DNA of 64,000 bases from Antechinus flavipes (Eukaryota). The notes under the pieces are model-generated. The model searched no databases, was not told where the DNA came from, and saw only the letters and a list, made by a program, of their open reading frames with translations. Both the position numbers and the translations under genes were made by a program. The stretch lies in contig NC_067399.1 in NCBI RefSeq assembly GCF_016432865.1, positions 330,460,001 through 330,524,000 on the forward strand, read 5' to 3'. This document shows, piece after piece, positions 1 to 64,000 of this stretch (position 1 is its first letter; the number at the start of each line of letters is the position of its first letter).

Positions 1-91
1 GTGTGTTCCCACATTAGTAACAAACTTAAATAAAAGTGACTTCTTTACATTCTCCATCTTTACAGTAAGTAGTTTTTTGATAACATGGACT

Positions 92-170
92 ATTTTTTTA
101 TTTCGCCAATGCCTAGCACAGTGTCTTGCACTTAGCAGACACTTAAATGCTTATTTTACTGGATTAAATT
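92..170 (+). mobile_element. L2 LINE 3' terminal fragment
   Basis: gcctagcacagtgtcttgcacttagcagacacttaaatgctt resembles the L2 3' tail. Confidence 0.6.
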
Positions 171-1089
171 CTATTCATTGAAGCATATGTGTTTAGGAAA
201 ACCAAACTGGGAATACGATGAGAGTACTAAGGATTTTTAATATCTGATAAGTGAGTTTGAATTTAATATAATGTGTAAACAATAGGGGGCCATAGAGTAG
301 TTTAGTAAAAATGATATTTTAGGAAATTAATATAATATCAGTACATAATATGAATCAGAAAGAACAGAAAATAATGAGGGAGACTAACTCTTTAAGAAAT
401 GTCAAAGGTAAAACAAAATAAAATCAAAGAATAATTGTGTTATTACTAAATTACTTATAACAACAAATAAGAATCTATTTAATTTTGATTATACACAAAG
501 AAAAAGATCTGAAAAATATATACATGGTAGATATGTGTGTATTCGTATATACATACACACATATCAAACTTCTAAAAATCTTGTCCATTTTGAAATCCTT
601 GAAATTTCATATTTAAGTTTCTCAAACACTATTTTCTTCACAACTGTTTTGTGAGAAGCTTTCTCAGATGGGATTTAATTGCGTTAAACAAAGTTTAAGT
701 GCCATGAAGTTTGACTCTGGACTTCTTGTGTTTGTACAGTTTCAAAAGATAAATATAGTAACACCTCATCAATCCAGATAAGTTAAAAACTTTAACTATC
801 TGGAGAACAGCCAAGAGCCTGGGAGTGGCCCAAAAAGTGCCTAAACATCAACATTTGTTTTTAAAACAGCCATTTGCTAAAATTTTTATAGTTCATTCAT
901 AGAAGAGGTCCTTCAATCCCTCACTGAGAAATTTTCTATTCTTATTTCACATACAGTTCTCACTATCTGGCTTATTTAGACTTCCTACTCTCAGGGAATT
1001 AGAAATAGAAAATCAAAAGAGAAATAGGACTACAGAGATTGCAAGAGACACACAGAAACATGTTCTATTGCATACAAATCCAGAGAATA

Positions 1090-1265
1090 TAATAGCATTA
1101 TTTTCTATAGCACCTTTTACATTTATAAAACATTTTATATACATTATCAAATTTGAACTTCTTGAGAACTTTATGAGGTTCTAACATTATTATCCCTACT
1201 TAACATATGAGAAATATTAAGTGATTTGTTCATAGTCTCTGGTAAATAAGTATCAGATCTGAGCA
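1090..1265 (-). mobile_element. MIR SINE fragment
   Basis: Reverse MIR core/tail (tagcacc...acattttatatacattatc...attattatccc...gagaaa...aagtgatttg). Confidence 0.55.
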
Positions 1266-1271
1266 TCTATC

Positions 1272-1715
1272 ATTTGGAGAATGGCTTAACAATTGTAGTA
1301 TATGAATGTAATGGAATACTATTGTTTTGCAAGAAATGATGAGAAATAGCATCAGAGGAACCTGCCAACTTTTTTATGTACTAATGCAGAATAAAGTGAG
1401 CAGAAACCAAAAGAGTAATTTTATTTAAATCAACATTGAAAAAAATTGTAAGACTTAAAAACTCAGATCAACTCAATGATTAACTAAGATTCTGGAGGAC
1501 TGATGATGAAGAGTCTTACCAACCTTCTACAAAGAGGTAATACATAATAAGACAATTTTTTAAAAAAACATGGTCAACATGGGAATTTGTTTTGCCTGAC
1601 TGTACCTATTTGTTACAAGAGGTTTTATTTTATTTTATTTGTTTTCAATAAGAGGAGATAAGGAAAAAAAATGCTTGATAATTGAAAAGCAATAAAAATT
1701 AATTTTTAAAAACAA
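1272..1715 (+). mobile_element. Old marsupial L1 3' end
   Basis: tggagaatggcttaacaattgtagtatatgaatgtaatggaatactattg (ORF2 end) followed by L1 3'UTR-like sequence and an A-rich end. Confidence 0.7.
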
Positions 1716-2042
1716 GACCTGGCATTTGAACCCAAAAGTTTTCCTGAAACCAATTCCAACATCATTTCCCTCACAACAACTGCTTCATAGAAAGCTACCT
1801 AAAGATGGGATTTAATTGTTTTTACAAGGTTATAGATAGCATGCTGTTGATCAGGGAGAAGATACAAAAGTAGATGTGATAATTTTAATAGTACATAATT
1901 AGGCTATTTCATGTGGAGATGAAAAGTACCATACAGTTTAATGGTTTCAGGCATCAATAGCTAAGTTTTAGCACAATTGAATGCTTATAATGAAAACCCT
2001 GAGAACTCAAGCAAAGACAGGGTCTAATGCAAAGATTTACCT

Positions 2043-2200
2043 TTGGTGAAAATGGAGTTGGACTGGAATCAGAGAACCAAGATTCAAATCTCATCTCTGT
2101 CTTTTACTACCTGAGTGACCTTGGCAAGTCATTTCTCTCAGCCTCAGTTTCCTCATTAACAAAATTAGAGGGTTTGAGTAGATTGAAGGTTCTTAACCTT
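2043..2200 (+). mobile_element. MIR-family SINE
   Basis: tRNA-like head and CORE (gtgaccttggcaagtca...gcctcagtttcctcat). Confidence 0.7.
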
Positions 2201-2265
2201 GTAGACCATGAGCCTGAAAGGGGGGAGAACATAGATATCAGGTAGAAAATTTGATTTTCAAACAC

Positions 2266-3850
2266 AAGATTCAAAAGAAGCATAAAAAGATAAACAGGAA
2301 AATGAAATTATAAGGTTAAATTGTTTATATTCCTAAATGTGTAAATGATACTTGTAACTCGTAAGAACTTTATCATTATTAGGGCAAATAGACAGAAGGC
2401 ATAGATGTGAGTTGAATATGAGGGGATGATATTTAAAAAATGAATTAAAAAATGTGTGAGAGAGAAATGCACTGAGAAAGGGAGAGTTACAATGGGGTAA
2501 ATTATCTCACATAAAAGCTTTTACAATGAAAGGAAAGATGAAGGAAGTGATAGGGAATGCTTCAACCTTATTCTCAATAGAATTGGCTCAAAGAGGGAAT
2601 AACAGACAGCATCATTTGGATATATACATCTATCTTACTTTACAGGAAAGTAGGATAGAAAGGAAATAAAAGAAGGGAAGGTGGAACTGATAGAAGGGAA
2701 GGCAGATTAGGGGAGATGATAGAAACAAAATACTTGAGGAGGAATAGGAATAGCTGGAGAGAGAATAGCATAAAGAGAAGGGAAATAGGATGGAGAGAAA
2801 TATAATTAGCAATTATAACTGTGGGAAATTTTCTGAAGTAAGTTTCTGTGATCAAGACCTCATTTCTCAAATATATAGAAGTCAAATTTATAAAAATAAA
2901 AGCCATTCCCTAATTGATAAATAGTCAAAGGATATGAACAGCCAGTTTCCAAATGAAGTAATCAAAGCTATCTGTAGGTATATTAAAAATACTCTAAATT
3001 AGTAATGGATTGAAGAAATGCAAATTAAAACAATTCTACCTCACACCTAATAGATTGGCTAATAGGACAGAAAAGGAAAATATTGAAGAAGATATGGGAA
3101 AATTTAAATACCAATGCTTTGTCAATCTAGTTATGAACTATATTGATGCAACCATTATGTAGAGTGATTTAGAGTTATGCCTTAAAGGCTATAAAACTGT
3201 GCATACCCTTTGATCTAGAAATACTACTACTAGATATCTATCCCAAAAGAGATAAAAAAACAAAAATATTTACAGCAGCTCTTTTCTGGTAGAAAAGAAT
3301 TGGAAATTGGATTCATGCTCACCAATTGGGGGATGACTTAACAAATTATGATATATGATTGTATTAGAATATTATTGTACTATAAGAAATAATAAGCAGG
3401 ATGCTCTCAGTAAAACCTGGAAAGACCTACATGAATTGATGCAAAGTGAAATGAGTAAAACGAGGAAAACATTGTACACAGTAACAGCATATTATAAAAT
3501 GATCAACTGTGAATACTTAGCAATTCTCAGCAGTACAATGATCCAGGACAACTCTGAAGGACTTATGATGAAAAATTCTATCCATCCCTAAAAAAGCTAC
3601 TGAATAGAGATTGAAGCAAACTTAAAAAATTTTTTTTCTTGGTATTTTTGTCTGTTTTCTTTTGCAACATGACTAATATGTAAATATATTTTGCATGACT
3701 ATATATGTATAATTTATACCAAGTTGCTTGCCTTCTCAATGGGGTAGAGAAAAAGGCCAGGAAAGAAAATGGAACTAAAAATTTAAAAACAAATGTTAAA
3801 ATTTGCTTTTACATGAAAAAATAATCTACTAAATAATTTTTAATGAAATA
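2266..3850 (+). mobile_element. L1 derivative with nearly all of ORF2 deleted (HAL1-like)
   Basis: ORF1 end and purine-rich spacer, then ORF2 start (ATG 2790, ...gcaattataactgtg) joined at ~2821 directly to the ORF2 C-terminal region (ggaaatttt...gacctcatttctcaaatatatag), then 3'UTR. Confidence 0.75.
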
Positions 3851-4162
3851 TATATATATTTTTAAAATACCATACTAGGGAAGTAAAAAGGCCTACAGAA
3901 CTGTGAAGATAATTTTTTTTGGTAAGTATTTTCCAATCAGGTCTCCATTTCCTTTCTGGACAATCCCTAATTTCCTCTGGCCCTATATTACAAAGTGCTT
4001 ACCTGTATTCTAATTATTCTTATCTCAATTCCACCAACTCAATACCATTCAAGTAGCCAAATCACAACTACTTCTAGATTGCTTCCCATTTTGGGGGCTT
4101 TAGGAAGGAGCCTTGCTTAGATTTGGGAAGGAGAACATAGGACTGATTGTGAGAGCCAGGCT

Positions 4163-4400
4163 AGGTGATGAAGTACATAGAGAGTTGGCCTGAAGTTAAA
4201 AAGACCTGAATTTAGATGAGACACTTACTAGCTGTATGATCTAGGAAAGTCACTTAATTGCTATCTGCCTTAGTTTCCCCATCTGTAACTGGGGATTATA
4301 ATGGCTCCTACCTGCAAGAGTTGTTAAAAGGTTAAAATGAAATTATATTTGTAAAATTCTTTGTAGATCTTAAAGAATTATATAGATACTAGCTATTACT
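4163..4400 (+). mobile_element. MIR SINE, near full length
   Basis: Head, CORE (gccttagtttccccatctgtaa) and L2-like tail all present. Confidence 0.8.
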
Positions 4401-4795
4401 ATACTATTAGAGTCCACAAAAAAGGTAGGTTACGGGAACTAGCCAGAGATCAGGATGGGGGAAAGTAACATCCTCCTTATAATTTCTGCCAAATTTTGTG
4501 ATAGCCAAGGCTCTTAGTTTTGCTATCTGCTTCTCTACCTGTCAGGCTTTGGTAACACATGGCAGATAAAAGCTGGGCCTACTGAGAACTGGAACTAGTA
4601 AAATTAATTACAGATTGCATTTCAGTTACTTCTTTGATCAAAGTCCAAATAGTTTTTTATTCTCACCCTGGGACGTAGGTAACTAGTATAATTTTGCCCA
4701 TGTAAAGACATTGATTCTCAATGATTAATAAACAATGATGATTTTAAATCAAAATTAGCAATTAATTTACTGTCTAACCCCTGGATCACATTTTT

Positions 4796-5548
4796 TTTTA
4801 AATTTTATTTTATTTAATAATAACTTTGTATTGACAGAATCCATGCCAGGATAATTTTTACACGACATTATCCCTTGCAATCACTTATGTTTCGTTTTTT
4901 TTCCCCTCCCTCCCTCCTCCCCCCCCCCAAGATGGCAAGCAGTCCTATATATGTTAAATATGTTGCAGTATATCCTAGATACAATACATATTTGCAGAAC
5001 CGAACAGTTCTCCCACTGCACAGGGAGAATTGGATTCAGAAGGTAAAAATAACTCGGGAAGAAAATCAAAAATGCAAATAGTTCACATTCATTTCCCAGT
5101 GTTCCTTCTTTGGGTGTAGCTGTTTCTGTCCATCATTTCTCCAATGAAACTCAGTTAAGTCTTTTTGTCAGAGAAATCCACTTCCATCAGAATACATCCT
5201 CATACAATATTGTTGTGGAAGTGTATAATGATCTCCTGGTTCTGCTCATCTCACTTAGCATCAGTCCATGTAGGTCTCTCCAAGCCTCTCTGTATTCATC
5301 CTGCTGGTCATTCCTTACAGAGCAATAATATTCCATAACATTCATATACCACAATTTACCGAGCCATCCTCCAATTGATGGGCATCCATTCAATTTCCAG
5401 TTTCTAGCCACTACAAACAGGGCTGCTACAAACATTTTGGCACATACAGGTCCCCTTCCCTTTTTTAGTATCTCTTTGGGGTATAAGCCCAATAGAAACA
5501 CTGCTAGATCAAAGGGTATGCACAGTTTGATAACTTTTTGGGCATAAT
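4796..5548 (-). mobile_element. Young 5'-truncated L1 with 16-bp TSD
   Basis: Minus-strand ORF ...VFLLGLYPKEILKKGRGPVCAKMFVAALFVVARNWKL... is the L1 ORF2 C-terminus; poly(T) at left; TSD cctggatcacattttt at 4780-4795 and 5549-5564. Confidence 0.95.
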
Positions 5549-6289
5549 CCTGGATCACATTTTTGCTCTTGCATTTGTAATTATCTTCAAGCAGTATTTA
5601 TGAAATGCCCGTCTAAACATGGCGGAAGGTTAAGCTATTTCTAAGTATGTAAAACTTCATGAGCCTCATCTCTGGAAATGGATATAGAATTCTTTCCTCA
5701 TTGTCCCTAACCTTTCTGCTCTGATGGAGGAAGTATCAAGAGTTCTCAAGAAAAAGAAAAAATATATTTTCTGAACTAAATTGTTGAGAGTGTCTAAAGT
5801 AATTACCAAGGGAGGATGATAGACCCTCCCTTAAGTATATTAAAAGATCCATGACTTCATTGTCATATGCACTCATTCTACCAACACAGAAATACTTACA
5901 AAAAGTGTTTTTAAATAAAATATATCTACTGTGTGTGGAATACTAGAGAGAGATACAAAATGAGATAAGTTACAATCCCTGAACTTAAGGAATTTAGAGT
6001 TTAGTAATGGAACTTGTAACTTACATACTTAGTTAAAATATTACATGATAAGCAAGATAGGGGATAGTCAAGTGAATGCTTTTTAAATTTTAGATTTTTA
6101 TTGATATATATTATTTTAATTTTATCTTCATTTCCACCTTCATCCATCTAGCATTTTCTTAAAATGATTAAGGTAAAAAAGAAATTTTGCTAAATTATCT
6201 TGTGCATCTTTTGAGTCTGTTTCATACCTCTGCAAAAGTGTGACAAAAGTAGATTTTCTCATCATTAAATCCTGGTACTGTTGTTGAGA

Positions 6290-6478
6290 AGTGTCTGACT
6301 GTGGGATTTTCTTGGCAAAGAATGGAGTGGTTTATCATGTTGTTTTTCTAGTGGATCCTGTAGTCAGACAATCAGAGCTGATTTATTTGCCCTGAGTCAC
6401 ACAGCCAGGAAGTTTCTGAGGCTATATTTGAATTCAGATCCTCTTGACTCCAGTCCCAGTGCCCTTATCCACCTACCT
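6290..6478 (-). mobile_element. Mar1-type marsupial SINE fragment
   Basis: gggattttcttggcaaag...ggagtggttt...gtcacacagccagg...tttgaattcagatcctcttgactccag. Confidence 0.65.
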
Positions 6479-7108
6479 TGAGTCACCACCTACCTTGATC
6501 CTGGCTCTACTACTTACTTTATGACCTTAGATCTTCATTGCCTTAAAGCTATTTCTTCACCTGAAAAATGAAGAGGTTGGACTAAAATGACCTATGAGGT
6601 TCCTTCTGGCTCTAAATCTCCGAATTGTTTGGGTCTTATAGATTTGTATCAGCTTTTTACATGTCATGGAGCTTTGTGAAGCAAAGGTTTGTTTTCCTCT
6701 TTTAAAAAAAAAGAATTTAGAATTTAAAAGAATTCAAAAGGGAGAACATGTCTAAAGGTAGTGGGAGAGGGATCCAATAAAGAGGAAGATCAATGGGGCT
6801 TTTGAGAGTTAGAAAATGGATTTCAAGCTCTCTAAAATGAGTTGCTATGTCCAAAAATAAAAATCAATCAACAGCTCACTGGTCCTCTGAGAACAGATAC
6901 AGGCAATTGGGTTCATATCAGAAATCGTTCCAACAGAGTAGAACTCGCCAAACCTTTCATTCTGATGGCCATAAGCTTTGAAAATCCAGGCACTGATCAT
7001 AGAAGCATCTGAGAAGGGTATTGATAGACATCTCAAGAAATGTTAAAAGAAATGGAGAGACAGAAAACTATGACATATTTTCCAAATTTAACATGAAATA
7101 CTCAGATA

Positions 7109-7350
7109 GGTGGCTCAGTGTATAGAGTGTCAGGCCTGGAGTCAGGAGAACTCATCTTCATGAGTTCATATTTATCCTCGTTCACTTACTAATTGTGATC
7201 CTGAGCGCTTAACCCAGTTTTCCTGTTTTCTCATCTGTGAAATGAATTGCAGAAGGAAATGTAAAGCTACTTTGCTATCTTTTTCCAAGAAAATTTCACA
7301 GGGGGTCAGAAAGAGTAGGACTCAACTTAAATAACTGAACAACAACAAAA
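7109..7350 (+). mobile_element. Mar1-type marsupial SINE
   Basis: ggtggctcagtgtatagag...gagtcagg head, CORE, RTE-like tail ending aactgaacaacaacaaa. Confidence 0.85.
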
Positions 7351-7399
7351 TGAAATACCAAGAGTGAACCCATTCTAGTAGATTTATCACACTGTAAAA

Positions 7400-7590
7400 A
7401 CCAGCTTCTTAATCTCTGGTTCATGACTCCCCAAGGGGTCTTGTAACTGAATGTTGGAGTTGTGAAATTATGATTTGTTATCAGCAAATGTTTGGTTTGT
7501 ATACCTATTTTATATATCTATATACCTGGGGTCACATAAACATTTCTTGGCTGAAAAGAGATTAGGAATAGAAAAAATTTAAGAACCCTG
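7400..7590. mobile_element. hAT-Charlie-type MITE with 8-bp TSD
   Basis: Imperfect TIRs (ccagcttcttaa / ttaagaaccctg); TSD ctgtaaaa at 7392-7399 and 7591-7598; related copy at 22781-22975. Confidence 0.8.
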
Positions 7591-7644
7591 CTGTAAAAAA
7601 GTATATTTTTCATTTGTGATAAAAACATATATTTTTATATTTGA

Positions 7645-7800
7645 TCAGTCAATTAATCAAAAAGCATTTATTGAATACTGACTTTGTGCCAAGTACAGCG
7701 CGAAGTGCTAGGGATCAAAGAAAAAGCAAAAAATAATTCCTGCCTTCAAGGAATTATAATGAGGAAGATACAAAATATAGAAATCAGAATATACAAGATA
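7645..7800 (-). mobile_element. L2 3' tail
   Basis: tcaattaatcaaaaagcatttattgaatactgactttgtgccaag...cctgccttcaaggaatt. Confidence 0.7.
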
Positions 7801-8030
7801 AATTATAGTGGAAATTTCACATGATGTGGAAAATAAGGAAGATACTTTGCAATCATTGAACTTGCTGACATGCTCATCAAATTTTTGGAAGCCACATAAA
7901 ACTGAGAGAGATGGGTAACATTGTATGATTAAGTCAAGTTTCAAAGAAATGCATGTACAAAATCTAATAAAATGAAATTCTGCAATGATAAATATAAAAC
8001 CTTATACCTAGGCTAAAAAATAACATCACA

Positions 8031-8180
8031 GGGGGAAGCTTGGTGGCGCAGTGGATACTGCACCAGCCCTGAAGTCAGGAGGACCTGAGTTCAAATATGA
8101 CCTCAGACATTTAAGTCCTAGTTGTGTGATCCTGGGCAAGTCACTTAACCCCAGTTGCCTTAGCCAAAAAAAAAAAAAAA
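8031..8180 (+). mobile_element. WSINE1-type short SINE
   Basis: ggggaagcttggtggcgcagtggata...gagttcaaat...gggcaagtcacttaacccc plus A15 tail. Confidence 0.9.
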
Positions 8181-8374
8181 CTCACTTGTGAGATAGTATT
8201 AATTGAGATAAATAGAAATTTAATAGCTAGACACCAATTTGTCTGAAAAAGACCTGGATTTTTAATGGACTGCTATCCCAATATGAGTCAACAATATAAT
8301 GTGGTGGCTAAATAAGCTATTATGATCCTAAAATGGATTAAGATAGACATATCTTATAAGAATAGGCTGTTGAA

Positions 8375-8633
8375 GCCAGGAATTCTGGTACACACCTATA
8401 ATTCCTTTTCCAGGAGAGGCTGAAGCTGGTGGAGTTCTGACCTAGGGATGAGCCCAGCACCATGAAGATAAGTCCTTAGGTCTTGAGAGGTGGAGGGCAA
8501 TATAAGCAGGCTGCTAACGTAGTGACAAACTAACTTCAAAAAAAGAGGTCAACAGTGGGAGTGGACTTACTGGCCCAGAGCTTTCAGTTATAATGAAATT
8601 GGGAGATACAGTCTCTAAAATAGAATAAAATAA
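8375..8633 (+). mobile_element. 7SL (SRP RNA)-derived retroposon
   Basis: 5' gccagg...ggtacacacctataattcc...gaggctgaagctggtgga and 3' gggagatacagtctct plus A-rich tail match the 7SL Alu-domain ends; middle is poorly conserved. Confidence 0.65.
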
Positions 8634-10753
8634 GGAGTTCATAGTCAATCTATACTATGCCCTGGCTAATCCCATCTTGAGTATTTTATTTAACTCTTCA
8701 CACTATAATTTAAGAAAAATATGATTTAAAAGGAGGATGACCAGGCTGACAAGGACTGGAATGTTTAATGTTGATAAGAGAGACCCAGAAGGGAACAAGA
8801 TATATAGTTTCCTTCAAGTATGTGAGGGGCAGATTAGACTTGCTCTATTTGGACCAGGAATAAAGAGTGCAAGTTACAAAGTGGCAAATTTAGACTTCCT
8901 GTCTGGAGGAAAAAAGCAAAACCAAACATTAACAATGTCCTAACAAATAGAACTGTCTAAAAGTAAGGTGTGCTGCCCCAGAAGATAGTGGGTTTTCCCC
9001 CTTCACTGGAAGTCTTCAAGTAGAAAGGACAAATGATGTCTCAGATATGTTATAGTAGAATATACTTTGGGGATATAGATTGGACTTGATGACTGCTTAG
9101 GTTTCTTCCAAATATCAAATTCTATGATTAGATGATTTTAAGATTTTCTGACCTTTGCCTGGTTTCTTTCTAATAATTTCGATACTTTCAATCCTTGTGT
9201 TTTGGATTGGTTTCCATCCATGAGTTTTCTCTTAGTTAAATCAATCTAGAATTAATTCTTGACTTTCTCCCTATCTCCCTCCCAATCCCCATTACACCTT
9301 CTATTTTGTTTTTTTGTTTTTTTTTGTGTATGTCTATGTCTTTATTTCTACCAGTAACATCATAGGTCTAGTTTCTATCCTCTGTGTCTCTAAAAGCCTA
9401 GGAAAGGACACTCAACCAGATGTTTTCTGGTTAGAGCTTCAGAGCTTTGGAATTATTTTTTTTGAGAAAATAATTTGCACCAATCAATCACACAATGTAG
9501 CAACTAACTAAGTTAGAATTTCACAAATGCATCATATTCCAGACACCACCCTAATGTCTAGTTTTTTTTTTTTTTTTTTTTAAGGTAAGGAATGGAGTTG
9601 ATCATTGAGGAAGATTTCAATGTAATCAATCCTCAAAATGCAGGTGTTGAAAACACCTGTTTCCTTCCTTTTACTCCCCCTACCCCCTTCCATTCCTTCA
9701 TCTGTAGGTTAAAATAATTAACTTACCCTTTTGGAAGGAAAACCCATGAGAGTCCAAAAGACTGCTAAAGGCAACATGTCTCCTTTCTCTGTCCTGTCAG
9801 GATTAAGAGATCCAAAATAAAAAGGCTCATGGGTGGTCCTCAAACAGGATAGAAAAAAATCTTTTCTCCCCTTAAAAAAATAAAAAGACAACTCAAGTAA
9901 CAAGGAGTGCATTGTCTCTCTCCTGCAAATCAAATGTCATGCCTGGCTTCAGAATTCTCCTTGTGCTTTGTGAGAGACAAGCCCAGGGTAGCTCAAGAAT
10001 ATGAAAAGCCCAATTTAAGGGATATTTGTGTAAAGAAATAAATCAAGAGGGAAGCAATTTTGCCTGACCTGCCTCTTGTGAGGACCTGGGACAACCAAAC
10101 TCAAAATAGGAGACATTTGGGACTTATCATGAATTTTAAAAGATAATTGAATCATCCTTGAGAATGCAAGTCATTTTTGAAGAGTTTCAAGTGTGCCTTA
10201 AGTAAGATTTGGCCTTTGCGTTTTTTCATTTTTATTTCCAGTATTAGAGTTTATTAAGATTAGAACTGACTATTACCCTAAATAGGTGGGGAAAGCAGAA
10301 GGGACAAAAATTTTATCTTGAAAGTAGCTGGAGGTCTCTCTCCTCATCTCTGGTAAAGTTATAACATTTTGAGAACCTAAGCTAGAACCTCCATTAAAGA
10401 AAGCATGGAATAGCCTGAAATGATGGGAATGGGAAATGCTATTAATATTTCAGGAGTTGGATTTACACAAAAGATTGGGGCGGGGGAAGAGAGAGATCTC
10501 ATTCTGCCCTGTTCTCATATGGATTGTGCATATAAAACAATTTAAAAATTAAAAAAAAAACAAAAAACGAATCCCATATACACAAGCTACCAAATAAGCA
10601 AGTCCTTGGTCTTATACCATCAATTGTTCTTTCTCACTGGACACCATGTTCTTTTACATCTCATTTTTTTCAATCACTGGATAAATATATCAATGTTAAA
10701 GTCAGTATTTCTACACAGATGCATTAAATTGGGAGGATCATAAATAGAAGCTG

Positions 10754-10767
10754 CCAGCAGATGGCAG
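10754..10767 (+). promoter_or_regulatory. CTCF core motif
   Basis: CCAGCAGATGGCAG matches CCASYAGRKGGCRS at 14/14 in non-repetitive sequence; motif only, no binding data. Confidence 0.45.
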
Positions 10768-10949
10768 AATGTGTATCCAGAATCCAAATTGAAAATTATT
10801 TGAAAATTGATGGATGAAAATGGTTTAATGAACTAAGGACATCTTAAAATTTGATTCAAAGTTAATATCTTTCATGTAAATGTTAACAAGAACAATAATT
10901 ATGCTTCTTTTCAAAAGTAAAAATATAATTAACTTATTGATATGGAAAG

Positions 10950-11250
10950 TTTAAATCCTGACTGAATCACTTCCTAGTCACTAGGGAAATCTCAGTTTCC
11001 ATTGGACTTGAAAAATCTGGAAAAGATTGTAGAAGTGTCCTAGTTCAGTTGCCTCATTTCTAGATATGGAAAGTGAGGTCCAGAATGGGTAAATGATTGA
11101 CTCAAGTCTTTGAGCCTTAGTGAACCTTAGTTTTAAGATGGGAATTTTTAAAGTGGAAGTAATAATATCATCTCTGCCTATCTCATGTTGTATGGGAGGA
11201 TCATATAAGTTATTCTACATAAAAGCACTTTGAATATGAATTTCTTACAC
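10950..11250. mobile_element. Degenerate MIR fragments on both strands
   Basis: ctcagtttcc; ctcatttctagatatggaaagtgaggtccaga; taataatatc...tcatgttgtatgggaggatc. Confidence 0.5.
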
Positions 11251-12463
11251 AAAATATTATCAATATTTTACTCCCGAGAAATCTGTCACATAGATACAAC
11301 ATTTAAAAATTCAGATTTTCCTTTTCTTCTTGCAATGTTGTCAGGTTGTTTTTTTTTCCTAAATTAATTTTTAGATTTTTCTAAATTAATATTTAATTAC
11401 TGTTGGTTTGAAATCATCCTCCACTACCCCCTACACACTAATAAATCTATATAGGATTTGACCAGATGCTACATTGGTGGCTAGATTGCATCTTTCTGTG
11501 CCTAGGATGGTCTTCATTAAGTCTTCATTGATTCAGTGCAGGTGTTGAAGTCCTCTCAGCATGGCATTCTGGTTGGTTAAGCAGCATCCTGTTTCCATGC
11601 CCAGGAACTGCTCCCGTCAGGTTAAGCCCCTTTCTGGAAGTAGGAGCAACTCCCACAGCTCAGCAGGATTCAGAGAGCCAATTTAAAAGAGCTATATCCA
11701 GGAGCCCCTTCCCTCTGTCTGCCCACCCATCAAGCTGTTTCCACCCCTTTAGACACCACTTACAATTCAAAAGGCCAACAATTTAAAGGGACTGTAGCCT
11801 TGAGCCTCTAAAGCCTCTTGTCTAACACCTTAATCACCTACCTCAGTCCCTCCTAGGTATTTGAAGAGAAAAGGGGGCACTTATACAAATCAACATGCAT
11901 AGTTCACTTATCTGCCTGTCTTTTTGTTCATTCATTCCTTTACTTGTTTACTTATTCATTTATTTAGCCTGAGTCTACCTGTCTTATCCGGACATTCCCC
12001 CATTGCCTGTCAATGAAGAAGCTTTGACTCGCTTACTTTGGTTACGGGGGGCCATTTTGCCTCTTCCTAGACAGCTTGGTGGGCACAATTCCTTATCCCT
12101 CCTGGAATGAATTGATTGTGGACTTCATCTGAAGATCTTTTTGGACATAATAATGAGGCAATATCTGCCTCACCAAGTCATTATAAGAAAGATACTTTGC
12201 AAATTTTAAAATGTCTTCTTAATATGAGTTACCATCACAGACATATATATATCCTATGTGTCTATATGGGCATGTATTTGGACATGAGAATATTAATAGT
12301 AGTCCCATCTCTGCTACAATTTGTTATATAACCATATTTATTACATGGCAAGGAACCCAAGGCTCTTGGGGACTTGGAATAATGAGATTTTTAAGGTCTT
12401 TGAGATGTACTATTCTTTTTCTATGAATCTTTCAGTCAGCCTCTAAAACCTCAGGGTTCCCTG

Positions 12464-12701
12464 TTGAGGTCTGCTAGTAAATGTTTAACAATAGGTTTGA
12501 AAGAGGAAGATATCCATCAAATATTTTTAAGTTTAATATGAATTATTAATATTTTTCATCACTTTCTTAAATCTAGGCAATCAACAAAAGAGTAACTCCA
12601 ATCCTGATTTTTAATTTACTGATTTCCAAGGTCTAAATAATCACTGAAAATTTAATGATCAGATCTCCTGAGTCAATGTAATTGGGCTTTAGGACACCCT
12701 G
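12464..12701. mobile_element. MER63-like (hAT-Blackjack) marsupial MITE
   Basis: gctagtaaatgtttaacaa...catcactttcttaaatctaggcaatcaacaaaa...ctgaaaatttaa...gacaccctg; second copy in opposite orientation at 49735-49995. Confidence 0.75.
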
Positions 12702-12845
12702 GGTCTCTGTCAATGTTTCTGTCAGTATTCTTTGTCAATATGGTTTGTTTGTTTTGGTATGGATCTGTGATTTTATCAGTGTAGGAAGTGAAAATTCCCT
12801 CCATAGATTAAGAACAGTAACTTATTAGGAATTTATAATTTTAGA

Positions 12846-13050
12846 GCAAGGATTCTAAATCGGAGGTCCTTTAAACTTTAAAAACCATTTTGATAATTAT
12901 TTCAAAATAATTGATTTCTTTCACAATCTTAGTACTTTATTTTGCACATTAAAAAAAAATCACCATTATTTTGAGAAGGAGGTCTATGGGCTTCACCAAA
13001 ACTGTGATAAAGGGGTCTGTGACATAAAAAAGATTAGCAACTTCTATCTT
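12846..13050. mobile_element. hAT-Charlie-type MITE
   Basis: caaggattctaaatc...ttttgagaaggaggtctatgggcttcacca...ggggtctgtgacataaaaaagattag. Confidence 0.6.
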
Positions 13051-13231
13051 TGCTTTTCCTGGGTCAGTAAGAGCTCTTGTCCTTTGCTCACAGTCACACA
13101 GCTTAACATATATTATTATCATTAGAACTGAAATTCAGGTCTTACAGTCTGGGGTTCAGCCTTCCCATGACTATGTCACATCATCTCTGTTGTGTGGATG
13201 CATTTATATAAGAAACATATATACTCAAACT

Positions 13232-13470
13232 TGTGGAGCAAGCCTAAAATTCCTGCTCCTGAGTAGGCTGAGACTGATGAATCATTTGAATTTGGGAGTT
13301 TGTAGTTATACAATAGGATTAATGCCAATGAAGTTGAATGAAGTTCAGTACCAATTCTGTGACCCCTCTTCCCAACCCAGGAAGGACTGGAGGGCTTTAC
13401 CAGGCTACCTGAGAAGGGGCCAGCTAGCTCAGGTCCCAAATTGAGTAGGTCAAATCTCCTGCATTGATAG
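13232..13470 (+). pseudogene. 7SL (SRP RNA)-derived retrocopy or SINE
   Basis: Colinear with 7SL: gcctaaaattcctgct...aggctgagactgatgaatcatttga...aagttcagtaccaat...accaggctacctgagaagggg...caggtc...gagtaggtcaaatctcc...tgat; 3' end cut off by a MIR. Confidence 0.85.
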
Positions 13471-13600
13471 GTATCATTATATCATTTTACAGATGAGGAA
13501 GTAGAGACTCAAAAATTAAATAATTTGCTTGTAGTCACAAAGCTATAAGGCATCAGCCAGGGTTTGATTCCAGGTCTTTCCTGATGACAAATCTTGTATT
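13471..13600 (-). mobile_element. MIR CORE
   Basis: cattttacagatgaggaagtagagactc...gtcacaaagcta. Confidence 0.7.
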
Positions 13601-13772
13601 CTTTCCTGTGGCAAAAACAGGTGTCCCATAAGTTGTGGTTTTAAGCTATTAAGATTCAAAATATAAATTAACAAGCATTTACATTTTAACATTGTTATAT
13701 ATATCACTGGTATTTTATTTATGGTCACGGTGGATAGAGTACTCTCCTTGGAGTTAAGAAAACTTAAGTTCA

Positions 13773-14462
13773 TATGCCCAAAGGACTATCAAACTATGCA
13801 GACCCTTTGAACCAGCAGTGTCTCTACTGAGTCTATATTCCAAAGAGATTATAAAAAAGGGAAAAGGACCCAAATGTGCAAAAACGTTTGTAGCTGCCCT
13901 TTTTTGTAGTGGCAAGAAACTAGAAACTGAGTGGCTGCCCATTAGTTGGAGAATGCTGAATAAGTTATGGTATATGAATATTATGGAATATTATTGTTCT
14001 ATAAGAAATGACCAGCAGGATGAATTCAGAAAGCCTGGAGAGATTTACATTAACTGATGCTAAGTGAAGTGAATAGAACCTGAATATCATTATACACAGC
14101 AACAGCAGGATTATAAAATGATCAATTCTAATGGATGTGGCTCTTTTCAACAATGAGGAGATTCAGGCTAGTTTTGTGATGAAGAGAGCCATCTGCACTT
14201 AAAAAGAGGACTGTGAGGACTGAGTGTGGATCACAACATAATATTTTCACCTTTTTTTAAATTATTGTTTGCTTGCATTTTATTTTTCATTTTTTTCTTT
14301 TTGATCTGATTTTTCTTGTGCACCATGATAATTGTGGAACTATACATAGAAGAATTGAATATATTTGCAATATATTATATATATATAGTGAATATATTCA
14401 TAAAGTTTTGCAAAGGTGAATGTTGAAAATTATCTATGCAGGTGTTTTGAAAATAAAAACCT
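13773..14462 (+). mobile_element. L1 3' end (ORF2 C-terminus and 3'UTR)
   Basis: ORF ...YSKEIIKKGKGPKCAKTFVAALF; preceded by a SINE head at 13722-13772; no poly(A) tail. Confidence 0.9.
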
Positions 14463-15229
14463 TTACATTTTTACATTCAAAGGTTCTGATAAAGGCCTCA
14501 TTTCTAAAATATATAGAGAATTGACTCAAATTTATAAGAAATCAAGCCATTCTCCAATTGATAAATGGTAAAAAGGATATGAACAATTTTTAGATAAATT
14601 GAAACCATTGCTAATCATATGAAAAGGTGCTCTAAATCACCATTGATAGAGAAATGCAAATTAAGACAACTCTGAGATACCACTACATACCTCTCAGATT
14701 AGCTAAGATGACAGGAAAAGATAATGATGAATATTGGAGGGGATGTGGGAAAACTGGGACACTGATACATTGTTGGTGGAATTGTGAACACATCCAGCCA
14801 TTCTGGAGAGCAATTTGGAACTATGCTCAAAGAGCTATCAAATTGGCATACCTTTGACCCAGCAGTGTTTATACTGGGATTATATCTCAATGAGATCATA
14901 AAAGAGGGAAAGTGACCCACATGTGCAAAAATGTTTGTGGCAGCCCTCTTTGTAGTGGCCATAAACTGGAAACTGAGTGGCTGCCCATCAATTGGAAAAT
15001 GGCTGAATAAGTTATGGCATATGAATGTCATAGAATATTATTGTTCTATAAGAAAGGATCAGCAGGATGATTTTACAGAGGCCTGAAGAGACTTACATGG
15101 ACTGATGCAAAGTGAAATAAGCAGAATCAGGAGGTCATTGTACATGACAACAACAAGATTATTCAATGATCAATTCTGATGGACATGGCTCTTTTCAACA
15201 ATGAGCTAATTGATGCCAGTTCCATTGAT
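14463..15229 (+). mobile_element. Second L1 ORF2 C-terminal fragment, head-to-tail with the previous one
   Basis: ORF MQIKTTLRYHYIPLRLAKMTGKDNDEYWRGCGKTGTLIHCWWNCE (L1 Cys-rich domain). Confidence 0.9.
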
Positions 15230-15249
15230 CAGAAATTCCCCTTTCTGGT

Positions 15250-16805
15250 CATAATATACTGGCTTTTCACCTCTCCTTCTGCCTTCCCTTAAAAAACCTT
15301 ACTCTTCATCTATATCATGACTTCCAATCCCTTTTCCCCTCAGCTCTCTCCCAGGCCATTTCCCCTGTACACATTCCTCTTTTCCCCTAAGAATCCCTTG
15401 ATAGATAAGACAATTTAATTGCCAGATTGAATGACCTTTTCTTTATCCTCATTCTCCTTGATCTCTCTGCAACCGTTGACCCTGTTGATTACTCTTTTCC
15501 TCCTTTCCTTCTCTGTAGGTTTTTTTTTCTCCTGGTTCTTCTCCCACTTACCTGACTGCTCCTTCTCTGTCCTTTTTGCTGGATCCTCATCCAGAACAAG
15601 CTCTGTAACTACAGGTGTCCCACAGGGTCATCCTGGTCCCTCTTTCCTTCTCCCTGTTAACTCCTTCTCATCCGCTCTCATGGATTTAACTATCATCCTT
15701 ATGTTGGTAATTTTCAAGCTACCATCTTTCCCCAAACTCTCTATTGACTTCCAATCTCACATCTCCAACTATCTTTCAGACATTTTGAACCAAACATCTG
15801 GGACAACAACAAACATTTTAAATGCAATACACCCCAAACAGAACCCATTATTTTCCCTTCTAAATTCTCCCCCCTCCCACTTTCCCTGTTACTGCAGAAG
15901 GTGACATCATCCTGCCAGTCCCACAAGCTCACAGCCTAGGAGTTATTCTACATTCTTCACTGTTTCTCAGTCCCCCTATTGAAGCTGTTGACAATGTCTA
16001 TTGATTTCACCTTTGCAACATCTCTTTAATTTGCTTCTTTCTCTCGTATGACACTGCCACTACTTTAGTATAGGCCTTCATCACCTTACACCCTGATGAT
16101 TGTAATAGCCTGGTAGTAGGTCTGCCTACCCCAGTCTCTCTCCATTCCAATTCATCTTTCATTCAGCTCTTAAAGTGATTTTCCTAAAATGTAAGTCCAA
16201 TCATGTCAACCCTCTATTCAATAATCTCCAGTGCCTTCTTATTGCCTTCAGGATCAAATACAAAATGCTATTTGGCATTCGAAGCCCTTCATAACCTAGC
16301 CCCCTCCTATTTTTCTGATCTTCTTGTATGTTATTCTCTAACATATACTCTTCAAATCGGCAACACTGGCCTCCTGCCTGTTCCATGAATAACACATTTC
16401 ATCTCTAAGCTCTGGGGATTTTCTCTAGTTATACCCCATGCCTAGAATGTCCTCTCTTCTCAGCTCCAACAGTTGACCTCTCAGACTCCCTTTAAGCCTC
16501 AACTAAAATCCCATTTTCCACAGGAAGTCTTCTCCTATCACTCTTAATCCTAGTGCCTTCTCTCTCTTAATTATTTTTACTTATCCTGTATGTAGCTTGT
16601 TTTATATATTCTATATATTTCTTTGCTTACTGCTACATATACATATATACACACATATATTATCATTACATATATATTTGTTTACTTATTACTTATTGCC
16701 TTCCCTCATTAGATCATCAGCTCTTTTAGAGCTGATTTTTTTGTATTCCCTGCACTTATCATAGTGGTAGGCATTTAGTAAATGTTTATTGATTAATTAA
16801 TTGAT
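15250..16805 (+). mobile_element. L2 LINE (RT region to 3' end)
   Basis: RT remnants ILLDLSATVDPVDY and TGVPQG; 3' tail ggcatttagtaaatgtttattgatt. Confidence 0.9.
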
Positions 16806-17197
16806 CAAGAATGAATGCCCTTATGCTCTGAGAAGACAAATCATTCCCCTTGTTGACAACTGTAAGGAGAAAGAACATCTCACTTAGTGGTATTTTAAGC
16901 AGGAATGTCCACTTCTGCCCTCTCTTTTCTTCCCATTTGCAGAACTTGTCAGAAGTATTAAAGTCTTTGCCTATAGGAGTAGAGGAGAGAGCTGGTGCTC
17001 TTTTCATGCTGACTAATCCAAATGGCAGCTCAGATCATAGCTAAAGTATATATCTGTAGAAAGAAGCTGGATTTTAGAACTTTGGCTGCTGCTTCTGTTT
17101 GTGCCTTTTCTTGGAATACAGGTGACTGAATATCAATCTCTAGGTGGACATATGGAGCGTTGGAGGCAGCCTTATGAGTTTAAGAAGTTGGGAGACA

Positions 17198-17870
17198 AAG
17201 AAATCATAAAAAAGGGAAAAGGACCCAAGTATGCAAAAATGTTTGTAGCAGCCGTTTTTGTAGCAACAAGGAATTGGAAACTGAGTAGATGCCCATCAGC
17301 TGGGTAATGGCTGTATAAGTCATAATATATGAATGTTATGAAATAGTATTGTTCTATAAGAAACGATCAGCAGGATGATTTCAGAAATGCCTGACGAGAT
17401 TTACAAGAACTGATGCTGAGTGAAGTGAGTAGAACCAAGAGAACATTGTACAAGTACAAGAAAATTATGCAATGGTGAATTCTGATGGATGTCTCTTTTC
17501 AATAATGAGGTGATTCAGGCCAAACCCAATAGACTTGGGTTGGAGAGAGTCATCTGCATCCCGAGAGAAGACTGTGGGGATTGAGTGTGAGTTGCAACAT
17601 AGTATTTTCACGTGTTTGTTGCTTTTTGCTTGCTTTCTTTTAATCTTTCTCATTTTCCCTTTTTTGATTTGATTTTTCTTGTGCAACATGATAAATGTGA
17701 AAATATGTATAGAAGAATTGCACATGCTAAACATAAATTGGATTACTTGTTGTCTAGGTATGGGGAAAGGAAGGAAAAAAAATGGAACACAAAGTTTAGC
17801 AAAGGTGAATGTTGAAAACTATTTTTGCACGTTTTTTGAAAATAAAAAGCTATTATTAAAAATTAAAAAA
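17198..17870 (+). mobile_element. L1 3' end
   Basis: KEIIKKGKGPKYAKMFVAAVFVATRNWKL followed by 3'UTR and A-rich end. Confidence 0.9.
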
Positions 17871-18256
17871 TGTAAACAAAAAGAAATAAATTGTATAGCA
17901 TAGATTAGGTATAGAATGACTATTTCATTTTACACAGAAGAAATGCTAAACCTAAAAGATAGAAGTGGACATAGAAAATTTAAAGTTTTTCTTTCTCTCC
18001 CTTTCCTGGGAAGTTGAATCTATCATGAAGCAGATTGGAAGACTACTGAAGAGATGCTTAACTTTTCACTTCAGTTCTGTACCATCTTCCTCAAAGTAGA
18101 TGTCTTATAGCAAGTCAGCTATTGAATTCATCCCTCTGCTGGTGGACAGCTTCTCCTTTAAGAAATGCATTGATGGTTATAGAGTGGAGTCTCTATGTAC
18201 TGACAGATTCTTAGAAACAGATTTTCCAGATTCTCCCAACTTTTTTGGAAATTATT

Positions 18257-18541
18257 ATTATTTTTAATAATTATAACTTTTTATTGACAGAATCCATGCC
18301 TGGGTAATTTTTTACAACATTATCCCTTGAACTCACTTCTGTTCTGACTTTTCCCCTCCCTCCCTCCATCCTCTCTCCCAGATGGCAAGCAGTCCTATAC
18401 ATGTTAAATATGTCACAGTATATCCTAGATACAATATACGTGTGCAGAACTGAACAGTTCTCTTATCTCACAGAAAGAATTGGATTCAGAAGGTAAAAAT
18501 AACCCGGGAAGAAAAACAAAAATGCATACAGTTTACATTCA
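18257..18541 (-). mobile_element. Short 5'-truncated L1 with TSD
   Basis: Same 3'UTR type as 4796-5548; TSD ggaaattatt at 18247-18256 and 18542-18551; right copy runs into a canonical TTTT/AA endonuclease site. Confidence 0.9.
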
Positions 18542-19184
18542 GGAAATTATTTTTAAATACAATTTAGTACTTTTCAATTCCTGTCTTTTAAGGAGACATT
18601 AGACATGAACTAACTGAAGCATTAAGTGATGGGGGAGCTAGGATGGAGGTATAAATCACCGAAAATGAGGCTTATTCCTTCTTTTCCTTAACTTGGCTCC
18701 TCCAAGTCCGAACCTGATCAACTCTCACCCAAATCCTAAGCAGAAGAATCCCATAATGGAGGACAGGGCACAGGACCCCAACCCTTGAGCCCAGGCTATA
18801 GCATTAAACACTAGCATTATAGCCCAGACTATAGTATTTAACTATAGCATTATGGATACATATGATCTTCCTTTGCTCTATGATGGCAGGGGCCATTGTA
18901 CATTTTTGCTTCACATCCCCAAGACCAAGATAGCACCTATTGCACAGCAGATTCTTAACAATGCTTGTTGCTTGATTGTTCTATCTGGTTGTCAATTTTC
19001 TTATACATGAAATGAGGGTACTTTATCCATTAATGTATTTCTTGGAGCTAAGAGATTTATTTTTCATTTTCTATCATAAGATCCAAATATCCATGCAAAT
19101 TGCCCACTTAAATAGAAGATAACTTTTCCGATTGCATTCTTGACTGCTTGCACTATGCTGTTCCTCCTTGGCTTCAGTTTTTTT

Positions 19185-20808
19185 TTTTATTATAGCTTTT
19201 TATTTACAAGATATATGCATGAGTAATTTTTTAGCATTGACAATTGCAAAACTTTCTGTTCCAATTTTTCCCCTCCTTTCCCCTACCCCTTCCCCCAGAT
19301 AGCAGGTAGACCAATACATGTTAAATATGTTAAAGTATATGTTAAACACAATATATGTATACATATTTATACAGTTATCTTGCTGCACAAGAAGAATCAG
19401 ACTTAGAAATAAGGTAAAATTAACCTGAGAAGGAAATAAAAAATGCAAGCAGACAAAAACAGAGGGATTGGGAATGCTATGTAGTGGTTCACACTCATTT
19501 CCCAGAGTTCTTTCAATGGGTGTAGCTAGTTCTCTTCATTATTGAACAAATGAAACTGATTTGGTTCATCTCATTATTGAAGAGAGCCATGTCCGTCAGA
19601 ATTGATCTTCATATAGTGTTGTTGTTGCTGTGTATAATGATCTCCTGGTTCTGCTCATTTCACTCAGCATCAGTTCATGTAAGTCTCTCCAAGCCTCTCT
19701 GAAATCCTCCTGCTGGTCATTTCTTACAGAACAATAATATTCCATAACATTCATATACCACAATTTATTCAACCATTCTCCAATTCATGAGTATCCATTT
19801 ATTTTCCAGCTTCTAGCCACTACAAACAAGGCTGCCACAAACATTTTGGCACATACAGGTCCTTTTCCCTTCTTCAGTATCTCTTTGGGGTATAAGCCCA
19901 GTAGAAATACTGCTGGATCAAAGGGTATGCATAGTTGGATAACTTTTTGGGCATAGTTCCAGATTGCTCTCCAGAATGGTTGGATTTGTTCACAGTTCCA
20001 CCAACAATATACCAGTGTCACAATTTTCCCACATCCCCTCCAACATTTAGCATTGTCTTTCCCTGTCACTCTAGCCAATCTGACAGGTGTGTAGTGGTAT
20101 CTCAGAGTTGTCTTAATTTGCATTTCTCTGATTAATAATAACTTGGAGCATCTTTTCATATGGCTACAAATAGTTTCAATTTCTTCATCTGAAAATTGTT
20201 CATATCCTTTGACCATTTATCAATTGGATCTTATAAAGTAGAGTCAGTTCTCTCTATATTTTGGAAATGAGGCCTTTATCAGAACCTTTGACTGTAAAAA
20301 TGTTTTCCCAGTTTGTTGTTTCCCTTCTTATCTTGTTTGCATTAGTTTTGTTTGTACAAAAGCTTTTTAATTTAATATAATCAAAATTATCTATTTTGTG
20401 ATCAATAATGATCTCTAGTTCTTCTTTAGTCATAAATTCTTTCCTCTTCCACAGGTCTGAGAGGTAAACTATCCTATGTTCTTCTAATTTATTTACAATC
20501 TCATTCTTTATGCCTAGATCATGAACCCATTTTGACCTTATCTTGGTGTACAGTGTTAAGTGTGGGTCAATGCCTAGTTTCTGCCATACTCATTTCCAGT
20601 TTTCCCAGCAGTTATTGTCAAATAGTGAATTCTTGTCCTAAAAGCTGAGGTCTTTGGGTTTCTCAAACACTAGATTATTAAAGTTATTGACTGTTTTGTC
20701 CTGTGAACCTGACCTATTCCACTGATTAACTAATCTATTTCTTAGCCAATACCAGATGGTTTTGGTGACTGCTACTTTATAATATAGTTTTATATCTGGT
20801 ACAGCTAG
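19185..20808 (-). mobile_element. 1.6-kb 5'-truncated L1 with 17-bp TSD
   Basis: 143-aa ORF2 C-terminal ORF at 19785-20216; TSD ttggc(t/c)tcagttttttt at 19168-19184 and 20809-20825 (1 mismatch). Confidence 0.95.
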
Positions 20809-21099
20809 TTGGCCTCAGTTTTTTTACTTAAAGTGAGACCTATGTAAGACACTACTTGCCGCTTATTACTTTCCTTATTTTTCTTTTTATTCATGTTATG
20901 TGTGAGCACCTTGAGAGAAATGCAACTGTAGAAACCAATAAACAAAGCGTCATCTCTGTCAATCAACATCAAAGGATTTTAAATACAAAGAATATTTCAA
21001 GTATATGTGCTGAGATGTTCATTATTGCAAAACTGTATTTCCCCCAGTTTTTCTGGTGGTGACAACTAATGGCAAATGATGATGGAATTGTCTCATGAG

Positions 21100-21260
21100 A
21101 ATCAGTTAACAAAAAACAATATGCTAGGCATTGAGAATGCAAAGAAAGGCAAAAGGATGTTCCCTGTCCTCCAGAAACTTGCATTCCAATAGGGAAGACA
21201 ACATTGAAAGACACATATGTATGTTCATCATATATGTAATATAATATAATGTAATCTCAA
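21100..21260 (-). mobile_element. L2 3' tail
   Basis: atgctaggcattgagaatgcaaagaaaggcaaaaggatgttccctgtcctccagaaacttgcattccaatagggaagacaaca. Confidence 0.65.
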
Positions 21261-22094
21261 AGGAAAGGCAGAACCTGATACTGACTTAGGTTGGGGACCA
21301 TGAGGGTAACATACTATTTGTGATCAGATTCAGTTGATGTGTCGGTTCATTTTGCTGAATTACTTTTGTTCTCTTTTGTTATTTTTTTGTCAAAAGGCAT
21401 GACTTTTGTTTTAATATGTAATAGGGGAAAATAAAATATTATTAAATAAAAAAAGGAATGACTTGCTAGGAAAGATAGGGGGAGAAATATAGATGACTAT
21501 TGTGGTTTCTTAAATACTTATTCCTAAGTTGGTATCACAGTTTCAGGTTACCTAAATGTTTGAATTCAGAATAATCAGCAAATTGATTGAAGTTTAAAAC
21601 ATTTTTTAAAAAAATCAAATAAAACATAAAACATTTTTTTAAGAGGAAGAATGTCCAGACCTATCATTTTATCTATGTAGAGACTCCTGGTATGAGAATT
21701 TCTTCTACTGATAAAGATTGATAAGTAACATATAAGAGTAAATAATTGCCCATTAAAAAGTATATTGTCACAGGCCCAAGTCTCCCTGACGTTAAAGCTA
21801 CTACACCAGGGATGCTTTTCATTTTTAAAAAAGAAATTTTTATCAAATAAAAAAAACATTTGATCCATGTATCCCTAATGTATATAAAAACAGTTACTAA
21901 TTTAATTCATCACTTATACAGAGAATTCTCATAATTTTTACAAAAAATTGAATATTTGGTATCCAAATCTTCCATAATTGACAACATTGCCATATAAGTA
22001 TTTATTTTTTCTGTGTAGTTAGGTTAGATGACCAAGTATCATTTGAGAGTCCAAGCAATGTAAATCTCATTAGCTATCAGTCCAAGTCATAAAT

Positions 22095-22260
22095 CATAGA
22101 TTTAGGGCTAGAAGGGCCCTTATAAGTAAGTAATCTTGTCCATTCACCTCATTTTTCTAATGAGGAAATAGAAGCCCAGAGTGTTAGATATGCAAATTAG
22201 ATAGGCCGAGATTACACAGTTAGATTGTAGCTGATTCTAAATCCAGCATTCTCTCCTTGC
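22095..22260 (-). mobile_element. MIR3-like SINE
   Basis: catagatttagggctagaaggg...cctcatttttctaatgaggaaatagaagcccagag. Confidence 0.65.
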
Positions 22261-22371
22261 ATGATTCTATCATTCTATTATGATTCATCAAAGCAATATA
22301 GTATAAGTTCCCCAAAATCATGTTCTTTAGCTGGAAGAGATATCTAATTATTTTACAATTAAGACAATTTA

Positions 22372-22518
22372 GGACAGCTAGATGGCACAGTGGGTAGTGA
22401 ATTGGCCCTGGAGTCAGAAGGGCTGAATTCAAATTCGGTCTAAGACACTTAGAACTTGTTTAGCTGTGTGACCCTGGGCAAGTCATTTAATCCCAATCAC
22501 CTGGCAAAAGAACAACAA
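22372..22518 (+). mobile_element. WSINE1-type SINE
   Basis: ggacagctagatggcacagtgg...gctgtgtgaccctgggcaagtcatttaatcccaat. Confidence 0.85.
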
Positions 22519-22780
22519 TTGAGAAAACTGAGTCCCAATGAGGTTACAGATGGAAAGTGAGAGGAACAGGACATCTTTGATTTCAGAAACAGCATTTGGA
22601 TTAATAAATTGTGAGTGTAATTTCTGGGACAAAATATATACCATTGCCTTCTGTTCATTTATTTAACATTCATAAGCATTGACTAGATGCAAAGCACTGT
22701 TTGACCATTGAGGTGATACATTTAAGAAGCAACAGAGGAGCTGAATAGAAAGATTTCAACTCAAACCCACTTATCTAAAG

Positions 22781-22975
22781 CCTAGCTTCTTGAACTATGG
22801 TTCATGACCCCATATGGATTCTCATAACTGAATGTGGGAGTCATGAAGTTATGATTTGTTATCAACTCAAGTTTGATCTGTATACCTATTTTATACCTAT
22901 ATATACAAGTCAGGGTTATGTAAAAAATTGGGAGATGTAAAGGGATCAAGAGTGGGAAAAGTTTAAGAAACTCTG
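22781..22975. mobile_element. hAT-Charlie-type MITE with 8-bp TSD
   Basis: Same family as 7400-7590; TSD atctaaag at 22773-22780 and 22976-22983 (NTCTAGAN-like target). Confidence 0.85.
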
Positions 22976-24589
22976 ATCTAAAGCATATAAGCTTCCAATC
23001 CAATTTTGTTAAATCTCCATATTGTCCCACACAAGCATATACATCTCTATACACGGCTGGTATGTCATTTACCCATCTGAGCCTCTGGTAGAAAATAAAT
23101 ATGAAGAGTTAACATTTTTGCAAACTGACAAGAAGATAGAGAAACAGGTATGAGATGTCTTTAATGAGGATGTTTCATACAGTTTTATTTATCTCAAAAG
23201 GTACAGTAAATGTTATGGAGGAAGAAATAAAGCCCTCTTTAGATAACAGCAAAATGATTTAGTGCATTTAAAACACACACACACACACACATACATTGTG
23301 GCTATTGCTAATTAATTTTGAGGGGAGATGTACACAAAAAAGTAATATTTTGACCAATTGTCTGAAATAACACATACTTTCATTGAAAATGGTTAATTAG
23401 GAATTGAGCTCTGAAGTTAATTTCTCGAAGGTCAGCTGCTGCTCTATTGGGCCCTGTGACCCTGTCTCAAGTAATCACAGCATTAACATACAAGGTTATA
23501 GCTTTCCTTTCAGTTGATGACATAATCTCTTTAATTGGTGTCAGGAGGCATGCTTATGAAAGAACCATGCAAAACACCTAGAGACTATAATTTTACTCTC
23601 TCCATTCACAGGGCAAATGAAACAAGCCTTAAGAATGTACTAGAGACTCATTACCACGCCTGAGGTTGTCAACACAAAGCCCTCACATTTCAACCCAGGG
23701 CATTCGGGATGATCAATTCTATTTACTTCTAACTTCTCCTGGTGAACTATTAACCTTTCCAGTCAAACTTGTGAATAGTAAATGTCAGATAATCCTTGCG
23801 GGAAAATGTACAAGGAACAGTTTAGGGAGGAAGGATTTGTGTGCAAAAAGGAACATTTGATTAAATATTGAGAGAGGAACCCTAGTACTTCTGTGTGTTC
23901 TCAATAGGACTCTCAGTGGATGTAGAAGAAGTTGAATATTTTTTCAATCAACAAGCTTTTATCAATATTGACTGCATGCGGAGGGCTCGGCTAGACTTGG
24001 GCAAGACAAAGACCAAACTGAAATGTTCCCTGCCCTCTAACCTTTTCCACATCCTTCTACATAATTGTGCTCAATAAAATCATTTACAACCAATCGCCTA
24101 GGTTCTGTATATGGCCTCAGGTTTTTATTTGAGAGTTAATATTTACCTTTGTATGAAGTGTACCTGCTTGTGTTAGGTCAAGGTTACTAAGAAAATGGAA
24201 GCTGTTTGCTCTGAGTTTCCTCTTTTCTCCTGCACTTCATCTCAATACATTCATGACATTCTCCTCTTTTTTCTCTTTTCTTTCTCCAGTCTCTGACAAT
24301 GAAATGATCCTTCCACTAAGGCCAGTCCTTCTACATGTACTTCTACAGCAGCAAAAATCCCTGCCCTCATCTAATCTTCAACATTTTTCTATCTCCCAGT
24401 TTCTTCCTTGGTAACTTCAAACATATTTATCTCTTTGATCCTTAAAAGACCTTCATTAGACCCTACCATTTGTTTCAGTCAGAGTTCTAGGCTTCCACAC
24501 TTATCGCCTCCACTTCTTTTCTTTACTCCTCATGCCTTTGCATATTGGCTTCTGACTTCATCACTCAACAGAAACTTTTGTCTTCACAA

Positions 24590-24935
24590 ATTGTCTGTGT
24601 CTGTCTGTCTGTCTGTCTATCCCTCCCTCCCCACTCTTCTCCATCTCTCTCTCTGTCTTCCTCCCTGTCCTCCTGTCCCCTCCCCCACTTTCTCTGTCTC
24701 TGTTTCTTTCTCTCCCTGTTCCCACCCTCTTTCTTTCTCTCTCTTTTTCTCTGTCTTTCTGTCTCTCACTGTCCCTCTATTCCTCTTCCTGTTTCCTTCT
24801 TCTCCCCCGCCCCGTTTCTGACTCTGTCTCTCTCTGTTCCCCTGTCCCCCTCTTCTTCTCCCTCCCCCTCTCTCTTTCTGTCTCTGTCTCTGTCTCTCTA
24901 TCTCTCTCTGACTCTGTCTCTCTTTTTTCTCTTTT
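24590..24935. repeat. ~350-bp degenerate (CT/GTCTCT)n polypyrimidine tract
   Basis: Visible directly; produces spurious F/S/L/P and E/R/T ORFs. Confidence 0.95.
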
Positions 24936-25050
24936 CTTTGGCAGTGGGAACAGTGGCTTGCCCAGGGTCACACAACTAAGTATCTGAGGCTGGATTTGAA
25001 TTCAGGTATTTTCTTACTTTATCTACTACACTACTTAACTATCCCTCAAT
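24936..25050 (-). mobile_element. WSINE1-like SINE
   Basis: gtggcttgcccagggtcacacaactaagtatctgaggctggatttgaattcagg. Confidence 0.75.
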
Positions 25051-28000
25051 GATTTCTAATTGTTAAATTCAATTTGTTCTTATTTTTATTACTTCTTGGC
25101 CTCCCTGCTGCATTTGAGTTTGTTGATGCCCTTCCCCTCTCTCCTCTCTCTGTTTTCACAACTCTTTCTCTCTTGGTTCATTTCCTTGTCTGTCCCCTCT
25201 TTCTCAGTCTCCTTAATTAACCATATTATACCCATAACAAAGGAGATACCCCCAATACTGGGTGAGTACCTCTTTGAGTTCCCTCTTCTGTTTTCTTCCT
25301 AAATTCTCTCTCTTGGTGATCTTATCAGATCTCATGAGTTTAATTATCATACCTCTGCAAATAATTTACTGCCTCGGTCTCTCTCCTGAGATCCAGTCCA
25401 CATCACCAACTACCTGTGTATTGAACATTCCACACTGGATAGAGAAGTGGCATCTCAAACTCAACACATCCAAAACAAAATTCATCCTCTTTACTCTTAA
25501 ACTCCTCTTAAACCTTTCTTTCTATTCCCTATTCCTCTGTTTTTGTCCAAGAGTCTACCATTTATCCAGTTTCTCAAGTCTGTAACCTTGGCATTGCATT
25601 ATGTTTGATTCTTCACTCTCTCTCATCTCACATTTCCAATCAATTGCCAAATCTTGCTATTTTTATCTTTACAACTTCTCTCTACTTACTTGGCCACCTC
25701 TTATTCATGACTATTACAATGGCCTGCTAATTAATCTCTCTGTTTCAATTCTTTCCCTGTTCCAATAAGTGCTCCACACAGTTGCCTAAAGGGTTTTCCT
25801 TAAATGCAGACCTGACCATGTCATTATTGCCTCTAGGAGCAGTTATAAACTCCTTTGGTTTTTAAAGCTCTTCACTACTCAACCACAAACTATGTGTCCA
25901 TCGTCATTATACATTACTCCCCTTCTTATTCTCTGTGGTCCAATCATGCTGGATCTCACTCTCTTCCCTGCTCCATCTCTCCTCTCCATACAAAGGTATT
26001 CATTGGCTATCCCTGATGCCAGTAATGCACTCCCTCCTCACTTCTCCCTCATATAATATAATCTCTAACTTATTGCAAGACATAGCTTAAGCATTAATTT
26101 TACACTATGGTTTTCTTGATCTTCCCAATTATTAAGGAGCCTTCTCTCCTTAACTACCGTGTATTTAACAACTTTAAATTTTTATTTTGTGAAAATTCAT
26201 TTATTCTGTAAGTATTTTACTATCTATGTATGTTAGATGCATGTTAAAACCCCCATAAACTTTGGTCTCATAAGTATCTGCTCAAATGGAGAAGTGAAAA
26301 TGATATGATGAAAAATACTAAGGCCAGAATGGTGCAGAAAACATAAAACATCATTAACTTTTATAAAAAGAAAGGGAAATGATTTCCTTAACTTTATCAG
26401 CTGTGGGACCTCTTTCTACTGTCAATTTTACTGAGTCTTTACTTATGTTCACTTAGCTATGTAGCCCCCACATTATTCTCTCATCCTCTACTTTCCTCTT
26501 CAAATAAAATGTATTTGTTTTTAATGAGAATTATCATTCAAGAAAAAGGAACTATTCCATGGATGACTTGTCTGTATACCTCATTTAAAAATGCCATCTG
26601 TATAGGAGTCAATCTGGGGAATAATGACACAATAATAAATTGAAACCAACTTTTTGGATCTACTTATCCTTCACTGTTACTTTTCCTTAGTTGCTGATTC
26701 CCCACTCAGAACTATATAGTATAATTCAAGGGTTATTTCAGTCAGGAAATACACTTGCTTTCCTGAAAGATTCATTAGGAAATTACCATATACAGAAAAG
26801 TAATGGCATTATATTTTTATCTTTCTGACTTTGTCTCTGAATGATCAAAGATTGGGGTATTTGTTTGCTTGTTTGTTTTTGGTGAAGGAGAAGGTGCCAG
26901 GGAAGGAAAGATACTTCTGATTTCTTGTATGAAAAAGTAGATTGGTTAAAGCGGATCCAATTTGGCTACTACAACAGCCCAAATGTATGAACTTGGCTGT
27001 TTTCAGGAATTGAATACTAATTTTTAAAAAAATCTATTTTGTCTCACTATTTTAATTTAAGAATTCCCACCGTATTTTTTCATCAGACATCATAATGATG
27101 AACTGATTCCTATTATTTATTCATACCACTTGTTAATCTTTATTAGATATTTTGCTCTCTTTCTCTTCCAATCAAATGATTGGAATCTTATTCTGAATTC
27201 CTTCAATCTAAACTTCAACTATCTAAAATATTCTTTCCCTTCCTCCATCCAACAAAAACAATTATTCTTTCTCCTGCTTGGTTTTTACTCTGGTTATATT
27301 GTGTATTTGGAACCTGAAGCACATTGTCCAACTTAAATGGCAATTCGTCTGGAGCAAGAACTCTCTTCCTTGGTTCCCTGGGAACTTTTTCCTCAAATAG
27401 TGACAATAATTAATAAAACCATAGTACTGCATGAAAAGTTTTCTCAATGGAAATGGAGATCATTTTTTTTGCTCCATTTTTCCACAGAGACCATTTTTTG
27501 CTCCATTTTTTCTTTGTGTGGAACAATCTTAATTCTTGCCCTAATGATGGAGTAGCCCAGCCATTGCTAAGAAAGTCATTCCATATCTATCAATCTCTAT
27601 TAATTCCTTAAAAGGTTGACTTTTAAAATAGAAAACTGGCCAGCATGTGATAAATTTTCTCTTTGGTTATGGCACCTCATGACTATCCACTAAGGTGTAG
27701 AGGGCTTGCAATTTATATTGCTAGGGGTAGCAACACTGATATAACCTGATATGATTTCTTAACATAGTAAGGAAGAAAAAAATGATATTGGTTTTAAAAG
27801 TTAATTTTTCTGTGAAATAAATATTTCTATATTAGATGAATCTCCCCAAACCATTACTCCCTAGGACACTGGAGAAGGAAAACAAACTAAAGTTGGCCAT
27901 TATGCCCAGAAGGTTAGTTATTTGACCCTTTTCTACTTTCTTGGCCCCTTCTGCTTAGTTGATCATTCAAAGCCCAGTTTGTGTTTTAACACACATATTT

Positions 28001-28257
28001 GAGACAGTGACCGAGTTTTAACTAGCAATTTGCAGCCTCCCAGCAGAGGACCGTGAATCACAAAATCAAGAGTTTTTGTCATTTGTATCCATTTGTTGTC
28101 TCAGAGAATGGCCAGCCCTCGCTTGCGTGCCTTTAGCAAAGCAGGCATTTATGGTAGAAACTCTGAATAGAAGTTTTCCTGTTTTGTTTTGTTTTTTGAT
28201 CACTTGTTTAAGTTCTGAGGAGAGAGACCTGGCCATTTTATTATAGAATGGGGTGTT

Positions 28258-28452
28258 NNNNNNNNNNNNNNNNNNNNNNNNNNNNNNNNNNNNNNNNNNN
28301 NNNNNNNNNNNNNNNNNNNNNNNNNNNNNNNNNNNNNNNNNNNNNNNNNNNNNNNNNNNNNNNNNNNNNNNNNNNNNNNNNNNNNNNNNNNNNNNNNNNN
28401 NNNNNNNNNNNNNNNNNNNNNNNNNNNNNNNNNNNNNNNNNNNNNNNNNNNN
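28258..28452. other. Assembly gap (195 N)
   Basis: Run of N; ORFs spanning it are artefacts. Confidence 1.
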
Positions 28453-29729
28453 AGCATTATGCAAGCCTCTTTTGTGGATTGAGAGAAAGGATCAGTGGTC
28501 AATAGGGAGCAGAGTGTTGTGTACAGTGGATTTTTGTATCCTTCAGTCGACTACATAATGCGTTTTGTCAGGAGAACAGCCCAACATCCTGAGCAGATTT
28601 GCTGAATTAAAGAGCACAGCGGGGATAGGAAACTTGTTGCTAGGTGACTGACAACTGCTACATGTCAGTATCTCTGTGCCCCAGGTTACTCATTCCTTTT
28701 CTTCTGCTACTTAATCTTGCCTTTTAATCTGCATCTATAATTAACTCTGTTAATACCTCCTATCCATTTGTTTCTCTTTTCCTGCACTTCAGTAAGACAA
28801 TTTGCCACTATTTAGTCTTCAAACTCAGAACACAAATAATTTTTTGGGCTCTATTAGCTTCCTAAGAGGCAAGATGCTCCAGCCCCCAGACATAGATGCA
28901 CTTCTAGCAGATACTGCATGGAATTTTTCACCTCTTCTGACTTTTTAAAAGGATACTTTTGCTAAACTGAATGGAAAATGAATTGTGGAAGAAATGCTCC
29001 TATTTTCCATTATTTCCAAAGTTTTATTGTGCTTGGATAATGCACTGAAATATTCTTCCCTGTGCCAAATTGCTAACTTTGAAACCTCCCTCCCCGTTAA
29101 CACAACTGAACAGTTAAAAATGCTTCACTATCTTAGGTGTTTCCATCACTCTTGTCACTCAGAGACTTGTCCCTTCAAAGATGCTGGCAGGAATTGTTGC
29201 TTATGTTTTCCATCAGTTCTAAAAGGAGCTTCAGAAAAAGCTGGGAAACTCTTCATTTCACTATTTCCCTCCTCCCCCCGACTTCTGTGTTGCCCAGTCC
29301 ATGGAATAAGTGGGCCATTTCATCGTTTAGGCAATTGCAAAACACAAATAAACAATTTGGTTCTGATTCATTCTAAACTTTTCTTTCTTTCTAGTTAATA
29401 CCTCCTCTGGGTTAAATAAAGTAGTTAACTTTTTTAAAAAACATCTGGATTTCTGCCATGAGAGATTTTTGCAGTGTGGGGAAAATGCTTTTTGACAATT
29501 CATAGCTAAGGTTCATGAAGACGTTCATATGGTAGGGAGTGTGAGTCATACACACAAAAGTCATACATCTAGAGCTAGTAGGGATCTAGAGCTAATAAGA
29601 GAAGAATATTTCAATACATTACCCAAGCACAATCAAACTTTGGAAATAATGGAAAATGGAAGCATTTCTTCCATAATTCATTTTCCATTCAGTTTAGCAA
29701 AAGTATCTCGTTAAAAAAGAGATCATTAG

Positions 29730-30245
29730 AAAGTAGTTAGATGGCACAGTGTGCTAGACTTGGCGTCAGGAAGACTCGAGTTAAAATTCAGCCTAATATA
29801 GTTACTTGCTGTGCAAACCTCAGCACATCACTTAACCCTGTTTGCCTTGGAGGCAACAAGATAACTCAGTGAGTAGTGCAGGGCTGGAGTCAGGAAAATT
29901 TGAATTTAAATCCAGCCTCAGACATTTAATCTTTGTTTGCCTTAATCTACTGAAAAATAAAATGGCAAATTATTTCAGTATTTTTGCCAAGAAAACTGCA
30001 CGGACAATATTGGCATGCTGTATGTAGTCTATGAGGTCATGAAGAGTTGGATACATCTAAATAACAAAGAGATCATTGAATTTAATTTTCCCATTACAAA
30101 GATGAAGAAGCCTAGAAAATGTAAATGAAACTGAGACCTAGGGGCAACTGGGTGGCACAATGGATAGAGCCCAAGCCTGAAGTCAGTAGGACCTGATTTC
30201 AAATCCAGCTGTGTGATCCTGAGCTAGTCACTTAAGCCTGTTGAA
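29730..30245 (+). mobile_element. Cluster of CORE-SINEs (Mar1/WSINE1-type)
   Basis: Three tRNA-like heads (agatggcacagtg, gtgagtagtgcagggctggagtcagg, ggggcaactgggtggcacaatggatagagc) and a Mar1 tail tttgccaagaaaac. Confidence 0.75.
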
Positions 30246-30309
30246 GAAGAAGAAGAAAGAGGGAAAAAAACTGAGATTTAGAAAAATTCAATGATGTGTT
30301 TAAAGTCAT

Positions 30310-31510
30310 ACCATCAATATTTGTTAAACATTACTCTAGGGAATTACTAGCATCTGGGAAACAAGAAATGGACTTATGTGGAAGGTTTGGAGTAAGTTTT
30401 GATGAAACAAAGCTTCCCAAGAAGTGGAGTTGAGAAACGAGTACATTCCAATAATGGAAGAGACCAAAGACAAAGATTAAGAGATAGGTGATGGAAAGCT
30501 ATGTGTTAGGAAACTTAGAAGGCCAGTTTGATTGGAAGGCAGAGTACATAAGGGGACTGGCATATGATAATTTTGGAAATGCAGGGCAAGCTCAGATTGT
30601 GAAGAGTTTTAAGGTCAAAGTAGTTTTTATTTTATCCTAGAGACATTAAGGAACCATTGGAGTTTATTGAGTAGGGAAATGACATGGTCAAACCTGAATT
30701 TCAGGACAATCAGTTCTTTTTTTTTTTTTAATGATGTTTTATTTTTCCAAATACATGCAAAAATAGTTTTCAACATTCACCTTTGCAAAATCTTGTGTTC
30801 CAAATTTTTCTCTCTTTGGCTTTCTTTCCCTCCTCCCTAAGACCTGAAAGCAATATGAAGCAAGCAATATGAAAATCAGTTCTGTGGAGATGGATTGAAT
30901 GGGGAGAAACTTGAGGCAGGGAGACATATGAGGAAATGTGCAGGTCAGAGGATATGAGAACTTAAACAGATGTGCATGTGGAGAGAAGGGACTGGATTCA
31001 TGAAGTAGAAATAGCAAGATGTGGAATGATGAAAAGTAAGGACAATATGGAGTTTTGGAAACATGATGTTGTCCTTGACAGAAATAGGGAAATTCAGAAC
31101 CAAGATAGACTGGAGCGGGAGGGAGGGGGGGAGAATATGATGAGTTCTGTTTTGGTCATATTGAGTTTGGGAATAACTACAGAACATTCAGTTTAAATGT
31201 CTCACTAAAAATTGAAGATAAATGATGGGAGATCAGATTAGAGATTAGAACTAGATCTGTAAATCTGAATCATTTGCAGAGAGATGATAATTAAACTTAT
31301 GGGAACTAATGAGGTTACTAAGAGTGAATTGGGAGATGAGGTGAGACAAAGAAACAGAAATAGAAAGAAAGAAACAGAGAAGAGGGCTGCCCTTAGTGTT
31401 TACCTATGGTTAGGGCTATAGTATGAATGATGAACAAGCAAAATATACTGAGAAGGAACAGTCAGATATGTAGGTGAAGAACCAGAGGAGAGCAAGAACA
31501 TGAGAACCCA
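30310..31510 (-). mobile_element. L2 LINE
   Basis: aggaaccattggagtttattgagtagggaaatgacatggtcaaacctg; gttctgttttggtcatattgagtttg; catttgcagagagatgataattaaac. Confidence 0.8.
30718..30873 (-). mobile_element. Short L1 3' end inserted in L2, 10-bp TSD
   Basis: Poly(T) plus L1 3'UTR; TSD aatcagttct at 30708-30717 and 30874-30883. Confidence 0.85.
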
Positions 31511-31540
31511 GATTTTCTAGTGGTTAACAGTATCACATAT

Positions 31541-31790
31541 ATTGGTTGTTGTGCTTCATGCTCAAAGAGGACCAAAATGGTATCATTATGTCAGTATAAT
31601 CAACTATGACTGATCAGACCAATACAAACTTGGAAGACTCTATGACAGATCAGGTATAAATAGTTCACATGAACATTTAGAGTGGAGAAATGTCTAATTT
31701 AGCTTATCTCATTCCTTTTTAACTACTGCAATTCTGCTTTGCTCATTGAGCATAGTGCCCTGGGACACTATACTCAGACCTCATCTAGAA
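31541..31790 (-). mobile_element. RTE (BovB-like) 3' end or RTE-derived SINE
   Basis: ctcaaagaggaccaaaatg...gatcagaccaatac...actactgcaattctgctttgctcattgagcatagtgcc is a reverse RTE 3' end. Confidence 0.8.
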
Positions 31791-34700
31791 TCTTGGGACA
31801 GGTATTTCATCTGGATGTTGGCTGCTTCTGGGTCTGTACTAGGATAAACTTTGTGATACCTGGAGGGTTATGCCATTCACTCAAGAGCAGGGGCTTTCTT
31901 CAGATGATCCAGGAGTAGATACCCACAAGTTTGACAGCTGTAAGAGTAGTCGGAAAGATCTTCTAGGGCTTCTTAGGGAAAATACCTTGGATTAATCTTG
32001 GATCTGAGTTTCTGGTCAGTATAACATAGGTCTTTAGTTACGGATCTCTGAACAACACACAGATGGTCCAGTTTTCCAGACATACAGATCTAGGTTCAAA
32101 CAATGCAATTAAGCTTTCTCATAATTCCCATAATTACATTGTCAGGTACAAATCAAACTACTTAGGGGTCTCAAAAAGGACAAATTCTTGGAAGGGGGAT
32201 TTACATATCACTAAGGAAACCAAGAACTTACTTAAACATTACCAATATTAACTAACACCAAGTCTCCTTATATCCTAGTGACCCATTCTCAATATCCATT
32301 TAATCAGCACATTTTTAGTCCCAGATGTCTCATGTAATTATCTATTCCTTAGATCTCTTTTCTTGGACAAAAGGCTTTATTCTCAAGATAGATCTAAAGG
32401 AAACTCTGTTTCTCTGGTTCCAAATCTATAAAATTCCTAGATAATTCTACCTTAATATTATTTAGTACTCTCACTTAAATCTGGTTCTTCAATTTTGAAA
32501 CTTCAGAGAATTTCAGTTTATATATTATTTGCTATTTCTATCCTTACCTAAATCCTTTACCTGATATAAGCATCTTTTAAAAATTTATGAGAGCCCAACT
32601 CCAAATGAACTCTTCTGCCTTTTAAAATTATCAAGCAGATACTCAGATAATGGGAAAATAATTTCATTTTCTTTGCCATTATCCATACAATTTATGTATA
32701 AAATTAAATTTTGAGAACTTATTACTAAAACACTCTAACAGTCTAGATTTCTATGATAATTTTTGGAAGCCAATCATATATATCACTATATAGTTCTTAG
32801 AGAAAGTTTAATCCTGTTGGTTTTCTCAAAATTTACTATCCCATTTAATTGGAAAACTGTCACTTAACATCTTTGTCTTATTACTTTGAATAATCATTTT
32901 GCCTCAAAAGAGTATCATCACTATATTATAATTTTATCACAAATACAGATTAAAGTTATAAGATGTTCATATTTGTATCCTATTATAGTAACTCAAAAAT
33001 ATTCCAGGATCAATCTATTTTTGATAAATTTATCATTGTATTTACAAAACTTCTTCATTATGGAAATTTGCCATAAAAGAAAAAAGAGGGACATAGTTAT
33101 AAAAATGTCATGGATCATAACAAGTGGAAAAACTCTCTTAACTCTGTTTGATTCCAGGCATAAGTCATATCTGCCAGCCAATCTCATAGTCACATGGAAT
33201 CAAAAGTAGGGCTCAGAATTAACCAGATAGGGAAATTTCCTTTTCAAAAAGGAATTAGTACAATGGGGAAAGAGAGTCAGAAAGATCCTACCTAGGCTGA
33301 ACCAAAGCCATCCAAAAACTTTTCTCAGGCACAGACATAGCACCATAAGCAGTTCCCAGATTATAGCAATGCCATTTTCTATTATTGACTTGACAGTTCA
33401 AACAAATAATAGTAAATAACAGTCTCAAGAATGTTTACATTAAATGGTAAAATTTCACTAAGTACAATTTAGGATTTGAATATCTTTTTTGATGTTTCCA
33501 TAATAGTTAACATTTCTTATCTTTTGCTTATAAACTAAAGATATATAACAGAAACCTGATAGTTTACTCATCATTAATATGTTGAAACTATACCCTTAAA
33601 TCATCCTATAGATTTTCATAGTAACCAAGAATTTCCAATGAAAACTTGCTATCATGGTATATTTATTATTACTTCATAATAAAATATTCCTCATTAACAT
33701 TTAACATTTTCAAATATCTATTTTTATCACATCTTTTTAAAAGTTCAATTCATATGTAACAGCACCCAGATTAAAAAGTTGTTTTGTCTAAGAACATTTG
33801 TTACAATAGTCTCTCAAATTTCACAATATAAAAGAACTTAGAAATACAATAACAACACAAACAATAAGCTTCAAATGACATCAATTGTATTTACAGATTA
33901 TCACACATAAAAGTCATTGATCTTATTACCTCTGACATTTTAAAATCACTTTAGAGTTATTAGGTATGGAACAATTACATTAAATTAAACAAATAATAAT
34001 GTGGTGCTTAGCATTTGCCTGACACTGTGTTAAGCACTTTAAAATCATTATATCATTTTAATTCTCACAACAAACCTAAAAGGTGGGTAGCACTATTATG
34101 CAAGATCAGAAACTGGAGCAGACAGAGATAAAATATCTTGCTTAAGATTACACAGCTTTTAAATTTCCACAACCAGAACACAATTCAAGTTTCCTTGTAT
34201 TTTTTTAAACATCTGTATTTGGGAATCTGATCTGGGATGAAAAGGGTTAACAAGGACAGGGTTTCCTGACATAGGGAAGCATTTTCATTTAAATAATCTT
34301 TTCTCTTTCCATGGTCAGATATGTCAAGGAAAAGTTAATGAGAGTTTGCTGTAAGGTGCAAACTATTTACTATTTTAGTCTTTCTTTACTCTGGAATTAC
34401 TTAAACTAGGTGCCTTCCTCCACTGCCGTAGAACAATGAAGCTATTAATCTAGCCATTTATTTAAAAAACTTATAAAATCTAATCTTTATTTTTTTCCCT
34501 TAAAACCAATTATACAGAGTGATACACCTAAACTTATTAAGATATTTCAGAAAGGTGTGAGTTCTTGAAATTAATCCCAAAGTCACTGGAGTTCTCTCCT
34601 ACACTCTTAAAATGATTAATATACAAACTCCTTAAACTGCTCAAATGTTTTTAGTGGTTCCACAAACTATGATTATCTGACTTTATTTATGTAATTTCCA

Positions 34701-35300
34701 CATAACCAAAGATGAATGACAGAAAAAAAAGTGTCTTGAAATTTTTTTTTCTCTTTTCTTATAACCTAGTCTCCCTCAGAAAACCTAAACTTCTTCTTAC
34801 TGGGACAATTGCTTCAACTATGAATGTTCCTTAATCTTTCTCAGTTTTCTAAACTCTCAGGCCATAGCTCTTAGAAGTTTTTTCTGACTGAATGTAATTT
34901 AAGTCTTTCAAGATGAATCCAGTTCACAATACAAACATGACACAGACATTTTACAGTTTACAAAAACACAAACACAGAAAAAAATGATAAGACAGATACA
35001 AACACAGAGAGCTTTTTTTTTTTTAAGTGCACAATTTTGATTCTAAATTTACACTGGCACATAATTACTGAGGCTTGAAGTTTAAAAACAATTAACAGAG
35101 GTGTGCAGTTTAAGGAAAGATATCTTTACCAGGATGATCTGAGATAAACTGGGTCACCAGAGGGGCCCTGGAGTTTTCCTCACAAAGAATAGTGAGTTCA
35201 ATAAAGGAGGAAGCTTGGAGGATTGGAACAGGGATAAGAACAGAAGACTTGCCAGACAAGGGGGAATCGAACTCTGGAAAAATAAATCTCTGATGGTACC
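31790..35300 (-). mobile_element. ERV1 (gamma-like) non-autonomous internal remnant
   Basis: Minus strand 31972-31900 encodes KP*KIFPTTLTAVKLVGIYSWI, like the integrase C-terminal motif GPYxVLLTTPTAVKxxGIxSWIH; upstream is a long AT-rich stop-riddled region and a leader-like segment; outer limits uncertain. Confidence 0.5.
33990..34165 (-). mobile_element. MIR/Mar-type SINE inside the ERV remnant
   Basis: gtgttaagcactttaaaatcattatatcattttaattctcacaacaaacct...agcactattat. Confidence 0.65.
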
Positions 35301-35454
35301 TAATTTATTGCCATTGGTACTGAAAAGTCCAATGGTTTGGTTCCATGTTCAATTTTACCTCTCATGTTTATTAATATCAATTGGACTGATATGGCTTGCT
35401 AACCTGTGTATGTCTGCAACTGAATAGAACAGACCAGAGAGGGTCTACTAAAAG

Positions 35455-38083
35455 CAGCAGTAGCCCTTAATTCTCCATGGTGGTCAGCTACAACCCTAAC
35501 TCTCCAGCACAATATTGAAGGGACCCACAGTTGGCATTGATCTTGGTATTACTTACTCCTACATGAGAGTCTTCCAACATGGGAAAGTAGAGATCATTGC
35601 CAATGACCAAGGCTATGTCGCCTTCACCTATACAGAACATTTAATAGATGCTGGTGCAAAGAATCAAGTTGCAATGAATCCCACCAGCACAGTTTTTGAT
35701 GCCAAATGTCTGATTGGCCAAAGATGTGATGATATAGTTGTACAGTCAAATATAAAGCATTGGCCATTTATGATGCTGAATAATCAGGCAGGCTTAAGGT
35801 TCAAATTGGGAGCAAAGAAGAGACCAAAAGTTTCTTTTCAGAAGAAGTATCTTCTATGGCCTTGCTGAAAGAAATTACTGAAGCTTACTTCAGGAAGACT
35901 GTTGCAAATGCTGTGATCACAGTATCAAGCTATTTCAATGATTCCCAACATCAGACCATGAAAGATGTTGGAACCATCACTCAGCTCAATATGCTCCAAG
36001 TGATCAATGGGCCAGCTGCTGCTGCTATTGCTTATGGCTTGGACAAAAAGGTTGGTGCTGAGAGATTTTGATCTTTGGTCTTGCAGGTGATATTTTTGAT
36101 TTTCCATTGTTACCATTGAAAATGTCATTTTTTTGAGGTCAAGTCCACATCTGGGGACACCCACTTGTTTGGGGAGGACTTTGATATCCATATAATCAAC
36201 CATTTCATTGCTGAGTTCAAGCAAAAGCAGAAGAAGGACATCAGTGAGAAGATGTTCACTATCTGTGCACAATTTGTAAATGTGCAAAATATACCCTTTC
36301 TTCCAGCACCTAGACTTGTATTGCTTTATGAAAATGTCAGCTTCTATACACCAATCACCCAAGCCTGTTTCGAAGAGCTGAATTGCTCTCTTCCATGGCA
36401 TACTGGATGCTATGGGAAAGGCTTTAAGAGATACTAAGGTAAATGAATCACAGATTAATGACATCATCCCGGTGGATGGTTCCATTTGCATCCTCCAAAT
36501 CCAGAACTTCAAGAAATCTTTAATGGCAAGGAGCTCAACAAGAGTATCAATCCTGATGAGGTTATTGTCTGTGGTGCAATTGTCCAGTCTGCCATTTTAT
36601 TTGGAAATAAATTTGAAAATGTGCAGGACTTGTTGCTGTTGGATGTCATTCCTCATTTTTTGGAATTGAAATTGCTGGAGGAATTATGATTGATCAAACA
36701 TAGTACCACCATTCTCACCAAGCAGACACAGACCTTTACTGCCTATTCTGACAATCAAACTGATATGCTTATTCAGGTTTATGAAGATGAGAAATCAATG
36801 ACAAAAGATCACAACCTGCTTGCCAAGTTTGAGCTCACAGGAAATCTTCCCAGAATCCTGGGATATTCCTCAAATTGAAGTAACATTTAACATTGATGCA
36901 TATGGCATTCTCACTTCTGCTGTGGATAAAAGCACAGGCAAGGAGAAAAAGACCATTATCACCAATGACAAAGGTTGTCTGAGCAAAGAAGACATTGATC
37001 ATATATGATCCAGGAGGTTGCGAAATACAAGGTTGAGGATAAGCATAAAGACACGATGCCTTCCAAGAATTCTCTTGAATTTTTGGCTTTCAATATGAAG
37101 GTTACCATGGAAAATGAAAAATTAGTGATAAAGACAAACAAAAGACAAATGTAATGAAATAATCAGCTGGTTGGATAAGAACTAGACTGCTTAGAAGGAA
37201 GAATTTAAGCATCAGCAGACAGAATTGGCGAAGGTCTGCAAAACCATTGTTGCTAAGGTGGGTTCCCAAGGGGTGGAGCAGTTCTTCATTGAAAAGGTTG
37301 ACTAAGCAATTCATAAGAAAGAGCGTTCCACACAACTTTATACCTACCTGACTCTTTTGGGATGTTAAATCCCTTTTAGGATTTAACCTGTCAGCTAAGG
37401 GCATGCCGCAGCTTCATGGGATGTTCCCTTTCTCTTGGGTAATCATAAGTTCCACCAGGGAACTTGTCTTTTTCATCATTATTAAAACTCCTTTCTTGAT
37501 AACTATATGCTCTCCCACTCTGTTTCATATTTTACCACTTCTAGTGCCAATTGTTTCTCTTCATTTTGTCTGTAATCTCCTAAATATACCTACCTTTTAC
37601 CTAAGAGAATGGCCATTGTACATTTTTCATATGTACTGAACCCCAACATTTGATGCTTCTCCTAAAGCACATCATCTGGTGTCACATCATTTACTACGTC
37701 AGCCACATTAGTAATAAGAATGCTTTATGCTCCAAAGAACAATAGTTCATATTCTGCTTCTGCTTCCCACTCCCTATGTTATACCAGGTAAATTATTTTT
37801 TCTCCCTAGGCCTCAATTTCCTCATCTGTAAAATTAGAAGATTGGACTAGACATAATCTAAATTTCCTTCTGGTTCCATATCTGTAAAGGACTCAAATTT
37901 GTAGCCAAGGAGGTAGCAGTTTAAAAGTAACATTTAAGCTACTGTGTAAATCTGGGCATTCTAAATACTTGAATGTGTTTAGAAGAAAACAACATTATAC
38001 TTTATTAATACTGTAATAAGCAAGCAGAATGAATTATTGTCCTGGAGAATAAATTCTATTTAAAAATTGGTGCGAAAAAGAAA
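35455..38083 (+). pseudogene. HSPA8: Processed pseudogene of HSC70 (heat shock cognate 71 kDa), decayed, with 3'UTR and A-tail remnant
   Basis: Intronless CDS remnant 35512-37305: [38 protein letters not shown] (HSPA8-diagnostic), [46 protein letters not shown]; ATG changed to ATA, many frameshifts; 3'UTR 37306-37337 and 37886-38073, AATAAA 38048-38053, gaaaaagaaa 38074-38083. Confidence 0.97.
37338..37885 (-). repeat. Inverted duplicate (derived copy) of 40896-41440, inserted in the HSPA8 pseudogene 3'UTR
   Basis: Reverse complement aligns end to end with 40896-41440: ~30 substitutions in ~535 bp plus indels of 4, 5 and 12 bp (hand count). Confidence 0.97.
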
Positions 38084-39929
38084 TTTAATTTCAAAGTGAG
38101 GGAAATGGCTTACAAGAAAGGATACATGTGCTAGATCTGAGTTGTAACCCAACAACAATGAAACAGGTTTGATTGATGATATAACTGGAATATGGATACT
38201 TGTCTGGTGCTTATCTAAGATCAGAAAACCTCTAGTGGTGGTCAAAGCAATTCAGTAATTATATGCTTTTGCCAGAGGGTGAGATCACCCAAAGCCCAAA
38301 AGTTTGTTGTTATGTCAAGCTCAGGACACAGTTTGCTTGTTGAAGCTTAGCTATAGAAAATAGAGTATCTCCTAATATCCTGACATGTTAAAAAAAAAAA
38401 AAAAAGATTTGGAAATGACCATTATGATCACGAGATAGCAAAGTGATTAGAAAAGTGGAAGAGGATTGCTTTGCTATAGTGAGGGCCCACTTGAGATTAA
38501 GAAGTCAGTCAACATGATTCCATGTTGTTGTTTTTTCCAGGTTTGTTCAGATTTAATTCTGGAATTCAACTCTGGAATTCAGTAAGGTATGATTAGTAAT
38601 AGAACAAAGGGACAAGGGAGTTGAATATGGAGGACAGTATAGAATTGAACCAAAAGGTTAAGGTAGGAAGAGAATACAACCAACACAAAGGTAAAAGAAA
38701 TGAGAAGTATAGGAATTGGAGGATGATGAAGATGAAGAACAAAGTCTAGGGGTATAAAGCATAGCAAAAGATATAATGATAAAAATTAGAAAAAAGATGA
38801 AAATGAAAGTCAGAGAAAAGAAGTTAAAGATCCAGAAATATGCAAATGGAACACTTATGGGGAATGACAAGATAAAGAATGTGTGTGTTTGGGCTTGAGT
38901 AGAGGAATAAATCATAGGAATTGAGTAGGTTGAGGAAGTAGGAAATTAGGATATTGGGTGAGCATTGTTTTCAATACTGAAGTCTCACATTTTTAGATCT
39001 TAAGATATGAGTCTTGCTTCTGCTTCTCACTGGCTTGCTATTAAGCATTGCTTTAGACTTTGCTGTCTCTTTAGTGTCCTATAATCTTTTTATTTCTTGT
39101 GGTTCCTCAATACCAGAACCATTAGTACCTAAAACAGAAATCTTTGCCAGTTCTTTGCCATTTCTGTCCCTATCCCTATACCCAAGAGAGGCCAAGGGAA
39201 TTAATACTATATTGATTTCCCTTTTAAATTACAGAGGACCCACCAGCTACAATAGAGTCATGTAGCTCTATCTAGTATCAGATAGACACAAATCAGTTCC
39301 AGAATTCTATATGTTAACAAAAATCAAGCCAGGCCATGACTGAGAATTTGACCCCTCATAGAAGGAATGCTATTCAATGAGAGAAAAATTCCTGATCACA
39401 GTTTCTGCAGGATGTGTCCCAAGGGAAACTTGTAGCACATTAAACATCCCAATTTTTCATGGGCATGAATCCCTGGAAATTATGCACAAAAAATTTTTTT
39501 CTGGTGCACTAGTCAATAGAACTATGTCTGTCTAGGGAGAGGAGGGACTAGATTGGCATTAAAGTATGAAAGTATGTTCTGGGATTTAGTATAGGACTTA
39601 AACATAAATTCTACCTTAGTGAAAGTGATAGAAACTTTTTCCAATTCCATTAAATAACTATCTGATAAAAGACCTGCTTTGGCATCCAATCACAGCTTTA
39701 TTGGAGGCTATACCAGCCAGTATCTTATTTCTCAATTTAGAAGAGCCCATGTTTTTCAAAGCAACAACGTCACCACCCTAAAAACTTGGCATCTTACTAA
39801 GGTCATGGTTGTCCTGTGGACCAGCAGGGCATTTTTCATTTTGGAAAAGAATATGGGAAGCTGGTGGCAGTAAAAGCTGTAAGTAGTCTACAGAGAGATA
39901 ACCTCCAGGAGAACCAAATACTCCCTTTG

Positions 39930-40800
39930 AATCTCACCAACCAAGTCCTTTGTCCTGCCTGTTCTTGCTCTTTAACCTTGAACTTTTAGGGGATCATAAC
40001 ATTCTAAATTCAAGCTTTTGTGAACTCCAGGGCCTCAGCCAATTTCTGGATATGAATGCCAAAGCAATATTCCTTAAGCACAGATTTGACTATGTCACTT
40101 GTCTATTCAATAAGCTGGCATGGTTCCCTATTACTTCTAGGATCACACCAATTCCTCTCTTTGATATTAAAATTCCTTCAAAATCTGACTATATGCATTA
40201 TTTTTCATCTCCTAATACTCTCAGGAATCTGGGTATTGTGGTGGATGCAGAGTAGGGCCTGAAGTCAGGAATTCTTATCTTCCTGAGTTCAAATCTGACC
40301 TCAGACACTGACTAACTGTGTGACCCTGGACTTTATTCTATTTGCCTAAATTTCTTCATCTGCAAAATGAGCCGGAGAAGGATATGGCAAATCACTCCCA
40401 TATCTTTGCCAAGAAAACCCCAGATAGAGTTGCACACAACAGAAATGACCCAAGAACAATAAAATAACATCATAAGTTCTGCAGTCTGGCCAAACTAGTT
40501 TCCCTCTACAACATGCTACCTTCTATCTTTGTGACTTTATACAGGAAGCCCTCCATTCCTGCAAGTGCCCCCCCTTTCACTCCTCTACTTCTTAGTCTAC
40601 CATTTCCTTTAAAGCTCAACTACAAGAAACTCTTCCTGATCCCATCTGCTGTTGGTTTTTCTCCCCAAATTATCTTGAATTTATTCTGTATATATTTGTA
40701 GATATAATCATTTCTCACAATAGAATGCATCTTCTGTGAGTACAAAGAGTATTTTATTTTGACTTTGAATCCACAGTAGCTGGTATAGAGTAGTTTGTAA
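39930..40800 (+). mobile_element. L2 3' portion interrupted by a Mar1 SINE
   Basis: gccaaagcaatattccttaagcacagatttgactatgtcac; aggaagccctcc; agaatgcatcttctgtgag. Confidence 0.75.
40228..40470 (+). mobile_element. Mar1-type SINE
   Basis: gtggtggatgcagagtagggcctgaagtcagg...catctgcaaaatgagccggagaaggatatggcaaatcactccc...gccaagaaaacccc. Confidence 0.85.
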
Positions 40801-40895
40801 TAAAACCTAAGTGGTTTAGGTCACTGAAGGATAACATAGCCAGGCAATATTGGAAAACAATATAAAGGAAGACGTCTCCTTTAATTTATATTTTA

Positions 40896-41440
40896 ACAGA
40901 TATGGAATTAGATTACATTTAGTCCAATCTTCTAATTTTACAGATGAGGAAATTGAGGCCTAGGGAGAAAAAATAATTTACCCAGCATAACATAGGGAGT
41001 GGGAAGCAGAAGCAGAATATAAACTATTGTCCTTTGGAACATAAAGCGTTCTTATTACTGATGTGGCTGACGTAGTAAATGATGTGACACCAGATGATGT
41101 GCTTTAGGAGAAGCACCAAATGTTGGGGTTCAGTATATGTGAAAAATGTACAATGGCCATTCTCTTAGGTAAAAAGTAGATGTGTTTAAGAGAAGAGGTT
41201 ACAGACAAAATGAAGAGAAACAATTGGCATTAGAAATGGTAAAATATGAAACAGAGTGGGAGAGCATATAGTTATCAAGAAAGGAATTTTAATAATTAAT
41301 GATGAAAAAGACAAGTTCCCTGGTGTAATTTATGATTACCCAAGAGAAAGGGAACATCCCATGAAGCTGGGGCATGCCCTTAGCTGACAGGCTAAATCCT
41401 AAAAGGGATTTAACACCCCAAAACAGTTAGGTAGGTATAA
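40896..41440 (+). repeat. Donor copy of the inverted duplication (MIR fragment, unique DNA, part of an LTR)
   Basis: Pairs with 37338-37885; its right breakpoint lies inside the LTR that continues to ~41880. Confidence 0.97.
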
Positions 41441-41880
41441 GAAGAAAAGAGACACCATAAAGCATGATGGGAAATCAGAGGAGAAATACCATGTGGCATA
41501 GGGAAGGGGTGAAGGAGTGGACTGACCCTAATGGTCTTGAGCCGTGGACAGATTTTATAGGAGAAATTTAACCTCAGAGAAAGGACTGGGATTTCTGACA
41601 GGACATAACTGGGCTGCCCATGACCTCCACAGAGGGTGATCCCTTGGGATTTGACATAATTTGGATTTCTTGGCTGGACACAACAAGACCAGGCTGTAAG
41701 GTTAAGCTCATTCCCAAAGTGCCCTTCCTTGTTTGCCTCAGGTTAATACTTCAGACTTTCTCTGCCAAAGGCACACAGTCATCCAGTACCTCATTACCAC
41801 ACTACCAGCCTGGATTTCTCTATCGTAACCCAGAAAGTCCTTATCAAGGAAGTTCACTTCAGGGCTCATATCCATTCACA
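41138..41880 (-). mobile_element. Solo ERV LTR (related to 52482-53293)
   Basis: Starts TG; shares atggccattctctt...ttacagacaaaat...aaatatgaaa...gttatcaag with the 52482 element; minus-strand TATAAAA near 41545-41552; right boundary uncertain. Confidence 0.6.
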
Positions 41881-41989
41881 CTTCAGAAATACCTGGGGTT
41901 TCTTCCTCTGATTGGCGGGTAGAGTGCTCTTTCTATTTCCCACCAAACTGCACTTATCCAGACTTCTCTCCATTTGCTCAACATCATTT

Positions 41990-42165
41990 CCTTCGACTAT
42001 CTCTCCCCTCTCCCTCATTTTCAACTTCCTTCTATGTGTTGACTTTCCTGGTAGAAATGTAAGCTCTTTGAGGGCAGGAACGATCTTTGTTTGTATTCTC
42101 CAGTGTTTAGCATTCAGGTCTTGGTACATAGTAAAAGCTTAACCAATTCCTGTTGACTAACTTAC
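41990..42165 (+). mobile_element. L2 3' end
   Basis: gtaagctctttgagggcaggaac...ttggtacatagtaaaagcttaacc...tgttgactaact. Confidence 0.75.
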
Positions 42166-42314
42166 TACACTGTGCTGCCTGAGCTTCTTATTTCCTTTTC
42201 TTCTATACCAACTAATCATTTTGCAAAGAATTCTTAACATTTTTAAAGAGAATTTTAAAAAAATCTTTGCAGAACACAAGCCTTGTATCCTTCCTTCCTC
42301 TATTCCTTTAACTA

Positions 42315-42440
42315 CTCAGTCATTCATTTATTCATTCAGTGAGTACTTATTAAATGCTTATCAAGCTTAATATGTGGCAAGAACTGTGCTAAGCTTTGAG
42401 GATATAATGACAAAAAAAGAGAGAGCACATTATAATTGTA
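42315..42440 (-). mobile_element. L2 3' tail
   Basis: cattcatttattcattcagtgagtacttattaaatgcttatc...tgtggcaagaactgtgctaagc. Confidence 0.7.
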
Positions 42441-45216
42441 AACAAATATCCTGATTAAATTTATATATGTGAACCAACTTTTGATGTATTTTAGTTGGGG
42501 GGGGGCATGCTGAGGGAAGTACAATTCCAGAAATGATTTTTCAGTACAAAACTTTGTTCACACCTTAAATACCAATGAGAATTCTTGAGATACATGTAAT
42601 ACTGTTCATTTAGGGGTGTGGAGTGGTTTTTCTAAATTCACTCTCAGATCGGCAAGACTCCATTGGAAGAGTAATAGGAGAGGTCAATCTGTCCTCAGAT
42701 ACAATGTATTGTCGATCTGGGTACAGGATGATACAAAAACGCCAAAGGGTTTTAAGTGCACATTTTCTTACAGTCTTGTATGTACTATAGGTAATACTGT
42801 TTTGCCATAGCTGCAATTTTTTAAAGTGCTCATTCTGACCTTTCCAAATGAAAAAAACCACTGGTTTACTATGGCTTTTTATCCCTGTTAGACTTTGTAG
42901 CATTAGCTATAATTGAAGTAACTGGGGGCTAGTTGAAGTCTATGAAGGTCCTGCTTCAGTGGTGCTTAAAAGCACCTTCTGCTTAGAGAATTAGGAGGTC
43001 AGAATAATAAGGGCCATTAGGATGTCATTTACTACATTTTCATTTTGTCAATTTCTATCTTTTAATGTGATGGCCTGTTTGAATCCTGTGTGCAGGTATT
43101 AATTTTGTTCCTTTGAATTCCTTCTCTATTGGGATAAAAACCCTGTGTTGTAGATAGTATCTGAGGATTTTTGGAAGAACACATAGTAAAAAGGACAAAA
43201 AAGTGTATGGTTGTGAATAGTGGGTCCAAATAAGTTCAACTATTTGCCTTGGCTCCAGGATTGATGAAATTAAGAGTTGGATTTGAAAATCTTATTCTTT
43301 TGCCTCTTGAGGATAGAGATTTAAAAAAAAAAAAAAAAAAAAGCAAAACTCTCTATTCTTATCACCATCCCTTTACTCACCCATGGAATTAAACTGGGTG
43401 GACTCACTCTTAGTATATTGTTCCCTTTTCTGGCCTATTGACCAGAAATGATCACAAAAAAGTTAACAATATCTTAAAATTGGGCATTTTCTCTAAATAA
43501 TACCCATATGGGCCACGATTCCTCAAAAGTCGTCTAAGAAGTAAGATCTAATCTTTGTTAGTAGTATTTTATTTACCAAATGAAGAAACCAAGGCAGATG
43601 AACGATTTACCCAAAATTATGCAGTAAATCAGGTACAGAATTGGGATGAGGCAACTACATTTTCCATTACCTAACATTGTGTCTCTGAAGATCCCCTTGC
43701 TAAACCTAAGTCTTGGATCACATAACAATTCACTGTTTGTCCCCATTCTGGCATTTTATATGTGGCTAAGCTGGTGGCAATGACTCCCTGCCCACATGTT
43801 TGTAAGAATTTTCCCCCAGTAAAGCAAATTGGAAACCCTGAGAAAAGCACATCCAGAAACCAATGAGAAAGGCTTGTGAACACCATCTTCAGTCACAAGA
43901 CCAAATAAAACAATCTATAGTCTAGTAGACAATTGTCATTCCACTACCATTCTACTTTCAGAAATAGGTTCTCTGTGAAATCTATTATGTTTCAGTAGTT
44001 TTCCTAAAGTATTGAAAATTGTGAGGGCTATATAACATGGCTGTGTTAAGTGGTGAGAATATAATAATAAAAAATGAAGAGCAAGTTTTCCTTTTTTGAA
44101 GAAAAGCAACTAGAAATTTGGAATGCTTTTGTCTTATGGGTGTTGACTACCATTACCTGGTTTTCACATAAATATTAACTAAAATACCTAGTACAACATT
44201 AGATATTCACAATTTAAACTGTAAGAAGAAAAGTTGGAATTTTGCTTTTTGGCTAATGAAAACATCTAGAAAATAAGCCAAATACTTTGCTAACTACAAT
44301 AATAACCAGTGAGCTATTAAAATCAGTTTTTACATGCTAACATAATTATATAACAGCACCAAATAATGTTCACTAATAAATTGCAGTATTTGGTGGGTAT
44401 TCACATCTGCTTTTGCAGAGATGCTGTCTTTCACATATTTCTTAAATTTATCTTTCTCCTAAAATATGTAACTAATTGACACAATTTTGCATAATAAGTC
44501 CAATGCACTAATAGAATTATATCAATATTCCCTTTGCATCTCTAAAGACCTAACAACATCAATTATTAATCACTGAACTTAAAATAATTCTTAGTAGCTT
44601 TTCAAGAAACTGATGCAATTTTATAAAAAAAACCAAAAAAAACCTTTAATAGCACTTTCTCTTTTTGCTCTTTCTCTCATATTGGGTGTCTATTCCATAT
44701 GTCAATATAGCTTCAAATGTGATTATATTAATAACAGATAAATGTCTTGAGATGCAGAAATAATAGATAGTAAACATAATCATAACTAGATTGGAGTGAG
44801 TAGGATTTTGACCCAAATTTTTTTCTATATCTGTGGGGAGAAGGAGAGTACATTTACATCTCCATTCATTGGCTTTTGTCACTTTGTGGTGCAACTATCC
44901 CCAGAATGGCACTAAATGACAGCCTCCCCCTCAGAGTCCTGTCACCGTGGTACTCTGTTCCCGGGGCACATTTCTTCCCAGCAAGCATTTCAGGGGTGAG
45001 AGTTGGATTATCTGGGGGATGGATTTGTCTCTTTCCAGATACAACTATATCCATGGTCAGACTGTCTTGTCTTCTACTTCTGCAACTCTTATACAGCTGT
45101 TTGTGTCTCTAGTAAAACAATTCCTAATTATGGTTCTGATAGTGAAAGTGTTTTGTGACTGCCCTCATTTTCAGAATACTAGAGGATAGTCTTTAAAAAA
45201 AAAGATTTCTCTAGAG

Positions 45217-45454
45217 TAGAAGTTCTTAATTATTATTATTTTTTTGCATTTGATAAACCCCTTTGGAAATGTAGTAAAACCTGTGGACACCCTGAAATAA
45301 TTTTTTAAAAAATAAATATCATTTTATAATGATTTCAATTATATTGAAATAGTTATCAAAAGCTTTAAGTTAATAGTTTAAAACTGCATTTGAGACACTT
45401 TGTATTTGAAACTAAAGCAAAATAAGTTCACAAATCCCAGGTTAAAAACCCAGG
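45217..45454. mobile_element. hAT-Charlie-type MITE
   Basis: Ends tagaagttctta / gttaaaaacccagg; near-TSD ctctagag (45209-45216) and ctctagga (45455-45462). Confidence 0.7.
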
Positions 45455-46539
45455 CTCTAGGATTAATAGAATTAACACTTGCATACAGGATTTAAACCAG
45501 ACAAACCAGAAGTCTTAAATTAGCAACATTATACAATCATATATATCACATTCTAATTTAATCATTTACAAGTCATGGCACAGACTTCTTTGGAGTAAGC
45601 AGATCCTTTTTGTTTTATTTTGTTGATCATTAATAAATAAATCCATACAGTCCTAAAAATCACTAGAAATTCTTTTTATCAACTATTGATAGATTGGGTT
45701 GAGCACAAACCTATGAATTCATGCAAAATACCTAAGATTTTTAAACCATAGCATTTCATTCTCTCTGCAAATGACAAGAATGCTGCTTATGGGCTTAGCT
45801 GAGTATCTTCATAGGGAACTATAGCATCAGCTTGGTAGGAGACCCCAGTTATTTATGGACACATATTCCTGTGGGTTATTCAATAGTTATGCCTAAAACA
45901 ATCTTTCTGGTCTACAGACTACTAAGGATGGACACCCACTGTTCCTTAAGTTATCTGACAGAAGAACATCCAATTGATGACCCTTTTAGGGCAGCAAATT
46001 AATCTTACTCTTCCTGCTCCAAAGAAGGTTTATTTAACTTTTTCCACTTACTATCCCTTTTTGCCCATGAAATTTTTATGGAATCCTGGTATATAGGTAT
46101 ACAAATGAAACATTTACTGAGAATAAATCGTAAAGAAATTTATTTCAAAACAATTATTTGGAATATATACATATATATAATTTTACCATTTATTAAAGAT
46201 GAAAACAAATTTACAAACTAATGAGATGGATTGCCTTTTTATTTTTACATAAAGAATTAAATCTTGACAGAATATTTGATACTTTTAATTGTTTTCATAC
46301 ATTTTACAATCCCCACATAGAGTTATGCAACACCATATGGGGCTACAAACCATATGGGACTACATATGGGGCAAGTTTAAGAAGCTTTGGAGAAGACCAA
46401 AACAGTCTGTCTCCTGGCCCAGGACATATTGGCGCCAGGGATTGGCTTGTTTTTTTGTGTTCTCAGCACCTAAAACAGTTCATTGAATATAGTATGCAAT
46501 TTGTAAATGTTCACTGAATTCTTATTGAATGATAAGGCA

Positions 46540-47030
46540 ATATTAATATTATCCTGAAAGTCTTCAATAAAGTCATAAATATTCTCCCCATCTCAAATTT
46601 TACTCAGTTGTCAAACTGATTTTCCTAAAATGCAGGTTTGTCCTTTTTGTCAATTTGTTCATTCAATAAACTGTACTCTGTACTCTGTGATCTAATGACA
46701 TGGACTTCTTTGCTATCTTTCCTAACATGATTCTCCATCTCCCTACTTCAAGTGTTTTCCTTGGCTGTCTTCCATGCCTGAAATGTTCCCTTCTTTTTAC
46801 CTCTGCCTTCTGCCTTCTTTCAAGTATCAGCTAAAATTCAATCTTCTTTATGGAGCCTTTTTGCTTATTGCTGGTGCCTCTTTCTGTTATCTCCAATTTT
46901 CTATACACATACATATGTGTATGTATATTGTTTGCACATAGTTGTTTGTATGTTGTCTCTCCTATTAGATTGTGAAGAGCTTTCTTTTCATCCCCAGCAT
47001 TTGATATAATGTCTGGCACACAATAGTTTC
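46540..47030 (+). mobile_element. L2 3' portion
   Basis: ctgattttcctaaaatgcagg; ggctgtcttccatgcctgaaatgttccc; gttgtctctcctattagattgtga. Confidence 0.75.
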
Positions 47031-47036
47031 TTTTTA

Positions 47037-48518
47037 AAAAAACTAAATTTTTTATTTTCAAAATACATGCAAAGATGGTTTTCAATATTGACCTTTGCAA
47101 AATGTTATGTTCCAAAATTTTTCTCCCTTCCTCCCTCCACCTATCCCCTAGAAAACAAGTAATCTAATGCATCTTAAACATGTACAATTATTTCATACTT
47201 ATTTTCACAATTATCATGCTGCACAAGAAAAATCACATCACAAAGGAAAAAATGAAAAACAAAATGCCAGTAAACAACAATAAAAAAGGTGAAAATACGA
47301 TGTTGTGATCCGCACTCAGTCCCCACAGTCCTCTCTCTGGGGACAAATGGCTCTCTTCATCACAAGACCATTGGAATTGACCTGAATCACCTCATTATTG
47401 AAAAGAGCCATGTCCGTCAGAAATGATCATCGTATAATCTTGCTGTTATTATGTACAATGTTCTCTTGATTCTACTCACCTCACTTAACATCAGTTCATG
47501 TAAGTCTCTTTAGGCCTTTCTGAAATCTTCCTTGTGATCATTTCTTATAGAATAATAATATTCTATAACATTCATATACCATAACTTGTTTAGCCATTCT
47601 AAAACAACTGATGGGCATCCAATCAATTTCCAGTTCCTCACCACTACAAAAAGGGCTGCCACAAACATTTTTGCATATGTGGGTCCCTTTTTCTCCTTTA
47701 AAATCTCTTTGGGATATAGGCCCAGTAGAAAGACTGCTGGATCAAAGGGCAAGCACAGTTTGATAGCCTTTTGGGCATAATTCCAAATTATTCTTCAGAA
47801 TAGTTGGATTAGTTCACAACTCCATCAACAATTTATTAATGTCCCAGTTTTCCCACATTCCCTCCAACATTCATTATTATCTTTTTTTGTCATCTTAGCA
47901 ATATGAGTTGTATAGTGGTACCCCAGAGTGGTCTTCATTTGCATTTCTCAGATCAATAGTGATTGAGAACATCTTTTCATATGACTAGAAATAGTATCAA
48001 TTTCATCTGAAAATTGTCTGTTTATATCCTTTGACCATTTGTCAATTGGAAAATGACTTATATTCTTATAAATTTGAGTCAATTCTCTGTAGTTTAGAAA
48101 TGAGGCCTTTATCACAACCCTTATATGTAAAGATTTTCTCCTCCCTTCTAATCTTGTCTGCACTGGTTTTGTTGGTATAAAGCCTTTTAAATTTAGTATA
48201 ATCAAAATGATCCATTTTGCATTTCATACTGTATTCTAGTTCTTCTTTGACCATAAGTTCCTTCCTTCCCCACAGATCTGAGAAGTAGACTATCTTTTGT
48301 TCTTCTAATTTATTTATAGTGAGACTCTTTATGTCTAAATCATGAACCCATTTCAACTTTATCTTGGTATATGGTGTTAGGTGTTGGTCAATGCCTAATT
48401 TCTGCCATACTATTTTCCAATTTTCACAGCAATTTTTGTCAAATACTGAGTTCTTATCCCAGAAGCTGGAATCTTTGAGTTTATCAAGCACTAGAATACT
48501 ATAGTCATTGACTATTGT
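47037..48518 (-). mobile_element. 1.5-kb 5'-truncated L1
   Basis: ORF2 remnants DKNSVFDKNCCENWKIVWQKLGIDQHLTPYTKIK and MPFDPAVFLLGLYPKEILK. Confidence 0.95.
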
Positions 48519-48544
48519 GTCCAATAAATAATTTTTAAATATAT

Positions 48545-48760
48545 GATAGTCGACAACTGAGAGTTAAGGACTCAGAAGAAAGATTAGGACTAGATACATA
48601 AGTCTGGAATCATCTGCACAGAAATGTTGCCTGAACCCAAAGGAGCTAATGAAATCACTGAGATAGTGAAGAGAAGAGGACCCAGAACAGGGCAATTAAT
48701 GAGAAGACATGGATAAAGAGCTAGCAAAGGAAATTGAGGAGAGGTCTAGACTGAGAAAAT
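48545..48760 (-). mobile_element. L2 fragment
   Basis: aagtctggaatcatctgcacagaaatg...gaacccaaaggagctaatgaaatcactg. Confidence 0.6.
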
Positions 48761-49070
48761 GCAAACTTATTCTCATATAATTTTTTTTGTTATTTTGCTA
48801 GTTAAATGATTATTTATGCTAATAACTTTTTCCTAATATTGAACCATCTTTGCTTTCCAAATATTTCCAAATATTTGTTCATAATAAATTATTTGAAGGC
48901 ATATTGAAGTAATTAGTTGGCTGAAATTTCCTTAAAATTTTTGCAGTGGTTTTCATTAGTGAGATTGTTCCCTTCACACTTCCCTGTTTTGTAATATGTG
49001 GTACTATTTATCATCACAGTTAATGAACTACCTTACTTCTCAAAATAGTGTCTTCAAAAATAAGTTTCTA

Positions 49071-49614
49071 CAATCAGCAGGATGATTTCAAAGATACCCC
49101 TATAGACTTACATGAAATGATGCTAAATAAAGTGAATAGAAACAGAAGAACATTGTATATAGCAACAGCAAGATTATACAATGATCATTTCTGACAGACA
49201 TGGCTCTTTTCAACAACGAGGTGATTCAGGCCAATTCCAATGGTCTTGTGACGAAGAGAGCCATTTGTACCCAGAGAGAGGACTGTGGGGACTAGAGTGT
49301 GGATCACAACATAGTATTTTCACTATTTTTATTGTTGTTTACTTGCATTTTGTTTTCTTTTTCATTTTTTTCCTTTGTGATGTGATTTTTCTTGTGCAGC
49401 ATGATAATTGTGAAAATAAGTATGAAATAATTGTACATGTTTAAGATGCATTAGATTACTTGCTTTCTAGGAGATAGGATGAGAGGAAAGGAAGGAAACA
49501 AAATTGGAACACAAAGTTTTACAAAGGTGAATGATGAAAATTATCCATGCATATGTTTTGAAAATAAAGAGCTTTAATAAAAAAAAAAAACAAAATAAAA
49601 TGAATAAAAAATAC
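49071..49614 (+). mobile_element. L1 3' end with 15-bp TSD
   Basis: 3'UTR plus A-tail; TSD aaaaataagtttcta at 49056-49070 and 49615-49629. Confidence 0.93.
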
Positions 49615-49734
49615 AAAAATAAGTTTCTAGGGAAAGACAAGAAATCTATCATGTAATCCTAAATTTTTACAGGTTATATTATACATACTTTGCAGATGAG
49701 TTGTTCCATTTTTTCCTCTTCTTAATTTCTGGGT

Positions 49735-49995
49735 TTAAAAGTATCTTGAAATTTACTCATATTCAATTGATTTTTTAAATTTTCAGTGTAAGCATTAATA
49801 TCTCAGAAATTAGCAAAGACTACAAATGAAGGATTGATTTGTTGTTTTGTTGCTTGTCTAGGCTTAGGAAAGTGAAAGAGAAAAGATTCATTTAGATTAC
49901 ACTTAAAAGATTGTTGTATAAGCACTTTTTTCTTTGAAGAATTGGTTATTAAATATTTATCACAAAATTAAAAAATATTTACCAGCACACCTCTG
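49735..49995. mobile_element. MER63-like MITE (second copy)
   Basis: aaattttcagtgtaagc...ttgttttgttgcttgtctaggcttaggaaagtga...atatttaccagcacacctctg. Confidence 0.7.
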
Positions 49996-51159
49996 CTGCT
50001 AGTTTTTAGTATACCACTCCTATGTATCTCCCTTCTGATATGTTGCTGGCCTCAGTGAGCTTTATCTGTCATACAAATTTAGCAGACTTCCTCTTCTATC
50101 CTGAAGTGTATTGAAGCTCCAGCTATTTATTTTGAAGCCTCACTTTCCAAACTTCTTTTGCACTATTAAAGATGATCCCTTTGCAAATGACTATTAAGTC
50201 ACATTTACATCTTTACTTTAAAATAAATATAATCTTTTTTTATAAACTGTGGACACTTTGAAAGTTTTTCACTGTAGGGATACATTGCCCCTACCCCAAA
50301 AGTGTGGGATCATCATTATCTGGCACTTCCTCAAGGATAGACACCATCTTTTACTGTAACTGGCTCGAGTTCAAAATTTAAAAATTGCTTTTACAAATAA
50401 TTGACAAAAATTATAATGACTAATTTTGGCTTCAAAGAAGAGATGAAAAAAGACTCCCTAATAATGACATTTATTTAATGTGATTTAATAATTTAATAAT
50501 AATTATTTATTTAATGCATTAAAGTTTGAAAAGTGCTTTACAAATATTACTTCATGGATGCTCAGCACATTTGAAGTGACTTGCTCAGAGTTGCACGACT
50601 CAGAATTGCATTGTGATTGAGGCAGGATTAGAATTGAGATCTTAACTTTTTTCCACTGAAAAGTAGTATCCAAATGCTTATATCTCTGTCTACAAAATGT
50701 TTACATATTCTGTCAGATGAAATCAGTATTATAGTTGGTTTTGTTTTAATTGTTTTTCTTTATTTACTGGTTGTAGAGCTGAAACGTATTCTGAAAAACA
50801 TTGCAATCTCTCATCAAGGGGATTTCTCTTTCCTCACCTGCTACCCCAATTCTCAAACAAGAGTTTCTGTGACTTACAGAACTATTCTTGGAGGGTTGAG
50901 GCTTGAAGCAAGATTGGGGTTATTGTCTGACCAAAGATGCTCTTTGTTTTTAGCATGTCAGTTTTGTCCCAGCACATCTCAACCTGTTACCTCTGACTGT
51001 TCCCTGTTATTCTCTACTCTGTCTCTTGTCATTCCACAGCAAGAAATAAGCACTCATCATAAGATCCTGCCCTCTGACATCATTTGCAGTTTAAAAGACT
51101 TTTTTAAAAGTTCATTGTGAACTTAATCAACAAACACAAACATTTTAAGAATAAGAAAG

Positions 51160-51680
51160 ATCTTGGTTCTTCACATTTTTCTATGCATTAGTTTATGTAT
51201 CTCAGAATTTATCATGTGTAAATGTATCCTATCATGTGTAACACAGATCACATATATATACACATATGTATCCATATGCATCATAATACCTTTAAGTGTA
51301 CATATTATATATGTATATACATCTATACCTACATTTATCTGTGTATATAAAGTTCCTATCGGGCTTCCTTGAAGCACATACCAAACAGTAGGATCTCTGA
51401 ATCAAAGGTTATGGAATTTTTACTCACTCTAAAACATAGTTTCACATTGCTTTCCAGAACAGTTGAATAAATGCATGATGTCATCAAGACTGTATTAGTG
51501 TAATTGTCTTTCCATAGCTTTTCCAAAAATGACTACTGTCAAAACTTGTCAATTTGTTAGGTATCAGGTAAAAATTTCAGGTTTCTTTAATTTGTATTTC
51601 TCTTATGTGATATGGAAAACTTTTGTATATGATTATTAATAAATTGTGGTTCTTATTTGGAAAACTGTTCATGGTTGTTG
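51160..51680 (-). mobile_element. Old L1 ORF2 3' fragment
   Basis: gtaggatctctgaatcaaaggttatg...cacattgctttccagaacagttg...tttctttaatttgtatttctc. Confidence 0.65.
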
Positions 51681-52481
51681 GGTTTTTGTTGTTGTTGTTG
51701 TTCTCTTCAAGGTACAGCTTCTTTTAAAAAGTCTTTCCTTTTCCTTCCTGTCATTACTCCTTGGTTGTAGGGACAGCTAAACTAACCAACTTAGTGCATT
51801 CCAAAATACCTGTCTTGTAGCTGTCATAGTTACTGTTTTTCATAATGAAACCAGGATATATTTGCTTTTTAAGGTATAGCTGCAAATGCTCTGTTTCCTT
51901 TGGGACTGTAAATGAATTGATGCTATTTACTAGAAAATTTATATATATACATACACATTTATATATAACTATAATAGAGTTGAGGATCCTTTCTCCTATT
52001 GTTCAGGCCTCTGGAACTTTTTTTTTTCCCCAGAGAACCTTAGCATTCATAAAGAGAAATCACTAGAGAAAACTCAAATTCCTTAAAGCCAGGCTCAATT
52101 GTCCTTTCATTAAAGAAAATGCCTCAGGGCCATTTCCTTTGGATGTGATTAAAGCTATTTAAAGATTAAAAAAAAACTCATTAGGATATTCTATTAGGAG
52201 TTCATTTCCTACTGAGAATTCATTTTACTGCTAGTACAATTTGTAGCTAGTTCTTACAATCATAAATTGCCCAAAACATTATGAAAAGGGAATCTCACCA
52301 TTAGTAAATTGTTGATTTTTTTTTTAAATAACAATTTGTTGCAAGAAAAGTGAGAGTCATACTCTCTAATCAGTGAGTGCCTTAGAATCCTGGCAAAACA
52401 GGAAATGTAAACATTATTTAGATATGTCAGAGTGATGAGGTCAAATGACCAATTCCTAATTAAAAAAAAAACAACAAACCT

Positions 52482-53293
52482 TATGGCAAGTTCCCAATGG
52501 CCATTCTCTTTGCCAAAAGGTAAGTTTATTTAGGATAAGAGATTACAGACAAAATAAAAGGTAAAATAGGCACTAGGAGTGACAAATATGAAATAGATTT
52601 GGGAAAGCAATAGGATTATCAAGGAAAGGAATTTGAAAGAATCCACTAAAGGAACATACCATGAAGTGTGAGTACACCATTGACTGGCAGGTTAGATCCA
52701 TAAAGAAATTTAGCAGACTAACCAGAATTAGCTAGAGAAAAACAACATTAAGGGAAGACACTAAAAGGGGGAGAGAGAGTGCCTCATAATGTCTTAGTCC
52801 TAGAAAGAATTTAGCAAAGATCTTCATTACGATCAGATCTTTTATAGGGGAAATATAGGCTTGAGGGTTTCACGGAGAAACCGGGGAAGTAAAGGCAGAA
52901 TCTCTGAGGGAGGAATCAAGGAGGAAGGGAAATGCCAGGGAGTTCAGAGGGGATCAAAAAGGAGCTAGATGGAATACTTGGTAGACCAGGTCTCAGATCT
53001 CCCTAAAGATATGCTAATCAATACCTCAAAGGATGTTTAAAGATGCCCGGAGTTTGGGAGATAGACAATGGAGGCTTGATAAAGAGTTCCTTCCTCACAA
53101 TCACTCTATACAAAAGGGATAGCCAGGGACTTGGTTATACCTGATACTAGATAGATGGGCTTCTTCCTGAGAGGGGAAGAGGGCAAATCCAAATCAAGAG
53201 GTGGGAATATTTCTGTAGATTGGCTCCTGTCTAGGGGATTTCCCTCCCAAAAAGAACTCCAGTTCTGAATATGAGTATAAGGCAAGGTACACA
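52482..53293 (-). mobile_element. Solo ERV LTR (~810 bp)
   Basis: Ends t(a)tgg...caca; minus-strand TATAAAA (~52841-52847) and AATAAA (~52526-52531); homologous to the 41138 LTR. Confidence 0.7.
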
Positions 53294-53339
53294 CTTAAAC
53301 TGATTTACTATTATAGATCATAATTAGTATAATATAAAT

Positions 53340-53590
53340 ATCTAGGTGATGAAGTGGATAGACTGCCAGGCTTGGAGTCAGGAAGACTCCTTCTCCTGAG
53401 TTCAAACCTAGCCTCAGCTAATTTACTAGCTGTTTGACCCTGGGCAAGTCACTTAAACCTATTCGTTTCCTATTCTGTAAAATGAACTGGAGAAGGAAAT
53501 GACAAACTATTACAATCATCTTTGCCAAGAAAATTCCAAATGGGTTTATGAAGGATTGGACATGACTGAAATGACCAGACAACAATGAAG
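53340..53590 (+). mobile_element. Mar1-type SINE
   Basis: ggtgatgaagtggatagactgccaggcttggagtcaggaagac...tttgccaagaaaattccaaatggg...aaatgaccagacaacaa. Confidence 0.85.
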
Positions 53591-54039
53591 TATATTGTAA
53601 ATATCAATTAGACTCATACTTCTTAATTGATGAATTCAATACCTTCAACACATTATTCTAAAAATAAACTTCAACCAAATTGCTTGGAGGTTCTCATAAA
53701 GTTTCTCATAAGGTTCCTTCTCTGACCAACCATGAGCCTGTGGATCTCCCTGAGAGGGAGCATTTTTCCAAGTCTAGGTCATATACGCTCTGTTCGCCAT
53801 CCAACATGGAATGCTCTGATCTCCAAGTGGAAGGAACATGGGATCTCTCATGAGAGGAATATACTGATAGTTAGGGTCTCCAATGGGTTTTTATGTTTTT
53901 GGCCAGAGTCTTAGAGATGGCATCTGAGTTCAGGTGGATGATCAATGGCCTAAGCTTATAATGAAAGGAAACTATCAATAATCAGCAAATGTTTATCAAG
54001 AATTTATCGGATACAAGACTCAAACACATGTACTTAGTA

Positions 54040-55720
54040 GTTGTTTACCAAATTCAGGCGACAAAAATGGTTGCCTTATTCTTGTTATGCTTGCTCAAAT
54101 TCTTGTTATTATAGAAAAAAATGGAATTCATTTGTATTTATTTGGTCTAATTGGTATTTACAATGTAAATTTTTTTGTTGTTCAGTTATATTCTATTACA
54201 TTCATATACAACAATTTGTTTAGCTATTCAGTAGTCAATTGGCATCTACTTATCTTTGTACTCTGGTAATTCACTTAGTTTTTCTTTTATGAATTTAGAT
54301 ACTAAGGCATTTAGCATATATAAGGTAAATATTAATATTGGTTTGTTATCTAAGTTACTTTCAACATAGATTTCTCATATAATATAATATTCCCTTTAAA
54401 TGTTGTGATTGTTTATTTTTTACTTTCTCTAATAGCATTAATGCAACTCCTGCTTTTTTGGATTCACCTAATGCAGGGTACATTTTCTTAAAATCTCTAA
54501 TCTTTATTCTATATATGTCTTTGCTTTCTAAATTTATTTTTTTTATAAGCAATAGATTGTGTAATTTTGTTTTCTAGTAATCTTTTTCTTTTATTAGATT
54601 GTTTAATCCACTCATACTTAAAGTTATGAGTATACTTTTTTCATTTGTGTCTTCTACTCTTTTTCTGAATTAATAATTACTTTATTGTTATTGAATTATT
54701 TAATAACTGAATAGTTACTGAATTAATTACTTTGTCTCTTCAGTTATGTTTATTTAACCTACTTTAAGTTTATTATACTATACTTTCATTTTTTATTCCC
54801 CTCGCTCTCAAATTTTTCCTTCCCATTTGTCATCCTTTTCACCTTTTAGGCAAGTAAATAAAATCTCCTTTCTCCTGATCTTCAAAACTTGTTTTGTTTA
54901 TTAATTTCCCCCCATCATTTTTTATGAATTTTTCTAAAAGGAATTTCTTTTCCTCATTCTCTTCATTAGTTTTTCCCCCCATCCTAGACTTTTATTCTTT
55001 CTTTAGCCTCTGTATTTCTCCTTGAATTAAATTTTCTAAAGCACATTTATGTTATTTCATAGTAGATATTTTCCCTTTCCTCTCTTATTTCCTTCTATTA
55101 TAATGCCTCATTCTTAGAAGTATCACTTTCTACAGGAGACAGAGAGAACAGGGTTATTTCCCTTATAGTAGAAAATTTCCTGGTTCCCTTACTATGTGGT
55201 TAATTGCTATCCCCTGACTTCTACATGACTGTTTCTTCTTCTCCTCCCTTCCTCCACCCCCCCCCCCCATCCTTCCTCATTTTTCTTGAGCTCTTCTCTG
55301 TGGATCTATGCTTTCCAACTCTTCTGAATGTGTGTTGTCCCTGAGAGCTCTAATTCCCTTTCTTTCAAGGGAGTTGCTATCCCTGGAGGCATAACAGTCT
55401 CTTAGAAGCAATCCTCTAAGTATTAAATCCTGGAGGATTATACATATCTAAGGTCCTCATCTGCAGAATCGCTTTCCCTTTTGTGAGTGCTCTTCACTAG
55501 TACCAGTTGCCAACATTTCCCTTTCTTTCCTCCTGTTTCACTTGGAAATAATGTGGTATGTGGAATAAGATTCTCATTTAAATGTATTCTTTTACCAAAT
55601 TTTTCCGTTTGTTCCAGGAATTCTCGTCAAATGGAGGGTTCCTTCTCCAAACAGTTTGTGCTCCTGAGTCTGCCTAACACCAAGTGACTGATTTCATTGT
55701 TTCTGGGTTACGTTTATCTT
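54040..55720 (-). mobile_element. Old L1 5' portion (ORF1 end, spacer, endonuclease domain)
   Basis: Minus ORF ...SKDIYRIKIRDFKKMYPALGESKKAGVALML matches L1 EN (...KKAGVAILI); ORF2 start LITLSMSGLNNLIK near 54630. Confidence 0.8.
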
Positions 55721-55721
55721 T

Positions 55722-55969
55722 TTTGTTGTGAATGTCCAGTCATTTCAGTCATATCCAACTCTTTATCACTCCATTTGAGATTTTCTTGGTGAAGGTGCTG
55801 AAATAGTTTGCCATTTCCTTCTCCAATTCATCTTACAGATTAGGAAACTGAGGCAAACAGGGTTAATTTGACTTGCCCAGAGTCACATGTTTAGTAAATA
55901 TCTGAGGTCAAATTTGAACTCAGGTCTTCCAGAGTCCCATACTCTAATTATTGTGCTACTTAGCTGCCC
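55722..55969 (-). mobile_element. Mar1-type SINE
   Basis: ttgttgtgaatgtccagtcatttcagtcatatccaactc...ggaaactgaggcaaacagggtt...tagctgccc. Confidence 0.85.
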
Positions 55970-57059
55970 TTGCTTATCTGGTCTATTCTAATATATTCTA
56001 CTTTAAACTTTTTAAACCAGTGTAAAATATTTTTAACGATTACTGCCTTATAAGTAGTTTGAGATCAGAAAGTGCTTGTGACATGTGTGTACATGTGTAT
56101 ATTTCCCACACATAATTTATATCAGTAGTCACTGAAACAGCTTTTCAATGATGTTTTACACTATACTCTACATATTACATGTTTAGTTGATTTCTACTTT
56201 TCTGTGAATGGCAACCTCAAATAATAACCCAGGATGCTAGAATGATTAATAATTTTTATTTTGTTAAATGCTGGTGTTTATTTTGATGTTTATTTGGGCG
56301 CCAAATGTGTTGTAGATAATTTTGCAAGGAACTTAAAAATTTCTGACACTGGGAGGAATGTTTCATTCTTAGTCTTGCCAAGAAGATTTGGTTCCCAGAG
56401 ATGTAAATTGGACTGGTCAAAATGTAAATCCCCATTATTCCCTTTCCTGACACCACCACAGACATGCTTGGCTGATAAATTAACTTTCATTTCATGATGC
56501 AAAAAAAAGAGAAGACTCTATAGTCTGACCTGATAGATATTATATACAGGTGAAAGCTAGCATGGGTTCCTATATAGGCAGACAGTGTTCACCATCATGC
56601 TAAAAAACCATTCTTGGGAGACTGCTGTGGATCACGGGGATTAGTGGGACCTGGTGGTGAAAATAAGAGAAATCAGAAAATGGAGAAGTAAGGTCATTGT
56701 TGGAGACATGGCTGTTGCTGTAGATAAAATACAGGAGGAATGAATGCCAGGACACCAAAAAAAGGATTATATGACTGAACTATGAAAGAACCACACCATG
56801 CAAGTACTGAGTCACTGACACTGTTCAGATATTCATGAAATCAGAGTTCATGATTCCTCACTTTTCTATTCTTTTTCCTTCCCCAGCCCTTCTTCAACCT
56901 CTGTTTCTGAAGCATTTGTTTAATTTCTGTTTTTTTTTTTTTTAAGTTAATTCTCTTCCTCTAGGGTAAATGGGGTTTATCAATGTATTACTGATTTCAG
57001 TGGTGTACAGATGTAGCCAAAAAAGAAGCAAAAGGACAGTGGAATCGAGACAGTTGGAT

Positions 57060-57490
57060 TAACAAATGGGTATAATCAGACAGAGAAGAAGCGATAGAGA
57101 GAAAAGAAGAGAAGATAGCAGACAAAGAGAAACAGAGATAGTCTGAAGGGGAAAAAAAAGAAACAAAGAGAGACAGGGAAGGAGAGAAAGAACCAAAGAA
57201 AGACAGAAAAATCCAGAGACACAGCCAGAAACATAAAAAGACATAGAGACAATAAGTGACACAGAGAAATACAGAAACAGAGAGACCCAGAGTGATACAA
57301 AGATACACACAGAAAGGCACACAGACACAGAAAAAGAGAAAGAGACACAGTAAGACAGGGAAACAGAGAGAAAGATACAGAAAAACAGAAGTACACAGAT
57401 TCATCGAGAGTCTCATATAAAAACACAAACATATTTATTTATATTTGGATGACACAGAGAGACAGACCCATGAAGACACAAAGAGACATA
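57060..57490. repeat. Degenerate (GA/GACA)-rich polypurine tract
   Basis: Visible directly; source of the F/L/S/C/V-rich minus-strand ORFs at 56997-57432. Confidence 0.9.
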
Positions 57491-57682
57491 CATACTTACA
57501 ACAGGCGAGAAAGACATGCAGAAATCTGCTGGGACCTTTTCCTGGAATGAGGGTTTAGGGTTGAACCAAAGGGAACTTTTTATTCATATTTTATAACTAC
57601 AAAATATAAAACTGGGATCCATAACATCTAGACAAATGAGTCAGAAGTTTTGTTTGAGATAAGTTCAAAAAATGAGGAGAGG

Positions 57683-58016
57683 AGCAAAAGAACTCTGGGA
57701 AATGAGTGTGAACCACAGCACAGTGAATAATCCCTCATTTTTGTCTGCTTGCATTTTTGATTTCCTTCTCAGGTTAATTTTGCCTTATTTCTAAGTCCGA
57801 TCATTCTTGTGCAGCAAAATAACTGTATGGATATATATACATATATTTTATTTAACATATACTTTAATATATTTATTATGTATGGGGTCTACCTGCCATC
57901 TGGGGGAGGGGAGGGGGGGAAGAAGGGGAAAAGTTGGAACAGAAGGTTTTGCAAGGGTCAATGCTGAAAAATTACCTGTACATATAGCTTGTAAATAAAA
58001 AGCTATAATAATTTTT
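57683..58016 (+). mobile_element. L1 3' end with 14-bp TSD
   Basis: TSD aaaatgagga(g/a)agg at 57669-57682 and 58017-58030. Confidence 0.88.
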
Positions 58017-58116
58017 AAAATGAGGAAAGGATCTGGGGAAAATCAGCACTGACTACATGAAAATTGTCCATTCCTCTTCATCAACACAACTCTTTCTCCC
58101 TTTCCACCTACCCCCA

Positions 58117-58185
58117 AACACACACACACATATTCACACACACACATATATACATACTTACACACACATTTACACACACACACAC
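58117..58185. repeat. Imperfect (CA)n microsatellite
   Basis: Visible directly. Confidence 0.9.
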
Positions 58186-58689
58186 TACTGCTAGACACCA
58201 TTATACCAAGTGATTTTGGAGAATTGAAGATAAAGAATACAAAAAGAAGGTTTGGCTATTCATAACAACTTAAATTTCCAAACAGTCCTAGTGCCTTCCT
58301 ACTCATGAAGCCACAAATGGAGTGATGGCTGGCTATGTGGAATTTGATGACACTCTAAATATAGGGTTTGTATAGTAATACATAAAATGTTAATCTGAGA
58401 CATCTCATGGAAAATGCTATATAAGTCTCAGATCCCCTAAGGCACCTATGAAAACCTGTGATTGTTAAAAACCACAAAAACGGAAAGGATTACTTATTGA
58501 GACAATTCTTTCTTACTTAATGAACCTATTTGATCTCTGGTTAAGCATTTTTAATTTTTAAATGAAGTCCACTTGACATGCAAGGTACAATGATCAAATA
58601 ATGAGACTATTAAACCACTATCAAATACCTAGAACTTATAACATTCAAATAAATATTGTACATTGAAGTAACCACTGCCACAGACTACT

Positions 58690-58900
58690 TATTCCAGTCC
58701 TAGAGGCAGGAAGACATAAATTCAAATCTAGCCTTAGATACTTACCAGCTATGACCTGAATATATCATTTAACTTTTGTTTGTCTCAGTTTCTTCAACTC
58801 TAAAAGGAATAATAATAGCACCTGCTGTTAATTAAACTAATATTTATAAAATGCTTAGTAAAGTACCTGACACCTAATAGATCCATATAAAAGCTTTTCC
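58690..58900 (+). mobile_element. MIR SINE
   Basis: ggaagacataaattcaaatctagcc...tctcagtttcttcaac...aataataatagcacc...aaatgcttagtaaagtacctgacac. Confidence 0.75.
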
Positions 58901-59295
58901 CTCACTCCTAATCCATAGTGGTACCATTGCTCAAAACATTTAACATTTTCTTTTTGGAAGTGTATTCACAAGGAGTTTACAAGATGGATTAATAAAAGAA
59001 GGCTTGTTGCTTTTTAACTTTTCTTTCCTAAAATAGTATTGCCCAGCTTGATCTCTGAATGATTTCCAAAAATCAAATTCAACTTGAAGAATGGGCATTT
59101 TCTAAGTAGAGAAAAAGAATATATCAACAATTCTAAAATGAATTCCCCAAATGGAATAACTCCCAAAATGTTTGAGCAGAACACATAGCTAAAATTAATA
59201 GATCATTATTTAAGAGGAAACCCTCTGAAAGAGAAAGCATATATTTGCATTTAGAGTATTAGTATGTTGGACTATTGTTATTATATAAATTATTT

Positions 59296-59385
59296 GTGTC
59301 TGACCTATGATAGAGCCTTCCAAACTCATATTGGTCTGATCAAGCCCAGTTGAACATGCTGTATCTTGACCCTTTCATAGTGATT
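59296..59385 (+). mobile_element. RTE 3' terminal fragment
   Basis: tgtgtctgacctatgatagagccttccaaactcatattggtctgatc. Confidence 0.65.
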
Positions 59386-59649
59386 TGTTTTTATATATCT
59401 CTTTGAGAACAAAGGACAACAACCAACCAACCATCTGATATCTTGAATTTTTAAAAAAATCTAATCATATAATTATAGTCATAACTTGTATTTGCACAGG
59501 TTTTTTGGACAGCTTCCTTCCTCACAAATATTTGGTAGCTTGCTACTGCATATAAAATCAAATATGAACTCCTCACCCAAGCATTTTAATGCCCTCTATA
59601 ATCTGACTTCAATCTGCCTTTCTAGTCTTATTTCATATCACTTCCCTTT

Positions 59650-59900
59650 GTTTTTTTAAAAAGCTTTTTATTTTCAAAACATATACATGGATAATTTTTC
59701 AACACTGACTCTTGCATAGCCTTGTGTTTCAGATTTTTTCCTTCCCCCCCACCCCTTCCCCTGATGAGTAAGAAAACAAAATGCTATTGAACAACTACAA
59801 AAAGAGTGAGAACATTATGTTGTGATCCACACTCAGCTCCCACTGATCTCTCTCTCTGTGGGTGTAGATGGCTCTCTCCATCACAAGATCATTGGCACTG
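59650..59900 (-). mobile_element. Short, internally deleted L1 3' end inserted in L2
   Basis: L1 3'UTR pieces; approximate TSD tatcact(t)cccttt on both sides. Confidence 0.75.
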
Positions 59901-60098
59901 GCATTATCACTCCCTTTTATACACTATATTTCAGCCAAACCAAGCTACTACTTGCTCCCAGAATTCATCATGTCATTTCCTACCCTCATACATAAAGAGA
60001 AATCATCATCTAAGCCTAGATTTTACTTTTTTTTATCTCTACCCTTCAAAATCTTCTTTGACAATAGATGTCATTAAATAAAAAATTTTAAAGTTTTG

Positions 60099-60439
60099 TG
60101 TAGTGTCCAGATTAGCTCTCTGGAGGATCTTGTCACCAGACTTGGTCTTCGTGGAGAAGTGAAGTAGGCAGGAGAGCCACCAGGAGGATGGTCAAAGATG
60201 GAATGTCGCTATTTGGGGTTCTCTCAGCCCTTAAATACCCAATTACAATTACATCATTACAGCATACTGAATATATGTAAACTAGAGAACCATTACATCA
60301 TCATACCAAGTACTAAGTACATATAAACTAGAGAACTATCATTTCATCAATCCCACTGAGTTAACACCTTGTTGTAAGTATCCCTTGTTGTAAGTATCCT
60401 TGTTTCAAGTATACTTCTCCAGAGTTCCAGACCTCTACC
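60099..60439 (-). mobile_element. Young solo LTR with 6-bp TSD (class II/ERV2-like)
   Basis: TGTAG...CTAC(C) ends; TSD gttttg at 60093-60098 and 60440-60445; minus-strand TATTTAA; tandem repeats in U3. Confidence 0.8.
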
Positions 60440-60459
60440 GTTTTGGAGGAGGGCAATAA

Positions 60460-60870
60460 AGGTAAGTCATGGGGTAAGAAGAGTTCAGTTTTGTCTACGT
60501 TAAATCTGAGATGTGAATGAGACATTCAGATCACATTTTCTAAGGCAATTGGAAATCTAGGACTGGAGGTTGTGGCAGAGATTGGGAGTTGAAATAAAGT
60601 ATCTTTTGCATAAAGGTGATATAGATTGGGTAAATCATCAAAGTAGGAAATACAGAGTTGAGAAAAGGGACAAGAATAGAAATTTGGTGGATACACATAT
60701 TTAAGGTAATTTTAGGCTGAGGAACAAACAAGTAAGAAAAGGAATGGTCAAAGAGGTAGGAGGAGAACCATTATGCAAAATAATGGGGGGGGTATTAAAA
60801 GGGAAAGGATGGTTCAGTGTCAAATGTTACAAAGCTCAAGGATAAGGACAAAAAGAAGCCATCAATTTAG
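60460..60870 (-). mobile_element. L2 fragment
   Basis: gagttcagttttgtctacg...ggcaattggaaatctaggactggagg...gtgtcaaatgttacaaag. Confidence 0.65.
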
Positions 60871-62069
60871 AGAATTAATTTAGTGAGTTAATGAAAATTT
60901 AATGATAATCTCTAATAGTTCATTATGGTCAAAAAGCATGGATCTCTTAAGCAAAAGAAAAGAAAATAAAAAGTTTGCATTCATTATGATTGCTTTGCTA
61001 GTGATTATAACACTTTGAAAATATTAAACATATAATGTACTACATTACATTGCCAATGACAATTAACTATATCTAAATTTCTATTTTTTTCTAATCAAAT
61101 GATAATTATATGCTATATGATAATCAGGGGTGTCAGTGAACAAAATGAACTAAAGTAGAAATCAGCCCTGTTCATATTACTATATTGAATAACATATGTT
61201 TATAATCTTAGAGTTAATCCTTCAAATAATGTAACAAATAATAATGTAATCAATTGGTGTCCTTACAGAAGTCTTGGCTTAGGTTTGTTTGTTTGGTTTT
61301 TTTTTTTTTAACAGATTCCTCCAAAGAAGATTCCAATCTTATGAAGCAGAATATGTTTGACAAAAATGTTTGCTGCTATCATGAAAGTTCCTCTCTTTTT
61401 AGGATTTTTTGTGTATAATTTTCCCTCAAAAGAAGTTGAACAGTCAATTTACTTAGGAAAAACCAAATAAATGAAGATTCCCTATTGCTCAAATTAGGTC
61501 TAATGCAGCTTGATAAGCAATCCAGTAAGTTACTATGTCAACACATATATTTAAACAGACATTAAAAATGGACAGTAAATTAGGTTCAGTATTGTGAATT
61601 GCTTTAAGTTTGAGGTGGATTGCATATTTCAAATTGTATATACAGCCCTTTCAATAGTCTCAAACTACCTACGGACATCAACAATGAAATACCACTTTTC
61701 TTTCTTTTAGTTCTGATCTCTGAGGTAACTTATAATTCTAACTACATAATCCAATGATTCTACAATTTTTTGAATTTTTATGGGATTGCGTGGATAAAAT
61801 TCTACAAAATGAGTTGCGGGTTTCTATCAAAGAATATGGAGCCACTGAAATGTGAAGAAAGGAAGAAGGCTATTTGAAGTCCTACTTTTGGAAATTTGAC
61901 CTGTATCCTCTCTATCAAGTGATTTCATATCATGTAACAACAATTTCCAAAGAATTCAAATTGTGAATGACTCAAAGGACCATGAAAATTCTCATGAAAA
62001 TGCTAGACATAAGTAGGTTAGGACATATTACCAATGACAACTTAAAGGCAAGAAGAAATATAAAGTGTA

Positions 62070-62240
62070 TCATCCAAGAAGCATATGAGTAGAAAGAGAG
62101 TGGGAATGGTCATGTTGTAATAGTGAAGGATGGCAGGTGACTAGACTGGGAACAACACTGAAATTCAAAGAATGTTAAAAGTCCTTGAGAAAGAACTCCA
62201 ATATCACTGGGGAGATCACTACCACAAGAATCAGTGTGAT
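62070..62240 (+). mobile_element. RTE-derived 3' fragment
   Basis: catccaagaagcatatgagtagaaagagagtgggaatggtcatgttg...aatgttaaaag...gaactccaatatcactgggg. Confidence 0.5.
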
Positions 62241-63053
62241 ACTATGAAAAATGTGTGGGATTTTTTTTTTTGAGTTACAGGGTCTGGGTTCAATTCCAGT
62301 TCAGCCACTTTTGGTTTCTGTGACCTTGGGCAAGACAGATGTCTTGGATTTCAGTGTCTATTAGAAATTGAGGGATTCTGAGAATTCTGACATTCTGAAA
62401 GAAAATATAGTCAGTCAGTAATTGTTTTATTTCAAAGGGGCCCTCTTCACATTATTTGCAAATCTTTTGAGAGAAGAAGACAATCCCATCAGGAAGATGA
62501 ACCCAAGCTCTGGCCTGATTTGTTAGAAAACAGATCTGGAAGATTTACCAATGAAGAACCAAGGTTTAATAAAATACCTATTTAGCAGCCCCACAAATTG
62601 CATGATGAATGGACATTTTAAGTTTCAGTTTCCTAGGAATATATATTAGGTGGTTATATTAATTCTGTTGGTTGTGTAAGTTTTTCTGATAATGTATAGT
62701 TGTGGTTCTTGTGCATGTTAAGTATTTCTTTTGCATAAAAGAAATAATAGCTGTCCCATACCTTATCTAAATTATACACTGAGTAACTTTCTTCTCCTTC
62801 CCTTGTTTTAGAAAGACTCTAGACATGAGCCCAAACCTAAGCTTTAAATAATTTTTTCCCTAGATCTCTAAGGTGGTCACTCAAAGAGCCAAAGTGTAGA
62901 GGGGAAAAAAAAGTAATTCTTCTTTAGGTGACTGGGCTCCCCAGGATCTGAACCTAATAGGGGTCCAGAACCAATAGGAGTCCCTTGACCAGGGAGACAA
63001 TACAATATCCCAGACTCTCATCCTTGCTTTATAATATTTATTATTATTAATAA

Positions 63054-63198
63054 AAATAATGAATCCCCTGTGGTGGAATATTAAAATTTATGTTTCATAT
63101 TTCTATTGAGCATTTACCAGTGATCATATTTTATGTCATTATAAAATTATAACTACTTCAATTCAATATATATGACCACTTCAGGGGATTCATTATTT
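63054..63198. repeat. Perfect 17-bp inverted repeat enclosing 111 bp (MITE- or hairpin-like, family not recognised)
   Basis: aaataatgaatcccctg (63054-63070) and caggggattcattattt (63182-63198). Confidence 0.85.
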
Positions 63199-63479
63199 AT
63201 TCTCATTGGGACCTAGTTGTATTGTTGCATGGATATTGTGTCTTTGGTCACCCCAGAGAGTATCCAGTCATTGTCATTAATAAACAATGTCTATGGCTCC
63301 TTTCTGATTTGTTAAAGAAACTTCTTACCTTTTAAAGGAATCATCTAAGAATGGCTTATGTTTCTAGCTAATTCAGTACCTCATTATCAGGCCCCTTTTC
63401 TGTAATTAGGTGCAAGCCTTTCAAAGACCAACTTCTCAGATAGGAAATAAATATAAGGAAATTAAGGGGTGTGGAGGAA

Positions 63480-64000
63480 AGATGCTAACAGCTTGGAGGT
63501 GGGGTAAGGAGAAGTCAGAAAGGGACTCTATGGAGGTGGGTATTTGAGCTGAATTTTGAAGAAAACTATAAATTTCATGGATTCTAAGAGGTCAGAATGA
63601 GGAAGGGGTATGTTCCAAGTTTAGGAGTAGCTTATACAGAGGGAAAGAGATGGAAGATGAATATCACATGGACAGAGAAGCAAGAGGAGTTTGGTTGAAC
63701 CATAGAGTATATGACAGTGATTGATGTCTAATGGAGCTAAGAAAGTAGGTTGGGCCCAGTACTGAAGGGCTTTGAATACCACAGGAATTCACTGAGCAGG
63801 GCAATGATATAGTTGAGCTTCAGGAACATCAGTTTGGCATCTATAAAAAATATAAAGAGATAACTCAGACAATGTACATGTAAAAATGATAAACTATAAA
63901 GGAATGATCTAGACAGAGAAATCTAAGAGAGAGAAAGTTCATTTACAAGTGGTCATCAGAGGGTGATAATGAAGTTTAGTGGAGGTGCTGGGCCTTGAAC
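63480..64000 (-). mobile_element. L2 fragment
   Basis: ggaggtgggtatttgagctgaattttgaag...gattctaagaggtcagaatgaggaaggg...aagaaagtaggttgggccc. Confidence 0.7.

What the first reader, a model, noticed from the sequence alone, without database searches (positions are those of the whole stretch)
37338..41440. Locally templated 548-bp inverted insertion that splits the HSPA8 retrocopy 3'UTR, with donor and recipient identifiable
Seen: 37338-37885 is the reverse complement of 40896-41440 (~30 substitutions in ~535 bp, ~94%, plus three indels, hand count), with a 3.0-kb spacer. HSPA8 3'UTR-like sequence stops at ...gttccacacaactt, resumes right after the insert (aaaggactcaaatttgtagc...ctgggcattctaaatacttgaat...) and runs to AATAAA and an A-tail. 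So the left copy is the insertion and the right copy the donor. The copied segment is not one transposon: it spans a MIR fragment, unique DNA and the first ~300 bp of an LTR, and breaks inside that LTR. It has no TSD or poly(A), and junctions show only 1-3 nt microhomology. Inference: a double-strand break in the pseudogene was repaired by copying nearby DNA in inverted orientation (template switching, e.g. SDSA/MMBIR). This happened long after retrotransposition, since the two copies are far closer to each other than the pseudogene is to HSPA8.
Basis: partly seen in the sequence, partly recalled or inferred. Interest (0 to 1): 0.75.

Follow-up and report, generated by a model that had tools for sequence, protein, structure and literature searches.

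The report
Backwards local copy inside dead HSPA8 retrocopy
A 548-base stretch lying 3 kb downstream was copied backwards into the tail of an old, dead HSPA8 (HSC70) retrocopy, most likely as a scar of DNA break repair or a replication slip; this is a known kind of event, already seen several times in this genome.

Summary
Window 37338-37885 is the reverse complement of 40896-41440: 536 aligned bases, 29 substitutions (94.6% identity, K2P 0.057) and three indels of 4, 5 and 12 nt, with 3,010 nt between the arms.

The left arm sits 32 nt after the stop codon of an intronless, heavily decayed HSC70/HSPA8 copy. It is followed by about 190 nt ending in AATAAA and an A-rich remnant, so it lies inside the retrocopy.

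The retrocopy has about 27% amino-acid divergence from HSC70, or roughly 0.14 substitutions per site. That is about five times the per-lineage divergence of the arms (0.028), so the insertion came long after retrotransposition.

I found no target-site duplication, poly(A) tail, terminal repeats or other full-length copy in the window. With the source only 3 kb away, a DNA-templated local event is favoured over transposition.

Several points remain untested:
- colinearity with the parental 3'UTR
- an empty site in relatives

One arm end lies within about 10 nt of a SINE 3' end, which keeps an RNA-mediated rival alive at low odds. The scan has already noted at least six similar inverted local insertions elsewhere in this genome. 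This is a real scar of a known kind, of modest interest.

The parts
35512..37305 (+). Decayed, intronless HSC70/HSPA8 coding remnant (processed pseudogene), stop codon at 37303-37305
   Evidence: Stop-free pieces hit HSC70 chains best: E 1.3e-37 against 8e-34 for HSPA2 and 2.6e-32 for HSPA1A. Residues 3-517 map colinearly on about 1.49 kb in three alternating frames with many stops. Identity is about 73% over about 300 aligned residues.
37306..37337 (+). Presumed 3'UTR, part 1 (32 nt between the stop codon and the insert)
   Evidence: Read directly from the sequence. Identity with the parental UTR was not testable with the tools.
37338..37885 (+). Inserted inverted copy (left arm, 548 nt)
   Evidence: It is the reverse complement of 40896-41440 at 94.6% identity. 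It lies inside the retrocopy's 3' end. No TSD, A-tail or terminal repeats.
37886..38083 (+). Presumed 3'UTR, part 2, with AATAAA (38048-38053) and an A-rich tail remnant (38075-38083)
   Evidence: Read directly from the sequence. Single copy in the window.
40896..41440 (-). Presumed donor (right arm, 545 nt)
   Evidence: The interspersed repeat it contains may continue past 41440 (p 0.06-0.08).
41151..41462 (+). Interspersed-repeat fragment inside the right arm (equivalent to left-arm 37338 to about 37627)
   Evidence: A third, 77-79% identical copy lies at 52495-52767. Its family is not identified; the 'LTR' label is unverified.
37839..37885 (+). 3' part of a MIR-like SINE fragment at the end of the left arm (the fragment starts near 37790)
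   Evidence: 37839-37883 aligns with the tail of the SINE copy at 6574-6619. The alignment with the SINE copies at 6500-6625 and 22074-22127 shows the SINE consensus runs only about 8-12 nt past the arm end.
52495..52767 (+). Third, older copy of the interspersed repeat, used as outgroup

Best explanation
An L1-type retrotransposition placed an HSPA8 (HSC70) mRNA copy here, and it decayed as a pseudogene. Much later, at roughly one fifth of the retrocopy's age, the DNA broke or a replication fork stalled 32 nt after the old stop codon. A free 3' end primed on the same-sense strand about 3.5 kb downstream, near 41440, either on the same molecule or on the sister chromatid. It copied about 550 nt back to about 40896, then released and was joined to the other side of the break with little or no homology. 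The result is a non-tandem inverted duplication: a locally templated insertion of the MMBIR/FoSTeS or synthesis-dependent end-joining kind. Both arms then drifted neutrally, accumulating 29 substitutions and three indels. Shown here: the repeat, its position inside the retrocopy, its relative age, and the lack of transposition hallmarks. Inferred: the break, the priming site, and the enzyme pathway.
For: - The inverted repeat is real and far beyond chance.
- The left arm lies between the stop codon (37303-37305) and the AATAAA plus A-rich remnant (38048-38083) of an intronless HSC70 copy.
- The retrocopy has about 27% amino-acid divergence from a protein that is nearly invariant in mammals (my knowledge). 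That gives about 0.14 substitutions per site, against 0.057/2 = 0.028 per arm.
- No direct repeat flanks the insert, no A-tail follows it, and there are no terminal inverted repeats.
- No other full-length copy exists in 64 kb. Only a 143-270 nt piece recurs, at 52495-52767, with 77-79% identity. The unit is therefore a mosaic of a SINE fragment, unmatched DNA and part of another repeat, not one element.
- The source is 3 kb away. A random landing within a few kb of the source has odds of about 1e-6 in a genome of a few Gb (inference).
- Each arm carries private indels whose polarity can be read. The 5 nt missing from the left arm is present in the third copy. The 12 nt missing from the right arm is present in other SINE copies.
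- Substitutions are spread evenly and the longest identical run is 63 nt, so there is no sign of recent gene conversion.
- Germline templated insertions by template switching are documented (PMC8421209, PMC7954356, PMC5120786).
Against: - Colinearity of the two UTR pieces with the parental HSPA8 mRNA was not tested by any tool. My recollection of the human HSPA8 3'UTR fits, but it is memory, not a test.
- Continuation of the repeat beyond 41440, which would show the right arm is in its native context, is only suggestive.
- The arm end at 37885/40896 lies within about 10 nt of a SINE 3' end. That could be chance, or a hint of an RNA intermediate.
- Microhomology cannot be measured.
- At 548 nt the insert is far longer than the short-range template switches catalogued in apes (median 12 nt, maximum 128; PMC7954356).
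Confidence: 0.72

Rival explanations
1. RNA-mediated copy. A transcript on the minus strand started in or near the repeat at 41440 and ended at the 3' end of the SINE near 40896. A LINE reverse transcriptase that recognises that SINE tail (L2/RTE type, no poly(A) needed) picked it up and reinserted it nearby.
For: The arm end 37885/40896 lies within about 10 nt of where other copies of this SINE end. Stringent-type LINEs leave no A-tail and often no clear TSD (my knowledge).
Against: Landing 3 kb from the source is very unlikely for retroposition (about 1e-6). There is no tail or microsatellite at the 3' junction and no TSD. The SINE fragment is an old, decayed relic, about 74% identical to another copy. 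The exact SINE terminus could not be fixed.
Confidence: 0.08
2. Both arms are independent copies of a third locus, or of a low-copy composite repeat elsewhere in the genome. The right arm would then not be the donor.
For: Native context of the right arm is not firmly shown. With the third copy as outgroup, more changes fall on the right arm than the left, about 7 against 2.
Against: Two independent landings 3 kb apart are improbable. No further full-length copy exists in the window. The 7-against-2 asymmetry is not significant.
Confidence: 0.07
3. The insert was acquired during retrotransposition itself: the reverse transcriptase switched template to local nucleic acid and back. The arms were later kept similar by arm-to-arm gene conversion.
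For: Template switching by L1 reverse transcriptase is known (my knowledge). Inverted arms 3 kb apart could in principle convert each other.
Against: The arms are about five times younger than the retrocopy. Differences are evenly spread, each arm has private indels, and there is no long identical tract. Two switches returning to nearly the same mRNA position would be needed.
Confidence: 0.05
4. Inversion with an inverted duplication at its ends (staggered-break model), or an assembly artefact.
For: Inverted duplications flanking a segment are the signature of staggered-break inversions (my knowledge).
Against: An inversion would require the spacer to be flipped. Yet the piece right after the insert continues the retrocopy's tail in the same orientation, with its poly(A) signal. 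An artefact cannot create a 5.4% diverged copy with indels, and the nearest gap is 9 kb away, at 28258-28452.
Confidence: 0.03

Closest known systems
Microhomology-mediated templated insertions (MMBIR / FoSTeS; 'MMB-TI') in germline genomes (PMC8421209)
   Same: A stretch copied from a nearby template, often in reverse orientation, is inserted at a site that is otherwise colinear. There are no transposition hallmarks. Such events are known to accumulate as neutral germline variants.
   Different: Microhomology at the switch points, the defining feature, cannot be read here. This is a single-template, 548-nt event 3 kb from its source, and it is old and fixed.
Short-range template switches in great ape genomes (PMC7954356)
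   Same: A reverse-complement copy of nearby sequence that creates an inverted repeat in the descendant.
   Different: Those events have a median of 12 nt and a maximum of 128 nt, with templates within tens to hundreds of bases. This one is 548 nt and 3 kb away.
Class 2 templated sequence insertion polymorphisms (DSB 'patch' repair; PMC5110952)
   Same: An insertion of templated sequence without TSD or poly(A), consistent with repair of a double-strand break.
   Different: TSIP templates are distant, often on other chromosomes, and are reported to derive from RNA. Here the template is local and includes non-genic repeat DNA.
Other inverted local templated insertions noted by this scan in the same genome (s1-179139, s1-183204, s1-208957, s1-198807, s1-179135, s1-215361)
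   Same: Inverted copies of 76 nt to 1.9 kb taken from about 1-5 kb away and pasted into neighbouring repeats or introns. Follow-up agents read them as repair or replication scars.
   Different: This one lands in a datable processed pseudogene, which gives a relative age. It is one piece, not two. The scan notes are unchecked AI notes.

Membership tests
Locally templated insertion by template switching or DSB repair (MMBIR/FoSTeS/SDSA/TMEJ type) | The inserted sequence matches a nearby genomic template | tested here: met
   94.6% identity over 536 nt to a stretch 3.0 kb downstream, inverted
Locally templated insertion by template switching or DSB repair (MMBIR/FoSTeS/SDSA/TMEJ type) | The target is colinear across the insert (the pre-insertion sequence is reconstructible) | tested here: inconclusive
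   The order stop codon, 32 nt, insert, about 160 nt, AATAAA, A-rich remnant fits one mRNA tail. No parental HSPA8 mRNA or empty site was obtainable.
Locally templated insertion by template switching or DSB repair (MMBIR/FoSTeS/SDSA/TMEJ type) | Microhomology or blunt joins at both junctions | not testable with these tools
   This needs the pre-insertion sequence. The target and donor flanks share 3 nt or less at either junction.
Locally templated insertion by template switching or DSB repair (MMBIR/FoSTeS/SDSA/TMEJ type) | The donor is retained in its native context | tested here: inconclusive
   The local alignment with the third repeat copy runs 22 nt past 41440. The downstream extension alone has p of 0.06-0.08 and is not significant.
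LINE-mediated retroposition (processed or transduced copy) | Target-site duplication | tested here: not met
   No direct repeat between the 20 nt on either side of the insert
LINE-mediated retroposition (processed or transduced copy) | Poly(A) or LINE-type tail at the 3' junction | tested here: not met
   At most three A residues follow 37885, and the presumed UTR resumes at once. However, the arm end lies within about 10 nt of a SINE 3' end.
Dispersed transposable element (single family) | Several full-length copies; defined termini (TIR or LTR ends) | tested here: not met
   Only two full-length copies in 64 kb. The only partial third copy covers 143-270 nt. No terminal repeats. Genome-wide copy number was not testable.
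Inversion with flanking inverted duplication (staggered breaks) | The segment between the arms is inverted relative to the ancestor | tested here: not met
   The segment starts with the continuation of the retrocopy tail in the same orientation as the coding remnant. This rests on the unverified UTR identity.
HSPA8 (HSC70) processed pseudogene | Best match to HSC70 rather than other HSP70 paralogues | tested here: met
   E 1.3e-37 (HSC70), 8e-34 (HSPA2), 2.6e-32 (HSPA1A). The same order appears. In one search only HSC70 chains reach 1e-28.
HSPA8 (HSC70) processed pseudogene | Intronless, frame-disrupted, with a poly(A) signal and tail | tested here: met
   Residues 3-517 map colinearly on about 1.49 kb, with frameshifts and stops. 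AATAAA and an A-rich remnant are present. No TSD could be recognised.

The most novel reading that the evidence does not exclude
This insertion may be one instance of an unusually frequent process in this marsupial lineage. With it, the scan has noted at least seven inverted, locally templated insertions of 0.08-1.9 kb in about 620 windows (about 40 Mb). These are far longer than the short-range template switches catalogued in great apes (median 12 nt, maximum 128 nt). If a census confirmed hundreds of such long inverted patches genome-wide, at a rate or length above that of eutherians, it would point to a lineage difference in how stalled forks or breaks are processed. Those patches would also seed long inverted repeats that can fold transcripts into double strands.
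Probability: 0.12. Interest if true: 0.55.

Novelty: new member of a known kind. Interest (0 to 1): 0.3.

Why it matters
The host sequence is a processed pseudogene whose parent protein hardly changes. That gives the event an unusual combination: a polarity (which copy is the insert), a relative date (about one fifth of the retrocopy's age), and a nearly reconstructible pre-event sequence. It is therefore a clean, neutral example of a long (0.5 kb) inverted templated insertion fixed in a germline. It would be useful as a data point for rates, lengths and distances of template switching in mammalian genome evolution. It also serves as a warning that such patches can be mistaken for transposon insertions or inversions. 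By itself it does not change any view of mechanism, and nothing suggests a function.

Tried and rejected
- **Read laying.** I laid 36900-41700 on four runs of related organisms, with likeness set to 80 so that contigs of the parental gene would also be caught. Later work used 37844 onward or local alignments of the window only.
- **The look-up of sequencing runs.** It listed DNA holders in ten coded organisms (word shares 0.77 down to 0.05) and no RNA holder. Without laying them I cannot say which parts they hold.
- **The look-up of encoding contigs.** I asked for the 100-aa minus-strand ORF that spans the left junction.
- **Retrocopy TSD.** Only a 9-mer at chance level turned up.
- **Repeat continuing past 41440.** The result was not significant to marginal.
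- **SINE 3' terminus.** It could only be placed to within about 10 nt.
- **Earlier scan notes near this place.** None were found.
- **Protein-database route to a parental 3'UTR.** I did not try it. Length limits and the ban on read-through translations make full-length HSC70 unreachable from the stop-free pieces, and hits could be human.
- **Other points.** No contig taken for human was handled. The N run at 28258-28452 was left alone.
- **Readings rejected.** Staggered-break inversion, because the spacer is colinear with the retrocopy. Twin priming, because the insert is foreign to the mRNA. Deaminase- or editing-driven divergence, because all four transition types occur.
Full report
**Observation.** The inverted repeat is in the sequence at the stated coordinates.
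- The repeat finder on 35-43 kb returns three colinear inverted segments that together cover 37338-37861 and 40908-41440 at 93-96%.
- blastn of either arm against the whole window gives 92.9% over 533 nt, E = 0.
- A global alignment of 37338-37885 with the reverse complement of 40896-41440 gives 536 aligned positions, 507 identical (94.6%), 26 transitions, 3 transversions and K2P 0.057. There are three indels: 4 and 5 nt absent from the left arm and 12 nt absent from the right.
- After the 12-nt indel a further 12 bases are shared up to 37885/40896.

The spacer is 3,010 nt. The nearest assembly gap is the N run at 28258-28452, which I left alone.

**What the left arm sits in.** Translating 35400-37340 in three frames gives a string of stop-free pieces that switch frame. 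Searched one at a time against solved structures, four pieces hit HSC70 (HSPA8) chains best.
- 35500-35865 matches residues 6-109, with E 1.3e-37 against 8e-34 for HSPA2 and 2.6e-32 for HSPA1A.
- 35784-36068 matches residues 99-193; only HSC70 chains reach 1e-28.
- 36690-36875 matches residues 413-467.
- 36802-37005 matches residues 464-517.
- A fifth piece, 36462-36686, found nothing at the strict threshold I set.

These residues map colinearly on about 1.49 kb, so there are no introns. The last in-frame piece ends at 37302 and the stop codon is 37303-37305. This is a processed pseudogene of HSPA8.

After the stop come 32 nt, then the 548-nt arm. About 160 nt follow, ending in AATAAA at 38048-38053, with an A-rich remnant at 38075-38083. 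That layout is what one mRNA tail split by an insertion looks like.

The two flanking pieces agree with my recollection of the human HSPA8 3'UTR. That is memory, not a test. No tool gave me a parental mRNA. No target-site duplication of the retrocopy itself can be recognised any more.

**Relative age.** My count on the printed alignments gives about 80 mismatches in about 300 aligned residues, or about 27% amino-acid divergence. The parent protein is almost invariant among mammals (my knowledge).
- With about 2.25 non-synonymous sites per codon, this is roughly 0.14 substitutions per site on the pseudogene lineage. It is probably an underestimate, since only stop-free pieces were used.
- The arms differ by K2P 0.057, or 0.028 per lineage.
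- The duplication is thus about five times younger than the retrocopy.

Recent gene conversion could fake this, but several observations count against it.
- The differences are evenly spread: 3-9 per 100 nt, with a longest identical run of 63 nt.
- Each arm has private indels of readable polarity. The 5 nt missing from the left arm is present in an older third copy of the repeat.
- The 12 nt missing from the right arm is present in other copies of the SINE at 6500-6625 and 22074-22127.

So the left arm copied an ancestor of the right arm, and both have drifted since.

**What the copied unit is.** Within 64 kb there is no further full-length copy. Only the part 41151-41440 (left-arm 37338 to about 37627) recurs, at 52495-52767 with 77-79% identity.

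The middle matches nothing else in the window. The unit is therefore a mosaic, not one element. It has no terminal inverted repeats, no flanking direct repeat and no A-tail.

- The claim that the repeat continues past 41440 in the right locus, which would show the right arm in its native context, is only suggestive. The whole-element local alignment runs 22 nt beyond the arm end, and a colinear downstream alignment reaches shuffle p of 0.06-0.08. Shorter tests are not significant.
- The other arm end lies within about 10 nt of where this SINE ends in other copies. An RNA intermediate ending at the SINE tail would predict exactly that.

**Mechanism.** The strongest argument is distance. A retroposed or transposed copy lands within a few kb of its source with odds of about 1e-6 in a genome of a few Gb. 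DNA-templated repair and replication template switching, by contrast, prefer nearby templates.

The inverted orientation means that the strand ending at 37337 primed on the same-sense strand near 41440 and copied back towards 40896. This is the geometry of fork or D-loop strand switching, or of a resected end invading the sister chromatid or the other side of the break. The joins carry at most 3 nt of flank-to-flank identity. True microhomology cannot be read without the pre-event sequence.

I therefore take a locally templated insertion of the MMBIR/FoSTeS or synthesis-dependent end-joining kind as the best reading, at 0.72. Sequence alone cannot separate repair of a double-strand break from a replication slip.

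The rivals, in order, are as follows.
- LINE-mediated retro-copy of a local read-through transcript ending at the SINE tail (0.08).
- Both arms copied from a third locus (0.07).
- Capture during retrotransposition, followed by arm-to-arm conversion (0.05).
- Staggered-break inversion or assembly artefact (0.03). The inversion is excluded if the tail piece after the insert is truly colinear. An artefact cannot create a 5% diverged copy with indels.

**Comparison with what is known.** Germline templated insertions formed by microhomology-guided template switching are described in humans. There they are said to accumulate as neutral variants over evolution (PMC8421209).

Short-range inverted template switches are common in great ape genomes, but they have a median of 12 nt and a maximum of 128 nt (PMC7954356). 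Class 2 templated sequence insertion polymorphisms are DSB patches without TSD or poly(A), but they come from distant templates (PMC5110952). Larger templated pieces occur at the junctions of complex insertions and CNVs (PMC5120786, listed; I did not read it).

The present case fits this family in behaviour. It is larger and more distant than the short-range class, and it is older and fixed. The defining microhomology could not be tested, so membership is by resemblance plus the exclusion of transposition.

The scan has already noted the same kind of event on other DNA of this genome at least six times. Three of these were followed up and read as repair or replication scars, one of them reported as shared by related species. 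Those are unchecked AI notes and I did not test them. They lower the surprise of this finding and raise a census question.

**What could not be done.**
- Three tests therefore remain open: parental-UTR colinearity, an empty site in the related organisms listed, and read support for the junctions.

**Verdict.** This is a real, well-delimited and datable inverted templated insertion inside a dead HSPA8 retrocopy. It is a new member of a known kind, it recurs in this genome, and nothing suggests a function. Interest 0.3.

Noticed in passing
window 37338-37885 vs 40896-41440: The 29 substitutions between the arms are 26 transitions and 3 transversions. All four transition types occur and only 2 are in CpG context. 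P is about 0.005 if transitions were two thirds of changes. There is no directional bias that would point to deamination or editing. Unexplained.
   Followed up: partly
window 41151-41440 / 37338-37627 / 52495-52767: I polarised arm differences with the third repeat copy, by eye on the alignment. About 7 changes fall on the right arm and about 2, plus a 5-nt deletion, on the left. Numbers are small and the asymmetry is not significant, but it is the opposite of what error-prone copying into the left arm would give.
   Followed up: partly
window 38086-38406: A clean 17-nt poly(A) run lies at 38390-38406, about 310 nt after the retrocopy's own A-rich remnant. The stretch before it matches nothing else in the window. 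It could be a second small retroposed piece inserted behind the retrocopy. It could equally mark a longer 3'UTR isoform of the source mRNA.
   Followed up: no
window 37862-37873 (absent after 40908 in the right arm): The 12 nt present only in the left arm match the corresponding part of other copies of the SINE (6500-6625, 22074-22127). The presumed donor therefore lost them after the copy was made. The insert preserves the older state.
   Followed up: yes
The tool's message says the filter also trips by chance. No letters of these places were sent to search tools afterwards.
   Followed up: no
window 36900-41700: Word shares of this stretch fall in steps across coded organisms: A 0.77, B and C 0.55-0.59, D and E 0.24-0.26, F to J 0.05-0.08. 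This is a ready-made series of relatives for dating the insertion once the locus can be laid.
   Followed up: no
window 28258-28452: A run of 195 N (assembly gap or masked).
   Followed up: no
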